Origin: Octopus vulgaris
Lineage: Eukaryota
Direction of reading: 5' to 3'
NCBI GenBank assembly: GCA_951406725.2
Contig: OX597839.1
Location: forward strand, 11,718,001-11,782,000
Length of the DNA: 64,000 nt
Shown: positions 1 to 64,000 of the stretch, piece by piece
How the letters are laid out: each line of letters starts with the position of its first letter
Position numbering within the stretch: position 1 is the stretch's first letter
Position numbers and translations under genes: made by a program
Notes under the pieces: generated by a model
What the model saw: the letters and a program-made list of their open reading frames with translations, nothing else
What the model was told of the DNA's origin: nothing
Databases searched by the model: none

Positions 1-585
1 CATTATTTGTTACATCTACTTTTATTTCTATACACTTCCAGAAAAGTAGACGAAAACTTATGATTGCAAAAAGGGATCAGCTCAGTAAATTTATTTAAGG
101 TTTTAGACCCAAAAGACTTAAGGATGGCAAGAAATTCCCTTACTTATATTTATTTATATTAACTCTGAAAAAAAGGGCCCTCGAAATAACATACCATTCA
201 AGAGAATATCTTTTATTATTCTTCTTTAAACCGTGTATAGAAGAGGCAAGTGTAGTAGAATTACAGTACTTTTCGTTCGAAAACGAATCCATGTGGGCCC
301 TGTACCGAACCTATGGGTTTTTAAAAACAAAATAAATCATTTTTTACACAAAGTAAATAATTTTTTTAAAACAAAGTAAATAAAAAATTTTTCTAAACAA
401 CGTAAATAAATTTGTTTACGTTGTTTAATAACTTTCAACCGAATTTTTATGAACATTTGTTATAGGTTAGGAGTCGCTGTAGGATCAACTAGTCACGACT
501 AGCTAGCGCGGATGCGCGAGTGCGCGCACCGGGACCACTCTTCTTAAATAGTACCCAAGCACTGACACAAACACATAGATGTATA

Positions 586-1023
586 GGATCTTTTCGGTTT
601 GAACGGCAGTTTTTTCTAGCGGTGTCATATGAAATTGTCACCCATAATTATGACCCTAGTATCGATCTATTGCATTTCAATCCGTTTTAGGGTTAGGGTT
701 AGAGTTAGGATTAGGGTTAGAGTTAGGGGTGGGGGAAGGGTATCTTTTTCTCTTCAGAAATGTAAATAAACCCAATCTGTTTCTTAAACGAGGGACATTT
801 TCATACGGCACAGAATGTTTTCACCTCAATAGACGGTCATTGATTGGTTGAAATTACAGAAATTGAAGAAAAAAAACAAATATCTTACAAACTATAGAAT
901 TTTCTCAATAAAGCCAAGAGAAAAAGATGTTTTATAAACACATTCTACCAGTATACGAAGTTTAAAAGTGTTTAATTACGTGGAAATTATTTTAAAAAAC
1001 TGCCGTTCAAACCGAAAAGATCC
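586..1023. mobile_element. MITE with ~28-bp TIRs, 8-bp TSD and internal telomere-like TTAGGG repeats
   Basis: TIR GGATCTTTTCGGTTTGAACGGCAG...CTGCCGTTCAAACCGAAAAGATCC; GATGTATA duplicated at 578-585 and 1024-1031; TTAGGG/TTAGAG run ~687-728; second copy at 50030-50454. Confidence 0.92.
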
Positions 1024-1680
1024 GATGTATAACTTATACATATACACAACAGGCTTCTTTCCAACTCCCCGTACCAAATCCAGAAAATACTTCACAAGTT
1101 GTCACGCATTGGCATTGAACCCGGAACCACGTGGTCGGGAAACAAACTTTGTACTACACTGCTTCACCTCCGCCGTCGCACGCGTGCGCGTACCCACTTC
1201 ACAGTAATTACTACATTCCAGGTTGTAGTAATTAACCGAATTACGCCAATTAACACAATTTATGTTCAATTATGGCGTGGTGATATTTCGAAGTGAAGGA
1301 GGACATTTTAGCATCGACTGTTGTTGGTTAACTTCAAGTCGGTTCGGCTCGGCTAGATCCTTGATCAAAAGACATTCCAAATATGACCATCACACCACAT
1401 TCTATTCCTTGAAATGTAGATGCAAAGCTTCACCGCGTGATTAAGGGGATGTTAGTATGGCACCAAGGGGATGTTAGTTTGGCACCAACAGATTCTATTT
1501 TGTTTTGGGATTTGGTTCACAAGATTCTTTATGTGATACGTGTGTTGAAGCATATTTTGTTGTGTCTGGGGAGAGTCATTCACTTTTTATGCCTTATAAT
1601 GTAACACACTCACCGGTAAAATTTCCACTTATTTTTATTTTCCTAAAATTTTCGTTGCGTCTTGAAACTTTTTCAATATA

Positions 1681-1841
1681 GGCGTAGTAGTGGCTGTGTG
1701 GTAAGTAGTTTGCTTACGAACCACATGGTTCAAGTTCTGTCCACTGCAAGGCACCTTGGGCAAGTGTCTGCTCCTATAGCTTCAGGCCGATCAAAACCTT
1801 GTGAGTGGATTTGTTAGACGGAAACTGAAACAAGCCCGTCG
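1681..1841 (+). mobile_element. tRNA-derived SINE family A, 5' half
   Basis: GGCGTAG.AGTGGCTGTGTGGTAAG...CCTTGGGCAAGTGTC...GGAAACTGAAA consensus shared with ~20 copies in the window. Confidence 0.85.
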
Positions 1842-1875
1842 TGTGTGTTTCATATATATATGTATATATATATAC

Positions 1876-1925
<50 letters not shown>

Positions 1926-1977
1926 AGGACGGAAGATCGTAGTGTAGGTTCAACGACTACCTAGCAGTAACACAGGC

Positions 1978-2395
1978 TTTTGTATGGCTCTGAAACATGG
2001 AGAGCCACCTGCAGCAACTACAAGAAGATCCAGACCTTCATCAACAAATGTCTCCGGCAGATCCTCCATCTGAAGTGGTTCGACAGAGTGCCAAACACCG
2101 ACCTGTGGGAAAGGGCCAACCAGGAGCCCGTACATGTTCAGATTAGACGAAGGAAATGGAGATTGATCGGGGACACACTGCGGAAAGAACCCTCAAATGT
2201 GACACAAGCACTTGACTGGAACCCGCAGAGGGAAAGGAAGTGAGGACGCCCGAAGCAGACATGGAAGCGGAGCATTTTGGCCGAGCTCAGGACCACCGGC
2301 CTGGCATGGGAAGCAGCCAAGAAACACGCCAGTGACCGCAAGAAGTGGAAAACAACTGTTGAGGCCCTATGCTCCACAAGGGGCAAAAAGGATTA
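1978..2395 (+). pseudogene. RTE-clade LINE ORF2 C-terminal remnant
   Basis: YGSETW...IQTFINKCLRQIL...RRRKWRLIGDTLRK...ALDWNPQ..GRPKQTWKR..DRKKWKTTVEALCS, typical of the RTE post-RT domain; in-frame stop at 2241. Confidence 0.88.
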
Positions 2396-2410
2396 ATATA
2401 TATGAACTGT

Positions 2411-2555
2411 GGAAGTCCAGAGTCAACTCCTTACCTTCAGTCCCAGACCACCATTATCCTACATGCGGCGGAGCTTTCCGAGCACGCATCGGACGCACTG
2501 TGATCCGTCTTCTTCTCCTATGTGATGTCCTTGTTCATCGTTGACAATGATGGAC

Positions 2556-2605
<50 letters not shown>

Positions 2606-2615
2606 AATAATAATA
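2411..2615 (+). mobile_element. 3' end of a second RTE-like LINE with (TAA)n tail
   Basis: YPTCGGAFRARIG resembles the RTE C-terminal CxxC..FRARIGL motif; short 3' UTR then (AAT)n. Confidence 0.55.
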
Positions 2616-2622
2616 ATTATTA

Positions 2623-2653
<31 letters not shown>

Positions 2654-2657
2654 TATT

Positions 2658-2688
<31 letters not shown>

Positions 2689-2800
2689 GTTTGACTTTTG
2701 CTTTGCATTTGTACAAGTCTTACCCAGAGACCTCAAGAGACAACAAGTTGGAAGTTCATGTTGGTGTTATGCCTAGGGTGCCATATATTTGGTTTTGTAC
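2616..2800 (-). mobile_element. Possible 3' end of a (TAA)n-associated non-LTR retrotransposon, tail-to-tail with the previous element
   Basis: On the minus strand unique sequence ends in a (TAA)n run; the (AAT)n to (ATT)n switch at ~2615 marks the junction. Confidence 0.35.
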
Positions 2801-2926
2801 ATAGTGTTGTTCTAGAGAATGTTTAAGAAAACATAAGAAAATTATGTGTTTGTTTTAAAATTTGAGATTACACAGAAAGTATTTTACGTAGGTTATGGGC
2901 AGTTCCCATGAACACTCTTTTGAATT

Positions 2927-2959
<33 letters not shown>

Positions 2960-3357
2960 CACTACTATTATTATTTTATATATATGTGTGTGTGGGTGAA
3001 AGTGTTTGAGTATGTTTGTATGTATGTATATATACACATCCACACACATACATACATACATTCACACACACACATACATACATACATACATACATACATA
3101 CATACATACACATACATTCATACATACATACATACACATACATACATACTTGCCGCGTGTGTGTGTTAGCATAAAGGATATGCTAGGCGATTTGTATATT
3201 TGCTCATAGTTCAAATGCGAATTGGATTAATACATGTATATAATGAGTTGATATAAAGCGTTAATCTATTAAGCCACTAATCTTTTAATCCATTAATCTG
3301 TTTATCTGCATTAATCCAGTGTTCTAAACAGTGTTATAAGATTCTCCCGTTACACAC

Positions 3358-3417
3358 GTCGGACACGGGTTTCAATATATTAAACACGCTTGGGTGGGTT
3401 TGTACTCGTCAGGTGAT
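3358..3417 (-). ncRNA. Decayed type I hammerhead-like motif
   Basis: Minus: CTGACGA-GTACAAAC...GTTT..-GAAAC-CCGT-GTC; stems I and II poor. Confidence 0.35.
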
Positions 3418-3659
3418 TATATATTACAGGTAGGAGGTGTGTGGTGGGATGATCGCTCCTTAACCACCTGTTTCCCAGTTCGGTCTCATTGTGTGGCATC
3501 TTGGGCAAGTCTCTTCTTTTATGCTCCGACCCTACGAAATCTTTCTGATTTCCGTTTGTCTGTCCTTGTTTGTCCCCTCCGTGTGTAGCCCCTTGTGGAC
3601 AGTAAAGAAATAAGAATACATAGTATAGACAGCCATTGCTTGGCACTATAGTGTATTAG

Positions 3660-3962
3660 TGGAAGCACATGGCCTAGTGGTTAGAGTAGCAGACTCGCGG
3701 TCGAGGGATCGCGGGTTCGAATCTCAAACCGAGCGATGTGTGTGTTTATGAGCGAAACACCTAAGCTCCACGCGGCTCCGGCAGAAGGTAATGGCGAACT
3801 TCTGCTGACTCTTTCGCCACAACATTCTCTCACTCTTTTCTCCTGCATCTTGCCGCTCACCAGCGACGAACCGGCGTCCCGTCCAGGTGGGGAACCTATA
3901 CGCCAAGGAAACCGGGAAACCGGCCCTTATGAGCCAGACATGGCTTGGGAAGGAATAAACAA
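3660..3962 (+). mobile_element. tRNA(Arg)-like SINE family B
   Basis: A box TGGCCTAGTGG, B box GGTTCGAATC; near-identical copies at 40780 and 44490. Confidence 0.88.
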
Positions 3963-4157
3963 AGTATAGTGTATTAGACTACTCGCGATAGATTGCTATT
4001 AGAATGGAGTAATGAATCTGTGAGTCACATTTTGTAGTGGAACAGTTTGCTGTGTTCCGTCCTCCTGCTTTATCAGGAACGACCTAGGGTTAAACAAAAC
4101 AACCACTCAACTACCACGCTACAGAAGATCATTTTACAATCTCATGTCTCTAACATT

Positions 4158-4352
4158 TGCCCACAAGGGGCTAAACATACAGGGGACAAACAGGGACAGA
4201 CAAAGGGATTAAGTCGATTATTCGACCCCAGTACGTAACTGGTACTTAATTTATCGACCCCGAAAGGATGAAAGGCAAAGTCGACCTCGGTGGAATTTGA
4301 ACTCAGAACGTAACGGCAGTCGAAATACCGCTAAACATTTCGCCCGGCGTGT
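4158..4352 (-). mobile_element. Nin-domain-like SINE family D
   Basis: Reverse complement of GCCTTTCATCCTTTCGGGGTCGATAAA core; multiple copies in the window. Confidence 0.8.
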
Positions 4353-5106
4353 CTCTAACACTATATTTCGTCTCAACCATTATCAGCCACTGAAGGCAAA
4401 AAGCTTTCAGCGTAAAATGTTTTCTTTAGACACAATCCTGTTCGCGCTGATTGTAGATTAAATATAATTAATTATACATTAACTATAATTATTAATTATA
4501 TAATCATTAAATATTACATTATATTAGGCAATTACACTATTTTAGGCAATTAACCTTTTGTGTACACAATTTTTGTGGATACATTAACTGCACTTATGCG
4601 CTGGTTGCAAAACGTGTTTTATGTAAAAGTTTCGGGTGGATCCACCCCTTGGAAGAAAGGTTAGCAAGACTGAAGTTGTGCCGGTCGAATCGGGTGCATT
4701 GTAGAAACTTTTCTTTTTTCGAGGAAGGGGTAGATCTAACTTATCACCCGGTTTGATTGCAGTGGTCTTAGTGGTGGGGCTCATTAATGGAGTCCATTCT
4801 GTAACATGTGATCTGAAGCTAACTCGATATTCTGATTGGTCGTTTCTTGTGGCAGCAAGCTATGAGGTAGGATTATCTTTCGAAAGAAGAATATTTTAAT
4901 ACCAAGGGACAGTTAAACGTTCGATCTGTGGTCCCTGTTTACAGCCGAATGGACTGTGCCATTGACAGGCAGGTTCTCAGCTAGCTGCGTTTACTACATA
5001 CTTGGCGGTACCACTCTATAGCTACACTGCATAAGCCAGTGACAGTTTTATACATTTCATGTATGGCATCTATATTTACAGCCAGACTGAACGGATCAGC
5101 GATAGT

Positions 5107-6190
<1,084 letters not shown>

Positions 6191-6210
6191 ATAGAACTCA
6201 GGTAGAGTTC

Positions 6211-6300
6211 AAAATTCACAACAGCTGTTTCGGTAGCATTATATTGGTGTTTCTTATATATTACATCAAAGCAAAAACCTGCCAGCGTCAGGTAAATTTT
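6211..6300 (-). ncRNA. Type I hammerhead-like motif with long stem II (core A9 mutated)
   Basis: Minus: AAAATTTAC CTGACGC TGGCAG...CTACC GAAAC AGCT GTT GTGAATTTT; 9-bp stem I, palindromic stem III loop. Confidence 0.55.
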
Positions 6301-7162
6301 AAATATATAAACAGGTAAGGTTAGAAATGGAAACTGACCAATTCCCCAACAACGACGTTAGAACAAGTGAAGGTACAAGTAAGGGAAGGTGGGTCAGATT
6401 GACAAAAGGTAACCATTTCAAATACCACTTATTCGACACGAAGAGCTTCTTTCAGTTTTCGGCTATCAAATCCTCTCATAAGGCCTTGGTTGGCCCGGGG
6501 CTATGGTGGAAGATACCCAAAGGGACTGAACTCGGAACTGTGTTGTTAAGATGCAAGCATCTGACCAGATATCCCCGCCAGGAGAGTTTATCAACTTCTA
6601 GACATTTATCAACTTTATTATCCATCTTCCCTGCTTCCTTCCTTTCTTCCTTCCTTCCTTTTCCTTCATAGTTCCTTTATTCTTCCTTTCTTCTTGCTTT
6701 CCTTCATTTAGCCTTTCTTCTTTATCGTTCCTTCCTCTATCTTTCTTTTCTTTCTTTTATTCTTTCATTTCGTTCTTCATTTCTTTACTTTTCCTTCTTT
6801 CATTCTTCCTTAATCCTTCTTTTCTCCCTTTTTTTCTTTTTTCTTCATCCTTTTGCCCTCCCATCCTTTCTTTATCATTCTTTCCATTATCCTTTCGTTA
6901 TCCTTCCTTCCTGTATCTTACTTTGCAGTCTTTCACGATGTTGCATTTTTTTGCTTTTGTTTAGAGGAATTTTTCTATTTAGCTTTTTTTTTCTTCTTAG
7001 TCTCTTTCTTCCTTTTTTTTAAGAAAAAAAAAGCCGCCAATTTTTAATGTGAATTTGGTTTTCTGTGCTCCTTCTGCATTTTATTCCAGACAAACTGTCA
7101 ACATGGCCGTCGTTGTCGGTTTGTGAGGCCGGAGGAGGGGGTGGCTATGAAAGATAGAAGAA

Positions 7163-7195
<33 letters not shown>

Positions 7196-8848
7196 CAGAG
7201 AGAGAGGAAGCGAGAGAGAACGAGTGAGAGGAAGTAGCAATAGAAATGTTAAACGATGACGAATCGATTTCTAAATACTATCTGCAAATAGGAAGATTAA
7301 TTTGATCTCGTGACATCTGGGCAAAATCACGCCATTTACCACCACCACCCAACCATCCGCCGCCGCCACCAACAAAACTACCACTACCATCTCCACATCT
7401 GCCGCCAAAGGCTAACTCCACTGACACCACGACTACTTCTAATGCCACCACCGTAGACGCCGACATCACCTTCGCTACCATTACTAGCATCATTTCATCT
7501 CCATCACCACCGTCGTCATCAACGCCACCATCAACGCCATCACCGCCGCCCCCAATATGCCATTACCACCAACAACGTCGCCATTATCAACGTCCAAACA
7601 GCACCACCACCACCACCACCATCAGCACCAGCGCTTTCACTATCACCGTCACTACCCTCACCATCTTGGGGGTCTGGTAGTTAATCTATCGGCCTCTTTG
7701 GCCGAACCGCTAATTTACAGGGACAAAAACAAACCTACAGCCTTTGTCAAGCGGTGGACGAGCTCTACTGGCCCGTTAAGCAAAGAGTTGCTCAATGTTT
7801 GTGAGGAATATAGGGAGTTGAGAGTTCAATACTCCACTTGCTCCTTGAACATGAGTCCGTTAAAGGGGCAAATCCCCAGCTACAAGTGGTAATCATTTAC
7901 AGCCGAGTGGAATGGAGTGACGGGAAGTGAAGGGTTTTGCTCAAGAACAGAATGCACCGTCCGCTCTGCTAAATCAAAATCATAACCTCGCGATTCTGAG
8001 TCCAGCATCCTAACCACTTGGCCATAATAGCCATCGCCAACATCAACCAACACCTATATTGTAAAAACAGCTACCACCAGTACAAGTAGGGGGAAGTGGG
8101 TCAGATTGACAAAAGGTAACCAGTTCAAATACCACTTATTTGACACGAAGGGCTTCTTTCAGTTTTCGGCTATCAAATCCTCTCATAAGGCCTTGGAAGG
8201 CCCGGGGCTATATAGTGGAAGACACCCAAAATGGCACGCAATGGGACTGAACTCGGAACTGTGTGGTTAAGATGCAAGCATCGGACCAGATATCCACGCC
8301 AGGAGAATTTATCAACTTCTAGACATAAATAAGATGGCGGAATGCAAGCATTAATCTTGTAAAGGCATTGTTAGGTCAAAAACGGTGGTCCAAATGATTA
8401 TTGTAATAGAGTGGACTCTGCTAACGGTCCCTGAGGGTCCATTCGTTTTCTGAAACTGGGCAACAGACTATTCTTCTAGTAGAAATACTACAAAGAGGTT
8501 ATGTTGTTACAAACGAACTTTGAAGGTTTGTCCTGTAAGCTTTATGTAGTTTGTTGAAGTGTTTGTTATTGGTGGACACATCAGCACAGCTTACAATACT
8601 TTGCTTAAGCCATTTGTTTTGTAGGAGGGAAAATCACTACAATTTGTAAATTGTATGTCGGCTTCCTTCAGACCACTCTTAGTTGCAACAGTTTTGCATC
8701 GTGAACCTTGACGGCATTAGATATGTTTTATTTTGAAGAAATTTGTGACGGTTCGGAAAATGTTTTCTGATTATGAAGAGAAAATGTTTTTCCGCCAATA
8801 CTTAAAGCCACATGGTCGTGAGACAAACATCCTAACCACAATAACCAT

Positions 8849-8920
<72 letters not shown>

Positions 8921-8921
<1 letters not shown>

Positions 8922-9091
8922 GCTTACTTGGAAAAGGATGCGTGGCGTTCGATCATATAAATAATATAAATAATATATAAATATATGCATATATACATAC
9001 ATATATGTACATACCTACATAAATATGTATATATACATGCATATATGGGTACAGGATATAAAAAAAAAACGTTGAACACAATGAGAAACGA
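8921..9091 (-). mobile_element. 3' fragment of the permuted-hammerhead element family
   Basis: CTTACTT.GAAAAGGAT and ATATGGGTACAGGA..AAAAAAACGT.GAACACAATGA shared with 15006-15180; truncated by a SINE A head at 9092. Confidence 0.7.
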
Positions 9092-9169
9092 GGCGTAGGA
9101 GTGGTTGTGTGGTAAGTAGCTCGCTTACCAATCACATGGTTCCGGGTTCAGTCTCAGTGCGTGGCACCC

Positions 9170-9305
9170 GTGACGTTAAAACTCATTTCTACAGCTGAGT
9201 GAAGTGGAGCAACGTGAAATAAAGTGTCTTGCTCAAGAACACAACACGCAGCCCGGTCCGGGTTCACGATCGTAAACCCGACGCTCTAACCACTGAGTCA
9301 TGTGC

Positions 9306-9306
<1 letters not shown>
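9170..9306 (-). mobile_element. tRNA-derived SINE family E (CORE-like TTGAGCAAGACACTT)
   Basis: Homologous to 39945 and 60360 copies. Confidence 0.75.
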
Positions 9307-9391
<85 letters not shown>

Positions 9392-9680
9392 TGGCACAAA
9401 TACATAGGTAATAGCAGTCTCTCGAACTCGAGAAAGTCGGTTTTGCATTTCCTTGTTGAACAACCTGCAAATCAGCACAGATTGGTATAAACGGGAGCCC
9501 CCCCCCCCCCAGTAGTCTTAATATAAGCCCTGCTGAGTGAAGAATAAAATTGATAATTTCAATGAGGAAAGGAAACGTCAAAATCATGTTACACTCGTTT
9601 CCATAAACGGACAATATTTTTATTCGATATCTCATACAGTGTCATGCAATTCATACAATATTATGCAACACACGTCATAA

Positions 9681-9848
9681 TATGTGGAAATGTAATAATT
9701 CTATCGTCCATTCACTTCCGCAAGTGTCATACTTGAAGGCATCATCGACCAAATGAATTCATCCCAATATTTATTTGGTCGATGGTGCCTTCAAACATGA
9801 CATCTGCAGAAGTAAATGGGCGATTGAATTATTACAGATTTCCATATA
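9681..9848. repeat. Imperfect palindrome (~75-bp arms), probable decayed MITE
   Basis: TTGAAGGCATCATCGACCAAAT / ATTTGGTCGATGGTGCCTTCAA, plus outer arms. Confidence 0.75.
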
Positions 9849-10004
9849 TCATAGCATATATTACATCGGTGTCGGCGGCTTTATCTCGTATCCAATAATC
9901 TAATTTTTTCCTTACTGAACGATTCCGTTATGTGATAGCCTTCTTGATGACTCTGCAGATCAATTCTTGCCGAGACGAGTCTATAGCAATGTTGGTGGAG
10001 GGCG

Positions 10005-10270
10005 ACGTTACACACCAGCATCGGTTGTCAAGCGATGTTGGGGGGGCGGGACACAAACAAAGACACATAAACACACACACACACATACATATACATATAT
10101 ACGACGGGCTTCTTTCAGTTTCCATCCACCAAATCCCAAATCCACTCACAAGGCTTTGGTCGGCCCGGGGCTATAGTAGAAGACACTTGCCCAATGTGCC
10201 ACGCAGTGGGACTGAACCCGGAACCATGTGGTTCGTAAGCAATCTACTTACCACACGGCCACTCCTACGC
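10005..10270 (-). mobile_element. SINE family A
   Basis: Head, internal microsatellite and part of the tail match the family consensus. Confidence 0.88.
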
Positions 10271-11374
10271 ATGTGTGACAATACAATCATAGGTGACTTT
10301 TAATGTACAGATTACTGTAAGCATGTAGTTAACAGTATAAAATATGTAGCTGACTGCATCAAAATATAGTTGTGAGTACGAATGTGAAGTTGAGTGTCCA
10401 AATATAAAGCAGATTGTATGGAGATATAGCTGAGAGCATAAGCAGAGAGGCGACGTTGCATATGTAGAGGTGACAAGAGTTTGGACAATTAAATAAAAGA
10501 CTGGAATAACGAAGTTGATGGCTCGTTATTTTTACAGGGGTTGGTGATCCATTGACACATCGGTGCATATGGTGTGAGTGAGAGAGAGGGAGAGAGTGGG
10601 AGGGAGAAAGAGAGAGAGTGTGTGTGTGTGTAAGATGAGAGAGAGAATGGAGGAAGAAGAGAAGACAGGTTAAAAATAAAGGATAGAGAACGAGTGAGTT
10701 AAACAGACATAACGGAGTGAAGTAAAAGACAATAAGAAAGAAAGAAAGAGAGAGAGAGAGTAAAAGAGATAGAGAGAGGAGAGAATAAGAGAAAAGTAGT
10801 GATAGAAAGAGGGAGCGAGAAAGTGGGAATGAGAGAAAGAGAACAGGAAATACAAAACCGCTGTCAATTCAATTGTCAGCCATATTATAAGGAATCGATG
10901 CTTTCATTGTGTCAGCAATAGCAGACGATACCTTAACACTATGGCTTCCGACATGAATCAGTTATTTTCTGTCACTCTCAAACTCTCTCTCTCTCTCTCC
11001 TTCTCACACACTCTTTAGAAAGGAAGATGTACAAACACAGAGAGCCTGAGTGGGAAGGAGAAAATGAGAAGGAGAAAAAAGGCTAAAATCAAGAACCCAG
11101 AAAATCAAAATTAATCTTTATGATGATTCATCCATTTATTTTGTCTCTACCTCTGCCTGCCCCACCACACGCACACACACATATACACACAGCCACTTTC
11201 TCACACACACTGGCCTAAATGCACACACACACACACACACTGGCCTAAATACACACACACACACTGGCCTAATACACACACACAGAGCTCTTCCATTTCA
11301 AATCTCAACAGCCGACATTACAATCCCCACCACAAAGACAGTCAATTGTTTCCCTTGCATCCCCCTCCTTCTTT

Positions 11375-11406
<32 letters not shown>

Positions 11407-11784
11407 CTCTCTATATATATATCTATATCTCACTTTCTCCTGCCTCTCTCTCTAGGTGCACAAACACTCTCCCTGTCTACGCATTTTCTTTCTCTACCAT
11501 TCCATATCAGACATTTTATTTCTCCCTCTCTATCTTTCTATCTTCTTCATCTTCTTTGTCTGTGCCCCTCTCTCTCTATATATATATATATCTTTCCCCT
11601 CTCTCTTATTCTCTCTCTCTCAACAACGCCATTTTGATTATTCAAGAATCTCATCAATCATTACAAAACAAATAAAATAAATGGAAATAAAAAAAATTTT
11701 CAAATAAAAAAAAACATTGATAGGTGTTAGTTTTGTAACTTTATGTACATTTTTTGTTATAAGCGTTTCCCACTTATTTTACAG

Positions 11785-11825
<41 letters not shown>

Positions 11826-11934
11826 CACAGATTATTATTATTGTCACTATTATCATCATCATCATTATTATTATTATTATTATTATTATCATCATCACAG
11901 ATTATGATTATTATTATTATTATTATCATCACAG

Positions 11935-11979
<45 letters not shown>

Positions 11980-12064
11980 TACTATTATCATTTATTATTA
12001 TTACAGATTATTATTATTATTATCATTATTATTATAGATTAATATTATAATTATTATTATTATA

Positions 12065-12225
12065 TTTCGTCCGTCTTTGCGTTCTGAGTTCGAATTCAGC
12101 CGAGTTCGATTGTGCCTTTCATCCTTTCGGGGTCGATGAAATAAGTATCAATTGAGCACAGGGGTCGATGTAATCGACTTACCTCCTCCTCCGTCATTGC
12201 TGGCCTTGTGCCAAAATTTGGAACC
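12065..12225 (+). mobile_element. Nin-domain-like SINE family D
   Basis: GCCTTTCATCCTTTCGGGGTCGAT core, (ATT)n tail. Confidence 0.78.
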
Positions 12226-13009
12226 ATTATTATTATTATTATTATTTGTCCTTTAACATTACCGCTTGACAAACGGTGTTGGTGTATTTATGTCCCCGTA
12301 ACTTATCGTTGCGACCAGGGAGACCGATAGAATACAAGGTTTAAAAAAACATAAGTACTGGAGTCGATTCATTCGACTAAAATTTCTTCAAGGCGGTGCT
12401 CCAGCATGGCTACCGTCTAATGACTAAAACAAGTATAAGATAAAACTTAGACAACAATAACATTTGTATATTCTCAAATATTATCAGACAGTAACGTTAG
12501 CAATCGTACTTTTGAATATGAAAATCCTTTTAAGAACAAAATCATGGCAACATTTCGTTCACAAAACCGATACCTCTCTACCCGAACCTATCATCCATAT
12601 GCTAGAGAAAAGAACAGTAATTTATATTTTGCCCATACCTCAGGTGTCTTCCTTATACTCTGAAAAGATCAACACTTGCAGATACTTGGAGTGAAATCTT
12701 CATTGAGACAGGAACGGTATATGGTAGGGTGCGTCATGTTTTCAAAATCCAAACTGAAGAAGGGGTTGAGAGTACAAGATGAGAGAGTACGTGACGCTGC
12801 TGCCCATAAACTGGTCCCATAAGTATTTGGGACAGATGATTGTGAAGCATTATATTACGTTTTATTCATAAATTCTAACTTTTGAAGATAAAGAAACCGG
12901 AAAAAAGGGGAGATAAAAAAGTGGGTAACGCATCAGAAACTGAGGTCGATCTAATCGACTGGCCCTCTCCCCACAAAATGTCAGGCCTTGTGCGTGCCTA
13001 GAGTAGAAA

Positions 13010-13200
13010 GGGCAGCAAGCTGACAGAAACTTTAGCACGCCGGGCGAAATGCTAAGCGTCTTTACACTCTGAGTTCAAATTTCGCCGAGGTCGACATTGC
13101 TTTTCCCTTCAGGGTCGATAAATTAAGTACCAGTAAAACACTGGAGTTGATGTGATCGATTAATCCCCTCCCCTAATTTCAGGTCTTGTGCCTATAATAG
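13010..13200 (+). mobile_element. Nin-domain-like SINE family D
   Basis: TTAGCACGCCGGGCGAAATGC head, GAGTTCAAAT B box, GGGTCGATAAATTAAGTACCAG. Confidence 0.78.
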
Positions 13201-13202
13201 GA

Positions 13203-13238
<36 letters not shown>

Positions 13239-14967
13239 CGCATCATCGTTTATTTATTTATTATTTTCGTTTGTGTAACTTTTACGGTTCGTTTATTTAT
13301 AAATATATGTTCTAGTTCTTATTATAGTTTATTATTTTCTTTTCTTTTAGTTCTTTTTTTGTTTTCTTTTTGTCTTCTAATCTTTTTTCACCCCTAAATT
13401 ATTCACTCCCAACTCACTCCAACCCCTCCCCGCGCTCCATTCAAATACTTGGTTTGTCCTTTTCATTAAACATGATGTTGGCTATTTCGCCATCAGATCT
13501 AACTCACTGAAGCGTGATGCAGACACAGTAAAGTGTTCACTCAACCGTTAACACTGCTACTCCTCTTAGTCCCTTTCTATCTCTCTCTCTACACTCTCTG
13601 CCTCCTCTCCCTCTCTCTACACTCTCTGCTCCTCTCCTTCTCTCTCTCTCTCCACTCTCTGCCCCTCTCCTTCTCTCTCTCTCCACTCTCTGTCCCTCTC
13701 CTTCTCTGTCCCTCTCCTTCTCTCTCTCCCTTTACACTCTGCCCCTCTCCTTCTCTCTCTGTTCTATTTCTGTCTTTTCTCCTCCTGTCTCTTTTCCCCC
13801 GCTATATTTCTTTATCCCTATCCCTTTCTTTCCTTCTCTCTCTCTCTCTCCCTCTCTCTCTCATTCTACCCTCTCTTTTTATGCCTCTCTCTCTCTCTCT
13901 GCTCAATCTCTTTCTCTCTTTTCCCGCCATCTCACTCCCTCTTTATCCAGTTACTTTTCTCTTTCTCGCTACGTTCTTCTCTCTCATTTTATTCACCCTC
14001 TCTATTCTCATATTCTCATCGTCTTACACATCAAAATAACAAAACCGGGATGTCGGTTTCAATCCCACTTCTCTCTGTCTTTTTTCTTTTCAGTCTCTCC
14101 TCTCTCTTTCTCAACGGAATTTCTTAACATGTTCTTTGTGTGTGGTTTGAAGGATAATTAGCTTCTATTTCTAGCAGCCTTGTTGACCAAATACAGCCTC
14201 TCGTATAGGGGGAAGAATCAATTAATTCCTCACTTCCTGATTTCTGTGGCTTCGCGTGAATGGAAGAAATCATCATCATCACTACTATCATCATCATCGC
14301 TACCATTAACACCACCAACAACAACAATACCACCACCACCACCACCACCAGCACTACCATCCCCACCACCACAATCATCGTCACCACCACCACCATTATC
14401 AACGCCAAACCATCATCCTCATCATCACTACTACGACCACCACCACCATCACAATCATCACTCACCACCTACATCATCATCAACAACATCACCTCCACCA
14501 CAACTACACTTATCATCATCATCATCATCACCTCCATCACAATCATCATAACCATCACCATCATCACCGTCAACATCAAAAAAGGTGACCGATAGCAATG
14601 TGTTGTAAAAAAAATTGTCAAGTTACTTATATCTTTTACTCTTTTACTTGTTTCAGTCATTTGACTGCGGCCATGCTGGAGTACCGCCTTTAGTCGAATC
14701 AAATCGACCCCATGACTTATTCTTTGTAAGTCTCTTTTGCCGGACCGCTAAGTTACTGGAACGTAAACACACCAGCATAGGTTGTCAAGCGATGTTGGGG
14801 AGGACAAACACAGACACAAACATACACACACATACATACATATACATACATACATATACACATACATACACATACATATACATATACATACATACATATA
14901 CATACACATACATATACATACATACATACATACATACATACACACACACACACTCATACATACATAT

Positions 14968-15005
<38 letters not shown>

Positions 15006-15006
<1 letters not shown>

Positions 15007-15471
15007 GAACAAACTTACTTAGAAAAGGATACGTGCGTTCTGTCGTGTAATAACAAATTAATAAATAAAACATATGCATATATACATACATATATGTACG
15101 TACCTACCTCTACATGTATATATACATGCATATATGGGTACAGGACACCAAAAAAACGTCGAACACAATGACAAACGAAAATATAAACGCAAAACCAAGG
15201 AACTGGACATTTTTCTTAAACAACGAAAAAATAGAGTACAAGATAAATAACACAAGGAAAATTCCCCTTCTTCAGTCGCCATGGTTTCATCTACTCCGCG
15301 TTTCGAAGGTGAAGGCGAGACGCGACTTCAACTGAAACATTCCTTCCCGAGAAAAGCAAATTAAATAAAATTTGAGATTTTTTCGCGGAGGGGTAAAAAT
15401 GGTAACAAAAACAGGACAGGAACGACAGTACAAAATATAAACAGTAAAAGACAGGACAAGGAGAATAACAG

Positions 15472-15474
<3 letters not shown>
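15006..15474 (-). mobile_element. Short non-autonomous element carrying a permuted hammerhead (Penelope/retrozyme-like)
   Basis: Flanked by (CA)n and (TA)n; homologous over most of its length to 57685-58020 (plus) and at its 3' end to 8921-9091. Confidence 0.75.
15264..15324 (-). ncRNA. Non-circularly permuted hammerhead ribozyme candidate, copy 1
   Basis: Minus: CGCG-TC-TCGCC ttcac CTTC-GAAA-CGCG gagtagatgaaaccat GGCGA-CTGAAGA-A-GGGG; all three stems pair, GUC site. Confidence 0.78.
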
Positions 15475-15527
<53 letters not shown>

Positions 15528-15950
15528 GTGAAATAAATGTCAGAAGTTATTCCTAAACAAATTAAAGTAGAGAAGGGGTTATAATGCCCTAGAAGCTGTT
15601 TACTGCTATTTGGCAAACAGATTTTGTATCAAGAAAACTAGGTCAATGCTAGATGGTCACAATGACCACCTATATACCAAAAAGTTATAGAGAATACAGA
15701 GATTCCTTTATACTTATATACATCAGCTATTTCTAGAAATAGAAAATCTCTGTTGTCTCCATTCAACTGAATATACTTCCCCACCTTCTAGCAGTTCAAA
15801 ATAACTAAAAGAATATTTTTCAGTCAGAAGATAAGCTCTACTACCTTAATGTTCTTAAAATTCAAATCGACATCTCTGTCTATATATATACCCTCTCTAT
15901 GATGTTATCAATTAATATGAAAATATGTATTAATGGATAACCTCTATAAA

Positions 15951-16034
15951 TGGCTGATGATTGCTCAACATTTTAAAACTGCTGTAATACTTACAATGTT
16001 TAATAAAATGATGTAGCGTGAAACGATCGTACCA
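15951..16034 (+). ncRNA. Type I hammerhead with extended stem II
   Basis: TGG CTGATGA TTGCTCAACATTTT...AAAATGATGTAGCGT GAAAC GATC GTA CCA; palindromic GATC loop, GUA site; inside a (TA)n-flanked unique block ~15525-16068. Confidence 0.72.
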
Positions 16035-16080
16035 AATTACCGAAGACATTCTTGTTGCTTATTTTGAGTATATATATATA

Positions 16081-16455
16081 CTCTTTTACTTGTTTCAGTC
16101 ATTTGACTGCGGCCATGCTGGAGCACCGCCTTTAGTCGAGCAACTCGACCCCAGGACTTATTCTTTGTAAGCCCAGTACTTATTCTATCGGGCTCTTTTG
16201 CCGAACCGCTAAGTGACGAGGACGTAAACACACCAGCATCGGTTGTCAAGCAATGCTAAGGGGACAAACACAGACACACAAACACACACACATAAATATA
16301 TATATATATACATATATACGACAGGCTTCTTTCAGTTTCCGTCTACCAAATCCACTCACAAGGCATTGGTCGGCCCGGGGCTATAGCAGAAGGCACTTGC
16401 CCAAGATGCCACGCAGTGGGACTGAACCCGGAACCATGTGGTTGGTTAGCAAGCT
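16081..16455 (-). mobile_element. SINE family A, near full length
   Basis: Head, internal (CA/TA)n and 3' tail ending GAAACAAGTAAAAGAG. Confidence 0.9.
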
Positions 16456-16934
16456 ACAATATTTGATATTTTATCTTTTACTTGTTTCAGTCATGGAAGG
16501 TTTTAGTTGAACAAGTCGGCCCCAGAACTTTTTTTAAAGCCTGGTCTGGTAAGTCAACCGATTGCCAAGTTATGCCTGATTTTAGAAGGAGACAAGTAAT
16601 TAGATAGATTTGCATCTATACTTATTATCAGATTTTGTTAGGGCCTCACATAGTAAAGATGTAGATGGGAAATATGTGGGTAGAGGGCGATGTGCTAGCA
16701 ACCCTCTCCCCTTACTGCTTTAAAAAGTAAACAACACAAATAACTACGCAGAGGCAGCCATGGTTGAAACCAGAACAAGAACAACAAGCTTTATTAGAAG
16801 AGAAATGAAGCATGGTCGTTCCTTACCCAAGTGACCTTATCTTATCGCCCATCATTTGTTATGCGCTCATAAATCAGTTTGGTAGTTGAGCTCTGATTGG
16901 ATGTATGCAAATGAGTTCATAACTGGGGTCCGGA

Positions 16935-17230
16935 ACTCTCGTGGTAAAAAAATTTCGCTTCCCGGCCACATGGTTCAGTCCCACTGTGTAGCACCTTGGG
17001 CAAGTGTCTTTCAATATAGCTTCGGGTAGACCAAAGTCCTGTGAGCGGATTTCGGAAACTGAAAGAAGCCCATCGTATGTGTATGTGTGTGTTTTTGTCC
17101 CCCACCACCCCTTGACAACTGGTATCGATGAGTTTACTTCCCTTCGGCAAAAGAAACTGGGGTTGACTAAAATTCGACCAGTATTCTTCAAGGCGGTGCT
17201 CCAGCATGACCGCAATCTAATGACTGCATA
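16935..17230 (+). mobile_element. SINE family A, diverged
   Basis: CCTTGGGCAAGTGTC, GGAAACTGAAAGAAGCCC, GGCGGTGCTCCAGCATG. Confidence 0.8.
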
Positions 17231-17341
17231 CAAGTACAACATAAAAGATACCACTTCTTACTAGTAGCAGTGTCTACTACTACTCCTACTACTACTACTT
17301 TAGTACTACTATAACTATGATAATAATAACAACAATAATAA

Positions 17342-17734
17342 TTTCAAATTTTGCCACTAGGACAGCAAATTTGGGGGAGGGGATGAATCGATGTAATCGA
17401 CTCCAGTGCGTAACTGGTACTTAATTCATCGACCCCGAAAGGATGAAAGGCAAAGTCGACCTCGGCGGTATTTGAACTCAGAACGTAGCAGCAGACAAAA
17501 TACCTATTTCTTTATTACCCACAAGGGGCTAAACACAGAGGGGACAAACAAGGACAGACATAGGTATTAAGTCGATTACATCGACCCCAGTGCGTAACTG
17601 GTACTTAATTTATCGACCCTGAAAGGATGAAAGGCAAAGTCGACCTCGGCGGAATTCGAACTCACAACGTAACGCAGACAAAATACCGCGAAGCATTTCG
17701 CCCGGCGTGCTAACATTTCTGCCAACTCACCGCC

Positions 17735-17736
<2 letters not shown>
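17342..17736 (-). mobile_element. Dimeric Nin-domain-like SINE D
   Basis: Two tandem ATCGACCCCGAAAGGATGAAAGGCAAAGTCGACCTCGG-type units. Confidence 0.85.
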
Positions 17737-17793
<57 letters not shown>

Positions 17794-18444
17794 CACAAGA
17801 GTGCTATTACTACTGCCATATCCATCACTACCCCTCCCACTCCTGTAGCGTAGCTCTGTCTCCTCCTATCTCAGCTTATTGTATGGATAACATCGAGAGA
17901 GGACTGCCCCAGCCTCAGGCTAGTCTGTTGCTGACCACACCCTTCCACTCCAGGTTTAAACAAAGATGATTAAACAACTGCATCGATTGCTCCCGGGGGT
18001 GCGGATGCAGTCCGTAGCTGGCTATGGATCATAAACATCACCTTTAATCAAGAGATGTGTACCGCACCTATACCATGAGGTCGGGTGTACAGTATTGAAA
18101 GCCACACCCAGTGGTTGAAATTAGAGGTGATGGAGGGAGTATAACGCCTCTGCCTTTCGGCATTAAGGGCCACTCCCAATATTCGTTACCCGTAATCAGA
18201 GGTGGAGACTCGAGCACCACATTTTCCTTCGGGTTTCGATATTGTGTATTCGAAGATTAAAAACCACGCCTTAAATTTCAAACTAGAAAATAACATGACG
18301 GGAGCCACTCCCTTTGCTTCTGGGTAGAAGTTTAGTTAAGAATGACATCTTTACCCCGGGTAGATAGAGGTAGAGGGCAGTCAAAAACCAATTATATAAC
18401 ATACTCAGGTATTTGAATTCAAATATGAAATAATTTCTTCAGCG

Positions 18445-18842
18445 CAGGCATTGCTTCCCAACCACAAGGTTCCGGGTTCAGTCCCACTGCGTGGAACTTA
18501 GAGCAAGTGTCTTCTACTGTAGCCTTGGGCCGACCAAAGACTTGTGAGTGGATTTGGTAGACGGAAACTGAAAGAAAGCTGTCGTACACAGACACAGACA
18601 CGGACACACACACACACACACACGTGTGTGTGTCTTTGCGTCTGTATTTGTCCCCCCACCCCCAACCGCTTGACAAGCAGTGTTGGTGCTTTTATGACCC
18701 CCGTAACTTAGCTGTTCAGCAAAAGAGATTGATAGAATAAGTACCAGGCTTAAAACAAAGTCGATTTATTCGATTAAAAAAAGAAAATTCTTGTAAGCGA
18801 TGCCCCAGCATGGTCGCAGTCGAGTAACGGAAACAAATAAAA
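18445..18842 (+). mobile_element. SINE family A
   Basis: Family consensus with internal (CA)n. Confidence 0.85.
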
Positions 18843-19071
18843 TACATATTTTATGTCAGGAACAGATGAAGATTAACGTTTTTTGTAACAGGTTTCCTAG
18901 GGAACCAAACACTGGTTCATTGTATTGATGACTGATAAGGGACTATCTACCACTCAGTGCAAAACAGCTATTACAAGGGACAACATTTAATTAACAGCGA
19001 TTTTTTGGTTTTCTTACTACAGGAGTGGGAGGGGTAGTGATGGTGATGGCAGTAGTAATAACACTCTTGTG

Positions 19072-19135
<64 letters not shown>

Positions 19136-19260
19136 AGGTGGTGAGCTGGCAGAATCGTTAGCACGCCGGGCGAAATGCTTCGCGGTATTTTGTCTGCCGT
19201 TACGTTCTGAGTTCAAATTCCGCCGAGGTCGACTTTGCCTTTCATCCTTTCGGGGTCGAT
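19136..19260 (+). mobile_element. Nin-domain-like SINE D, truncated by a mariner end
   Basis: GGTGAGCTGGCAGAATCGTTAGCACGCCGG head to GGGGTCGAT. Confidence 0.8.
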
Positions 19261-19262
19261 AC

Positions 19263-19528
19263 CACGAGGTGGTATCAAAGGTTCCCGGATTAGTTATGTT
19301 TAATAAAAAATTTTTAAAAACTTATTTGCCTAAATTTTAACATTATCTTTTTAACATCAGATGGCGGTGCCCCAGCATGGCCACAGCTCGTGAGCTGAAA
19401 CTAGATAAAATAAAATAAAAAAATCTCCGAAATAGTCACCTTGCGCAGCAATACACGAGTCTCAGTATTCCTACCACTTTAAGAATCCGACTTGGAGGTC
19501 GTTTTCCGTAAGTAAGTCAAGGACCGTC
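19263..19528 (-). mobile_element. Mariner 3' end fragment
   Basis: TIR-like ACGAGGTGGTATCAAAGGTTCCCGGATTAG; reverse-complement homology to 22345-22512. Confidence 0.65.
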
Positions 19529-20056
19529 CGTGGGCTTTGTATTCAGCCCGACGCTATAGTAGAAGACACTTGCCCAAGGTGCCATGTAATGGGGTCGAAC
19601 ACGGAACCATGTGGGTTGGAAGCAAGCTTCTTACCACAGAGCTACGCCTGCATCTATACACACGCGCGCGCATATATGATACGATAAAACGAAGGGTGTC
19701 TACATACCTTTGAGAAGTGCCTGTATGCATATATACATGTATATATGTATGTATATATGTATGTCTGTGCATATATATGCACACACACCCATCTACACAA
19801 TCTGTACGCATCCAACTGTGCATGTAAGCAGAAATATTCCTGCCTGCAGCTACACTAAAATGCAGTGCTCTATGCACCATTGCTTCAAGGTGCGTTGATA
19901 ATGGCATGTAAAACTGCAGACATGCAGCCAGAAACATGTTGTTAGAAAGTGGAAGTGTGTGTTTTTACTATTAGTGAGTATGTGTGTGTGTATGTATGTG
20001 TGTGTTTGTAAAGTGATTGAATATCAGGAAGAGATGTGTGCGCACACATACACACA

Positions 20057-20100
<44 letters not shown>

Positions 20101-20205
20101 GAGAGAGAGAGAGAGTGTGTGTGTGTGTGTGTGTGTATGAGAGAGAGAGAGAGAAATACAGATAGATACATACATACATACATAGAAAGGAAGATAGATG
20201 TGTAA

Positions 20206-20272
<67 letters not shown>

Positions 20273-20295
20273 CACGGATAGATAGACACAAACAA

Positions 20296-20326
<31 letters not shown>

Positions 20327-21008
20327 TAGCTAGATAAATAGATAGATAGATGGATAGATTAACACAAACAAAGATAGATAGACAGGTAGATAGATAGAAA
20401 GATAGATAGATAGGAGGTCGATGTTAAAGTGAGAGTGAAAGAGACAGTGTACCTAAATTAACCTCAAGTATTCAAGTGTATTATTGGAGCTGTCTATGAA
20501 GATTTCCTCCTCATTATCACATTCCACATCCAAACCCCCACCGAAAACCTCATCGAAGCCACCCCTCCACCTGTGCTCTACCTAAGCCCCACCTGAGCCC
20601 TCTACTGAAAACTCCCTCACCTCACCCTGACCATAACAAATTAACAATCGTCTCCCGTTGTCTCAAAACCAGTGAACCATGACAAGAATCTTCCATGCAA
20701 TTGGCAATTAGTTCGTCACTGGCCAAGTTTGGCAAGGGACAGACGTGTTAGCGATAGATTCAATTTCCTACGAGATTATCAATTCAGCCATGTTTGACTT
20801 GCTATACAACAACTTTAATTAGACGCTTGGGGCTAATTATTTTAAAAGATGGACAAATATTTTAATTCAATACATTGCGAATAATAGGAGAGAGATTAAG
20901 TTGATTTCTTATTGTGGTATTTATATTGTTGTTAGACGGGCGATTGTTCTCTCTCTCAGCTGAATCATGTAATTATTAATAAGGTTGACATGGTGTGTAG
21001 ATGTTGAC

Positions 21009-21064
<56 letters not shown>

Positions 21065-21104
21065 GAGAGGGAGTTTGACTGGATAGGTAAATAGATAGAT
21101 AGGT

Positions 21105-21255
21105 AGGCGCAGGAGTAGCTTGCTTACCAAACACATGGTTCCGGGTTCAGTCCCACTGCGTGGCACCTTGGGCAAGTGTCTTCTACTATAGCCGCGAGCC
21201 GACCAAAGCCTTGTGAGTGGTTTTGGTAGACGGAAACTGAAAGAATCCCGTCGTA

Positions 21256-21318
<63 letters not shown>

Positions 21319-21415
21319 ATATGTTTGTGTGTCTGTGTTTGTCCCCCCAACATCGCTTGACAACCGATACTGGTGTATTTACGTCCCCGTAACTTAGCGG
21401 TTCGACAAAAGAGTA
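21105..21415 (+). mobile_element. SINE family A
   Basis: Family consensus with internal (TA)n. Confidence 0.88.
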
Positions 21416-21546
21416 CTAGGTGTCTCGGCACCCTTAGTCACATTTAGTGACGACTGACTTTTTCCTTTATGGTATTATATTGCGCCTAAGTGTGACTAAG
21501 GGTGCCGAGACACCGACATTGCTAGAAATAGGAGTGAAATACTCCT

Positions 21547-21592
<46 letters not shown>

Positions 21593-21759
21593 TCCCGCTA
21601 CCATCGCTTCACGGCCGCTATGCTAGAAATAGCCGCTAAATCGCCTTCAATTCTTTAAAATAGACTACATTAGATTATATACATAATCCTTCAACATCTA
21701 GGGCTAAATAGCAGTAGTATTATTCCCTTCATGGGATTGACACATTAAGTTGACAGCAT

Positions 21760-21797
<38 letters not shown>

Positions 21798-21799
21798 AC

Positions 21800-22091
21800 A
21801 TGATCACGTGACCGACCAGGCCATTAGATGTTGCTACACATCGCTGGTCACAATGCGCTTCGCATTGTTTTGGCCTTCAATGACGCCACCTCGCTGGCTA
21901 AGCGAGCAGGCCAACAGAAGAAAGAGAGAAAGTTGTGGTGAAAGAGTATAGCAGGGATCACCACCAACCCCCTGCCGGAGCTTCGTGGAGATGTAGATGT
22001 TTTCGCTCAATAAACACTCACAACGCCGGTTGAAACCGCAATCCTACGTCCGCGAGTCCGCTGCCCTAACCACTGGGCCATTGCGTCTCCA
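21800..22091 (-). mobile_element. tRNA(Arg)-like SINE family C
   Basis: Head related to family B; 3' end GGTCGGTCACGTGATCA; copies at 30518 and 54251. Confidence 0.85.
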
Positions 22092-22139
22092 CACACACAC
22101 ATATATATATATTTCGCTTAGACATAGTGATACTAATAA

Positions 22140-22512
22140 CCTGGTGTTAGAACTCAAAAAGTTCCACGACTAGTTCTGTAGCGCGCCAACAGATGGCAGC
22201 AAGGTTGCCTGCGCAGTAAAAGCTATCAGTGACCTTCATGAGGCAATGTGCCGAGTGTCATCGCTGTATTTGCGTCCCCAAGATGAAAAATGCAGCCGGA
22301 AGGTCGCCGTTTTAACAGCGTTGTCGAGATCAAGAGCGAAGCGCAGAAGATCCTTGACTCGCTTACGGAAAACGACTTCCAGGCCGGATTCCTTAAGAGG
22401 CAGAAACGCTGGGACCGAGGTATTGCTGCGCAAGGTGACTATTAAAACCTTAGACAGATAAGTTATCTTTTATTAAGCATGTCTAATCCGGGAACATTTT
22501 GATACCAATTCA
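22140..22512 (+). mobile_element. Mariner-derived internally deleted element
   Basis: Degenerate TIRs (CAAAAAGTTCCACGACTAG / CTAATCCGGGAACATTTTGATACC); encodes LTENDFQAGFLKRQKRWDRGIAAQGDY, like a mariner transposase C-terminus. Confidence 0.7.
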
Positions 22513-22543
22513 TATATATACTTCAGAGAAAAACGTTAGCGTA

Positions 22544-22783
22544 ATAAGAGAGTATATAAATGACAATACAACTAGAAACTACGTAAGGAACTCTATGAAC
22601 TTGACAGCCGTTTCTGTTATAGAATGCAATGCACTCATAACGCGACAATGAGTGCCTTGCATCATACAGCAGGAACAGCTGTAAGCTAATAGAGTTAATA
22701 GAATGTCTTATTCCCTTGCTATTTATATAATGTCTCTCTCTCTCTCTCTCACACGTATACACGCACACATGCACATTCACGTA

Positions 22784-22823
<40 letters not shown>

Positions 22824-23173
22824 ATTATTTGGTAAGCAGTGCCGAATTTTACAATCTGTAAATAACAATAATAAAGCTTATAAGCGATCACCGTGCATTG
22901 ACTAAGGTAGATAGTCTAATATTGGGGCATATAAGATCTCGACGGAAAAAAAGTAGGGTATGCCGTACGGTGTATGTTCGAGTCCTATGCGTACGGCAAA
23001 CCCTACTTTTATCCGTCGAGGGCTTAGATGTCCCAATACAAGACTATCTACCTTAGTCAATGCACGGTGATCGCTTATAAGCTTTATTATTATTACTATT
23101 ATTTACAGATTGTAAAATTCGGCACTCCTTACCGAATAATCGCATATATATATATATATTATTTTTATATTAT

Positions 23174-23219
<46 letters not shown>

Positions 23220-23382
23220 GCACTCATTGTCGCGTACCTGTGTATCACCTTATAGCTTTGTCGGGGCTTTAAGCACTCAACTATGAGTGCATTGCATTGC
23301 GTTCTATAACAGAAACAGCTGTTAAGTTCATGGAGTTCATTACGTAGTTTCCAGTTGCATTGCCATTTATATACTCTCTTAT
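22544..23382. repeat. ~840-bp fold-back element with microsatellites inside the arms
   Basis: ATAAGAGAGTATATAAATG...CATTTATATACTCTCTTAT ends; inner arms ~22820-22969 and ~22990-23145 nearly perfect; ~20-nt loop. Confidence 0.88.
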
Positions 23383-24424
23383 ATAGGCGCAACAAATACC
23401 ATAAAGGAAAAAGTCAATCGTCACCAAATGTGAGTAAGGATGCCGAGACACCGACATTGCTAGAAATAGGGGTGAAATACTCCTGGTGTGTGCGTGTGTG
23501 TGTGTGTGTGTGTGTCCGCCACCATCGCTTCACGATTGCTATGCTAGAAATAGCCGCTAAATCGCCTTCAATTCTTTAAAATAGACTACATTACATTATG
23601 AAGGCTTCAAAACTAAAATTTGTGTCTAGAAAAAAAATAAAGAAGAAAGAAAAAGAGAAGATATGGTCGCAGCTGGATCTTCATCGTCTTTGCTTATAGA
23701 TCTTCTCAATCAGGATCTGACCTGGGGCTAAATAACAACAACAACAATCATAATACCAAATTCCTCCACCTTCTCTCCGCCTTCCCCTCTTCAGTTCCCT
23801 CCCACCAAAATGTATTTCATTTTCATTTCCAGCAAATGGCATTTCTCTCCCCGCTTTCTCTCTCTCCTCCCCCTCTCTCACTTTCTCCCTCTTCCCTCTC
23901 ACTTACACTTTCTTTTTCGCCTTACCTTCCTCTTCTCTCTCCCTCACTTTCTCTTTCCCTCATCTTTCTCTTTCTTGTCACTCACACTTTCTCTCTCTCT
24001 CTCTTCCCATTTATCTACTTATCTTCCTCTTATCTCTCTCACTAGCTTTCCCCTATCTGTCTCTCCATCTTCCCCCTCCCTCCCTCTTCACTCTTTCTTC
24101 CTCCCTTCCCCCTCTTCCTCTCCCCCTCTCTCTAATTGCTGCCAATTTCTCAACTTTTCTCTTTATTTTCCCATTATTTCTTTGTCATATTTTCTTTAGA
24201 AAAAATATCAAAAACTCAGACACACAAAAAATTAAAAAATGAAAAAAAAAACCCAGCCCCAATCCAACCAGCCTGTGCTCGAAACCGTCATCGCTGTACC
24301 CGCAAGCACTTTTGGTTGGCACATGGCAGTTACCGCCGCTTCTCTAATTAATACCCGATTCTACTTAGAAACCTTGACAACTCCACCCACACCACAACCG
24401 CCCCAACACGCCCCCTTCATTTCT

Positions 24425-24950
24425 GGTGATGATGATGATGATGATGATCATAAAAATGAAGATGATGAGGATGGTACAGCGAACAAACAGCACCCATCTG
24501 TCTTCGACATTTAATTTTCCCCCAACCACTCACCCACCCGCACACCACTGTGCCATTGCCCAACCCACCACCACACCACAACCGCCCCAACACGCCCCCT
24601 TCATTTCTTCTCACTCATCCCCTCTCCTCAAGAACAGCAACAACGATGTGAACGAAAAGATGATGATGTTGATGATGATGATGGTGGTGGTGATGATGAT
24701 GATGGTGATGATGATATTGATGATGAAAATGATGATAATAATAATGATGATTGTTGATGACGATGGTGATCGTGGTGATGGTGATGTTGTTGTTGGTGGT
24801 GATGGTGATGATGATGATGATGATGATCATAAAAATGAAGATGATGAGGATGGTACAGCGAACAAACAGCACCCATCTGTCTTCGACATTTAATTTTCCC
24901 CCAACCACTCACCCACCCGCACACCACTGTGCCATTGCCCAACCCACCAC
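24425..24950 (+). repeat. Essentially identical ~147-bp direct duplication (24425-24571 and 24804-24950) plus a ~38-bp duplication
   Basis: CATAAAAATGAAGATGATGAGGATGGTACAGCGAAC...GCCCAACCCACCAC occurs twice. Confidence 0.9.
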
Positions 24951-25204
24951 CACCACCACTACCATTCCTACCACGACCACCGCTAACTTCTCAACGTCAT
25001 GCCATCCCAAGCCTGGAGAAGTCTTTAAGCAAAAAAAAAAAAAAAAAAAAAGACAGCCTAAATTACATCGCAAACAAAATGAACGCCAGAAAAGAAACAC
25101 TGGAGGCTTCAAGCAAATCATTGCACAATTGCAGAGAACTGTTAAATCGTTCAGACACTTGGAACGGCTAATTGAAATATGAATAGATACTGCTATATCG
25201 CACC

Positions 25205-25641
25205 TATCTATCTGTCTATCAATCTATCTATCTATCTATCTATCTAACTATCTATGTATCTTTCTATCTATCTATATTTATCTACCTATCTATCTATCTC
25301 TACCTACCCGTGTATCTATCTATCTCTACCTACCTATATATCTATGTCTACCTACCTATCTATTCTATGTCTACCTACCCACCCACCTATCTATCTATCT
25401 ATCTATCTATCTATCTCTACCTACCCATTTATCTAGCTATCTACCTACCTACCTACCTACCTATTTACCTACCTATCTACCTACCTACCTATCTATCTAT
25501 CTCTCTATTTTCTATCTATCTATCTCTCTACCTACCTACCTACCTACCTACCTATCTACCTACCTACCTACCTACCTATCTATCTATCTATCTATCATCT
25601 ATCTATCTATCTATCTATCTATCTATTTATCTATCTATCTA
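25205..25641. repeat. (ATCT)n/(ACCT)n compound microsatellite
   Basis: Directly visible. Confidence 0.95.
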
Positions 25642-26086
25642 GCGGACAGTCTGTCTGTCTCCCTGTTTATCTCTCAGTATATCTATTTCCCTATCCATCT
25701 TTCTATATCTATACATCCAACTATCCGTATGGCACTCTGTCTATCCATCCATCCATCTGCTTATCTCTGTCTGTCTGTCTCTCTTGCTATGTATCGCCAT
25801 CTCTTTAGCTTTGCTTATCTATGTCTCTTATCCATCCATCCATCTGTCTATCTATCCATCTATCTCTACCTCTCTGGATATGTATCTCTCTTTATCTGTC
25901 GGTACTAAATATTTGTATATCTATCAACCCATCCTACCCATCATTTGTCTCATCTCTCTGTATGCCTCCTTCTTTCAATCCCACAATCGATACACACACA
26001 CTAAATAGATAGATTACACACACACACACACACACGACATTTATATACATTCATAATACCTGTATATATAAAACATACGTTACGTA

Positions 26087-26234
<148 letters not shown>

Positions 26235-27210
26235 GTGTGTGTGGGGATGTGTGTGTCTGTGTGTGTGTGGAGTATATATATATATATATACATGCGTATA
26301 TATGTAATATATATATATGCATATATTATTTATATACACATATATACATATTATACCTACACACACACATATAAATATATATATTTATATACACATATAT
26401 ACTTATTATAACTACATATATACATATTATAACTCCATAATAAATATGAATATATTTATACATGTGTACATTTACATCTGTGTATATCATCATCATTATT
26501 ATTATTATTATTACTATCATTATTATATATACACGTATATTAAATTATATATAAATAATTTTTATTATTACACACACACACACAAACACACACACACAAA
26601 CACACACACACAAACACACACACACAAACACACACACACAAACACACACACACACAAACACACACACACAAACACACACATGTATATACATGCATGTACG
26701 TACGACGATGGAGCATGTTAAAATGTCTGCCTCTGCCTCAGCCCGTCTCTCCGTTTCTGTCATATGCTTTTGTCTTTGGTGCTCTTGCAGTTTCTGCTAA
26801 CACATTCTCCCAGTTTTCCTTCCATCTTTTTCACCGAGAGTAAATATTGTTTTAACACACCCACCCCTTAAACACCCATTCTAGTTCCCCCCACCACCCC
26901 TATGTCTCTCCTGTTCCTCCTCCTCCTCCTATTTCCTTGCACCCAACATCACGCATTCGTGATGTTGTTTGTATTAAATATTTAAAAACGAATCTTGTTT
27001 TTTTATTCAGCTGGCGGCTGTGAATATTTCTCTCCAGCTGAATAATGTACGAATAACGTACGAACATATGTACATGTGTGTGTGTGTGTGTATGTGTGGA
27101 CGCTTCTATGTATGTGTGTGCGTATGTATTAATGCATGCATACATGTATGAATTATGCATGTATGAATGTATGTTTGTATGTATGTGACTATGTATGTTG
27201 TATGTATGTT

Positions 27211-27253
<43 letters not shown>

Positions 27254-27360
27254 ATGCATATATACATACAGATATAGGTACATATGTATACATATACACG
27301 CATATATATATATATATACACCCATATACATGCATCTGTTTACATATGCATACATATATT

Positions 27361-27697
27361 CTTTTCTTCTTTTGCTTGTTTCAGTCATTTCATTGCGGTC
27401 ATGCTGGGGCACCGCCTTTAGTCGAGCAAATCGACCCCAAGATTTATTCTTTGTAATCCCAGTACTTACTCTATCATTCTCGTTTTGCCGAACCGCTAAG
27501 TTATGGAGACGTAAACACACAAATATATGCATATAATATATATACATATATACACGACGAGCTTCTTTCAGTTTCCGCCTACCAAATGCACTTTCGTCGT
27601 CCCGAGAATATAGTAGAAGGCACTTGTCCAAGGTGCCATGCAGTAGGACTGAACCTGGAACCATGTGGTTGGTAAGCAAGCTACTTACCACACAGCG
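27361..27697 (-). mobile_element. SINE family A
   Basis: Family consensus. Confidence 0.85.
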
Positions 27698-27793
27698 ACG
27701 TAGTTATACGCGCATATATATATATATATATATATACACATAAATGTACTTTACACATATATATATAAAACGAACATATATATATATATATAG

Positions 27794-27824
<31 letters not shown>

Positions 27825-27997
27825 CATATATATATACATATATATATACATATATATATATAGTTAGTTAGATAGATAGATAGATAGATACACACATATA
27901 TATATATATGCAAATACAAATACACACTAAATACCTACCTACTGATGCATATACATATATACTTGGGTGTATGCGTAAGCGTATGTGCATGTATGTA

Positions 27998-28057
<60 letters not shown>

Positions 28058-28146
28058 ATCCAAACATGAAATCACAAAGAGAAAACACAACAACGCGAGG
28101 ACGTGGAACAAGTATAGTATTACTGGACGCTCAGGAAAGAAGGAGG

Positions 28147-28181
28147 GTTTAACGTTTCGAGCGGAGCTCTTCATCAGAAAC
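28147..28181 (-). ncRNA. Minimal (dimer-type) hammerhead in a Penelope-LTR-like element (~28055-28292)
   Basis: Minus: GTTT CTGATGA A GAGC TCC GCTC GAAAC GTT AAAC; stem III reduced to palindromic ACGT. Confidence 0.72.
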
Positions 28182-28279
28182 ATAGGAATAGGAAAGATCC
28201 AAAGGGAAGACGGAGGAAAAAAATCGCCAATGGTACACAGGCGGTCACATTTTGAAAAGCTAATTACCACACAGCCACT

Positions 28280-28340
<61 letters not shown>

Positions 28341-28416
28341 AGACGCCATGATAGATTGTTAGCCACTACACACATTTTTCTCTCTCCTTGATTCTCTCTT
28401 TGTTTTTTCTGTGTCC

Positions 28417-28452
28417 CTTTCTGTAGAAGAGCATAGGCTCGAAACGTAAAAG
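28417..28452 (+). ncRNA. Minimal hammerhead variant (CUGUAGA core) in element ~28340-28540
   Basis: CTTT CTGTAGA A GAGC ATAG GCTC GAAAC GTA AAAG; same core in the 54674 copy. Confidence 0.6.
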
Positions 28453-28535
28453 ACTTTGCGTAAAAGAGCGTTATACTAATACATCTATTTGTTTTGTACA
28501 CTACCTGGCTTTGTCTTGTTTTTTTCGTAAACTTT

Positions 28536-28634
<99 letters not shown>

Positions 28635-28716
28635 TGTGTGTGTAAATATATGTAAAAATCTTTTTGTGTTTGTGTAAACATACAGACACACGTATTTATC
28701 CTACGATGACGAGCTC

Positions 28717-28756
<40 letters not shown>

Positions 28757-29639
28757 GTTTCTTTCCCCCCTCTCTCTGCTTACCAGCCACTCAACCTGCC
28801 AGCAAACCAGCCAACCAACCAACCAACGAACCTCAACACACTCCGAAGAAACGCTAACACACATTTATCAATAAATTCAAGAAAAAATTCTATCAGATCT
28901 CACAAATTTCGCTTGGTTTGGTGAAGCAGAAATTAGAAACCTCATTAAATTTGTCAGTTAATTGCTTGCTTCCCCAGCAAAAATATTATTGATTTTTGAT
29001 CGAGAAATAAAGTTGCCGTAATCACCCAATGCGACGCCTATTAAAATAGATCGCCGTCACACGTAGGAGCTAATTTCCAATGTATTCTATTGTATTTTAA
29101 TTGAATTCTGACAACAAAGATAACAAGAAGCTAGAACCACAACACACACACACACACACACACACTCACAGACACACACACATACACTCACACACATAAC
29201 CACACACAATCACACACACACAATCATACACACACAATCACACACACACGCGCACACACACACACACACTCACAGACACACAATCACACACACACACACT
29301 CTCACACACACACACTCATACACACACACATAACCACACACACTCACACACACACTCACTCACACACTCTCACACACACACACACTCATACACACACACA
29401 CACTCATACACACACACATAACCACACACACTCTCACACACATACACACTCATACACACACACACTCACACGCACACACATACACAGCAATATCTATACA
29501 TACAAATAGATGCACACGCATATCTGTTTCTCTATATAAATACATACTTAATATACGTTTGTGTGTGTATGTGTGTGTGTATGTGTGTGTGTATATGTGT
29601 GTGTGTATGTGTGTGTGTATGTGTGTGTGTGTGTGTGTG

Positions 29640-29682
<43 letters not shown>

Positions 29683-30065
29683 ATATGTGTACTTATATGT
29701 ATATATGACGAATAACACAAAGGAATAAATCGAATGATTGTAAACGAAAATTAGTTGAAATTTCAAATAAACAAAAAACAAAAAAGAGAGAAATTTAATT
29801 TTTCGTCTTGTTGTTGTTCTTGATGATTTAAGTAGTCGTCGTCGTTGTTGTTGTTGTTGATTTTTGTTTAGAGGGATGGGAAGGGGTGAAAACCGGTGGT
29901 GGTGAAGAAATTAAACGAACAAAAGAAAAAAAGGCCAATATAAAGGGTACGTACACATACCCACACATACATGCACTCGCATTCACGTATGCAAATACAC
30001 ATACAAACATTCATATCTATTCACACACACACACACAAACATATTATAGATACATATACATATAT

Positions 30066-30475
30066 AGGCATAGGAGTGGCTGTGTGGTAAGTAGCTTGCT
30101 TACCAATCAGATGTTTCCGGGTTCAGTCCCACTGCGTGGCACCTTGGACAAATGTCTTCTACTATAGTCTCGGGCCGACCAAAGGCCGGCCTTGTGAGTG
30201 GATTTGGTAGACGGAAACTGAAAGAAGCCCGTCGTATATATGTGTATATATATATTTGTGTGTGTATGTGTGTGTGTGTGTGTGTGTATATGTTTGTGTG
30301 TCTGTGTTTGTCAAGTCAACATCGTTTGACAACCGATGCTAGTGAGTTTACGTCCCCGTCACCTAGCGGTTCGGCAATAGAGACCGATAGAATAAGTACT
30401 AGGCTTACAAAGAATAAGTCCTGGGGTCGATTTGCTCGACTAAAGGCAGTGCTCCAGTAAAAGAGTGAGTAAAGA
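30066..30475 (+). mobile_element. SINE family A, full length
   Basis: Head to AAAGAG tail. Confidence 0.9.
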
Positions 30476-30517
30476 GTATACATACATGCATACATTAAGA
30501 TATATATATAATAGTAT

Positions 30518-30781
30518 GTCGTAGGATCGCGGTTTCGATTCCCAGACCGGGCGTTGTGAGTGTTTATTGAGCGAAAACACCTAAAGCTCCACGAGGCTCC
30601 GGCAGGGGGTGTCGATCCCTCCTGTACTCTTTCGCCACAACTTTCTCTCACTCTTTCTTCTGTTGGCCTGCTCGCTTAGCCAGCGGGGTGGCGTCATTTG
30701 AAGGCTAAAACAATGCGAACGCATTGTGACCAGCGATGTGTAGCAACATCCGATGGTCTGGTCGGTCACGTGATCACGTGA
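30518..30781 (+). mobile_element. SINE family C, 5'-truncated
   Basis: GGTTTCGATTCCC B box ... GGTCACGTGATCACGTG. Confidence 0.85.
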
Positions 30782-31251
30782 TATATAATATAAGGTAGTT
30801 TGGGTGAAGCATCGTGAAGTATAACTTTAAAGAGAGTAGTTGTGTAAGGCTGGAACAATGCGAGAAGGTACAAAATAAACTGCAAAAGGAAAAGAAAACA
30901 GAACAAAGCTGCAGTTTTACTTTGTATTTCTATATTTCGGGGAGAAGACTCTTCTTCAGTACATTCAGAAAAGCGGTTGTATAGTAAAGCGTACCTATCG
31001 CTACGCTGCCGGTAAAAAATACTTCTTAATCATGCACCTACCATCATAAATTGTTCAAATAATGTTTCAGTAATACAGCCGTTATTACTGAAACTATTTA
31101 CAATGCACCCCGTATGGCACGGCCCGAGGCATGATCACACATTTGTTTGTGTTATGAATATATATACAGTGTGCTCTGGAAAGGTGAGTGCTTACAATTT
31201 ATTGCCATTTAAACAAGAGCAGCAGTAGCAGCGACAACAACAACAACAGCA

Positions 31252-31315
<64 letters not shown>

Positions 31316-32057
31316 CAACAACAACAATAATGTTTTTCCATTGTTTGCTATTTCAATAAGTACTCTTCTTCCTATCATTATTATTATTATTATTATTATT
31401 ATAGAAATGGCAAACATTTCGAAACATCATCATCATTATTATCAATTATTAATTTTATTAATTTTCAATGTCTGAAATCATTCTCATACTCTCCTGTTTT
31501 GCTATAATTATTATTATTATTACTATTATTATTATTATTATTAATATTTATTTTTGCCTAAAGTACCGATATTATTAGTGTTATCATTAATTATTTTTAT
31601 GATTAATTATTTGAAAACTAAAACGTTAATTAACCGGTGGTGTGTACTAGAAAACCTGCCACTGAGCCATCACACATCACTTAGGCAGACAGCGATTGTT
31701 TCGTGTAATGGCGGTGGAGGTAGCAGCCATGTTGGAGGTGGTAGGGGGAAATATATTTGTGCGGTGTGTATGTCTTCCTGAACCAATGCGGAGGTAGGAG
31801 TGGAGTGGATATGGGTAGAAGGCGGAGGAGGAGAAACATCAAAACGATTCGCTTGCAATGTTTAACAATTCGATATTTTGGGAACAGCGTAAAAAAAAAC
31901 TATACATGCGTATATATAATGATATTTATAATCATAATAATTCCTTTATGAGCCACAAGGGGCCAAACAAATTATAGAAAACGCGTTATAAAAAGCTTCC
32001 ACTTAATACCCAGCCCCTCCATATATATGTGTGTGTGTGCGTGCGTGTGTGATAGTA

Positions 32058-32094
<37 letters not shown>

Positions 32095-32317
32095 GGTAAG
32101 AAGCTTGATATATACACAACCACATGGTTCAACATTCCTACTGTGTGGCACCTTGGGCAAGTGTCTTCTACTAAATTCTGAGTGGATTTGATAGACGGAA
32201 ACTGAAAGAAGCCCGTCGTATGTATACCCAGCCCCTCCATATATATATGTGTGTGTGTGTGTGTGCGTGCGTATGTGTGTTTATGTATATGTCCGTATGT
32301 ATACATACATATATATA

Positions 32318-32458
32318 GGCGTGGCTGTGTGGTAAGAAGCTTGCTTCTCAACCACATGGTTCAAGGTTCATTCCTACTGTGTGGCACCTTGGGCAAGTGT
32401 CTTCTACTAAATTCTGAGTGGATTTGATAGACGGAAACTGAAAGAAGCCCGTCGTATG

Positions 32459-32517
<59 letters not shown>

Positions 32518-32730
32518 ATGTTTGTGTGTCTGTGTTTGTTCCCTTGCATTGCTTGACAACCGATGCTGGTGTGTTTATGTCCCCGTTACTTAGCGGTTCG
32601 GCAAAAGAGACCGATAGAATATGTACTGGGCTTACAAAAGAATAAGTCTCGGGGTCGAGTTGCTCGATTAAAGGCGGTGCTCCAGCATGGCTGCAGTCAA
32701 AAGACTGAAACAAGTAAAAGAGTAAAAAGA
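32318..32730 (+). mobile_element. SINE family A (preceded by a partial tandem duplicate at 32095-32220)
   Basis: Both share the diagnostic deletion CTACTAAATTCTGAGTGG. Confidence 0.88.
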
Positions 32731-32774
32731 GTATACGTATGCATGTATATATATATACGCTTTCTCTTTTTCTC

Positions 32775-33171
32775 TCTCTTTTACTTGTTTCAGTTATTTG
32801 ACTGCTGCCATGCTGGAGCACCCCTCCCTTTTCGCCGAGCAAATCGACCCCGGGAATGTTTCTTTTTGGAAGTCCAGTACTTATTCTATCGGTCTCTTTT
32901 GCCGAATCGCTAAGTGACGGGGACATAAACAGACCAGCACCGGTTGTCAAGCGATGTTGGGGGGACAAACACAGACACACAAACATACACACACATATAT
33001 ATACATATACACGACAGGATTCTTTGAGTTTCCGTCTACCGAATCCACTCAGATGGCTTTGGTTGGCCCAGGCTATAGTAAAAGACACTTGCCCAAGTTA
33101 CCACGCAGTGGGACGGAACCCGGAACCATGTGGTTGGCAAGCAAGCTAATTTACCACACAACCACTCCTGC
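32775..33171 (-). mobile_element. SINE family A, inverted tail-to-tail with the previous copy
   Basis: Family consensus on the minus strand. Confidence 0.88.
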
Positions 33172-33172
33172 C

Positions 33173-33640
33173 GGTTTATCAACAGTGCAAAAGTGGACAG
33201 CGGAACTTAGAAGAGGAATGAAGAGTGTTGAAGTTTCACCCGTCATCTGGATATCTTGTAACTGGCACCACCGAGGAAAACAGGGATCATGTTCACCACA
33301 TGGTGATGGACGGGCGACTGACTCTAAAGCATGTTCCGTGAGAAAGTTGAGAGTATTCTGCACAATGAATTTGGCATGACGAAGGTTCCTGCTTGGTGGG
33401 TGCCATGTCTTTTGATATCTAATCAAAAGCACACTAGTTTGATCAAATCACGGGAAAATCTGACATTGCTTGAAGCAGATCCAACTGGTTTCCTTGAACT
33501 GGGTTTCTAACCCAGGAAGAGTGTTGGCTTCCTCACTTTGAGCCAGAGACAAAGAGACAATTTATACATTGGAAACACTCCCCTTCATCTGCTCCAAAGA
33601 TGGCCATGGTCGTTTGATCAACAGAGTAGATGATGGCTTC
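33173..33640 (+). pseudogene. Mariner transposase remnant (HTH to start of the DD34D domain)
   Basis: STVQKWTAELRRG, ILHNEFGMTKVPAWWVPCLL (WVPxxL motif), TQEECWLPHFEPETKRQ, with frameshifts and stops. Confidence 0.85.
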
Positions 33641-33820
33641 AAGACATTGTGTGGTTGTATAATGTCAACATAACGTGACGGTCTCGTAAAGGGAATTACA
33701 CCACCGCTATTTAGCCCTAGGAAGCATTGACGCTTCCTGTCAGCTTTGACACATTTCCTGTGTCCTTATATTTGCAAAGGGGCAGCAAGTACCCCCACCA
33801 GCTAGGACTAGCAACCTGAA

Positions 33821-33856
33821 GACATGCATGTTTCTGGGTCTTGCCCGTCATCAGGC
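33821..33856 (-). ncRNA. Hammerhead core lacking an evident stem I
   Basis: Minus: CTGATGA CGGG CAAGA CCCA GAAAC ATGCAT GTC; palindromic stem III. Confidence 0.45.
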
Positions 33857-33965
33857 AAAACCCAGTGTCAGACAAATGTTGCTTTCACTTTTGAAACTCA
33901 TTTACGTTTTAAAATCGATTAATTACTTTTGATAACAATGTGTATCATACGTATTGTAATTAAAG

Positions 33966-34003
<38 letters not shown>

Positions 34004-34147
34004 CCATGAATTAGGGTATCTGGGAGATAAATTAGGGCGTCTCTCAGATACCCTAATTTATAGTTTGAAATAATTATTACCTTTGTATGGTATTTATTCC
34101 CATGCTGGCCACTTGATAAGATCGATACTATCCTTATCTATAAATTT

Positions 34148-34245
<98 letters not shown>

Positions 34246-34408
34246 TTAATACCATATAGATTTCTGGTGCATCTAAGTTAAGTACCGCATTCATGTGAAT
34301 TCATTGGAACTCACTTGAATCTTAATTGCTTTTACTGAAAATAATATATATATATATATATGTATTTGTTTTGCAAGATTTTTGATGTGAAATAGTGTGT
34401 TGAAACAA

Positions 34409-34678
34409 ATATTGTTGTTTTTAGGAATGGTCATTTTGCCAGTTTAGCCAATAAAAACACGGACTATATATTTGGGGTTACTTTGCTTCAGCGTTATTTA
34501 TTTTTTACATTAATCTTAATCTTATTTCGGATGAGGTCACAGGAGTGTGACGAAAGAACTCTGGCCGAAATAAGATAAAGATTAATGTAAAAAATAAATA
34601 ACGATGAAGCAAAGTAACACCAAATATGTAGTGCGTGTGTTTTTATTGGCTAAACTGGCAAAATGACCATTCCTAAAT

Positions 34679-34688
<10 letters not shown>
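34409..34688. mobile_element. Inverted-repeat pair (~120-bp arms) around a truncated hammerhead; Penelope-LTR-like inversion
   Basis: Arms 34409-34530 and 34565-34688; spacer GATGA G GTCAC AGGAGT GTGAC GAAAG AA CTC TGG; flanked by (TA)n. Confidence 0.72.
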
Positions 34689-34727
<39 letters not shown>

Positions 34728-34962
34728 GTCATGGAATACAAGCGATCGAGATTACAATACTCCCTGCCTTTCCAATAGGCAGGGCGCTGGTCCGATTCAG
34801 GGTCAGCTAGCAGCTGTTGCTGGTTCGTATTTTTACCTAAATATGGATTGAAGCAACGTGTAATTAAATATTTGGTTCAAGAACGCAATGCACCGCCCAG
34901 TTTGAAGATCGAGTGTGAGAAATCAGATCACGCGCTTCTACGTGGACATACACACACACACA

Positions 34963-35013
<51 letters not shown>

Positions 35014-35700
35014 GCACACACTCTCTCATATACACAAGTGTGTTACACGTCAAAAATAATGGAGTTTATCTATGTCGCTGTAGTATTTCATATTGATTAT
35101 GCTTAAAGTCCTGCTCCGTTTTCTTCCTGTGTTTCATTTTGTTTTCTTTCAGTTATTATTATCATTTTTACCTCTACTCTTCTTCAATATTCCCAACAAA
35201 CCACTCACACATCTTTTCTCTTTCTCTCACTCTCGTATACACACAGATACACATATCTTTGTTACACTTTTGCATCACCCCTTCACTTCTTTCTACAACA
35301 TTCTGTCTATCTAACTATCAACCTATCTGTATCGTTCTCTTTCCGCTACTCTCATATACGATATCCCCTTTCTTGTTTTTAAATGTTACCTCATTAATTT
35401 CCCTTATTGTTGATTTTTACGGTTTTTCCTCCCACTTCTCTCTTCCACCCTTTTTATCTGCCTTTTTGTGTGTCTCAAGCTGCTGACTCGCACCCTGTTA
35501 AATTCCTACTTATCTATTTATCTATCGAGCAATACTACCACAGTTTGTAATAATTTTTTTTTTCTCTTTCATCTCTCGCAGTATAGTCACTACTTTCTCT
35601 TTCAACATGACAGAAAAGGAAAAAAGACCGTAAATATTACTAACTATAACATGTATATATATTTATATAAGTGTACATGTGTGTGTGCATATATACATAC

Positions 35701-35752
<52 letters not shown>

Positions 35753-36209
35753 TAGTTATATATACAAATATATATATATGCATATATATGTATACATATA
35801 TGCACACACACATATACGTGTGTATGTGTATAAGAGATACTCAGCAGCTTATATTTCACCCAATACATTCTCACACATGCCAGCCACACACACATCCGCG
35901 TGCACACACACCACACACACACAAACAACCCCCACACCTCCTCGCACACCCACACAGCAAGTCGTCACCGTATTGTATAAGCTGTTTTGTTCTTGCATTG
36001 TATCTCAATTAGGATTAATTAACAGAGAAAATTGATTGTATTTTTGCTCCGTCGTAACGGCGTCAATTGACCATCAATGAATTAGCACTTCATCAAGTTC
36101 TTTGATTGCGGAATTCTTAGTTTCTAATTGCGTTGGAATGATTTGCAGGAGGTTTTAATTGAAGCAAATTGATTCCACTCCAGTTTGCTTCTCACGTAAA
36201 AACAAACAT

Positions 36210-37210
36210 TATCAGAGAGAGGAAAGAGTGAGAGGTAGAGAGAGAGCGGGGGAGTAAGAAAGAGAGAGTGATTGAAAGAGAGATGGTGTGTGTGCGTGCA
36301 AGGGAAACCAAGAATATGAGAGGAAAGACATATCGAGAGAGAGGAAAGAGTAAGAAAGAGAGAGAGAAGGGTGAGAGGTACAGAGAGAGAGGAAAGAGTA
36401 AGAAAGAGAGAAGAGTGAGAGGAAAGAGAGAGAGAGAGAGAGAGAGGAAGAGTGAGAGGTAGAGAGAAGAGTAAGAATGAGAGAGTGATTGAAAGAGAGA
36501 TGGTGTGTGTGTGTGTGTGTGAGAGTGAAACAGTTGCGTGCAAGGGAAAACAAGATTATGAGAGGAAAGACATATCGAGAGAGAGAGAGAAGTAGAGAGA
36601 GAGAAAGAGGAAGAGTGAGAAGTAGAGAGAGAGAGAGCGGAAAGAGTAAGAGAGAGAGGAAGAGTGAGAGGTAGAGAGAGAGGAACGAGTAAGAAAGAGA
36701 GAGGAAGAGTGAGAGGTAGAGAGAGAGAGAAGAAAGAGTAAGATAGAGAGAGAGGAATAGTGAGAGGTAGAGAGACAGAGAGGAAAGAGTAAGAAAGAGA
36801 GAGAGGAAGAGTGAGAGGTAGAGAGAGAGAGAGAGAGCGAGAAAGAGAGGAAAGAGTAAGAAAGAGAGAGTGATTGAAAGAGAGGTGGTGTGTGTGTGTG
36901 TGAGAGAGAGACATTGGGAGTTGGTTGTAAGGGAAAACGAGGATATGAGAGGAAAGAGAGAGGGGAGAAATACAGAGGGATGAAAGGGGAGGGAGAGAGA
37001 AGTAAAATAGTGAAGGAGAGAGAGAAAAGAGAGAGGGAGAGAGAAGGAAAAGAGAGAGTATGTGTGTGTTAGAGACTGAAAGACTTAGTATCTAAGGGGA
37101 AAAAGAGAATATGAGAGAGAGAGAGAGACAGAGAGACAGATAGATGTAGAGAGGTAAAAGAGATCAGGAGAAAGAGGAAAGAGTGGAGAGAGAGAGAGAG
37201 AGTATGTGTG
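36210..37210. repeat. GA-rich higher-order minisatellite
   Basis: Recurring GAGGAAAGAGTAAGAAAGAGAG, GAGTGAGAGGTAGAG and GTGATTGAAAGAGA units. Confidence 0.85.
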
Positions 37211-37705
37211 TGTGAGAAAGGGTGTGCAAGAGAGAAATTGATGAAGAATTGCGTGTAAGGGAAAAACGAGAATATGAGAAGAAATGGAGAGATTAAAAGG
37301 AGAGAAGAATGAAAGAGAGAAAGTAAAATGTTTGTGTGATAAAGAGAAAAACATTGAGCAAGAAAATTCTCACAACGCTGGAGAGCTTGTAGTGGTAGTG
37401 GTGGTGGTGGTGGTAGTGGTGATGGTGGTAGTAGCGGTGATGGTGGTGGTCGTGGTGATGATGGTGGTAGTAGCGGTGATGATGATGATGGTGGTGGTGA
37501 TTGTGATAATGGTAGTAGTAGTAGTGGTGATAATGGTGGCGGTGGTGGCGATTGTGATGATGGTAGTAGTAGCGGTGATGATGATGATAGTGGTGGTGGG
37601 GTTAGTTTTGACTGTGGCAAGCTAAAATGTGTGATATCCAAAATATCAAAGACCATCTCAGCCTCCGTTTAACACTATATATACATACATATACATATAT
37701 GTATG

Positions 37706-37743
<38 letters not shown>

Positions 37744-38787
37744 TACACACACTCATATGTATGTATACGCACACACACACACTCACGTACACCACACGCC
37801 ATTCTAACCAACCGACCAATCAGATGCCCGACAAGCTCAACCCAGCCGACCAACCGGCCAACCAACACAGTTTATAAATATATTAGCAAGTATCAATTAA
37901 ATCTGGTAATTTAATCTAGATTGATCTGCAGTAAAAACATCATCAAGAACGATCGAAAATATCTTTCTCTTCCTCCTACCCCGCGCTTTCCTCTTCCTCC
38001 TCCTCCTGTCTTGCTTCCTGACCAACTCACCACCACCGCTACTGTCGCCACCACCACAACCATGTCTCACCACTTTCACATTAAACACTACTTTAACCTC
38101 TCCTCTTTTCCCCTCTCTAACGATTTTCTTTCTTTCCTTTTCATTGTCATATTCGCCTCCACCCCCTCCAATATTTTTCTTTCTTTTACGTTTTCCTTTT
38201 CTCTTTCACTCCCACTCATTCCTACTCTATTTATCAGTCCCCTCTCTTTGCACTCTTGTTCCATTCTTTCTTCCCCACCCGTCTCCCATACTCTCTACAC
38301 TCTCTCTCTCTCTCTCTCATATACGCCCACTTCTCTCTTTGACGGTCTTCTCCCCCTCCCTCTTTCTCATTACACACTTTCACTATTCTACCCGTATCTT
38401 ACCCAGTAAGATCAGATATAGCGCTGGATTAACCATTAAGCAAAATAAGCATGTGCTTAGGGCATCAAGGGAAGTGATTGTAGGAATCACAGAAATTGTA
38501 AATGGTTTACGTCACAAAAGAAATTCACTTTAAACTTCCTAAAACAATATTCGAAGTAGTTTATATCATCGGAAATATAATTTCAAAGTGTTCATGGTGT
38601 TACAGTGATTTTCTGATCAACGACATTGCAATAAAAAAAAGTAGGAGGAAAATTTTCAAATACTCTTTTACTTGTTTCAGTCATTTGACTGCGGCCATAC
38701 ATATATAGACACACACATAGATACACTCACACACATATATATGTATATATGCTTATATACATTCAAGTACATACATATTTGTACATA

Positions 38788-39182
38788 GGCGCGGGAGTGG
38801 CTGTGTGGTAAGTAGCTTGCTTATCAACATGGTTCCGGGCTCAGTCCCACTGTGTAGCACCTTGGGCAAATGTTTTCTACTATAGCCTCGGCCCGCCCAA
38901 AGCCTTGTGAATGGATTTGGTAGACGGAAACTGAAAGAAGCCCGTCGCATATATGTATATATATGTGCATGTGTGTGTATATGTTTGTGTGTCTTTGTTT
39001 GTCCCCCCAACATCGTTTGACAACCGATGCTGGTGTGTTTACGTCCCCGTAACTTAGCGGTTCAGCAAAAGACATCGAAAAAGTACTAAGCTTACAAAGA
39101 ATAAGTCCTGGGGTCGATTTGCTCGATTAAAGGCGGTTCTCCAGCATGGCCGCAGTCAAATGACTGAAACAAGCAAAAAAGT
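38788..39182 (+). mobile_element. SINE family A, full length
   Basis: Family consensus. Confidence 0.9.
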
Positions 39183-39723
39183 AAAAAAGTATACATACAT
39201 ACATACATGCATACATACATGCATACATACATACATATATACATACAAACGTACATATATTGTAAATATTTTCTACCATCAAAAATACGAGCAAATAAAA
39301 CAACAAATGTTTAAATGTCTTGCTTTTTCTCCTTTCCTTGGCAGCAGCCGACACTTTCAGTCAAATGATTTCAGTTAAGTTCCAAGTCGTGACACAAATG
39401 ATTGTCACAAATTTCCTTCACGCAGCTGTTTCATAAATCATTTAGTTCTCAGCTATGTCACAAGCAAATTACAATTGTCCGTAATTGTAATTTTCTTACA
39501 AATCATGCTCGACATTGCTGTCTCTTCCATCAGTCGCCATTTTCACACACAAGTTACACGAAGTCCAAACGCTATTTATATCGTCTGTCACGACACATTT
39601 CACTGAAATCAATATATTTACACACAAAAACGCCTTGACACTTCAGTTATTGTTACTTTACACTAAATATCATTGCTGTTTGTAGATTAGACACAAGCCA
39701 AAATTATTTGTGTGTGCGTGTGT

Positions 39724-39788
<65 letters not shown>

Positions 39789-39944
39789 GACTTGCTATGT
39801 GTGTATAAATCTCTGCGTCTATATCTGTGTAAAAATCTGTCTATATCTATGTGCCACAATTTCTGCGTGTATGTCGAGCTCTCTGTTTCGGCCTCTGTGC
39901 GACTGTAGCAGATGTGTGTCGATCTTAGTATATCCATATACGTA

Positions 39945-40612
39945 GTGAAAGCGCACGGCTCAGTGACTCACGATCGTGAGGTTGTGAGTTCGATTCCCGG
40001 CGATGCCACGTGTCCTTGATCAAGACACTTTACGTCACGTGGTTCCAGTTCACTCACCTGGCAAAAAATGAGTTGTAGCCGTAATTCAAAAGGGCCAGCC
40101 TTGTCACATTCTGTGTCACGCTGAGTCTCTCTGAGAACTACGATAAGGGTACGCGTGTCTGAGAAGTGATTAGCCATTTACATATTAACTAGCACTATGA
40201 CACGGCAACGCCGGGTCATAGTGCTAGTGCATGCATATACAGCTGCGTGCATGCGCACATACACGTGAGTACTGTCCAAATCTCCGACCAATCACATACA
40301 GCTAGCTGGCATTCAATTGGCGTATCAAGTTTCGGGCATTTTGATTGGGTTTTGGATAGAAAATTCATAAAAAAGTCACTTCTTTGATTTTTTGATGGCT
40401 TTGCGGGGTGACTGGGGAATTGTAAAGATGTGCACGATCACCCTTGGATGGTTTTGAATGACCATAGAAAGTGCAAGCCCTCTGAAAAATTGTGGATTTG
40501 TATAAAGGAAACACATACAGACATTTTGCTGTTTATATATAGAGAGATTTCACGAGCAGACTTCCGCTCATCGTATCAGCTGGAACCCTCGTCATCGTAA
40601 CTGACGATGTGC
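39945..40612 (+). mobile_element. SINE family E interrupted by a Helitron
   Basis: The two halves join to match the uninterrupted copy at 60360-60660 (TTAA|TTTCACGAGCA). Confidence 0.8.
40189..40547 (-). mobile_element. Non-autonomous Helitron
   Basis: Minus strand starts TC and ends CTAG; inserted between A and T with no TSD; terminal hairpin 40188-40228. Confidence 0.88.
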
Positions 40613-40779
40613 AAGTTACCTATACACGTGTGTCAACCTGTGTCCTATATGCGTGCATCCTCATCCTCTGTGTATCTACATTACAGCTTGTCGATTTTGG
40701 TATAACCAAACTCAATATGAATGTAACTATATCTGCATATAAAGCAGATGATGGTTAACTATTGTCACATTCCACACGG

Positions 40780-41055
40780 TGGAGGTACATGGCCTAGTGG
40801 TTAGAGCAGCGGACACGCGGTCGAGAGATCGCGGGTTCGAATCTCAAACCGGGCAATGTGTGTGTTTATGAGTGAAACACCTAAGCTCCACACGGCTCCG
40901 GCAGAAGGTAATGGCGAAACTTCTGCTGACTCTTTCGCCACAACTTTCTCTCACTCTTTCCTCTTGCATCTTGCAGCTCACCTGCGACGGACCGGCGTCC
41001 CGTCCAGGTGGGGAACCTATACGCCAAGGAAACCGGGAAACTGGCCCTTATGACC
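40780..41055 (+). mobile_element. SINE family B
   Basis: Near-identical to 3660-3962. Confidence 0.88.
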
Positions 41056-41543
41056 CTTATTTCAAATTTTACGTTTGCCTTTCTTCCTTTCGGGGGTCAG
41101 TAAAACGAAGCTTCAGACTAACGCATTTCCCCACCCCCCACTTCAAAACGACCGGCCTTGTGCCTAAGTCAGTAACAATGTAACATCTCTGTAAAAATTG
41201 TTTCCTGTATTGTAATGCGCGCGCGCACACGCACGTGATTGTTGTGTGTGTGTGTGTGTGTGTAGTTTGGAAAGTAAATGTGAGAAGAACTCAATATGTG
41301 TAGTAGTAGTAGTAGTAGTAATTCTTTATTCATGTAGTACCGTTTGCGGTAAAGTTCCATCGCAAATGAATTTAACGAGAATGACTTCATTTGTATGTAC
41401 GTATGTATGTATGGATGGATGTATGTATGTAAGAATGGTTGTGTATATATATATATATGTATGTGTGTATGCATGTGTGTGTGTTTGTGTATGTATATGT
41501 GTATGTATGCGTTATGCATGTATGTATGTGCGTATGTATATGA

Positions 41544-41589
<46 letters not shown>

Positions 41590-41902
41590 GTGAGTTTGTG
41601 TGTGTGAATGTCTTTATACAATTGTACACACACACACAAGTATATGCGTGTATGTATTTATATACACAATTCTTTATAGAAGTGTAGTTTTATATATATG
41701 TGTGTGTATACACACACACATACATATTATGTATGCGTGTGTATATGTCCTTTCACAAATATAACCGAATATATATATAATATATAATATATATATATAG
41801 ATAGATAGATAGATATAAATATATATGTATACATATATATGTGTAGTTTACATACACACAAATACATATATATATATATATGGCTTTATAAAAGTATAGG
41901 TT

Positions 41903-41944
<42 letters not shown>

Positions 41945-42586
41945 GCGCGCATGGTTATGTACAAGTGTAGCTATTCTCGTTAATTTTGTTTGCGATAGAA
42001 ATGCGTCAATTTTTCACAGCCGAACCTCTGGCTTTCATTAAGTAGGACATATCATTCGGATGACGTAAGATGGCGGCTAACTGTTAATTAAATGCTCTTT
42101 TAAATCCCTACAACTAACACTTCAATCGAATAACCAGCTTTTTATTGCTTACTTCTTGCCGTGAAATCCAATCATGGCAACCAATTTCACAGTTTGTTTG
42201 ATGCAAATAGATACACACATACACACACATTCGTGTGTACGTACGCATAAACACAGATACAAATTCATTAAGAAAGACACACACACACACACAAATACAA
42301 AATTTGTAAGTTTATATATACATGCATACACACACACACATACATATATATTTAATCACATATACACACATGCAAGTACGCACAAATACAGATACTCATT
42401 CATTGAGAAAGACACACACATACGCATACACAATTTATATATGTACATATCTACACACATTTATATATGACTGTGTATACGCATAGAAATGTATATATGC
42501 GACTATTGATGTATATATATGTAGACAGAGACAGATATTTATACCTTTATTTGTTTATTTATATATATATATATATATGTTTGTAT

Positions 42587-42638
<52 letters not shown>

Positions 42639-43198
42639 CTATCTATCTATATATATATATATGTATAAACATACATATACACACGATTTATATATATGTA
42701 TGTGTGTATATGAATATATACAGATATAAATCAGACACACACACACAAGCATATATATATATATATATATATATATACCATTCATACATATATGCGTGTA
42801 TGTGCTTGTGTGTATGTATGTGTGTATTTGAACACTCACACTCACACACACACACACTCACACACACACACGTGTGCGCATGCGTACACGAACCGCAAGC
42901 CAGTCACGTACACATTCTCAGAATACAGACTTCATACTCTACTGCATGGTCGTTTACATTACCATTAAATCTACTGAATTTCATAAACCAATTCCTTGTG
43001 CACTAGACGTGAAGCTGTCACATTTAATCCCTTAATACCAGCACCTACATGATGTCCCCTGGATATGCTGCCAGTCTAACTTCCCACTTTAGAAATTTAT
43101 TATCAACTACCATGTACCAAACCTACAGTCAAACAAATCCCCTTCATGTTGGACTAATAGGTTGTATTCTGTGTTACTTTAACGTGTGGGGGTACCTA

Positions 43199-43545
43199 TT
43201 TTAGTCTACAGTCTACCTGGCCATTTACGTTTTAGTCTACAGTTTACCTGGCCATGTACGTTTTAGTCTGCGGTCTACCTAGCCATTTATGTTTTAGCCT
43301 GCAGTTTACCTGGCCATTTACGTTTTAGTCTACGGTCTACCTGGCCATTTACGTTTTAGTCTACAGTTTACCTGGCCATTTACGTTTTAGTCTACAGTTT
43401 ACCTGGCCATTTATGTTTTAGTCTGCAGTCTACCTGGCCATTTACGGTTTAGTCCGCGGTCTACCTAGCCATTTATGTTTTAGTCTACGGTCTACCTGGC
43501 CAATTACGTTTTAGTCTGCAGTCTACTTGGCCAATTACGTTTTAG
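43199..43545 (+). repeat. ~11 copies of a 31-bp tandem repeat TTTTAGTCTACAGTTTACCTGGCCATTTACG
   Basis: Directly visible; no spacers. Confidence 0.95.
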
Positions 43546-43762
43546 CTTGTAATCTAACTCTAATCATAAACCTTTACCCAAACCTAATCCTAAATCCCAA
43601 ATTTTAACCCTCAACCTAACCCTAAAAACAACTCAAACCTAACCTTAAACCCTAACTTCTAACACTAAACCTCAAACTTAACCCAAATCCTAAACCTAGC
43701 TCTGACTCTAAACTCTGACCCCAAATCTAACCCTAGCTCTAATCTAAAATCCTAATCCTAAT
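43546..43762 (+). repeat. Degenerate interstitial telomere-like (CCCTAA)n tract
   Basis: AACCCTAA, AACCTAA and ATCCTAA variants. Confidence 0.8.
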
Positions 43763-43791
43763 CAAGATCAAGGTTATTTCACAATATAGAC

Positions 43792-43963
43792 CAGTGCTTC
43801 GCAACCTTTTTCCACTTGTGGTACACTTATGTTCTTTTCAAAATTCAGCGGCACACCTGAACTCAAAATATAACTAAAAGTATATTCAGGTTATAACTGC
43901 AGCACACCTAGCATCATCTCGTGGCACACCAGTGTGCCATGGAGTACCGGTTGCGGAGCACTG
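43792..43963. mobile_element. hAT (Charlie-like) MITE
   Basis: TIR CAGTGCTTCGCAACC / GGTTGCGGAGCACTG; perfect 8-bp TSD ATATAGAC. Confidence 0.9.
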
Positions 43964-44489
43964 ATATAGACTACGGATTTTGCGGTAGACCGCACGTTAA
44001 AGCGGCACCTTGCATTCTTTTATATAAAGTTACTGCCGTCGCTGATCGTCTGGATTCCCACTACACACACATACACACACACCACTCCCTCCAAATGCTG
44101 ACATGTCTTCTTTCATCCCAACAAAACAAGCTACCTGTTACAGTGGTCCCTATCACTATGGAGTTCTTCGATTTATTTCTCTCTACAGATGTTAATATGC
44201 AGGTAGTAAATTAGTAGAGAACCAGACAGGACACCTCGAAGTATTTCTTCCCGGACGCCTGAGTTCTGAGATCAAATTCCACACGCAGTGATCTACAGAT
44301 GCTCAGACGTAACATCAACCAACATAATTTCTCACCAAAATTCTAGGCGCAGGCATCGTTAAGTGATTAAGGAACTCACTTTGCAGCCTGTTGTCTCTGG
44401 TTCAATCCCACTAAGCGGTACTATAGCTCCGGGCTGATCAATGCTTTGCTCGAAGAATCTCACGGTTTTTTCGCTTTATTTCTAGCCCC

Positions 44490-44799
44490 ATTTGTTTGTT
44501 TGTTCCTTCTCGAGCCATGCCTGGCTCCTAAGGGCCGGTTTCCCGGTTTCTTTGGCGTATAGGTTCCCCAGCTGGGCGGGACGCCGGTCCGTCGCAGGTG
44601 AGCTGCAAGAGGAAAGGGTGAGATGCAGGAGGAAAGTTGTGGCGAAAGAGTCAGCAGAAGTTCGCCATTATTTTCTGCCGGAGCCGCGTGGAGCTTAGGT
44701 GTTTCGCTCATAAACACACATATCGCCCGGTCTGAGATTCGAACCCGCGATCCCTCGACCGCGAGTCCGCTGCTCCAACCACTAGGCCATGTGCCTCCG
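44490..44799 (-). mobile_element. SINE family B
   Basis: Reverse complement of the 3660 copy. Confidence 0.88.
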
Positions 44800-45413
44800 T
44801 ACGGCTTATTATTTCTTTTTTTATCTAGCACTATGTCTTTCTCCATTTCTAAGTTAAGGGTTAAAATAAACCAACCCTGCAAAACACAATCGATCTTTAC
44901 ACACAGACGCACAGAATAACATCAATCAAATAACGACAGCAGAGTGCACAATAAACATTGGCGAGCTGACTGTCGTCTGTAGTCTTGATAAGAGTTAGTC
45001 TTTTACACCTACCAGGCTCGTTCGTATTAGCTCTAGTTACTGGATAATTTTTCGTCTTTAAGAATATTATAGAACGGCAACTTTTCATTGACTGGAATTT
45101 AAATCCTAATCTCTATAGAAATTTATTGCTTCAAGAAAACATTGAATTTGAATTACTTTTAAATTTTACGACTATAGATAACAACTCGGGCTGTAACATA
45201 TTGAACCCGAGTCAAGCGCGTGTGAACGATGTCGAGAGAACGTCTGCTACGAATGATATTTTTTTGACACAGGGCATCTCTAGGACGACCGCCAGACGCT
45301 GAACGAAAATAAAAGATCTGCGACCAGGCTCAATAAAAGGAGCCCGAGTTATTGGCTGCAACTGCATACTGGAAGTTAGTGTTGGCAGAAATTAAATCAG
45401 CTTGCAAATACAC

Positions 45414-45559
<146 letters not shown>

Positions 45560-45572
45560 TATATATATGTGT

Positions 45573-45614
<42 letters not shown>

Positions 45615-45638
45615 TATATATATCATATATATATGTGT

Positions 45639-45675
<37 letters not shown>

Positions 45676-45676
<1 letters not shown>

Positions 45677-45840
45677 GCGTAGGAGTGGCTGTATGGTAAG
45701 AAGCTTGTTTACCAACCACATGGTCCCGGGTTCACTCCCACTGCGTGGTACCTTGAGCAAGTGTCTTCTACTATAGCCTCGGGCCAACCAAAGCCCTGTG
45801 AGTGGATTTGGTAGACGGAAAGTGAAAGAAGCCCGTCGTA

Positions 45841-45889
<49 letters not shown>

Positions 45890-46063
45890 TTATGTATGTG
45901 TGTGTTTGTGTGTCTCCGTTTGTCCCCCCAACATCGCTTGACAACCGATGCTGGTGTGTTTACGTTCCTGTAACTTAGCGTTTCGGCAAAAGAGACCGAT
46001 TTGCTCAACTAAAGGCGGTGCTCCAGCATGACCACAGTCAAATGATTGAAACAAGTAAAAGAG
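45676..46063 (+). mobile_element. SINE family A
   Basis: Family consensus. Confidence 0.88.
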
Positions 46064-46101
<38 letters not shown>

Positions 46102-46466
46102 GCACATCACTATATATCCTCTTTTCTCCCCATACGTTGCTTCCTTATCTCTCCTCTTACTATCACCCACAGTACTCCCTTCTTTACAATTGTCTTCCAG
46201 AAACTCCCTTCTTCGCAGTTAGCTTCCAGAAACATATCGACTCGGTATTAATATGAAATGTGAGGTGTGCTTCTCTGAAAGCGAGTGTGTTTGTATGTGT
46301 GTGTGTGTATACATACTTAATCGTGTATACACCTGTATGGGCATCGGTCTGTACCTGTATCAGTGCGTGTGTGAGTGTCTACATGCATATGTATGTGTGT
46401 GTGTGTGTGTAGCTGTATCTATCAGTGTGTGAACACACACTTCTGTATGTGTAGGCATGTCAATAT

Positions 46467-46506
<40 letters not shown>

Positions 46507-47009
46507 ACACACGCAAACATACACATGTATGTGTGTATATGTGAATCTGTATATATACACGATCATTAATTTGGTAGAACTTCTGAGAATCGCTTTTTTT
46601 TGTCTGACAAGAGTTCTGCTACAGTAGACCACTTCAGGGAATATATTTTACCACTACCTCCAACACACACACACACATACGTGTGTGTATGTATATACAA
46701 AAGCATGTAAGCATATATAAGCATATACATGAATATATATATATATATATATGAATGTGTGTGTGTATATATATGCATAATAATATATGTATACATACAT
46801 GAATATATATATATATGTGTATATATATATGTATGCATATATATGCATGTATATATTTATATCTGCATATCTATGTATGTATATGTGCATACATGCATAC
46901 ACGTGCATATATATGTGTGTGTGTAGGAATAAAAGCAGTGCCACAGATCTCACACACATAAAAAAAATATTAAAAATAAGGTAAAAAGCATAAAATACTA
47001 CTTGAGACA

Positions 47010-47086
<77 letters not shown>

Positions 47087-47114
47087 CAACAACAACAACG
47101 ATAATACCAACGAC

Positions 47115-47147
<33 letters not shown>

Positions 47148-47673
47148 GTAACTAGTCGTCTTTACAAACGATAATTGACGAAATATCAAAGTAGTTTTTT
47201 AATATTTTTTATGTTGATGTATGTTAGAACAGCAGACTTTAGATAGAATCGTTACGTTCAAGATTTTTACCAATTCCTTCAGGTTTTTTTTTTATATATA
47301 TTTCTTTTTGTTCGTTTCTATGAATACATATATATATATATATTATTTATTTATTTTATTTATTATTTATTTAGTTTTTTGGGGAGGGTGTTTTTTTTTT
47401 ATGGCAATTTTTTTTCTGTATTGATTTAGTGAAAGATGGCGGTAAAATATGCAGAGATAAAAAGGAGAAAGACAGATAAACAGATAGAGAGATAGTGATG
47501 AGTGAGGGAGAGAGAGAGAGAGAAAGAGAGAAGGAGAGGGACGGGGTGAAAGAGAAAGAGGAGTCAGGAAACACTGAGTTATTATAATTTATCTCCCTTT
47601 GCAATCTTACTCCACGATGTCTCGTAGTCATTAGGCAAATTGAGAAGCCGACCTTTTCTAGATTCCGTCTGGA

Positions 47674-47735
<62 letters not shown>

Positions 47736-47907
47736 AGTCTCTTTCTCTCTCTAACTGCATTTGTTTCTTTATATCTCTCTGTCACACTCACTCCTTCCAT
47801 CCCCACTCTCTCTCTCTCTCTCTATCAATCTATCTATCCATCTGCATTTGTATGTCTACCTGTCTGTCTCTGTGAAGGAAGAGAGAGAATGAGAGAAAGA
47901 AGGCGAT

Positions 47908-47942
<35 letters not shown>

Positions 47943-48284
47943 CAACAGAGAAACCTCCATGAAGATGCTCTACATCCTAGAAATAGCAGCCATCTCCCAC
48001 AAACTATCTCAAACATTCTCTGAAACCATCCCTGTCTCTAACTCCATTTATTTCTTTATATCTCTCTGCCACAGTCACTCCTTCCATTCCTACTCTCTCT
48101 CTCTCTATCTATCTATCTATCCATCTGCATTTGTATGTCTACCTGTCTGTCTCTCTCCTTCTCTCTCTCTCACTAACTGCATCAGTTTCTTGACATCTCT
48201 CTGCCACTGCCACTCCCTCCGCTCTCCCTCTCTTTCTCTCTCTCTCTCTACCTATTTTTCTTTCTAGCTGTCTCTCTGCATTTA

Positions 48285-48324
<40 letters not shown>

Positions 48325-48731
48325 CTTCCATCTCTCTGTTTCTTTATTGTCTGTACTTATCTCCTTATCTTTCTGTTCTGCAGTGTCTTTCGCTCTCTCT
48401 CTCTCTCTCTCTCTCCCTCCTCCCTATTTATCTATTCATCTCACTTCTTCCACGCACACACGCACACACATACACACATACACACACATACATGCATACA
48501 TACATTCAGACAAACAGACACATGTGGAAACACACGTAAATAGACACATAAAGAGATCCATTTTTGCTTTTGTTTTGTCTTGCAAACACATACAGACAGA
48601 CATACTGACAGACATACAGACAGACAGGTACAAATATGGAGACACACTCACACAAACAAACACACATAAAAAACAAACACCGGCACATCAGGACAAACAA
48701 AACTAATCAAATAATAATGATAATAATAATC

Positions 48732-48770
<39 letters not shown>

Positions 48771-48799
<29 letters not shown>

Positions 48800-49238
48800 A
48801 AGATGGAGAAGAAGAAGAAGAAGATGGAGAAGAAGAAGAAGATGGAGAAGAAGAAGAAGAAGAAGAAGAAGAAGAAGAAGAAGAAGAAGAAGAAGAAGAA
48901 GAAGAAGAAGAAGAAAAAGAAAAAGAAGAAGATGGAGAAGAAGAAGAAGAAGAAGAAGAAGAAAAAGAAGAAGAAAAAGATGGAGAAGATGGAGAAGAAG
49001 ATGGAGAAGATGGAGAAGATGGAGAAGAAGAAGAAAAAAGAAGAAGAAAAAGATGGAGAAGATGGAGAAGAAGAAGAAGAAAAAGAAGAAGAAAAAGATG
49101 GAGAAGATGGAGAAGAGAAGAAGAAGAAGAAGAAGAAGAAGAAGAAGAAGATGGAGAAGAAGAAGAAGAGGAAGTAGAAGAAGAAGAAGAAGAAGAAGAA
49201 GAAGAAGAAGAAGAAGAAGAAGAAGAAGAAGAAGAAGA
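48771..49238. repeat. (GAA)n tract with GATGGA interruptions
   Basis: Directly visible, preceded by (AAT)n. Confidence 0.95.
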
Positions 49239-49443
49239 ATCTCTGTAATGAGATAAACATCTCGATCCTTTCCAAGTACAAAACTTGCACGAGAAAGAAA
49301 AAATAGTCTAAAATAATGCGTCAAAATCCGAGGATGTTGGAAATAAAATAATGAGAATTAGAGTTGAGGCTGTATTTGTGACTTTCGGTGGTTTTCGTTC
49401 TGGTGAAGACGAAAGGTAGGCGAAAAGACATTTGGAGAAACTG

Positions 49444-49745
49444 TTTTACTCGTTTCAGCCATTTGACTGCGGCGGCCATGCTGGAGCACCGCCTTTAGTC
49501 GAGCAAATCGACCCCCAGGACTTATTCTTTGTAAGCCGAGTACTTATTCTATCGGCCTCTTTTGTCGAACCGCTAAGTTACGGTTATATATATATATATA
49601 TATATATATAAGTTACGTATGTATATATAAGTTACGTATATATATACGATAGGCTTCTTTCAGTTTCCATTTACCAAATCCACTGACAAGGCTTTGGTTG
49701 GCCCGAGGTTAGAGTAGAAGACAGCTGCTTCTTACCACACAGCCA
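49444..49745 (-). mobile_element. SINE family A with internal deletion
   Basis: Family consensus tail and partial head. Confidence 0.8.
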
Positions 49746-50029
49746 TGGCTGTGTATAAACAGCGCCAGGGACAAAAATAGCTTATAGGAAGGGCCCAACT
49801 TCATAGATAGGACCGAGTCGATTTTCTGAGGCATTGGGGTGGGGGTGGAGTACGTCTTTTATACTATCAAAAGCAGTAGCTCATTTTGTTTACGCTTAAA
49901 TCCGGCGCCGACCTAGTACCCTTAATCAAAGGCATTCCATCTTGTCTTCACACCCCATGCATAGTATGCATTACCCAACGTGATGTTTACTTCTTAAGAC
50001 GAATTAGTGTGATATAAAAGAGTTTTGGT

Positions 50030-50454
50030 GGATCTTTTCGGTTTGAACGGCACTTTTTTCTAGCGGTGTCATATGAAATTGTCACACATAATTATGACCC
50101 TAGTATCGATCTATTGCATTTCAATCTGCTTTAGGGTTAGGGTTAGTTAGGGTTAGAGGGGTGGGGGAAAGGGTATCTTTTTTCATCACAAATGTAAATA
50201 AACCCAATCTGTTTCTTAAACGAGGGACATTCATACGGCACAGAATGTTTTTTTACCTCAATAGACGTCAGTGATTGGTTGAAATTGCAGAAATTGAAAA
50301 AAACAACAACAAATATTTTACAAACTATAGGATTTCTCAATAAAGCCAATCAAAAAAGATGTTTTATAAATACATTCTACCAGTATACGAAGTTTAAAAG
50401 TGTTTAGTTACCTAGAAATTATGTTAAAAACTGCCGTTCAAACCGAAAAGATCC
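50030..50454. mobile_element. Second copy of the telomere-repeat MITE
   Basis: Same TIRs as 586-1023; its own 8-bp TSD GTTTTGGT (50022-50029 and 50455-50462). Confidence 0.92.
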
Positions 50455-50924
50455 GTTTTGGTTGCTATTTCTAGCGGAGAGCAACACCATGTAACCATCG
50501 GGCTACCTCTGACTACCCCTCCTCTTTACATCTAATTTTCTCCCTTCATGCTGCTCTTCAATTTTTTTTTAATAACTGTAATGAGAAAACCAGCGACTTA
50601 CTGCCCACTATGGTGGTTCTTTGGTGTGTGTGTGGTGTGTGTATGTATGTGTGTGTGTGCGTGCGTGCGGTTGGGGGAGGTGGAGCAGTGTGAGCAGCGG
50701 TAGGAGGAGGTTTCGCTTGTGGGTTCCTTAAACCCGCCCCACGGGGACCCGTTTCTGGTTGAATAACCAAACAGGTTGATACTGACATCATACACAACAC
50801 ACACACGCACGCACACACGCATACGTGCACATGCAAACATGCATATACACATACACAAACCATATTCAAATATATACATATACACAAACATACACACACA
50901 ACCGCATATATATATATATATATA

Positions 50925-50955
<31 letters not shown>

Positions 50956-51046
50956 ATACATACACATATTTATACATAGATACATACACACACATATATA
51001 CTTATACATACATATATACACCCATATATATATACATACATACGTA

Positions 51047-51082
<36 letters not shown>

Positions 51083-51596
51083 CATATATACGCATATATA
51101 TATATATATATAATATACGCACACATACATATATACACACATATATATGCATATACATATATACATATACATATATACATACATGCATACATATACATAC
51201 ATACATACATATACATACATACACATAGATACATGTACATACATACATACACGTATATATACATACATACATATACATACATACATGCATACACATACAC
51301 ATACATATATACATATACATACATGCATGTACCTACATACACTTACATACATATACATACATATATATACATACATACATACACATACATACATATACAT
51401 ACATATACATACATATACATACATACATATATATATATATATACACACAATCACCCACACATATAGACGCAGCAGCATTAACTACATACACACACACGCA
51501 CACATATTACGTGCTGCCAAGAAAAGTAGACCACGGCGTCTCTGAGGCAGTGAAAACTAGACCGGAAGTTGAGCAGAGAGAGAGAAAGAAGGGAAC

Positions 51597-51652
<56 letters not shown>

Positions 51653-52419
51653 AGTTCTGCTTTCCAGATTTAAACATAAATTAGAAGCAATAGGGGGTCT
51701 TTGATCCGACCGAGTGAAAAATTAGGCTTTTATAATCACATCAATAGACTTGGCTGTTTTTTCACTGATATCACACAGACTTAGCACCGCAAATATTCCA
51801 CGTAGTTTTCTTTCTCGCTCTCCCTCATTCTCTCTCTTTCTGTTTCTCATTCTCCTTCTTTTCATGCTCTCTCTCTCTCTCACTCTCTCTCTCTGCTTCT
51901 CTTACTCTCTTTTATCACAGTCAGACTCTTGGCTCTTTTAAGGAAAAAAAATATCACTAATTTATAAATTGCCATTTCTCGCTGGATACGCCACATCCTT
52001 TCAAAACAGCGCCGCCTATAATATAGGCGCAGAACGTGGCCTGGAGGTAAGAAATTTGATTCCAAACCGCATGGTTCCAGGTTCAATCCTACCGCGTGGT
52101 ACCTGGCCAAATGTTGGGGTTCGTAATTGGAAAGAGTTCGGAGTTGGTAAGTGTTGGGCTTGGTAATTAGCAGTCCTGCTCATGGGGCTGACTGGTGGCG
52201 GTGATGTTGGTGTAGGCAATACAGCGTAATATATCCGAGTTGTCGGCAGTCACGGACCTGAAATTAGGGTTAAGGTTAGGGTTTGCCGGAAGGGCATACC
52301 TCTGGCAACAGCAATAAGATAAATCGTATTTCTTATTGATGGGTACTGCCGGTTATTGGAGGATATGCAGTGCTGACAGTTGGGGTCACCGGGTGAATAT
52401 GGTGGTGTTCCGTCAACAA

Positions 52420-53270
52420 TAGTCCACTTGATGATGGGTGTTTCGTCTCGGAGGTCACGGAGTCTCCAGAGAAAACGAGACAGGGAAGTACAGTTTTTTT
52501 TCTGTCCTTGTTTCTGAACGAGTACATATGCTGGGAGCAACTTCTCTTGAAGTAATTAGCTGTCATACCCGTATTAGCTATCATATCCGTATAGTGCCTA
52601 GTAATGCTATCGGATGGGGTATACTACGTCCCTTGAGAGGCAGGATCCTTCTAGAGGGCACATGTCAGGGTTTCGGGAGTTGCAGGTTGGGGTTGGGATG
52701 ATGTTGTCTAAGCAGGAGTAGCTCATTTTGACATGAGGATTGAAGAGTTTATAATACTTGTGGCCTCTGGGGAAGTGTTGGTGGAAACGTCTGTTTTTAA
52801 AATGGGGTTTTATCATATAATTTTCCTTTTCCTAATCCTTTTGGGGTGAGGACAGGATGTTTGGACGTTGTCCACATACGTGAGCTTCTCAGTAAATCCG
52901 CTCCTAGTCAAAGCAGTGGGGGCAGCCCTGCTGAAGATCTCTCTATTTGCCGAGAGATTAGATTTCTAATCTCTCGGGGGAATGATTTGTGTTCTTATGG
53001 ATGTATACTGTTTCCTCGTTAGGCTTCCTGTAGGGTAATATTTGCCTTTATCCAGGTTTAAATTTACGTCTAAGAAATCGACCGTAGTCAGGTTGGCGGT
53101 AACCGTTACGGACAGGACGAACTCCTTGAATATTTCATTCAAGTCCTTCCTGAACCTGTCCATGCTGTGGCCGTTCCTATGGCTTGAGATAGTCAGGCCA
53201 TCGTCCCTATTAGAGGACCGACTTATGTGGGTGGGTACGCTTCTTGAGAGTATCCAACGAATTTGAATCA
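52420..53270 (-). pseudogene. Penelope-like element remnant: RT C-terminal half, Cys linker and GIY-YIG endonuclease
   Basis: RDDGL...TVDFLDVNLNL..YYP (RT/thumb); HFPRGHKYYKLFN..VKMSYSCLDN; CNSRNPDMCPLEGSCL..VVY; GMTANYFKR..QHMYSFR..TSLSRFLWRL..IKWTIV; frameshifted. Confidence 0.87.
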
Positions 53271-53277
53271 TACTGTT

Positions 53278-53325
<48 letters not shown>

Positions 53326-53467
53326 CATACACACACACACCCATCCATATATATATATACACACATATCCATACACATACACACATCCATCCATATATAT
53401 ATATATACACACATATCCATATATATATATCCACACACACATGCATACATACATACACACACACACA

Positions 53468-53507
<40 letters not shown>

Positions 53508-53990
53508 TACATACATACATACATACATACATACATACATGCATGCAAAAGATCGACCCGGTCCTATATCCGAAGTTTGTGCGCTTCAAATTGGCTATTT
53601 TTGTCCCCGACGCTGTATAAGCTAAGCATTAAATAGGACGCCAGAAACGTCTGAGTACAATAACAAAGAGCTCACAGTTAGGTGGACAACGCTGAAGACA
53701 CCAAGTGTTGGTAGGATGCTATAGATTATGTAAGTACCAAATCCAAATTAAATCATTAGATCCGACTCTCGGGTTAGTTCTTGGCGTGGCGTCGGTATAA
53801 AAGAGAACACAAATGACGTTTAAAGTATACGACAGCTGTTTTTATAGAATTTTATTGATGCATTCATGGATTACACCGTAGCACATAATCCACCATCTTT
53901 GGTGGATTATATTAAATTTTAAACAGGTGCGAATTTATACATCAACCTGGACAAATCCAACGTCGTCTGAACACATACACACGCGTGCAC

Positions 53991-54032
<42 letters not shown>

Positions 54033-54071
54033 TTATCTATCTACATGTCTGTCTATCTATCTACATGTCTG

Positions 54072-54143
<72 letters not shown>

Positions 54144-54250
54144 CCTGTCTATCTATCTATCTATCTATCTAACAGAAAGTAACAATAAAATAAAAAAGTT
54201 AAAAAGAATAAATAGAACTACAATGTCAAATATAATGTAATATGATATAG

Positions 54251-54557
54251 GTCACGTCACGTGACCGACCAGACCATCAGATGTTGCTACAACTCACTGG
54301 TCACAATGCGCTTCTCATTGTTTTAGCCTTCGAATGACGCCACCCCGCTGGCTAAGCGAGCAGGCCAACAGAAGAAAGAGTGAGAGAAAGTTGTGTCCAA
54401 AGAGTATAACAGGGATCGCCATCAACCCCTTGCCTGAAATCGGGGAGTATTCAGGTGTTTTCGCTCAATAAATACACACAACGCCCGGTCTGGGAATTGA
54501 AACCGCTATCCTAAGACTGCGAGTCCGCTGCCCTAACCACTGGGCGATTGCGCCTCC
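54251..54557 (-). mobile_element. SINE family C
   Basis: Homologous to 21800-22091. Confidence 0.85.
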
Positions 54558-54673
54558 ATGACATATATATATATATATATAAAGGGAAAGTTTACGAAAA
54601 TAAACAAAAGACGAAGGCAGGTGGTGTACAAATAAACAAATGTATTAGTATAGGGCTCAGGAATAGAAAAAGT

Positions 54674-54709
54674 ATTTTACGTTTCGAGCCTACGCTCTTC
54701 TACAGAAAG
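54674..54709 (-). ncRNA. Minimal hammerhead variant (CUGUAGA core)
   Basis: Minus: CTTT CTGTAGA A GAGC GTAG GCTC GAAAC GTA AAAT; element homologous to 28340-28540. Confidence 0.58.
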
Positions 54710-54800
54710 ATACACAGAAAAAAATTTATATATTGTCACATATACATATGTACATACATTCACACATACACGCTCGAGCACACAGTTAAATATATATATA

Positions 54801-54845
<45 letters not shown>

Positions 54846-54847
<2 letters not shown>

Positions 54848-55299
54848 CAATAATAATTCTCTAAACGAGATATAGACAGTAACTGCTCCATAACTGCCCT
54901 GTCCCTAGCCACATTCAAATGGCTAATGTCCCTTTTGTTATGGAGCAGTTACTGTCTATATCTCGTTTAGAGAATTATTATTGCTGTCGAACAGATTTTC
55001 GAAATCAGTGAATGTATTTACGTGAAAATCTTTATATAAATATCCTGCATGGAGAGTCGTTCATCGAAGGGCGATGCCTACCATACGTTGACGAGAGGCA
55101 AACACCTCGAAACCTGGGTCCGTATGTGGCTTCCGCTTCTTCGGTGGATGATCTCCCTTTGCAGGATAGAGGACGCCGTGATGGTGTCAAGCCTTTCTGG
55201 TGACGTTGATGTTCGCCTGGGGCTAAATGCAACAGTAACACCCCCACCGCCCTGCCCTGTCCCTAGCCACATTCAAATGGCTAATGTCCCTTTTGTTAT
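54846..55299 (+). mobile_element. Retrozyme/Penelope-LTR-like element: 358-bp unit with 48-bp terminal redundancy and 49-bp inverted 5' extension
   Basis: Direct repeat 54894-54941 = 55252-55299; inverted repeat 54846-54894 / 54937-54985; (TA)n on both sides; internal HHR. Confidence 0.82.
55082..55126 (+). ncRNA. Type I hammerhead ribozyme (U at position 3)
   Basis: CATACG TTGACGA GAGG CAAACA CCTC GAAAC CTGG GTC CGTATG; 6-bp stem I, G-C closed stem II, GUC site. Confidence 0.82.
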
Positions 55300-55300
55300 A

Positions 55301-55376
<76 letters not shown>

Positions 55377-55377
<1 letters not shown>

Positions 55378-55760
55378 TTTACTTGTTTCAGGCATTTAGA
55401 CTGCGACCATGCTGGGGCACCGCCCTGAGGAACTTTTAGTCGAATGAATCGACACCAGTACTATTTTTAACCTGGTACATATTCTATCAGTATCTTTTGT
55501 CGAACTGCTAAGCTACAGGGACGTAAATACATCAACATCGGCTGTCAAGTGGTGGGGTGGTGGAGGAAACGCAGATACAAAGATACACACACACACATAT
55601 ACACGGGGGGTGGGGTTATTTCAGTTTCCGTCTACCAAAACCACTCACAAAGATTTCGACAGCCCGGGGCTACAGCGGAAGACACTGACCCAAGATGTCA
55701 CGCAGTGGGACCGAACCTGGAATCATGTGATCGGGAAGCAAACTTCTTACCACAGAGCCA
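55377..55760 (-). mobile_element. SINE family A, diverged
   Basis: Family consensus. Confidence 0.8.
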
Positions 55761-56638
55761 TTGACGTACACATGAGTGCTATGCTTAAATCCAACCGAAC
55801 AACATTTGTGTGTGTTTGTGTGTGTGTTTTCCCGCCGTCCACGCGACTTACATATTGTCCTCTTCAAACACCTCCTACCTCTCCCAGCACTCTACACCAC
55901 CCGCCACTGTACCCTTATACACCCTTCAATATATACACTCTACGTATGCCTTGTCTTAAATATCCTCGTATAATCCAAAGGTTGAAGGTTTACAAAAGAT
56001 CCTTTAATTGACATCTCATATTTACGTTCCTTCAATCTCTTACCCTTCAACCACCTTAACTGGTAACCCCTCACCCCACCACCACCACCACCACCACCAC
56101 TACCACCACCACTTACTTACGTACCCCTACCACACCCCGGTCATACTTCTTTTGTTTGTTTTTTGTATATTTTTTTATATTTTTATTTTATATTTTAATA
56201 TATTTTGTAGGTTTTTCAAGTTCCCATCAATTGATAAAAAGCTATAAAAAATATTTTAAAAAAACAAGCAAACAGGAAACTCGAAACAAGTTTTGATCTG
56301 TTTGCCAACTCATTGTTGTGTGTGTGTGTGTGAGTGTGTGTGTGAGTGTGTGTGAATTTTCGTGTGTAAGTATGTGTATTGGCATTTGCGGAGAAAGAGA
56401 AATCCACACGCACACACACACACACATACAAAGGTATATATTTACACAAGTATAATTATACGTGTATATATGAATGTATTTACAGTTACATATATACATA
56501 TATATATACGAAAGTATGTATAGTTATATATATCTATATATGTATAGTTATACATGTATATACGAGTGTACACATAGTTTTATACGCAAGTATGAATGCA
56601 TGCGTGTGTGTGTGTGTGTGTGTGTATAGATATATATA

Positions 56639-56810
56639 TCGTATTTCAAAATATATAACCCTCATGTATGAAGAGCCCCTTAATTTTGGGGGCTTAAAAT
56701 TTGACAAAAAGTTTAGCAAGGGATTATAATACTATTCGTGTATAAGAAACTCCCATAATTTTTAAACCTAATTTTTGTTAAAAACTTGTTCCTTATACAC
56801 GTTAAAATAC

Positions 56811-56812
<2 letters not shown>
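56639..56812. mobile_element. Tc1/mariner-pogo-type MITE in TA
   Basis: Ends (T)CGTATTT...AAATACGG flanked by TA. Confidence 0.6.
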
Positions 56813-56857
<45 letters not shown>

Positions 56858-57209
56858 GTTTTTATGTGTATGTATAGGGATATATATATAGGTGTGTGGT
56901 TTAGTGTATGTAGTTAGATATGGTTATATATAATTAGGTATATGTGTTTGGGTGTATATATAGTTTATTATTATATTATTATTATTTTTTTGTTTTGTTT
57001 TAAATTTTATATTTTATATTTTATATTTTATATTTTATATTTAATTGTTGATAGGTTTATTTTAGTTTATATATTGTTTATATATTGATTATATATGGAT
57101 TATATATAGGTTATATATGGATTATATATTTATATTTTTTCATTCATACTTTAATTATTTTAAAATTATTATTTGTATATTTTAAAATATTGATATTTTA
57201 GATTGAAGT

Positions 57210-57252
57210 CCACCTGAAGATTGTCGATCAAGACAAGAAACGATTGTAGTGG
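57210..57252 (+). ncRNA. Type I minimal hammerhead ribozyme
   Basis: CCAC CTGAAGA TTGTC GATCAA GACAA GAAAC GATT GTA GTGG; complete core, all stems pair. Confidence 0.82.
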
Positions 57253-57339
57253 CGGTTTTTTTGACTATTTATTAAAATTTTATGTATTGATTAAGTCTTT
57301 CCTTGTTTGTTTTGCAAAATAGTGGTTTTGTCTCTAATA

Positions 57340-57370
<31 letters not shown>

Positions 57371-57420
57371 TAAGGTGGTGCCTCAGCATGGCCGCAGTCA
57401 AATGACTGAAACAAGCAAAA

Positions 57421-57474
<54 letters not shown>

Positions 57475-57624
57475 GTATATATAGTTATACACACACACAC
57501 ACATATATATATATGCATAGTTATATATATATATATATATATAAACCAGCTTAGAGAAGAAGAAGAAACGAAACCAAACCAAACGAATCGAATCGAATCG
57601 ACGCGAAGGCGCTCAGTCATACAA

Positions 57625-58020
57625 TAGTGTAATAAATAAAATATATGCATACACACAAACATATATGTACGTACCTACATGTATCAGTGTTCACTATTTT
57701 CTTCTTGTTCTGGTCTAACGACCCTCCATGTTTGTTTTCGTGCGGTCCCTGACCTGTTTTTGTTCCCAACTTTGACCCTCCATAAATCCTAAATTTTATT
57801 TTAGAATTTTTGGGAGAAACTTTCTTCGAAGACTCATATTGTCGTTGAATGCTCGAAATGAGGAGTAGATATATAGCTGACAACTGATGAAGGGTCGGTT
57901 CACTGTGTCTACTTGTCCTGTTTTCCATTTTTCTCGTTGTTTACGTGTTTAACTCGTTGCCTACGTATTTCATGTTGTTTACATAGTTGGTGACGTCTTG
58001 TACCCATATATATGCATAAA
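57625..58020 (+). mobile_element. Second copy of the permuted-hammerhead element, with an inverted piece at 57625-57684
   Basis: 57685-58020 matches the reverse complement of ~15125-15470; 57625-57684 matches 15058-15120 directly, so it is inverted relative to the body. Confidence 0.72.
57833..57895 (+). ncRNA. Non-circularly permuted hammerhead ribozyme candidate, copy 2
   Basis: CTCA-TA-TTGTCG ttgaat GCTC-GAAA-TGAG gagtagatatatagc TGACAA-CTGATGA-A-GGGT; stems covary with copy 1. Confidence 0.78.
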
Positions 58021-58073
58021 TATATATTATTTATTATTATATATATATATACACATATTTACATATATCTATG

Positions 58074-58108
<35 letters not shown>

Positions 58109-58228
58109 TTATATAAATCTATGTATATATATATATATATCCATGTGTACTTCGTAAACACCAGTCGTTTTTTTTCTCCCTCTTGTTGCCCACTTGGGAT
58201 CTTTCTTTCCTCTCTCTTCTTTCTTTAT

Positions 58229-58263
58229 GTTTCCGACGAAGAGCTCCGCTCGAAACGTCATAC
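58229..58263 (+). ncRNA. Minimal hammerhead (mutated core CCGACGA) in a Penelope-LTR-like element
   Basis: GTTT CCGACGA A GAGC TCC GCTC GAAAC GTC ATAC; same family as 28147. Confidence 0.58.
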
Positions 58264-58353
58264 CTTCCTGCTTCCATCTTTCCTGAACGCCTATTAATAA
58301 TAATACTGTAATTGTTCCACGTGTTGTTGTTTTTTCTGTTTTCCCGTTTGGAT

Positions 58354-58404
<51 letters not shown>

Positions 58405-58898
58405 TAAATACCTGTCTATTTTCGTATCTTATTATAATAAATAGATAGATATATAAATCACGGTCTATATAGCTACCTTGCAGTTGAGTATTAATTGTAA
58501 TGTTCAACATTCTTTGTATAGGTAACTAACCGGTACTTTCATAGAATTTTGCTATCCCTCAGTAAGGTTTGTAACCTTTATTTATTCTACTCTCTCTCTC
58601 TCACTATATATATATGTATGTGGGTATATGTCTTTGTGTCTGTGCTTGTCCTTGCATTATCGCTTGACAACCAGTGTTGGTGTTTTTACGTCTCCGTAAC
58701 TTAGCGGTTCGGCAAAACTGACCGATAGAATATATACCAGGCTTTAAAAATAAGTACTGGGTGGGGGAGGGGCAGTGTGGATAATAGTGAGGGGATATCC
58801 ACGTAGGATGAAGTGACGAGGCATGAGTTGAGATTGAGTCTCAAAATCATGGTTGGCACTGCAGAGACTACGCAGACTGAGGAATTGGGCGTAGGGTA

Positions 58899-59314
58899 TG
58901 GTGAGCTGGCAGAAACCTTAGGAAGCCGGACGAAAAGCTTAGCAGTATTTCGCCTGTTTTTTTCGTTCTGAGTTCAAATTCCGCCGAGGTCGACTTTGCC
59001 TTTCATCCTTTCGGGGTCGATAAATAAAGTACCAGTTACGCACTGGGGTCGATATAATCGACTTAATCCGTTTGTCTGTCCTTGTTTGTCCTCTCTGTGT
59101 TTAGCCCCTTGTGGGTAGTAAAGAAATAGGTATTTCGTCTGCCGCTACGTTCTGAGTTCAAATTCCGCCAAGGTCGACTTTGCCTTTCATCCTTTCGGGA
59201 TCGATTAAATAAATACCAGTTACGCATTGGGGTCGATATAATCGACTTAATCCGTTTGTCTCTCCTTGTTTGTCCTCTCTGTGTTTAGCCCCTTGTGGGT
59301 AGTAAAGAAATAGG
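58899..59314 (+). mobile_element. Dimeric Nin-domain-like SINE D
   Basis: Two ~180-bp tandem units ending CCCCTTGTGGGTAGTAAAGAAATAGG. Confidence 0.87.
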
Positions 59315-59862
59315 TATGGAGAGCTTGCTGTGTTTAGGGTGGGAGGAGGAGGAGGAGGAGAAGTGAAGGTAGGAGCAATTCGACTAAAAATCCAGGGTGG
59401 TGCCCCAGTATGGCCGCAGTCTAATAACTGAACCAAATAAAAGATACAAAATAGTATGACTGCATATACACCCAGCCACCCGACAACAACGATATCTTAG
59501 CTTACAGTTTATTACCATTCACATCAAGAAAACTTCTTCCGCGGCTAAAAAATTGTTTTGCTTTTGTTGCTGTTGTTGTTGTGGACGTTGTATTTGCTTT
59601 GGTTATTTATTTATATATTTTAATGCATTTTTTTCCCTTTTTGCTTGTTTCCTTCGTGTTTTTTTAAAAGATTTTTTTTTCTCAGTGTTATGTACATTGT
59701 GTTTTTTTTCTATCATTGTTATACATGTTGTTGTTCTTCTTCTTGTTTGTTCCCCTGCCCCCTCCTTCCTCTCCAATTAGGTTTTATTGCCCTGATATAT
59801 TGTTGTTTATTGTGTGCAATTCACATGCGTGGTTTTACTAAAGAAAAATATAAATACATAAG

Positions 59863-59916
<54 letters not shown>

Positions 59917-59962
59917 GGCATATGTGCATACACACGCACATATGGATAGAAACGTGTATATG

Positions 59963-60013
<51 letters not shown>

Positions 60014-60123
60014 GCACAGAAATATGTAGACATACGTATATGCATATGTACATGTTTATATAAACAGGTGCACCCAAATACCCAACAATACACAGATATA
60101 TATATATATATATACATATACGT

Positions 60124-60188
<65 letters not shown>

Positions 60189-60273
60189 AATACTAAATTT
60201 CTAAATCTCTCGTATACATAGATATATACATATATATACATATACATAGATATATACACACACATATATATAG

Positions 60274-60304
<31 letters not shown>

Positions 60305-60359
60305 CTCATCTATATATATATATACAATATATACATACATATATATATATATATATAGG

Positions 60360-60660
60360 GGCATTCGGCTCATGATCGTAAGGTCGTGAGTTTAATTCCC
60401 GGCGATGCATTGTGTCTTTGAGCATAATACTTTATTTCACGTTGCTCCAGTCCACTCAGCTGGCAAAAATGAGTAGTAGCTGTATTTCAAAGGCTCAGCC
60501 TCGTCACACTCTGTGTAACGCTGAATCTTCCCGAGATCTACGTTAAGGATACACGTGTCTGTGGAGTGCTCAGCCACTTGCACGTTAATTTCACGAGCAA
60601 GCTGTTCCGTTGATCGCATCAGGCTGGGACCCTCGTTGTCGCAACCGACGGAGTGCTCCT
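60360..60660 (+). mobile_element. SINE family E
   Basis: TTGAGCATAATACTTTATTTCACGTTGCTCCAG...CACTCAGCTGGCAAAAATGAGT. Confidence 0.8.
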
Positions 60661-60661
60661 T

Positions 60662-60696
<35 letters not shown>

Positions 60697-60793
60697 TATA
60701 TGCATGTATGTATATACAGGTACACAACACATACACATGTATAATACGAGCAATCCCGTGACTATTATTGTTCGTGATATATATATATATGTA

Positions 60794-60824
<31 letters not shown>

Positions 60825-60831
60825 GTGCGTG

Positions 60832-60872
<41 letters not shown>

Positions 60873-61568
60873 ATATATATATGTGTGTGCGTATATATAT
60901 ATATATATATGTATAATGAATACAATGTCGAGATTGCCATGCATCTTTCCCTTCCTCCTCCCCCTTCACCTCTTACTTTTAACAAACTAAGTTCATTTTC
61001 TTTCCTCAATCCCAAAAACAAAATCGGCGCAATAACGAAACAAAGAAACAAGAAGCCATAAAAATGAAGTGAAAAAAAATCCAAACAATATGGCGTCGCT
61101 AATGTCCTAATGCGACGGTCGCTGGACGTCGCCATACTATTTTCAACCTTGCCTTCCATTGTTGTTGGTTGTTTGGCTTTTGTCCTGTTCTTTTAGTGGT
61201 TTAACGTGACTAAGTGGAGGATGTATACTTTATCTATGCGGGTCGAATGTGAAGTTCGTGGATATTGACTAAATGTTTCATATGTTGGTGTCGCTGTTGT
61301 TATTATTACAGTGTTAATGTGGGAGAATCAACTGGCTGGCCTCTAGATGTTTATTGAATGGAGAAAAAGGAGACAGAAACACACACATACACACACGCAC
61401 AAACACACACACAACCTACGTTTATATATATATATATGTATGTATACGCACAGACACATATGTGTATATATATATTTATATGTAAAGAATAAAAAGTTTT
61501 GAATGGTACAACAATGCACTATAATACAGACAATGGACTATATACCTGTTGTAATTTAGTCATCCGTG

Positions 61569-61610
61569 ATCTGATATGCTATTTCGGAATAAAATTCCTT
61601 CTTCAGATAT
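61569..61610 (-). ncRNA. Type I hammerhead ribozyme candidate
   Basis: Minus: ATAT CTGAAGA A GGAAT TTT ATTCC GAAA TA GCA TA TC AGAT; AUC site, one mismatch in stem I. Confidence 0.65.
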
Positions 61611-63387
61611 TCTTAGATGGAGTCGCTGCTATAATCGGTTTTCCAACGGCTTTTCTTTATTATTATTTGTTTTTTGAAGCGTCTCAGCAGTGGTCTCAAA
61701 TGTGTATATGTGCATATATATATATATTTCCTCCACCATACATATCTTGCATCTATTTTCTTTCCTCCACCTCACTCTCCATTTTGTATCACATCTAAAC
61801 TATGACTTAACTATCCTCTGACACCGTCTCCAATTATGGGATATAACTAATAAATATCCTGGAAACAGCTGTAAAACCTTCTATCAATAAATGCTCTAAC
61901 ATCTCACAGCCTTGGTTTTTTATCTTATTACCTAAAAAATTCTTATATAGACAGAGAGACACAGAGAGATAAGGCAGACAGACAGAGAACATGACCTAGT
62001 TGTAAGGGTGTTGTACTACTGATCGTGTGTGTTCTTGCGCAAAACTTCACCTCCAGTTTGCTCTGTGATTACTTTGACATCGGACAAGCGGCACAGCAAG
62101 CACCAACACGAGCAACATCAATCGGTTGGTGGAAGTAAGCCAAAACACTGCACAAACATTTCATTACTATAAACAAATCATCCGTGAAGGTTGTTCAGCA
62201 TAAAATAGCAGAATCCGGTAGTGAAGTTCTAGTTCTGAGATTCCAGGGTTGTGAGGGGTGGGAGCCACTTCTTAACCACTGTTGTTCCCTGGTTTAATCT
62301 GCCCTAGAGTAGAAGCCGCTGTTAAGATCCCAGCTATAAGTTAACTAGTATATGTGATTACATCCATATAAGCTTGGAGACACAGAAATACCCTTAGTTG
62401 GTGTCAGAGCACTGGAGGTGAGGGACACCTAGCTATTGTTACAGTATCCTTCAATGAGAGGGATACTTTGATGTAAAAGCTGCAGTCTCACATGGTTATT
62501 AGTCATCTTGCTTCGTCCTGTCACTAGGTACTTATTACAGAAACTCCAAGAGTGGTACTTGTGTTGTACACGCATTTCTCACCAGAATCTAATGACATAC
62601 AGATGTCTTTTTATCATGACCTCATTTGTCATTCCATCAACTGAACATCCTATAGTGATAGAAGAACGGTAACGTGTGATGACCTAATCAGTTGGAAGCG
62701 TATAGTAAGTTACAGCTTCTGTCTGTCACCTATGCTTCAAGCCATGCAGATTTGCAACGAGACTGAATAGTCATCTGAGAGTTCAGGGATGGAATTTCAA
62801 AAATGCTACTGACATCGAAGAAGCACAAGATGGCAATCATCTGTGAAGATTGAGCAATCACCATGTATGTATATATGTATGTGTGAGTAACTAGATATGT
62901 GTTTGTGTAAATTTGTATGCATAGCTAACGGCAGAAATGCACGACATGCGAAACTGTGTGGGGAAAAAATCATTTGCAGGCGTAATGGCTTGTGAAATAG
63001 ACATATGCAGCATCTGTTCTCGGATATATCAGAGCATAAATCAAACAGATTAGTGTTGAGAATATCAAGAAGAACATATAAAAACTTAAATGTAAGATAG
63101 TTAATAATAATTATTATTATACTAATGATGATGACGCCAACAATAACAAGAATAGCAATAATAATAATAATAATAATAATGATGTGTGTAGTTTTGTGAA
63201 TGTCGATTTGTACCATTTTTATCAATCCAGCACAGCTAATCACAATTTCACACACACACACACACGCACACACACACACACATGAGGTGAAACAATGTGA
63301 TTACATTGAAATTTACTGGAAAAACGGAAGCAATACAAACGGAGGGCACAACTTGTCAACTGGGCACCACTACAATTTCGTTGCCTG

Positions 63388-63437
<50 letters not shown>

Positions 63438-63601
63438 AGCTTAGTAAAATAAATTACTTTGCCAGTATGTGGCAAAGTAATTTATTTTACTAAGCCCTTA
63501 TATATAATGTAATATTTTGAATTCGCCTAAAATGGTCCCTTTACATACTGAATACTTGGTGAAATTGATTAATAATTAATTAATTTTACCCTCAATTGTT
63601 G

Positions 63602-63648
<47 letters not shown>

Positions 63649-64000
63649 CAGTTCTAGAATATTCTTAGTGATTTAATGCCTCTATTAGATGAATTAAGAT
63701 GTGCTTTTGAGCGCGATGTGTGTTTGTGTGTGTGTAGTTACTATGTAGATGTGTGTTTGTGTGTGTGTGTGTGTGTAGTTACTATGTAGATGTGTGTGTG
63801 TGTATGTGAGTGCGTGTATGTAGTGGAAGAGAATGTGCGAGAAAATGTAAAGAACAAAAATAGCTTAAAACAAAATGCAAAAATATTATAAACAGAAACA
63901 AAAGACTTCATTATTACTAGAAAGCAGATGCAGTGTGTGCGCATGCGTGTGTCGTATGTGGGCGCGCATTTGTGTGTGTGTGTGAGTGCGTGTATGTGTA

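Follow-up and report, generated by a model that had tools for sequence, protein, structure and literature searches.

A short hammerhead-bearing insertion in Octopus vulgaris with the layout of Penelope-like insertions

What kind of element carries a hammerhead ribozyme, repeats its own end exactly, and sits between two (TA)n runs, and which machinery placed it there? The question is raised by positions 54846-55299 of the window, i.e., of the whole 64-kb stretch of Octopus vulgaris sequence that was analyzed, which is microsatellite-rich eukaryotic DNA. An earlier note had regarded the segment as an apparently intact retrozyme-like insertion copied by a Penelope reverse transcriptase (RT). The answer favored here is that it is probably a solo insertion of a short, non-autonomous hammerhead retroelement, which the RT and endonuclease of a Penelope-like element (PLE) mobilize in trans. 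Mobilization of animal retrozymes by PLEs has been proposed from co-occurrence and pLTR similarity, with the mechanism not worked out (PMC7229834, PMC7761336). At this one locus, retrozyme anatomy is joined to the insertion signature of PLEs; the copy points to a definite start site and a candidate binding domain, which brings the proposal within reach of the in vitro PLE assay already published (PMC11167929).

Architecture and age of the insertion

The features of the locus are given below, with the strand in parentheses.

54813-54846 (no strand): left (TA)n target run, read from the sequence
54846-54894 (-): inverted 5' arm, the reverse complement of 54937-54985, presumably of snap-back origin
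54894-54941 (+): redundant 48-nt copy of the 3' end (0.13 extra unit), a direct repeat
54942-55299 (+): 358-nt unit, 46.9% GC, highly self-paired, without protein homologue
54942-54955 (+): 5' strand of the unit's closing helix in predicted linear and circular folds
55033-55040 (+): TATA-like box, candidate internal promoter, 30 nt before the TCA at 55061-55063
55041-55168 (+): long imperfect rod that extends helix I in predicted folds, with the ribozyme at its tip
55082-55126 (+): type I hammerhead, from Rfam match, descriptor scan and fold
55172-55224 (+): two hairpins (55172-88 and 55199-217), conserved in a relative at 33.7 kb
55252-55299 (+): 3' tail with a terminal hairpin (55264-69/55278-83) and an 8-nt A/C-rich loop
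~55297-55372 (no strand): right (TA)n target run, read from the sequence, with one interruption

The two copies of the 48-nt direct repeat (54894-54941 and 55252-55299) are 100% identical at a spacing of 358 nt, and the 49-nt inverted repeat (54846-54894 versus 54937-54985, with 42 nt separating its arms) is 100% complementary. The inverted repeat overlaps both ends of the left direct repeat, by 1 nt and 5 nt, and the arm's first base and the last three bases of the right repeat can equally be assigned to the (TA)n flanks. From 54894 to 55299 there are 406 nt, or 1.134 periods of 358. The repeats, their spacing, the flanks, and the copying of slightly more than one unit are thus all as the earlier note had them.

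Within the 64-kb window, blastn gave no second copy of the element, no tandem array was seen, and only one copy spans the junction between the tail and 54942. In the relative at 33.7 kb, the 5' part fails to align with the element, its score being equalled by 674 of 1000 shuffles, and the 358-nt period is therefore left without a second witness. A whole-window Rfam scan returned only microsatellite-driven matches among the 150 of 328 matches listed.

How old is the insertion? The 97 paired positions contain no mismatch, which gives a 95% upper bound of 3.0% divergence (3.3% if 89 positions are counted). At the octopus substitution rate quoted in PMC13282606, and assuming no gene conversion, the 3.0-3.3% bound corresponds to 4-9 million years. 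For the 181 other repeat matches in the window, the median identity is 78.6% and the highest 98.8%; set beside them, the perfect repeats of this locus bear out the claim that the insertion is young.

The ribozyme, the unit, and the neighboring Penelope-like elements

Rfam Hammerhead_1 matches 55082-55126 over the full model with 26.7 bits (E 2e-4 in a 454-nt search), a score below the Rfam gathering score of 34. An independent descriptor scan of the window, which asked for at least 6 pairs in stem I and at least 4 in stem II, found 1 site, and 60 dinucleotide-shuffled versions of the window averaged 0. Helix I (55082-87/55121-26) has 6 bp, helix II (55095-98/55105-08) has 4 bp and a 6-nt loop near the Rfam consensus, and helix III has 2 bp and a 4-nt self-complementary loop, while the core at 55088-94 carries U3 and C7. 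By position, C55120 is the cleavage-site nucleotide, and the cut is predicted directly 3' of it. These helix sizes are those of the canonical metazoan type I hammerhead and not of the minimal form typical of metazoan PLEs, most of whose hammerheads are minimal, with an extra base before helix II (PMC4209133). The hammerhead reported for these positions is present over the full Rfam model; the description of it as near-canonical has to be qualified for the core, where position 3 is a U, G8 is retained, and a U-G pair replaces C3-G8.

What does this change mean for activity? In the PLE ribozyme of an anole, C3G or G8C alone abolishes cleavage (PMC11167929), natural U3 mostly covaries with A8 (PMC4209133, PMC3088659), and PMC7151607 cites one natural variant that combines U3 with G8 and has an insertion upstream; a measurement of the U3-G8 change alone was not found in the literature. 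The region 55055-55150 folds with a z of -3.13, and in the predicted ground state the core is paired with the cleavage site and helix III is not formed. Given the U3-G8 wobble and the 2-bp helix III, the ribozyme is probably slow rather than fully active, or in need of a partner. The helix III region is self-complementary and gives an 8-bp self-duplex of -9.8 kcal/mol, so that a dimeric ribozyme fold is possible. With its single ribozyme, the locus cannot itself release a monomer circle.

The unit as a whole is strongly folded. The linear fold of 54942-55299 has a z of -4.64 (none of 100 shuffles folds as well) and the circular fold a z of -4.1 (none of 150 as good); the minus strand folds more weakly (z -1.6, with 8 of 150 shuffles as good). 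An 8-bp helix, 54948-54955/55232-55239, has a pair probability of 0.97 in the circular fold and is reached in 12 of 3000 shuffles and in 0 of 240 slid windows; in the linear fold it may be extended by pairing of 54942-54948 with 55252-55257. Because this closing helix joins the first 14 nt of the unit to its far end, the 5' boundary of the unit coincides with the limit of a folded domain; a 5' truncation at a random point would not be expected to stop there.

An 83-codon open frame at 55049-55297 (+) spans the ribozyme and is open to the 3' end; on a modelled circle it extends to 106 codons, a length equalled in 104 of 2000 shuffles, i.e., borderline chance. No homologue was found among 1.84 billion proteins (0 matches) or in a word search of near-length proteins, and Pfam and NCBIfam offered only matches of E 0.17. 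These blanks are weak, since the protein sets also missed a clear PLE fragment; with no homologue in those same sets, the frame was rejected as a gene. Six-frame translation and protein searches of the element gave no RT or GIY-YIG ORF. An exact 22-nt pattern had 0 loci in prokaryotic genomes, and plasmid and phage collections held no match to the element, none of these being expected to hold animal repeats. As pLTRs bear a TATA box plus Inr-like motifs (PMC3846280), the TATA-like box and the TCA could possibly act as an internal promoter, a weak reading drawn from the motifs.

The window also contains remnants of PLEs.

52170-53283 (-): decayed PLE, from the RT thumb to the end of the endonuclease, with many frameshifts and stops

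Its RT-thumb piece has neighboring Atlas protein clusters in which 29-70% of the members carry PF26215; Pfam and NCBIfam left the neighboring PLE fragments unrecognized. Counted by eye, 30 of 59 residues are identical to Hydra-1_Obim and 28 of 59 to Hydra-1_Ajap, and by its sequence the fragment resembles the Hydra clade. Does the unit share its 3' end with an autonomous PLE? The unit does not match the decayed PLE of the window, three element motifs of 12-14 nt had 0 matches in the supplement of PMC8557442, and an autonomous partner with a matching 3' end was found neither in the window nor by the motif search of that supplement. The 3' end of Hydra-1_Obim and the unit have in common, by eye, only one 12-nt word; this word and a 13/14 match to Hydra-2_Amil, also seen by eye, were treated as chance.

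Other hammerhead motifs are scattered in the window. A short element with a minimal hammerhead occurs at 28054-28260 (-) and 58140-58356 (+), 72% identical over 143 columns, both copies stopping at the same place before (TA)n. A second family, with a degenerate minimal-hammerhead-like motif, occurs at 28337-28538 (+) and 54581-54715 (-), 82-83% identical and again with the same 3' end before (TA)n, the latter copy lying ~130 nt left of the insertion. A hammerhead like the Hydra-clade motifs is present at 57214 (+) in AT-rich sequence, with a (TA)n end near 57345, and hammerhead-core-like motifs without a clear helix I occur at 61606 (-) and 30959 (-).

Could the insertion itself be the 5'-truncated end of a long autonomous PLE, i.e., a solo pLTR with its tail, the 358-nt period being accidental? 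The RT would then have stopped after 358 nt, restarted on the tail of a second template for 48 nt, and folded back. The literature offers models for this: PLE insertions are mostly partial tandems that are 5'-truncated and include an inverted segment (PMC8557442), solo pLTRs are on record (PMC3846280), and pLTRs of ~200 nt contain a TATA box together with a hammerhead and the beginning of the ORF (PMC11167929, PMC3846280); the 83-codon frame, open from 55049 to the 3' end, would suit it as well. However, the ribozyme is canonical in its helix sizes where metazoan PLE hammerheads are mostly minimal, the 5' boundary falls on the closing helix, and a single 12-nt word, by eye, is all that the unit and the 3' end of Hydra-1_Obim have in common; the lack of a homologue for the open frame adds a little, its weight reduced by the PLE fragment that the same sets missed. 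This explanation is judged unlikely.

Relatives, the 3' terminus, and a possible route of insertion

The solo hammerhead retroelement favored here has two relatives in the window.

33654-33861 (-): diverged relative, nhmmer 14.3 bits, E 3.5e-4
21697-21764 (+): 5'-truncated relative, 3' end only, nhmmer 25.8 bits, E 1.6e-7

The first was found with the element as the nhmmer query, through a match at 33709-33852 (-), the best of 40 reversed or shuffled controls reaching 3.4 bits. The second was found with the 33.7 kb copy as the query, a match attained in 0 of 1000 shuffles, and it enters (TA)n at 21765, the very nucleotide at which it ceases to match the 33.7 kb copy. Searching the window with a profile of the three members gave no further copies. 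Just left of the 21.7 kb relative, at 21423-21515, a short element with inverted ends of ~27 nt lies inside a dispersed repeat.

The 33.7 kb copy and the element are identical at 48 of 73 positions (alignment columns 10-83). The copy has a hammerhead core at 33854, with C at position 3 and a palindromic helix III, and its helix I cannot form; it keeps the 3' domain and the tail. The two hairpins at 55172-55224 are predicted independently in each of these two sequences. Taken together, 25 of 26 cells are paired, with 2 pairs changed on both sides and 2 on one side, in a register chosen after a first, misregistered structure. Equal pairing is reached by 65 of 500 column shuffles of the two sequences, and the simulated chance of the covariation is 0.008 with the observed share of transitions and 0.19 under an all-transition null. 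The compensatory changes read from this alignment are suggestive, and the hairpins may be regarded as a candidate cis signal for the RT.

All three members can be aligned over the terminal hairpin, with one of its four pairs broken in the 21.7 kb copy. Compared by sequence alone, the relatives' tails do not resemble that of the element significantly (184 of 1000 and 498 of 1000 shuffles). Both relatives end 10 nt past the terminal hairpin and the element 15-18 nt past it, so that, measured from the conserved hairpin, the three ends lie within 5-8 nt of one another. No (TA)n run follows the 33.7 kb copy; 33171-33650 (+) contains fragmented frames at that point, which we take to resemble a mariner transposase. 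As Pfam matched 0 of 4 pieces of these frames and leaves that reading unconfirmed, the 3' end of this copy is less certain. The unit junction also has 8 nt in common with sequence at 33.6 kb, a match that was dropped because it sits in unrelated flanking sequence.

How do these ends compare with what is described for PLEs? Their insertions are partial tandems with an inverted 5'-truncated copy and a tail of 30-40 bp (PMC8557442), the inverted junction being ascribed to self-priming (PMC3846280). [quoted passage not shown] The insertion shows the same footprint, i.e., a partial tandem with an adjacent inverted 5' segment, and across the three members there is a fixed 3' end near a stem loop, a (TA)n target (the 33.7 kb copy being the one without a following run), and no poly(A). 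The two minimal-hammerhead-like families of the window likewise have fixed 3' ends in (TA)n, in both copies of each. PLE nicking, together with an internal start that is not set by ribozyme cleavage, would account for the (TA)n target, for the fixed 3' end, and for a ribozyme that lies in the middle of the copy. The attribution to a Penelope RT thus stands as likely, since the layout is the published PLE signature.

A plausible course of events is the following. The source, probably a tandem array located elsewhere in the genome, would yield RNA in which the end of the 358-nt unit runs on into its start, be it a ribozyme-cut and ligated circle or an uncut tandem transcript. A nick in the (TA)n run, which is the observed target, would be made by a PLE endonuclease. 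The RT would start internally, at a fixed position 15-18 nt past the terminal hairpin, and not at the ribozyme cut, and would copy one unit and 48 nt more, the length present in the sequence. The 3' end of the cDNA might then fold back over the tail hairpin, prime on a 4-nt match, and slip; the snap-back cDNA would copy 49 nt of its own sequence and then be joined to the (TA)n end on the other side.

The fold-back step is suggested by microhomology at the junction, where a 7-nt word spans the start of the arm and recurs 11 nt earlier within it (10 of 358 and 265 of 20000 in two nulls). The 3' end of the cDNA is predicted to pair beside the start of the arm, in a weak fold (z -1.15). A snap-back with one slip would explain the junction word; as an alternative, the arm may have been primed from the second target strand.

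What was the template? The extra 48 nt need one in which the tail is followed by 54942, i.e., a circle, a tandem transcript, or a second template. Under the preferred reading of a PLE-mobilized solo element, the circle is slightly ahead of the tandem RNA, with the proviso that one junction cannot separate them. A fuller version holds that a 358-nt ribozyme circle was copied by a Penelope-type RT from a fixed start, and that 55172-55283 is a cis signal shared by animal retrozymes for the recruitment of that RT; it is offered tentatively, as somewhat less probable than its negation. According to a review, animal retrozymes have no conserved motif that points to their mobilizer (PMC7761336); if the proposal is true, the 55172-55283 domain would be such a motif.

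The earlier note had expected that different copies would be circular permutations of one 358-mer. That expectation fails in the window, where all three members end near the same hairpin, and it sits badly with the fixed start of the PLE RT (PMC11167929). Fixed 3' ends do not refute a circular template, because the PLE RT starts at fixed internal sites; what a circle predicts is a recurring unit junction with fixed 3' ends and not random permutation. A model in which the RT can start anywhere on the circle of an intact retrozyme, so that copies are randomly permuted, is for the same reasons improbable: its prediction of more than unit length (PMC7229834, PMC7761336) and the stable circular fold (z -4.1) agree with the data, but the shared end of 3 of 3 members, the fixed start in PLE reverse transcription (PMC11167929), and the presence of one ribozyme only, with U3-G8, do not.

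Still less credible is an artefact of assembly or library preparation, i.e., a fold-back chimera plus a contig end duplicated at (TA)n. Perfect repeats beside microsatellites are error-prone places, and complex PLE insertions have troubled assemblies (PMC8557442), yet the 3' end agrees with the terminus of the family, the arrangement is as reported for PLEs in other animals (PMC3846280), and the 33.7 kb relative has a decayed 14-bp inverted repeat (33865-52/33847-34) at its own 5' limit, where homology stops. Finally, two further readings can be dismissed, one taking the 48-nt repeat for a target-site duplication and the other taking the inverted repeat for the mark of a MITE or microRNA hairpin. 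The 48-nt repeat is family sequence with homologues in two relatives, and element-derived sequence extends beyond it; the inverted repeat occupies a single end and is not terminal; and the weak Rfam mir-4791 match to the arm hairpin (26 bits versus a gathering score of 100) is of the sort that any long hairpin gives.

Place among known elements

With which known systems can the solo insertion be compared? The closest are the metazoan non-LTR retrozymes, a class whose repeats range from ~150 to 450 nt with GC below 50% and which in mussels measure ~350-390 nt (PMC7229834). Here the unit has 358 nt and 46.9% GC, helices of canonical size, no protein-coding region, and strong self-pairing; the description as a retrozyme-like unit is well founded in size, GC, and self-pairing (PMC7229834). 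To these can be added a type I hammerhead of 6, 4, and 2 bp with a tetraloop, as in that class (PMC7229834), the lack of an ORF, LTR, PBS, or PPT, a self-paired predicted circle, and PLE remnants in the same window. In contrast, retrozymes are tandem arrays, while this copy has 1.13 units, one ribozyme, and the U3-G8 core; the inverted 5' arm and fixed tail are also not among the retrozyme features drawn from the cited accounts (PMC7229834, 10.64898/2026.07.22.740005). Two hammerheads are a criterion for an active retrozyme, and single units are called monomers or "solo" copies (10.64898/2026.07.22.740005). The insertion has one hammerhead, not a tandem with at least two, and its 3-8 base pair is U3/G8. 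As the tandem and the core both depart from the definition, the copy is not classed as an active retrozyme, and of the label "apparently intact" the one full period survives, while the single ribozyme and the U3-G8 core speak against it.

The second comparison is with the EN+ PLEs (Penelope/Poseidon, Neptune, Hydra, and Naiad), which share with the insertion the partial tandem, an inverted 5' segment that overlaps the direct copy, a short tail, a TATA-like box, a hammerhead, the (TA)n target, and a 3' end by an A/C-rich stem loop (PMC8557442, PMC3846280, PMC11167929). Unlike them, the element has no RT or GIY-YIG gene, its ribozyme is canonical rather than minimal, the outer end of its arm is internal sequence and not the 3' end, and the redundancy is only 48 nt.

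Chlamydomonas MRC1, a non-autonomous PLE derivative, is similarly short and non-coding and forms pLTR-like partial tandems, although Chlamys elements, unlike the present one, are mostly without canonical hammerheads (PMC8557442). The schistosome SINE-like hammerhead repeats and the newt satellite have an internal promoter, here a candidate, upstream of a type I hammerhead, and their single copies lose the ability to propagate, as would this one (PMC6765202), a likeness of description. The plant LTR retrozyme, with type III hammerheads in two LTRs, a PBS, a PPT, and a 4-bp target duplication (PMC7229834), is ruled out, the hammerhead being of type I and single and there being no LTR pair.

The copy belongs to the known class of non-autonomous hammerhead elements, and, as far as its sequence tells, it would behave like the offspring of a non-LTR retrozyme that was moved by a PLE, being itself classed neither as an active retrozyme nor as an autonomous PLE. 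There is precedent for each of its features, and the copy itself is probably a dead end. In the literature on retrozymes and hammerheads in octopus and on mollusc hammerhead circles, no description of such a family was found (Repbase, Dfam, and subscription journals lay outside the search), and neither "ribozyme" nor "retrozyme" occurs anywhere in the main text of the O. vulgaris repeat paper.

The window offers some further repeats. Seven degenerate TTAGGG repeats lie at 687-728, with no chromosome end evident nearby. Long palindromic inserts of MITE-like appearance are present at 34362-34684, 22820-23143, and 9677-9852, the first two between (TA)n runs, and a minisatellite of 31 nt runs for 11.2 copies at 43199-43545.

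Follow-up and report, generated by a model that had tools for sequence, protein, structure and literature searches.

A 63-nt motif at positions 57833-57895 of the window (here and below the whole 64,000-nt stretch of Octopus vulgaris DNA that was analyzed, numbered from its first letter) lies in what is probably a decayed copy of a high-copy, non-coding Penelope-type element, likely Naiad-derived, carrying a predicted six-helix split-core hammerhead that would cut after A57838. The fold occupies about 125 nt, includes a pseudoknot among its six helices and has a core that lies open between A9 and G10.1. Compared with the hammerhead ring of types SGC and CSG it is circularly re-opened, at a point inside block C, i.e. 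the joint of CUGANGA with stem II, which has been assumed to be unbreakable (Eckert et al. 2023, PMC10085705). Its structure is well supported and its enzyme activity is predicted; it would be a split-core form of a ribozyme class already known. On balance we favour a wider reading, in which this is a natural active hammerhead whose ends lie inside the core, between A9 and G10.1 at a helical junction, and which would be a seventh wiring in addition to the six regarded as possible. In that reading Naiads across animal phyla carry the ring opened in various ways (split-core in molluscs and corals, type-CSG in nematodes), so that the clade has ribozymes, and thousands of genomic insertions would owe their 5′ ends to self-cutting.

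Collection of copies and alignments

The genome is 2.8 Gb in size and rich in microsatellites. The pattern GAAA-GAGUAGAU-CUGANGA has 4419 exact genomic matches and its reversed control has none, which argues against a chance occurrence of the motif. Further exact patterns, with overlapping sets of matches, gave 4360 (control 61), 148 (control 0) and 3846 (control 427) hits, the last set taking in unrelated repeats. DNA searches with the two window copies returned 4778 and 4293 candidates, 40 of which were scored from each. From 278 distinct motif copies 166 were sorted, giving 28 subfamilies in lineages A-H. The pair counts use the majority strings of 24 of the 28 subfamilies, the remaining four having been omitted because truncated copies dominated them. 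Covariation of stems I, II and III was scored on a structure-blind MAFFT alignment of 35 natural copies.

The patterns used for collecting copies demanded CGAAA and CUGANGA, so that a free test is confined to UH and the flanks. C-GAAA and CUGA-GA, preselected by the search patterns, are invariant throughout the 35-copy alignment, and H17 is never G there. Since the families are related, shuffle counts are not to be taken as probabilities.

The host element

In family B the element occurs as 5′-truncated single copies, partial tandems and head-to-head inverted pairs. It ends in a conserved motif followed by a tail and is inserted in (TA)n or (CA)n. The hallmarks of Penelope-like elements (PLEs) and Naiads include partial tandems, inverted 5′ copies, a tail and 5′ truncation (PMC8557442), and all four are found here together with microsatellite targets. 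Next to the flagged copy the inverted fragment 57534-57680 adjoins its 5′ end, a Penelope-type hallmark in itself. The full unit of family B, its length being taken from the partial tandem L058, is about 870 nt long, pyrimidine-rich and non-coding. The element group does not fall among non-LTR retrozymes: its members are mostly single truncated copies with some partial tandems, and the ribozyme is not type I. Elsewhere in the window B-like and G-like 3′-end fragments of the same element group, without the ribozyme, lie at 8919-9091 (minus strand) and 39197-39254 (plus strand), respectively.

In 220 loci screened for open frames no ORF with reverse transcriptase and GIY-YIG endonuclease was found that belongs to families A-H, and tblastn with one C-terminal-endonuclease PLE protein and Naiad fragments detected no ORF belonging to these families. 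A Naiad ORF was absent from the 5 kb upstream of 15 copies of families E and G, and no long coding frame lies near 57833-57895 in the window. Families A-H, having no ORF, are therefore non-autonomous. An abundant PLE family with a 781-aa protein and C-terminal GIY-YIG was considered as the autonomous partner and rejected, the motif being absent nearby. Loci L298-L300, on contigs C16, C17 and C9, represent a young Penelope-type family with two ORFs. Many of its copies keep the 781-aa reverse transcriptase/GIY-YIG frame intact; the other ORF, upstream of it, measures about 360-380 aa, the 3′ UTR consists of tandem repeats, and there is no hammerhead core nearby.

The upstream part of the unit in five loci (L058, L050, L084, L128 and L285) suggests that a spliceosomal intron has been retained, as happens in other PLEs. 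Close to where the unit starts there is a donor-like GTAAG, followed about 290-370 nt on by an acceptor-like AG/CGTT, around a pyrimidine tract. The one pattern used for the spliced form of this putative family B intron had no genomic match.

Motif order and state of the two window copies

Read 5′ to 3′ on the plus strand, 57833-57895 consists of a stem III strand, UA, a stem I strand, a 5-nt link, GCUC-GAAA, the second stem III strand, GAGUAGAU, a linker, the second stem I strand and CUGAUGA-A-GGGU. An earlier note on this DNA had pointed to the core motifs GAAA, CUGANGA-A and UH, and all of them are present. Of the core pieces S (stem III, UA, stem I) comes first, followed by G (GAAA) and then C (CUGAUGA), an order that belongs to none of the hammerhead types I-III and equals that of type-SGC (PMC10085705). 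With the upstream strands described below, the predicted fold would run from 5′ to 3′ as stem IV, hairpin V, stem II, pseudoknot, III-UH-I, II-GAAA-III, pseudoknot, I-CUGANGA and stem IV; A9 would lead straight into stem IV and G10.1 would arrive from hairpin V (Table 1).

Table 1 Features of the two element copies in the window and of the fold predicted for the flagged copy
Feature	Position	Strand	Remarks
First window copy, family B1, with tail	15006..15470	-	ribozyme 15393-15264
Inverted 3′-end/tail fragment, related family	57534..57680	-	85.7% over 147 nt to family F unit
5′-truncated decayed family A copy, non-coding Penelope-type element	57684..58017	+	57689-58040 83.7% to L007
Stem IV, 5′ strand	57774..57779	+	pairs 57891-57896, 6/6 Watson-Crick
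Hairpin V	57780..57813	+	between stems IV and II, zero unpaired bases either side
Stem II, 5′ strand (G10.1 onward)	57814..57818	+	supplied from upstream, outside flagged interval
Pseudoknot helix, 5′ strand	57820..57825	+	pairs 57871-57876
Stem III, 5′ strand, with U16.1 (57837) and H17 (A57838)	57833..57838	+	
Stem I, 5′ strand	57839..57844	+	
Stem II, 3′ strand (57850-57854), GAAA (57855-57858), stem III, 3′ strand (57859-57862)	57850..57862	+	
GAGUAGAU linker	57863..57870	+	lineage-specific, not invariant
Pseudoknot helix, 3′ strand	57871..57876	+	
Stem I, 3′ strand (57878-57883), CUGAUGA core (57884-57890)	57878..57890	+	
Stem IV, 3′ strand	57891..57896	+	begins directly after A9
Conserved 3′-end motif, running into (TA)n	58000..58017	+	common 20-mer, 5576 exact matches, control 0

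The flagged copy has four of the five stem II pairs and four of the six pseudoknot pairs, the family majority having 5/5 and 6/6, respectively; seven of the eight outer pairs of hairpin V are formed and one has decayed. It is regarded as worn because of these defects (a single mismatch each in II and V and two mismatches in the pseudoknot) and of a wobble in stem I, and as a predicted ribozyme it is likely to be weak or dead. The G-U pair at the outer end of stem I is ascribed to decay after insertion, since the family majority has C there. Of the 30 family A copies that are closest to the flagged one, 19 still have their core intact. As a separate feature of family A, 57822-57833 (from the pseudoknot strand to stem III) is part of a 12-nt palindrome when its CpG is intact; this palindrome could favour dimers, and other families are without it.

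The partner of the flagged motif lies at 15324-15264 on the minus strand. In this copy stems I, II, III and IV and the pseudoknot are all Watson-Crick paired, the sole mismatch is in V, and the copy is near intact. The two loci, which had been taken for diverged copies of one element, are homologous: 228 of 362 columns (63%) are identical across the flanking 310-340 nt, and the alignment score is 84 as compared with a mean of 4.3 and a maximum of 24 in 200 shuffles.

Covariation of the helices

It had been proposed that selection in the source elements has kept a non-circularly permuted hammerhead-type fold with compensatory changes in three stems. The fold itself and its selection hold; the third helix as then described does not. 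Alignment of genomic copies with scoring of covariation upheld the changes in stems I and III, and failed to do so for the proposed stem II. In stems I and III 94.0% of 381 cells pair in the 35-copy alignment, with double changes in 10 of the 11 pairs. Their score of 0.778 compares with 0.094-0.179 in slid controls, and the observed value was matched by none of 500 shuffles.

Stem II had been drawn as CUUC/GGGG in one window copy and GCUC/GGGU in the other. Two of the four pairs are G-U in each, both strands pair better elsewhere, and the GGGU/GGGG strand belongs to the extra helix IV. The five bases before GAAA vary by lineage (UGCUC, CCUUC, GGUGC, GGGGC and GGCGC), and a segment about 40 nt upstream tracks them (GAGCA, GAAGG, GCACC, GCACC and GCGUC, respectively). 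Over 24 subfamilies the upstream stem II has 116 Watson-Crick pairs, one G-U and three mismatches in 120, with an upstream landmark that was chosen after inspecting the sequences; with the strand downstream of CUGANGA-A the same count gives 46 Watson-Crick pairs, 45 G-U and 29 mismatches. In the blind alignment 91.4% of 174 cells of the upstream stem II pair, with 38 double changes and a score of 0.624, despite three rows being out of register, as against 72.8% (wobbles allowed) and 0.233 for the downstream one. When partners were swapped among eight lineage representatives, 12 of 40320 orders were as good for the upstream strand and 6640 of 40320 for the downstream strand. The downstream stem II was rejected on its Watson-Crick count, its lower alignment score and the outcome of the swaps.

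The pseudoknot is a helix of 5-10 bp that starts one base past the upstream stem II strand and pairs with the linker before stem I, so joining the outer ends of stems I and II. Partner swaps over the eight lineages were as good in 4 of 40320 orders. On the blind alignment 66.8% of cells pair, no better than after a slide by one column, because the register of the pseudoknot differs between families. It is these 6-10 nt after GAGUAGAU, forming the covarying pseudoknot, that matter in the linker. GAGUAGAU itself had been called invariant, yet it is found in 11 of the 28 subfamily majority strings, being kept in A, C and most of B and replaced by other linkers in D, B7, E, F, G and H. The topology-specific role once suggested for it gains no support, given the other linkers in families D, E, F, G and H and in Naiads; a tertiary role in the A-C lineages alone is still conceivable. 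Inspection by eye had also suggested a helix of GAGUAGAU with the U-rich stretch that follows the core; it was abandoned in favour of the upstream partner in the pseudoknot.

Stem IV is formed by the strand after A9 and a segment 35-60 nt before stem II (12 of 40320 swaps as good). A partner for it within 17 nt upstream was not found (33410 of 40320 swaps as good). In 26 copies 86.1% of 259 cells of stems IV and V pair, with double changes in seven of ten pairs, and RNAalifold used unguided picks stem IV, two pairs of V and stem III. Slid controls for helix covariation fall to 25-60%. Helices IV, V and II run on without an unpaired base and stem IV starts at the base after A9; the A9-G10.1 bond is therefore replaced by a helical junction. 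A9 is joined to G10.1 neither directly nor via 1-2 nt, helices IV and V intervening, while stems I, II and III flank the core and covary, stem II through its upstream strand. Such a core would presumably fold like that of a standard hammerhead and cut. During synthesis of the RNA, hairpin V and stems II and III could form first, after which the pseudoknot, stem I and finally stem IV would dock the CUGANGA strand, so that cutting would wait for the whole 125 nt.

Relation to known hammerheads

The type-SGC hammerheads (HRIMA-1 and its variants) share with the window fold the order S, G, CUGANGA, a short link between stems I and II, and pseudoknot strands placed 1 nt after a stem II strand and just before a stem I strand (PMC10085705). 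In type-SGC the unit of stem II strand, one base and pseudoknot strand follows CUGAUGA, whereas in the window fold it precedes the cut site; a stem II strand directly after CUGANGA is not found here, block C is split, and the extra helices IV and V close the gap. Type-CSG, known from two sequences only, forms the same closed ring with the stem II and pseudoknot strands ahead of the cut site; its stem I-CUGANGA piece comes first and is joined to stem II, while in the window fold that piece comes last. According to the same report, type-SGC has been found only in metatranscriptomes and in no genome of a known organism (PMC10085705).

The minimal type I hammerheads of PLEs (PMC4209133) and the non-LTR retrozymes (bioRxiv 10.64898/2026.07.22.740005) resemble the window element in their position near the 3′ end of a Penelope-type unit, in many 5′-truncated single copies and in non-coding derivatives arranged in partial tandems; A9 is known to be followed by one additional base in them. 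Their order is the canonical C-G-S, their stem III is very short and they act as dimers (PMC4209133), whereas the window fold, with full stems and at least four helices that cross, might form in a monomer. A linker inserted after A9 is tolerated in engineered minizymes (PMC544870), and natural hammerheads with a one-pair stem II are held by a pseudoknot (PMC3088659, PMC11300833); this corner of the core is therefore flexible. Our literature search, whose coverage left out most subscription journals, found no account of split-core wiring or of Naiad hammerheads.

If true, the proposed reading would overturn the published assumption that the CUGANGA block is inseparable from stem II and would add a natural hammerhead topology. 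Animal genomes, from which non-circularly permuted ribozymes had not been reported, would then be found to contain them, and a core opened or closed by two helices would be a new handle for ribozyme switches.

The fold in Naiads

Naiads have been reported to be without a canonical hammerhead, with eight 'half core' cases listed, among them Naiad_Ovul as 'HHR_half_core' (PMC8557442). Read by eye, the 3′ ends of Naiad_Ovul and Naiad_Obim contain stem II (5/5), the pseudoknot (5/5), stem III, GUA and stem I (6/6), as well as hairpin V and a wobble-rich stem IV. At least three coral Naiad entries likewise contain IV (6/6), V, II (6/6), the pseudoknot, III and I, and among the matches listed a comb-jelly entry and two unnamed entries fit the six-helix fold too. 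The helix sequences used by these Naiad 3′ ends are, again by eye, unrelated to those of families A-H. At least two nematode Naiad consensus 3′ ends, the entries preceding Naiad-2_Nbra and Naiad_Asuum in the supplement to PMC8557442, read as intact type-CSG with the same long pseudoknot and would thus be the same ring opened elsewhere. If the fold is active, Naiads seemed to lack hammerheads because the search descriptors assumed the canonical order.

One motif of the published octopus Naiad consensus has 302 exact matches in the genome. Of 20 Naiad_Ovul motif copies viewed with 3.5 kb of upstream sequence, one has a decayed Naiad ORF on the same strand. The decayed Naiad ORF (L418/L432) contains the DKA motif and YIDD, and L432 ends in the same fold.

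Fold and target preference tie families A-H to Naiads, from which they are likely derived. Both groups have (TA)n targets, partial tandems, inverted 5′ copies, a tail and 5′ truncation (PMC8557442), and the same predicted ribozyme stands at the 3′ end of Naiad_Ovul, Naiad_Obim, the coral entries and the window families. The window families differ from Naiad_Ovul in having no ORF and no clear primary sequence in common with it outside the core. A Naiad protein may well move the non-coding families.

5′ ends of insertions and RNA reads

The predicted cut site, placed by the hammerhead consensus, lies 3′ of 57838. The 5′ ends of copies were mapped relative to it with microsatellite masking and anchoring. 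Among 71 distinct copies picked by the 3′ 20-mer (from the matches listed on contig C1, of 5576), 16 start 0-25 nt after the cut; the 100 nt preceding the cut contain three starts, and the 100 nt that follow the 25-nt zone contain 17. This corresponds to 15.8, 1.1 and 3.0 starts per 1000 nt at risk, respectively, and to p values of 2.6e-7 (against the segment before the cut) and 8.3e-6 (against that downstream). In a set of 91 core-anchored copies, partly from the same loci as the former, 24 start 0-12 nt after the cut and two in the 13 nt before it (p 1.6e-11). Most near-site 5′ ends of families A-C lie 6-12 nt past the site, with a spread to 25 nt. The excess is weaker in 90 copies of D, E, F and Naiad families (12 vs 25 events, p 0.006), seven of which start within 1 nt of the site, two of these being a local pair.

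The pile-up fits a cleaved template with some trimming of the end; a similar peak might arise if the polymerase stalls on the fold or if a start site lies nearby. By cutting, the ribozyme would shorten tandem or read-through transcripts and release a short 3′ piece that would often be inserted, and many copies may start just past the site because they derive from this 3′ cleavage product. The pile-up makes it testable whether a PLE ribozyme shapes the inserted RNA.

In three unstranded RNA runs from a related organism a family A copy is covered end to end by 923, 768 and 596 reads, taken from about 6% of each run. The family is thus transcribed, and these reads contain no pile-up of ends at the predicted cut. 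Depth over the family A copy climbs in the downstream direction, both in RNA and in another run whose kind is not stated, and a young family B copy is barely covered by RNA reads. In one expressed copy the cut position coincides with the junction of an inversion (loose ends at 1669); this is a feature of the genome and not a proof of RNA cleavage.

Alternative explanations

A plain type-SGC hammerhead of 63 nt would use the strand after CUGAUGA-A as stem II and hold the upstream helices as an off state, displaced before cutting. That form has been proven experimentally, although true type-SGC alignments have a Watson-Crick stem II at this place (PMC10085705), where ours counts 46 Watson-Crick pairs and 29 mismatches in 120. 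The pairing of 72.8% of cells with wobbles, including one position that goes from C-G to G-U, speaks for it, yet swapped partners did as well in 6640 of 40320 orders, and in families E, G and H no more than one or two of these pairs are formed. CUGAUGA-A is always followed by G, which could pair with C11.1 in 35 of 35 copies; stem IV accounts for the invariant A-G, however, and the base that follows A9 in the Naiads of octopus and corals is unable to build stem II at all. We hold this form to be very unlikely here. It is hardly credible that common descent and a composition rich in G and U have produced all pairings, with the structure unselected. Copies do decay neutrally after insertion, as the proportion of family A copies with an intact core (19/30) indicates, and U-rich and purine-rich strands pair easily; neither would account for Watson-Crick covariation in five to six helices at a fixed register, with slid controls at 25-60%, nor for the recurrence of the layout with unrelated letters in coral, comb-jelly and octopus Naiads.

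Rather unlikely, in our estimate, is a six-helix fold that is real and either does not cut or depends on a protein, serving as a binding or priming signal, with the 5′ pile-up arising from stalling or a nearby transcription start. The RNA reads, devoid of a read-end signal, agree with it, as do the offset and spread of 5′ ends in families A-C, whereas several copies start exactly at the site. The metal site of the hammerhead core lies at A9-G10.1, and a break there could disturb it; nevertheless all catalytic positions, together with the UH rule, have been retained in families whose helices are unrelated and in different phyla. A hammerhead that needed protein is known from an anole PLE, for which it was dispensable in vitro, the element being inserted without cleavage (PMC11167929), while the ring of the window fold is present in nematode Naiads as a type-CSG hammerhead that reads as intact. 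The preferred reading is still the split-core hammerhead cutting after A57838.

Other repeats in the window

Canonical-order minimal hammerhead motifs of other Penelope-like families lie at 57210-57252 (plus strand), 58233-58259 (plus strand) and 28177-28150 (minus strand), two of them within 650 nt of the flagged copy. Rfam hammerhead models gave no match in the window at the gathering score and missed these three canonical motifs as well. A tandem array at 43199-43545 is built of 11 copies of a 31-nt unit with 88% matches. A 285-nt repeat occurs at 58961-59245 and 17388-17672 in opposite orientations; the two are 92% alike and resemble a common SINE, and the repeat is itself tandem-duplicated near 58950-59320.
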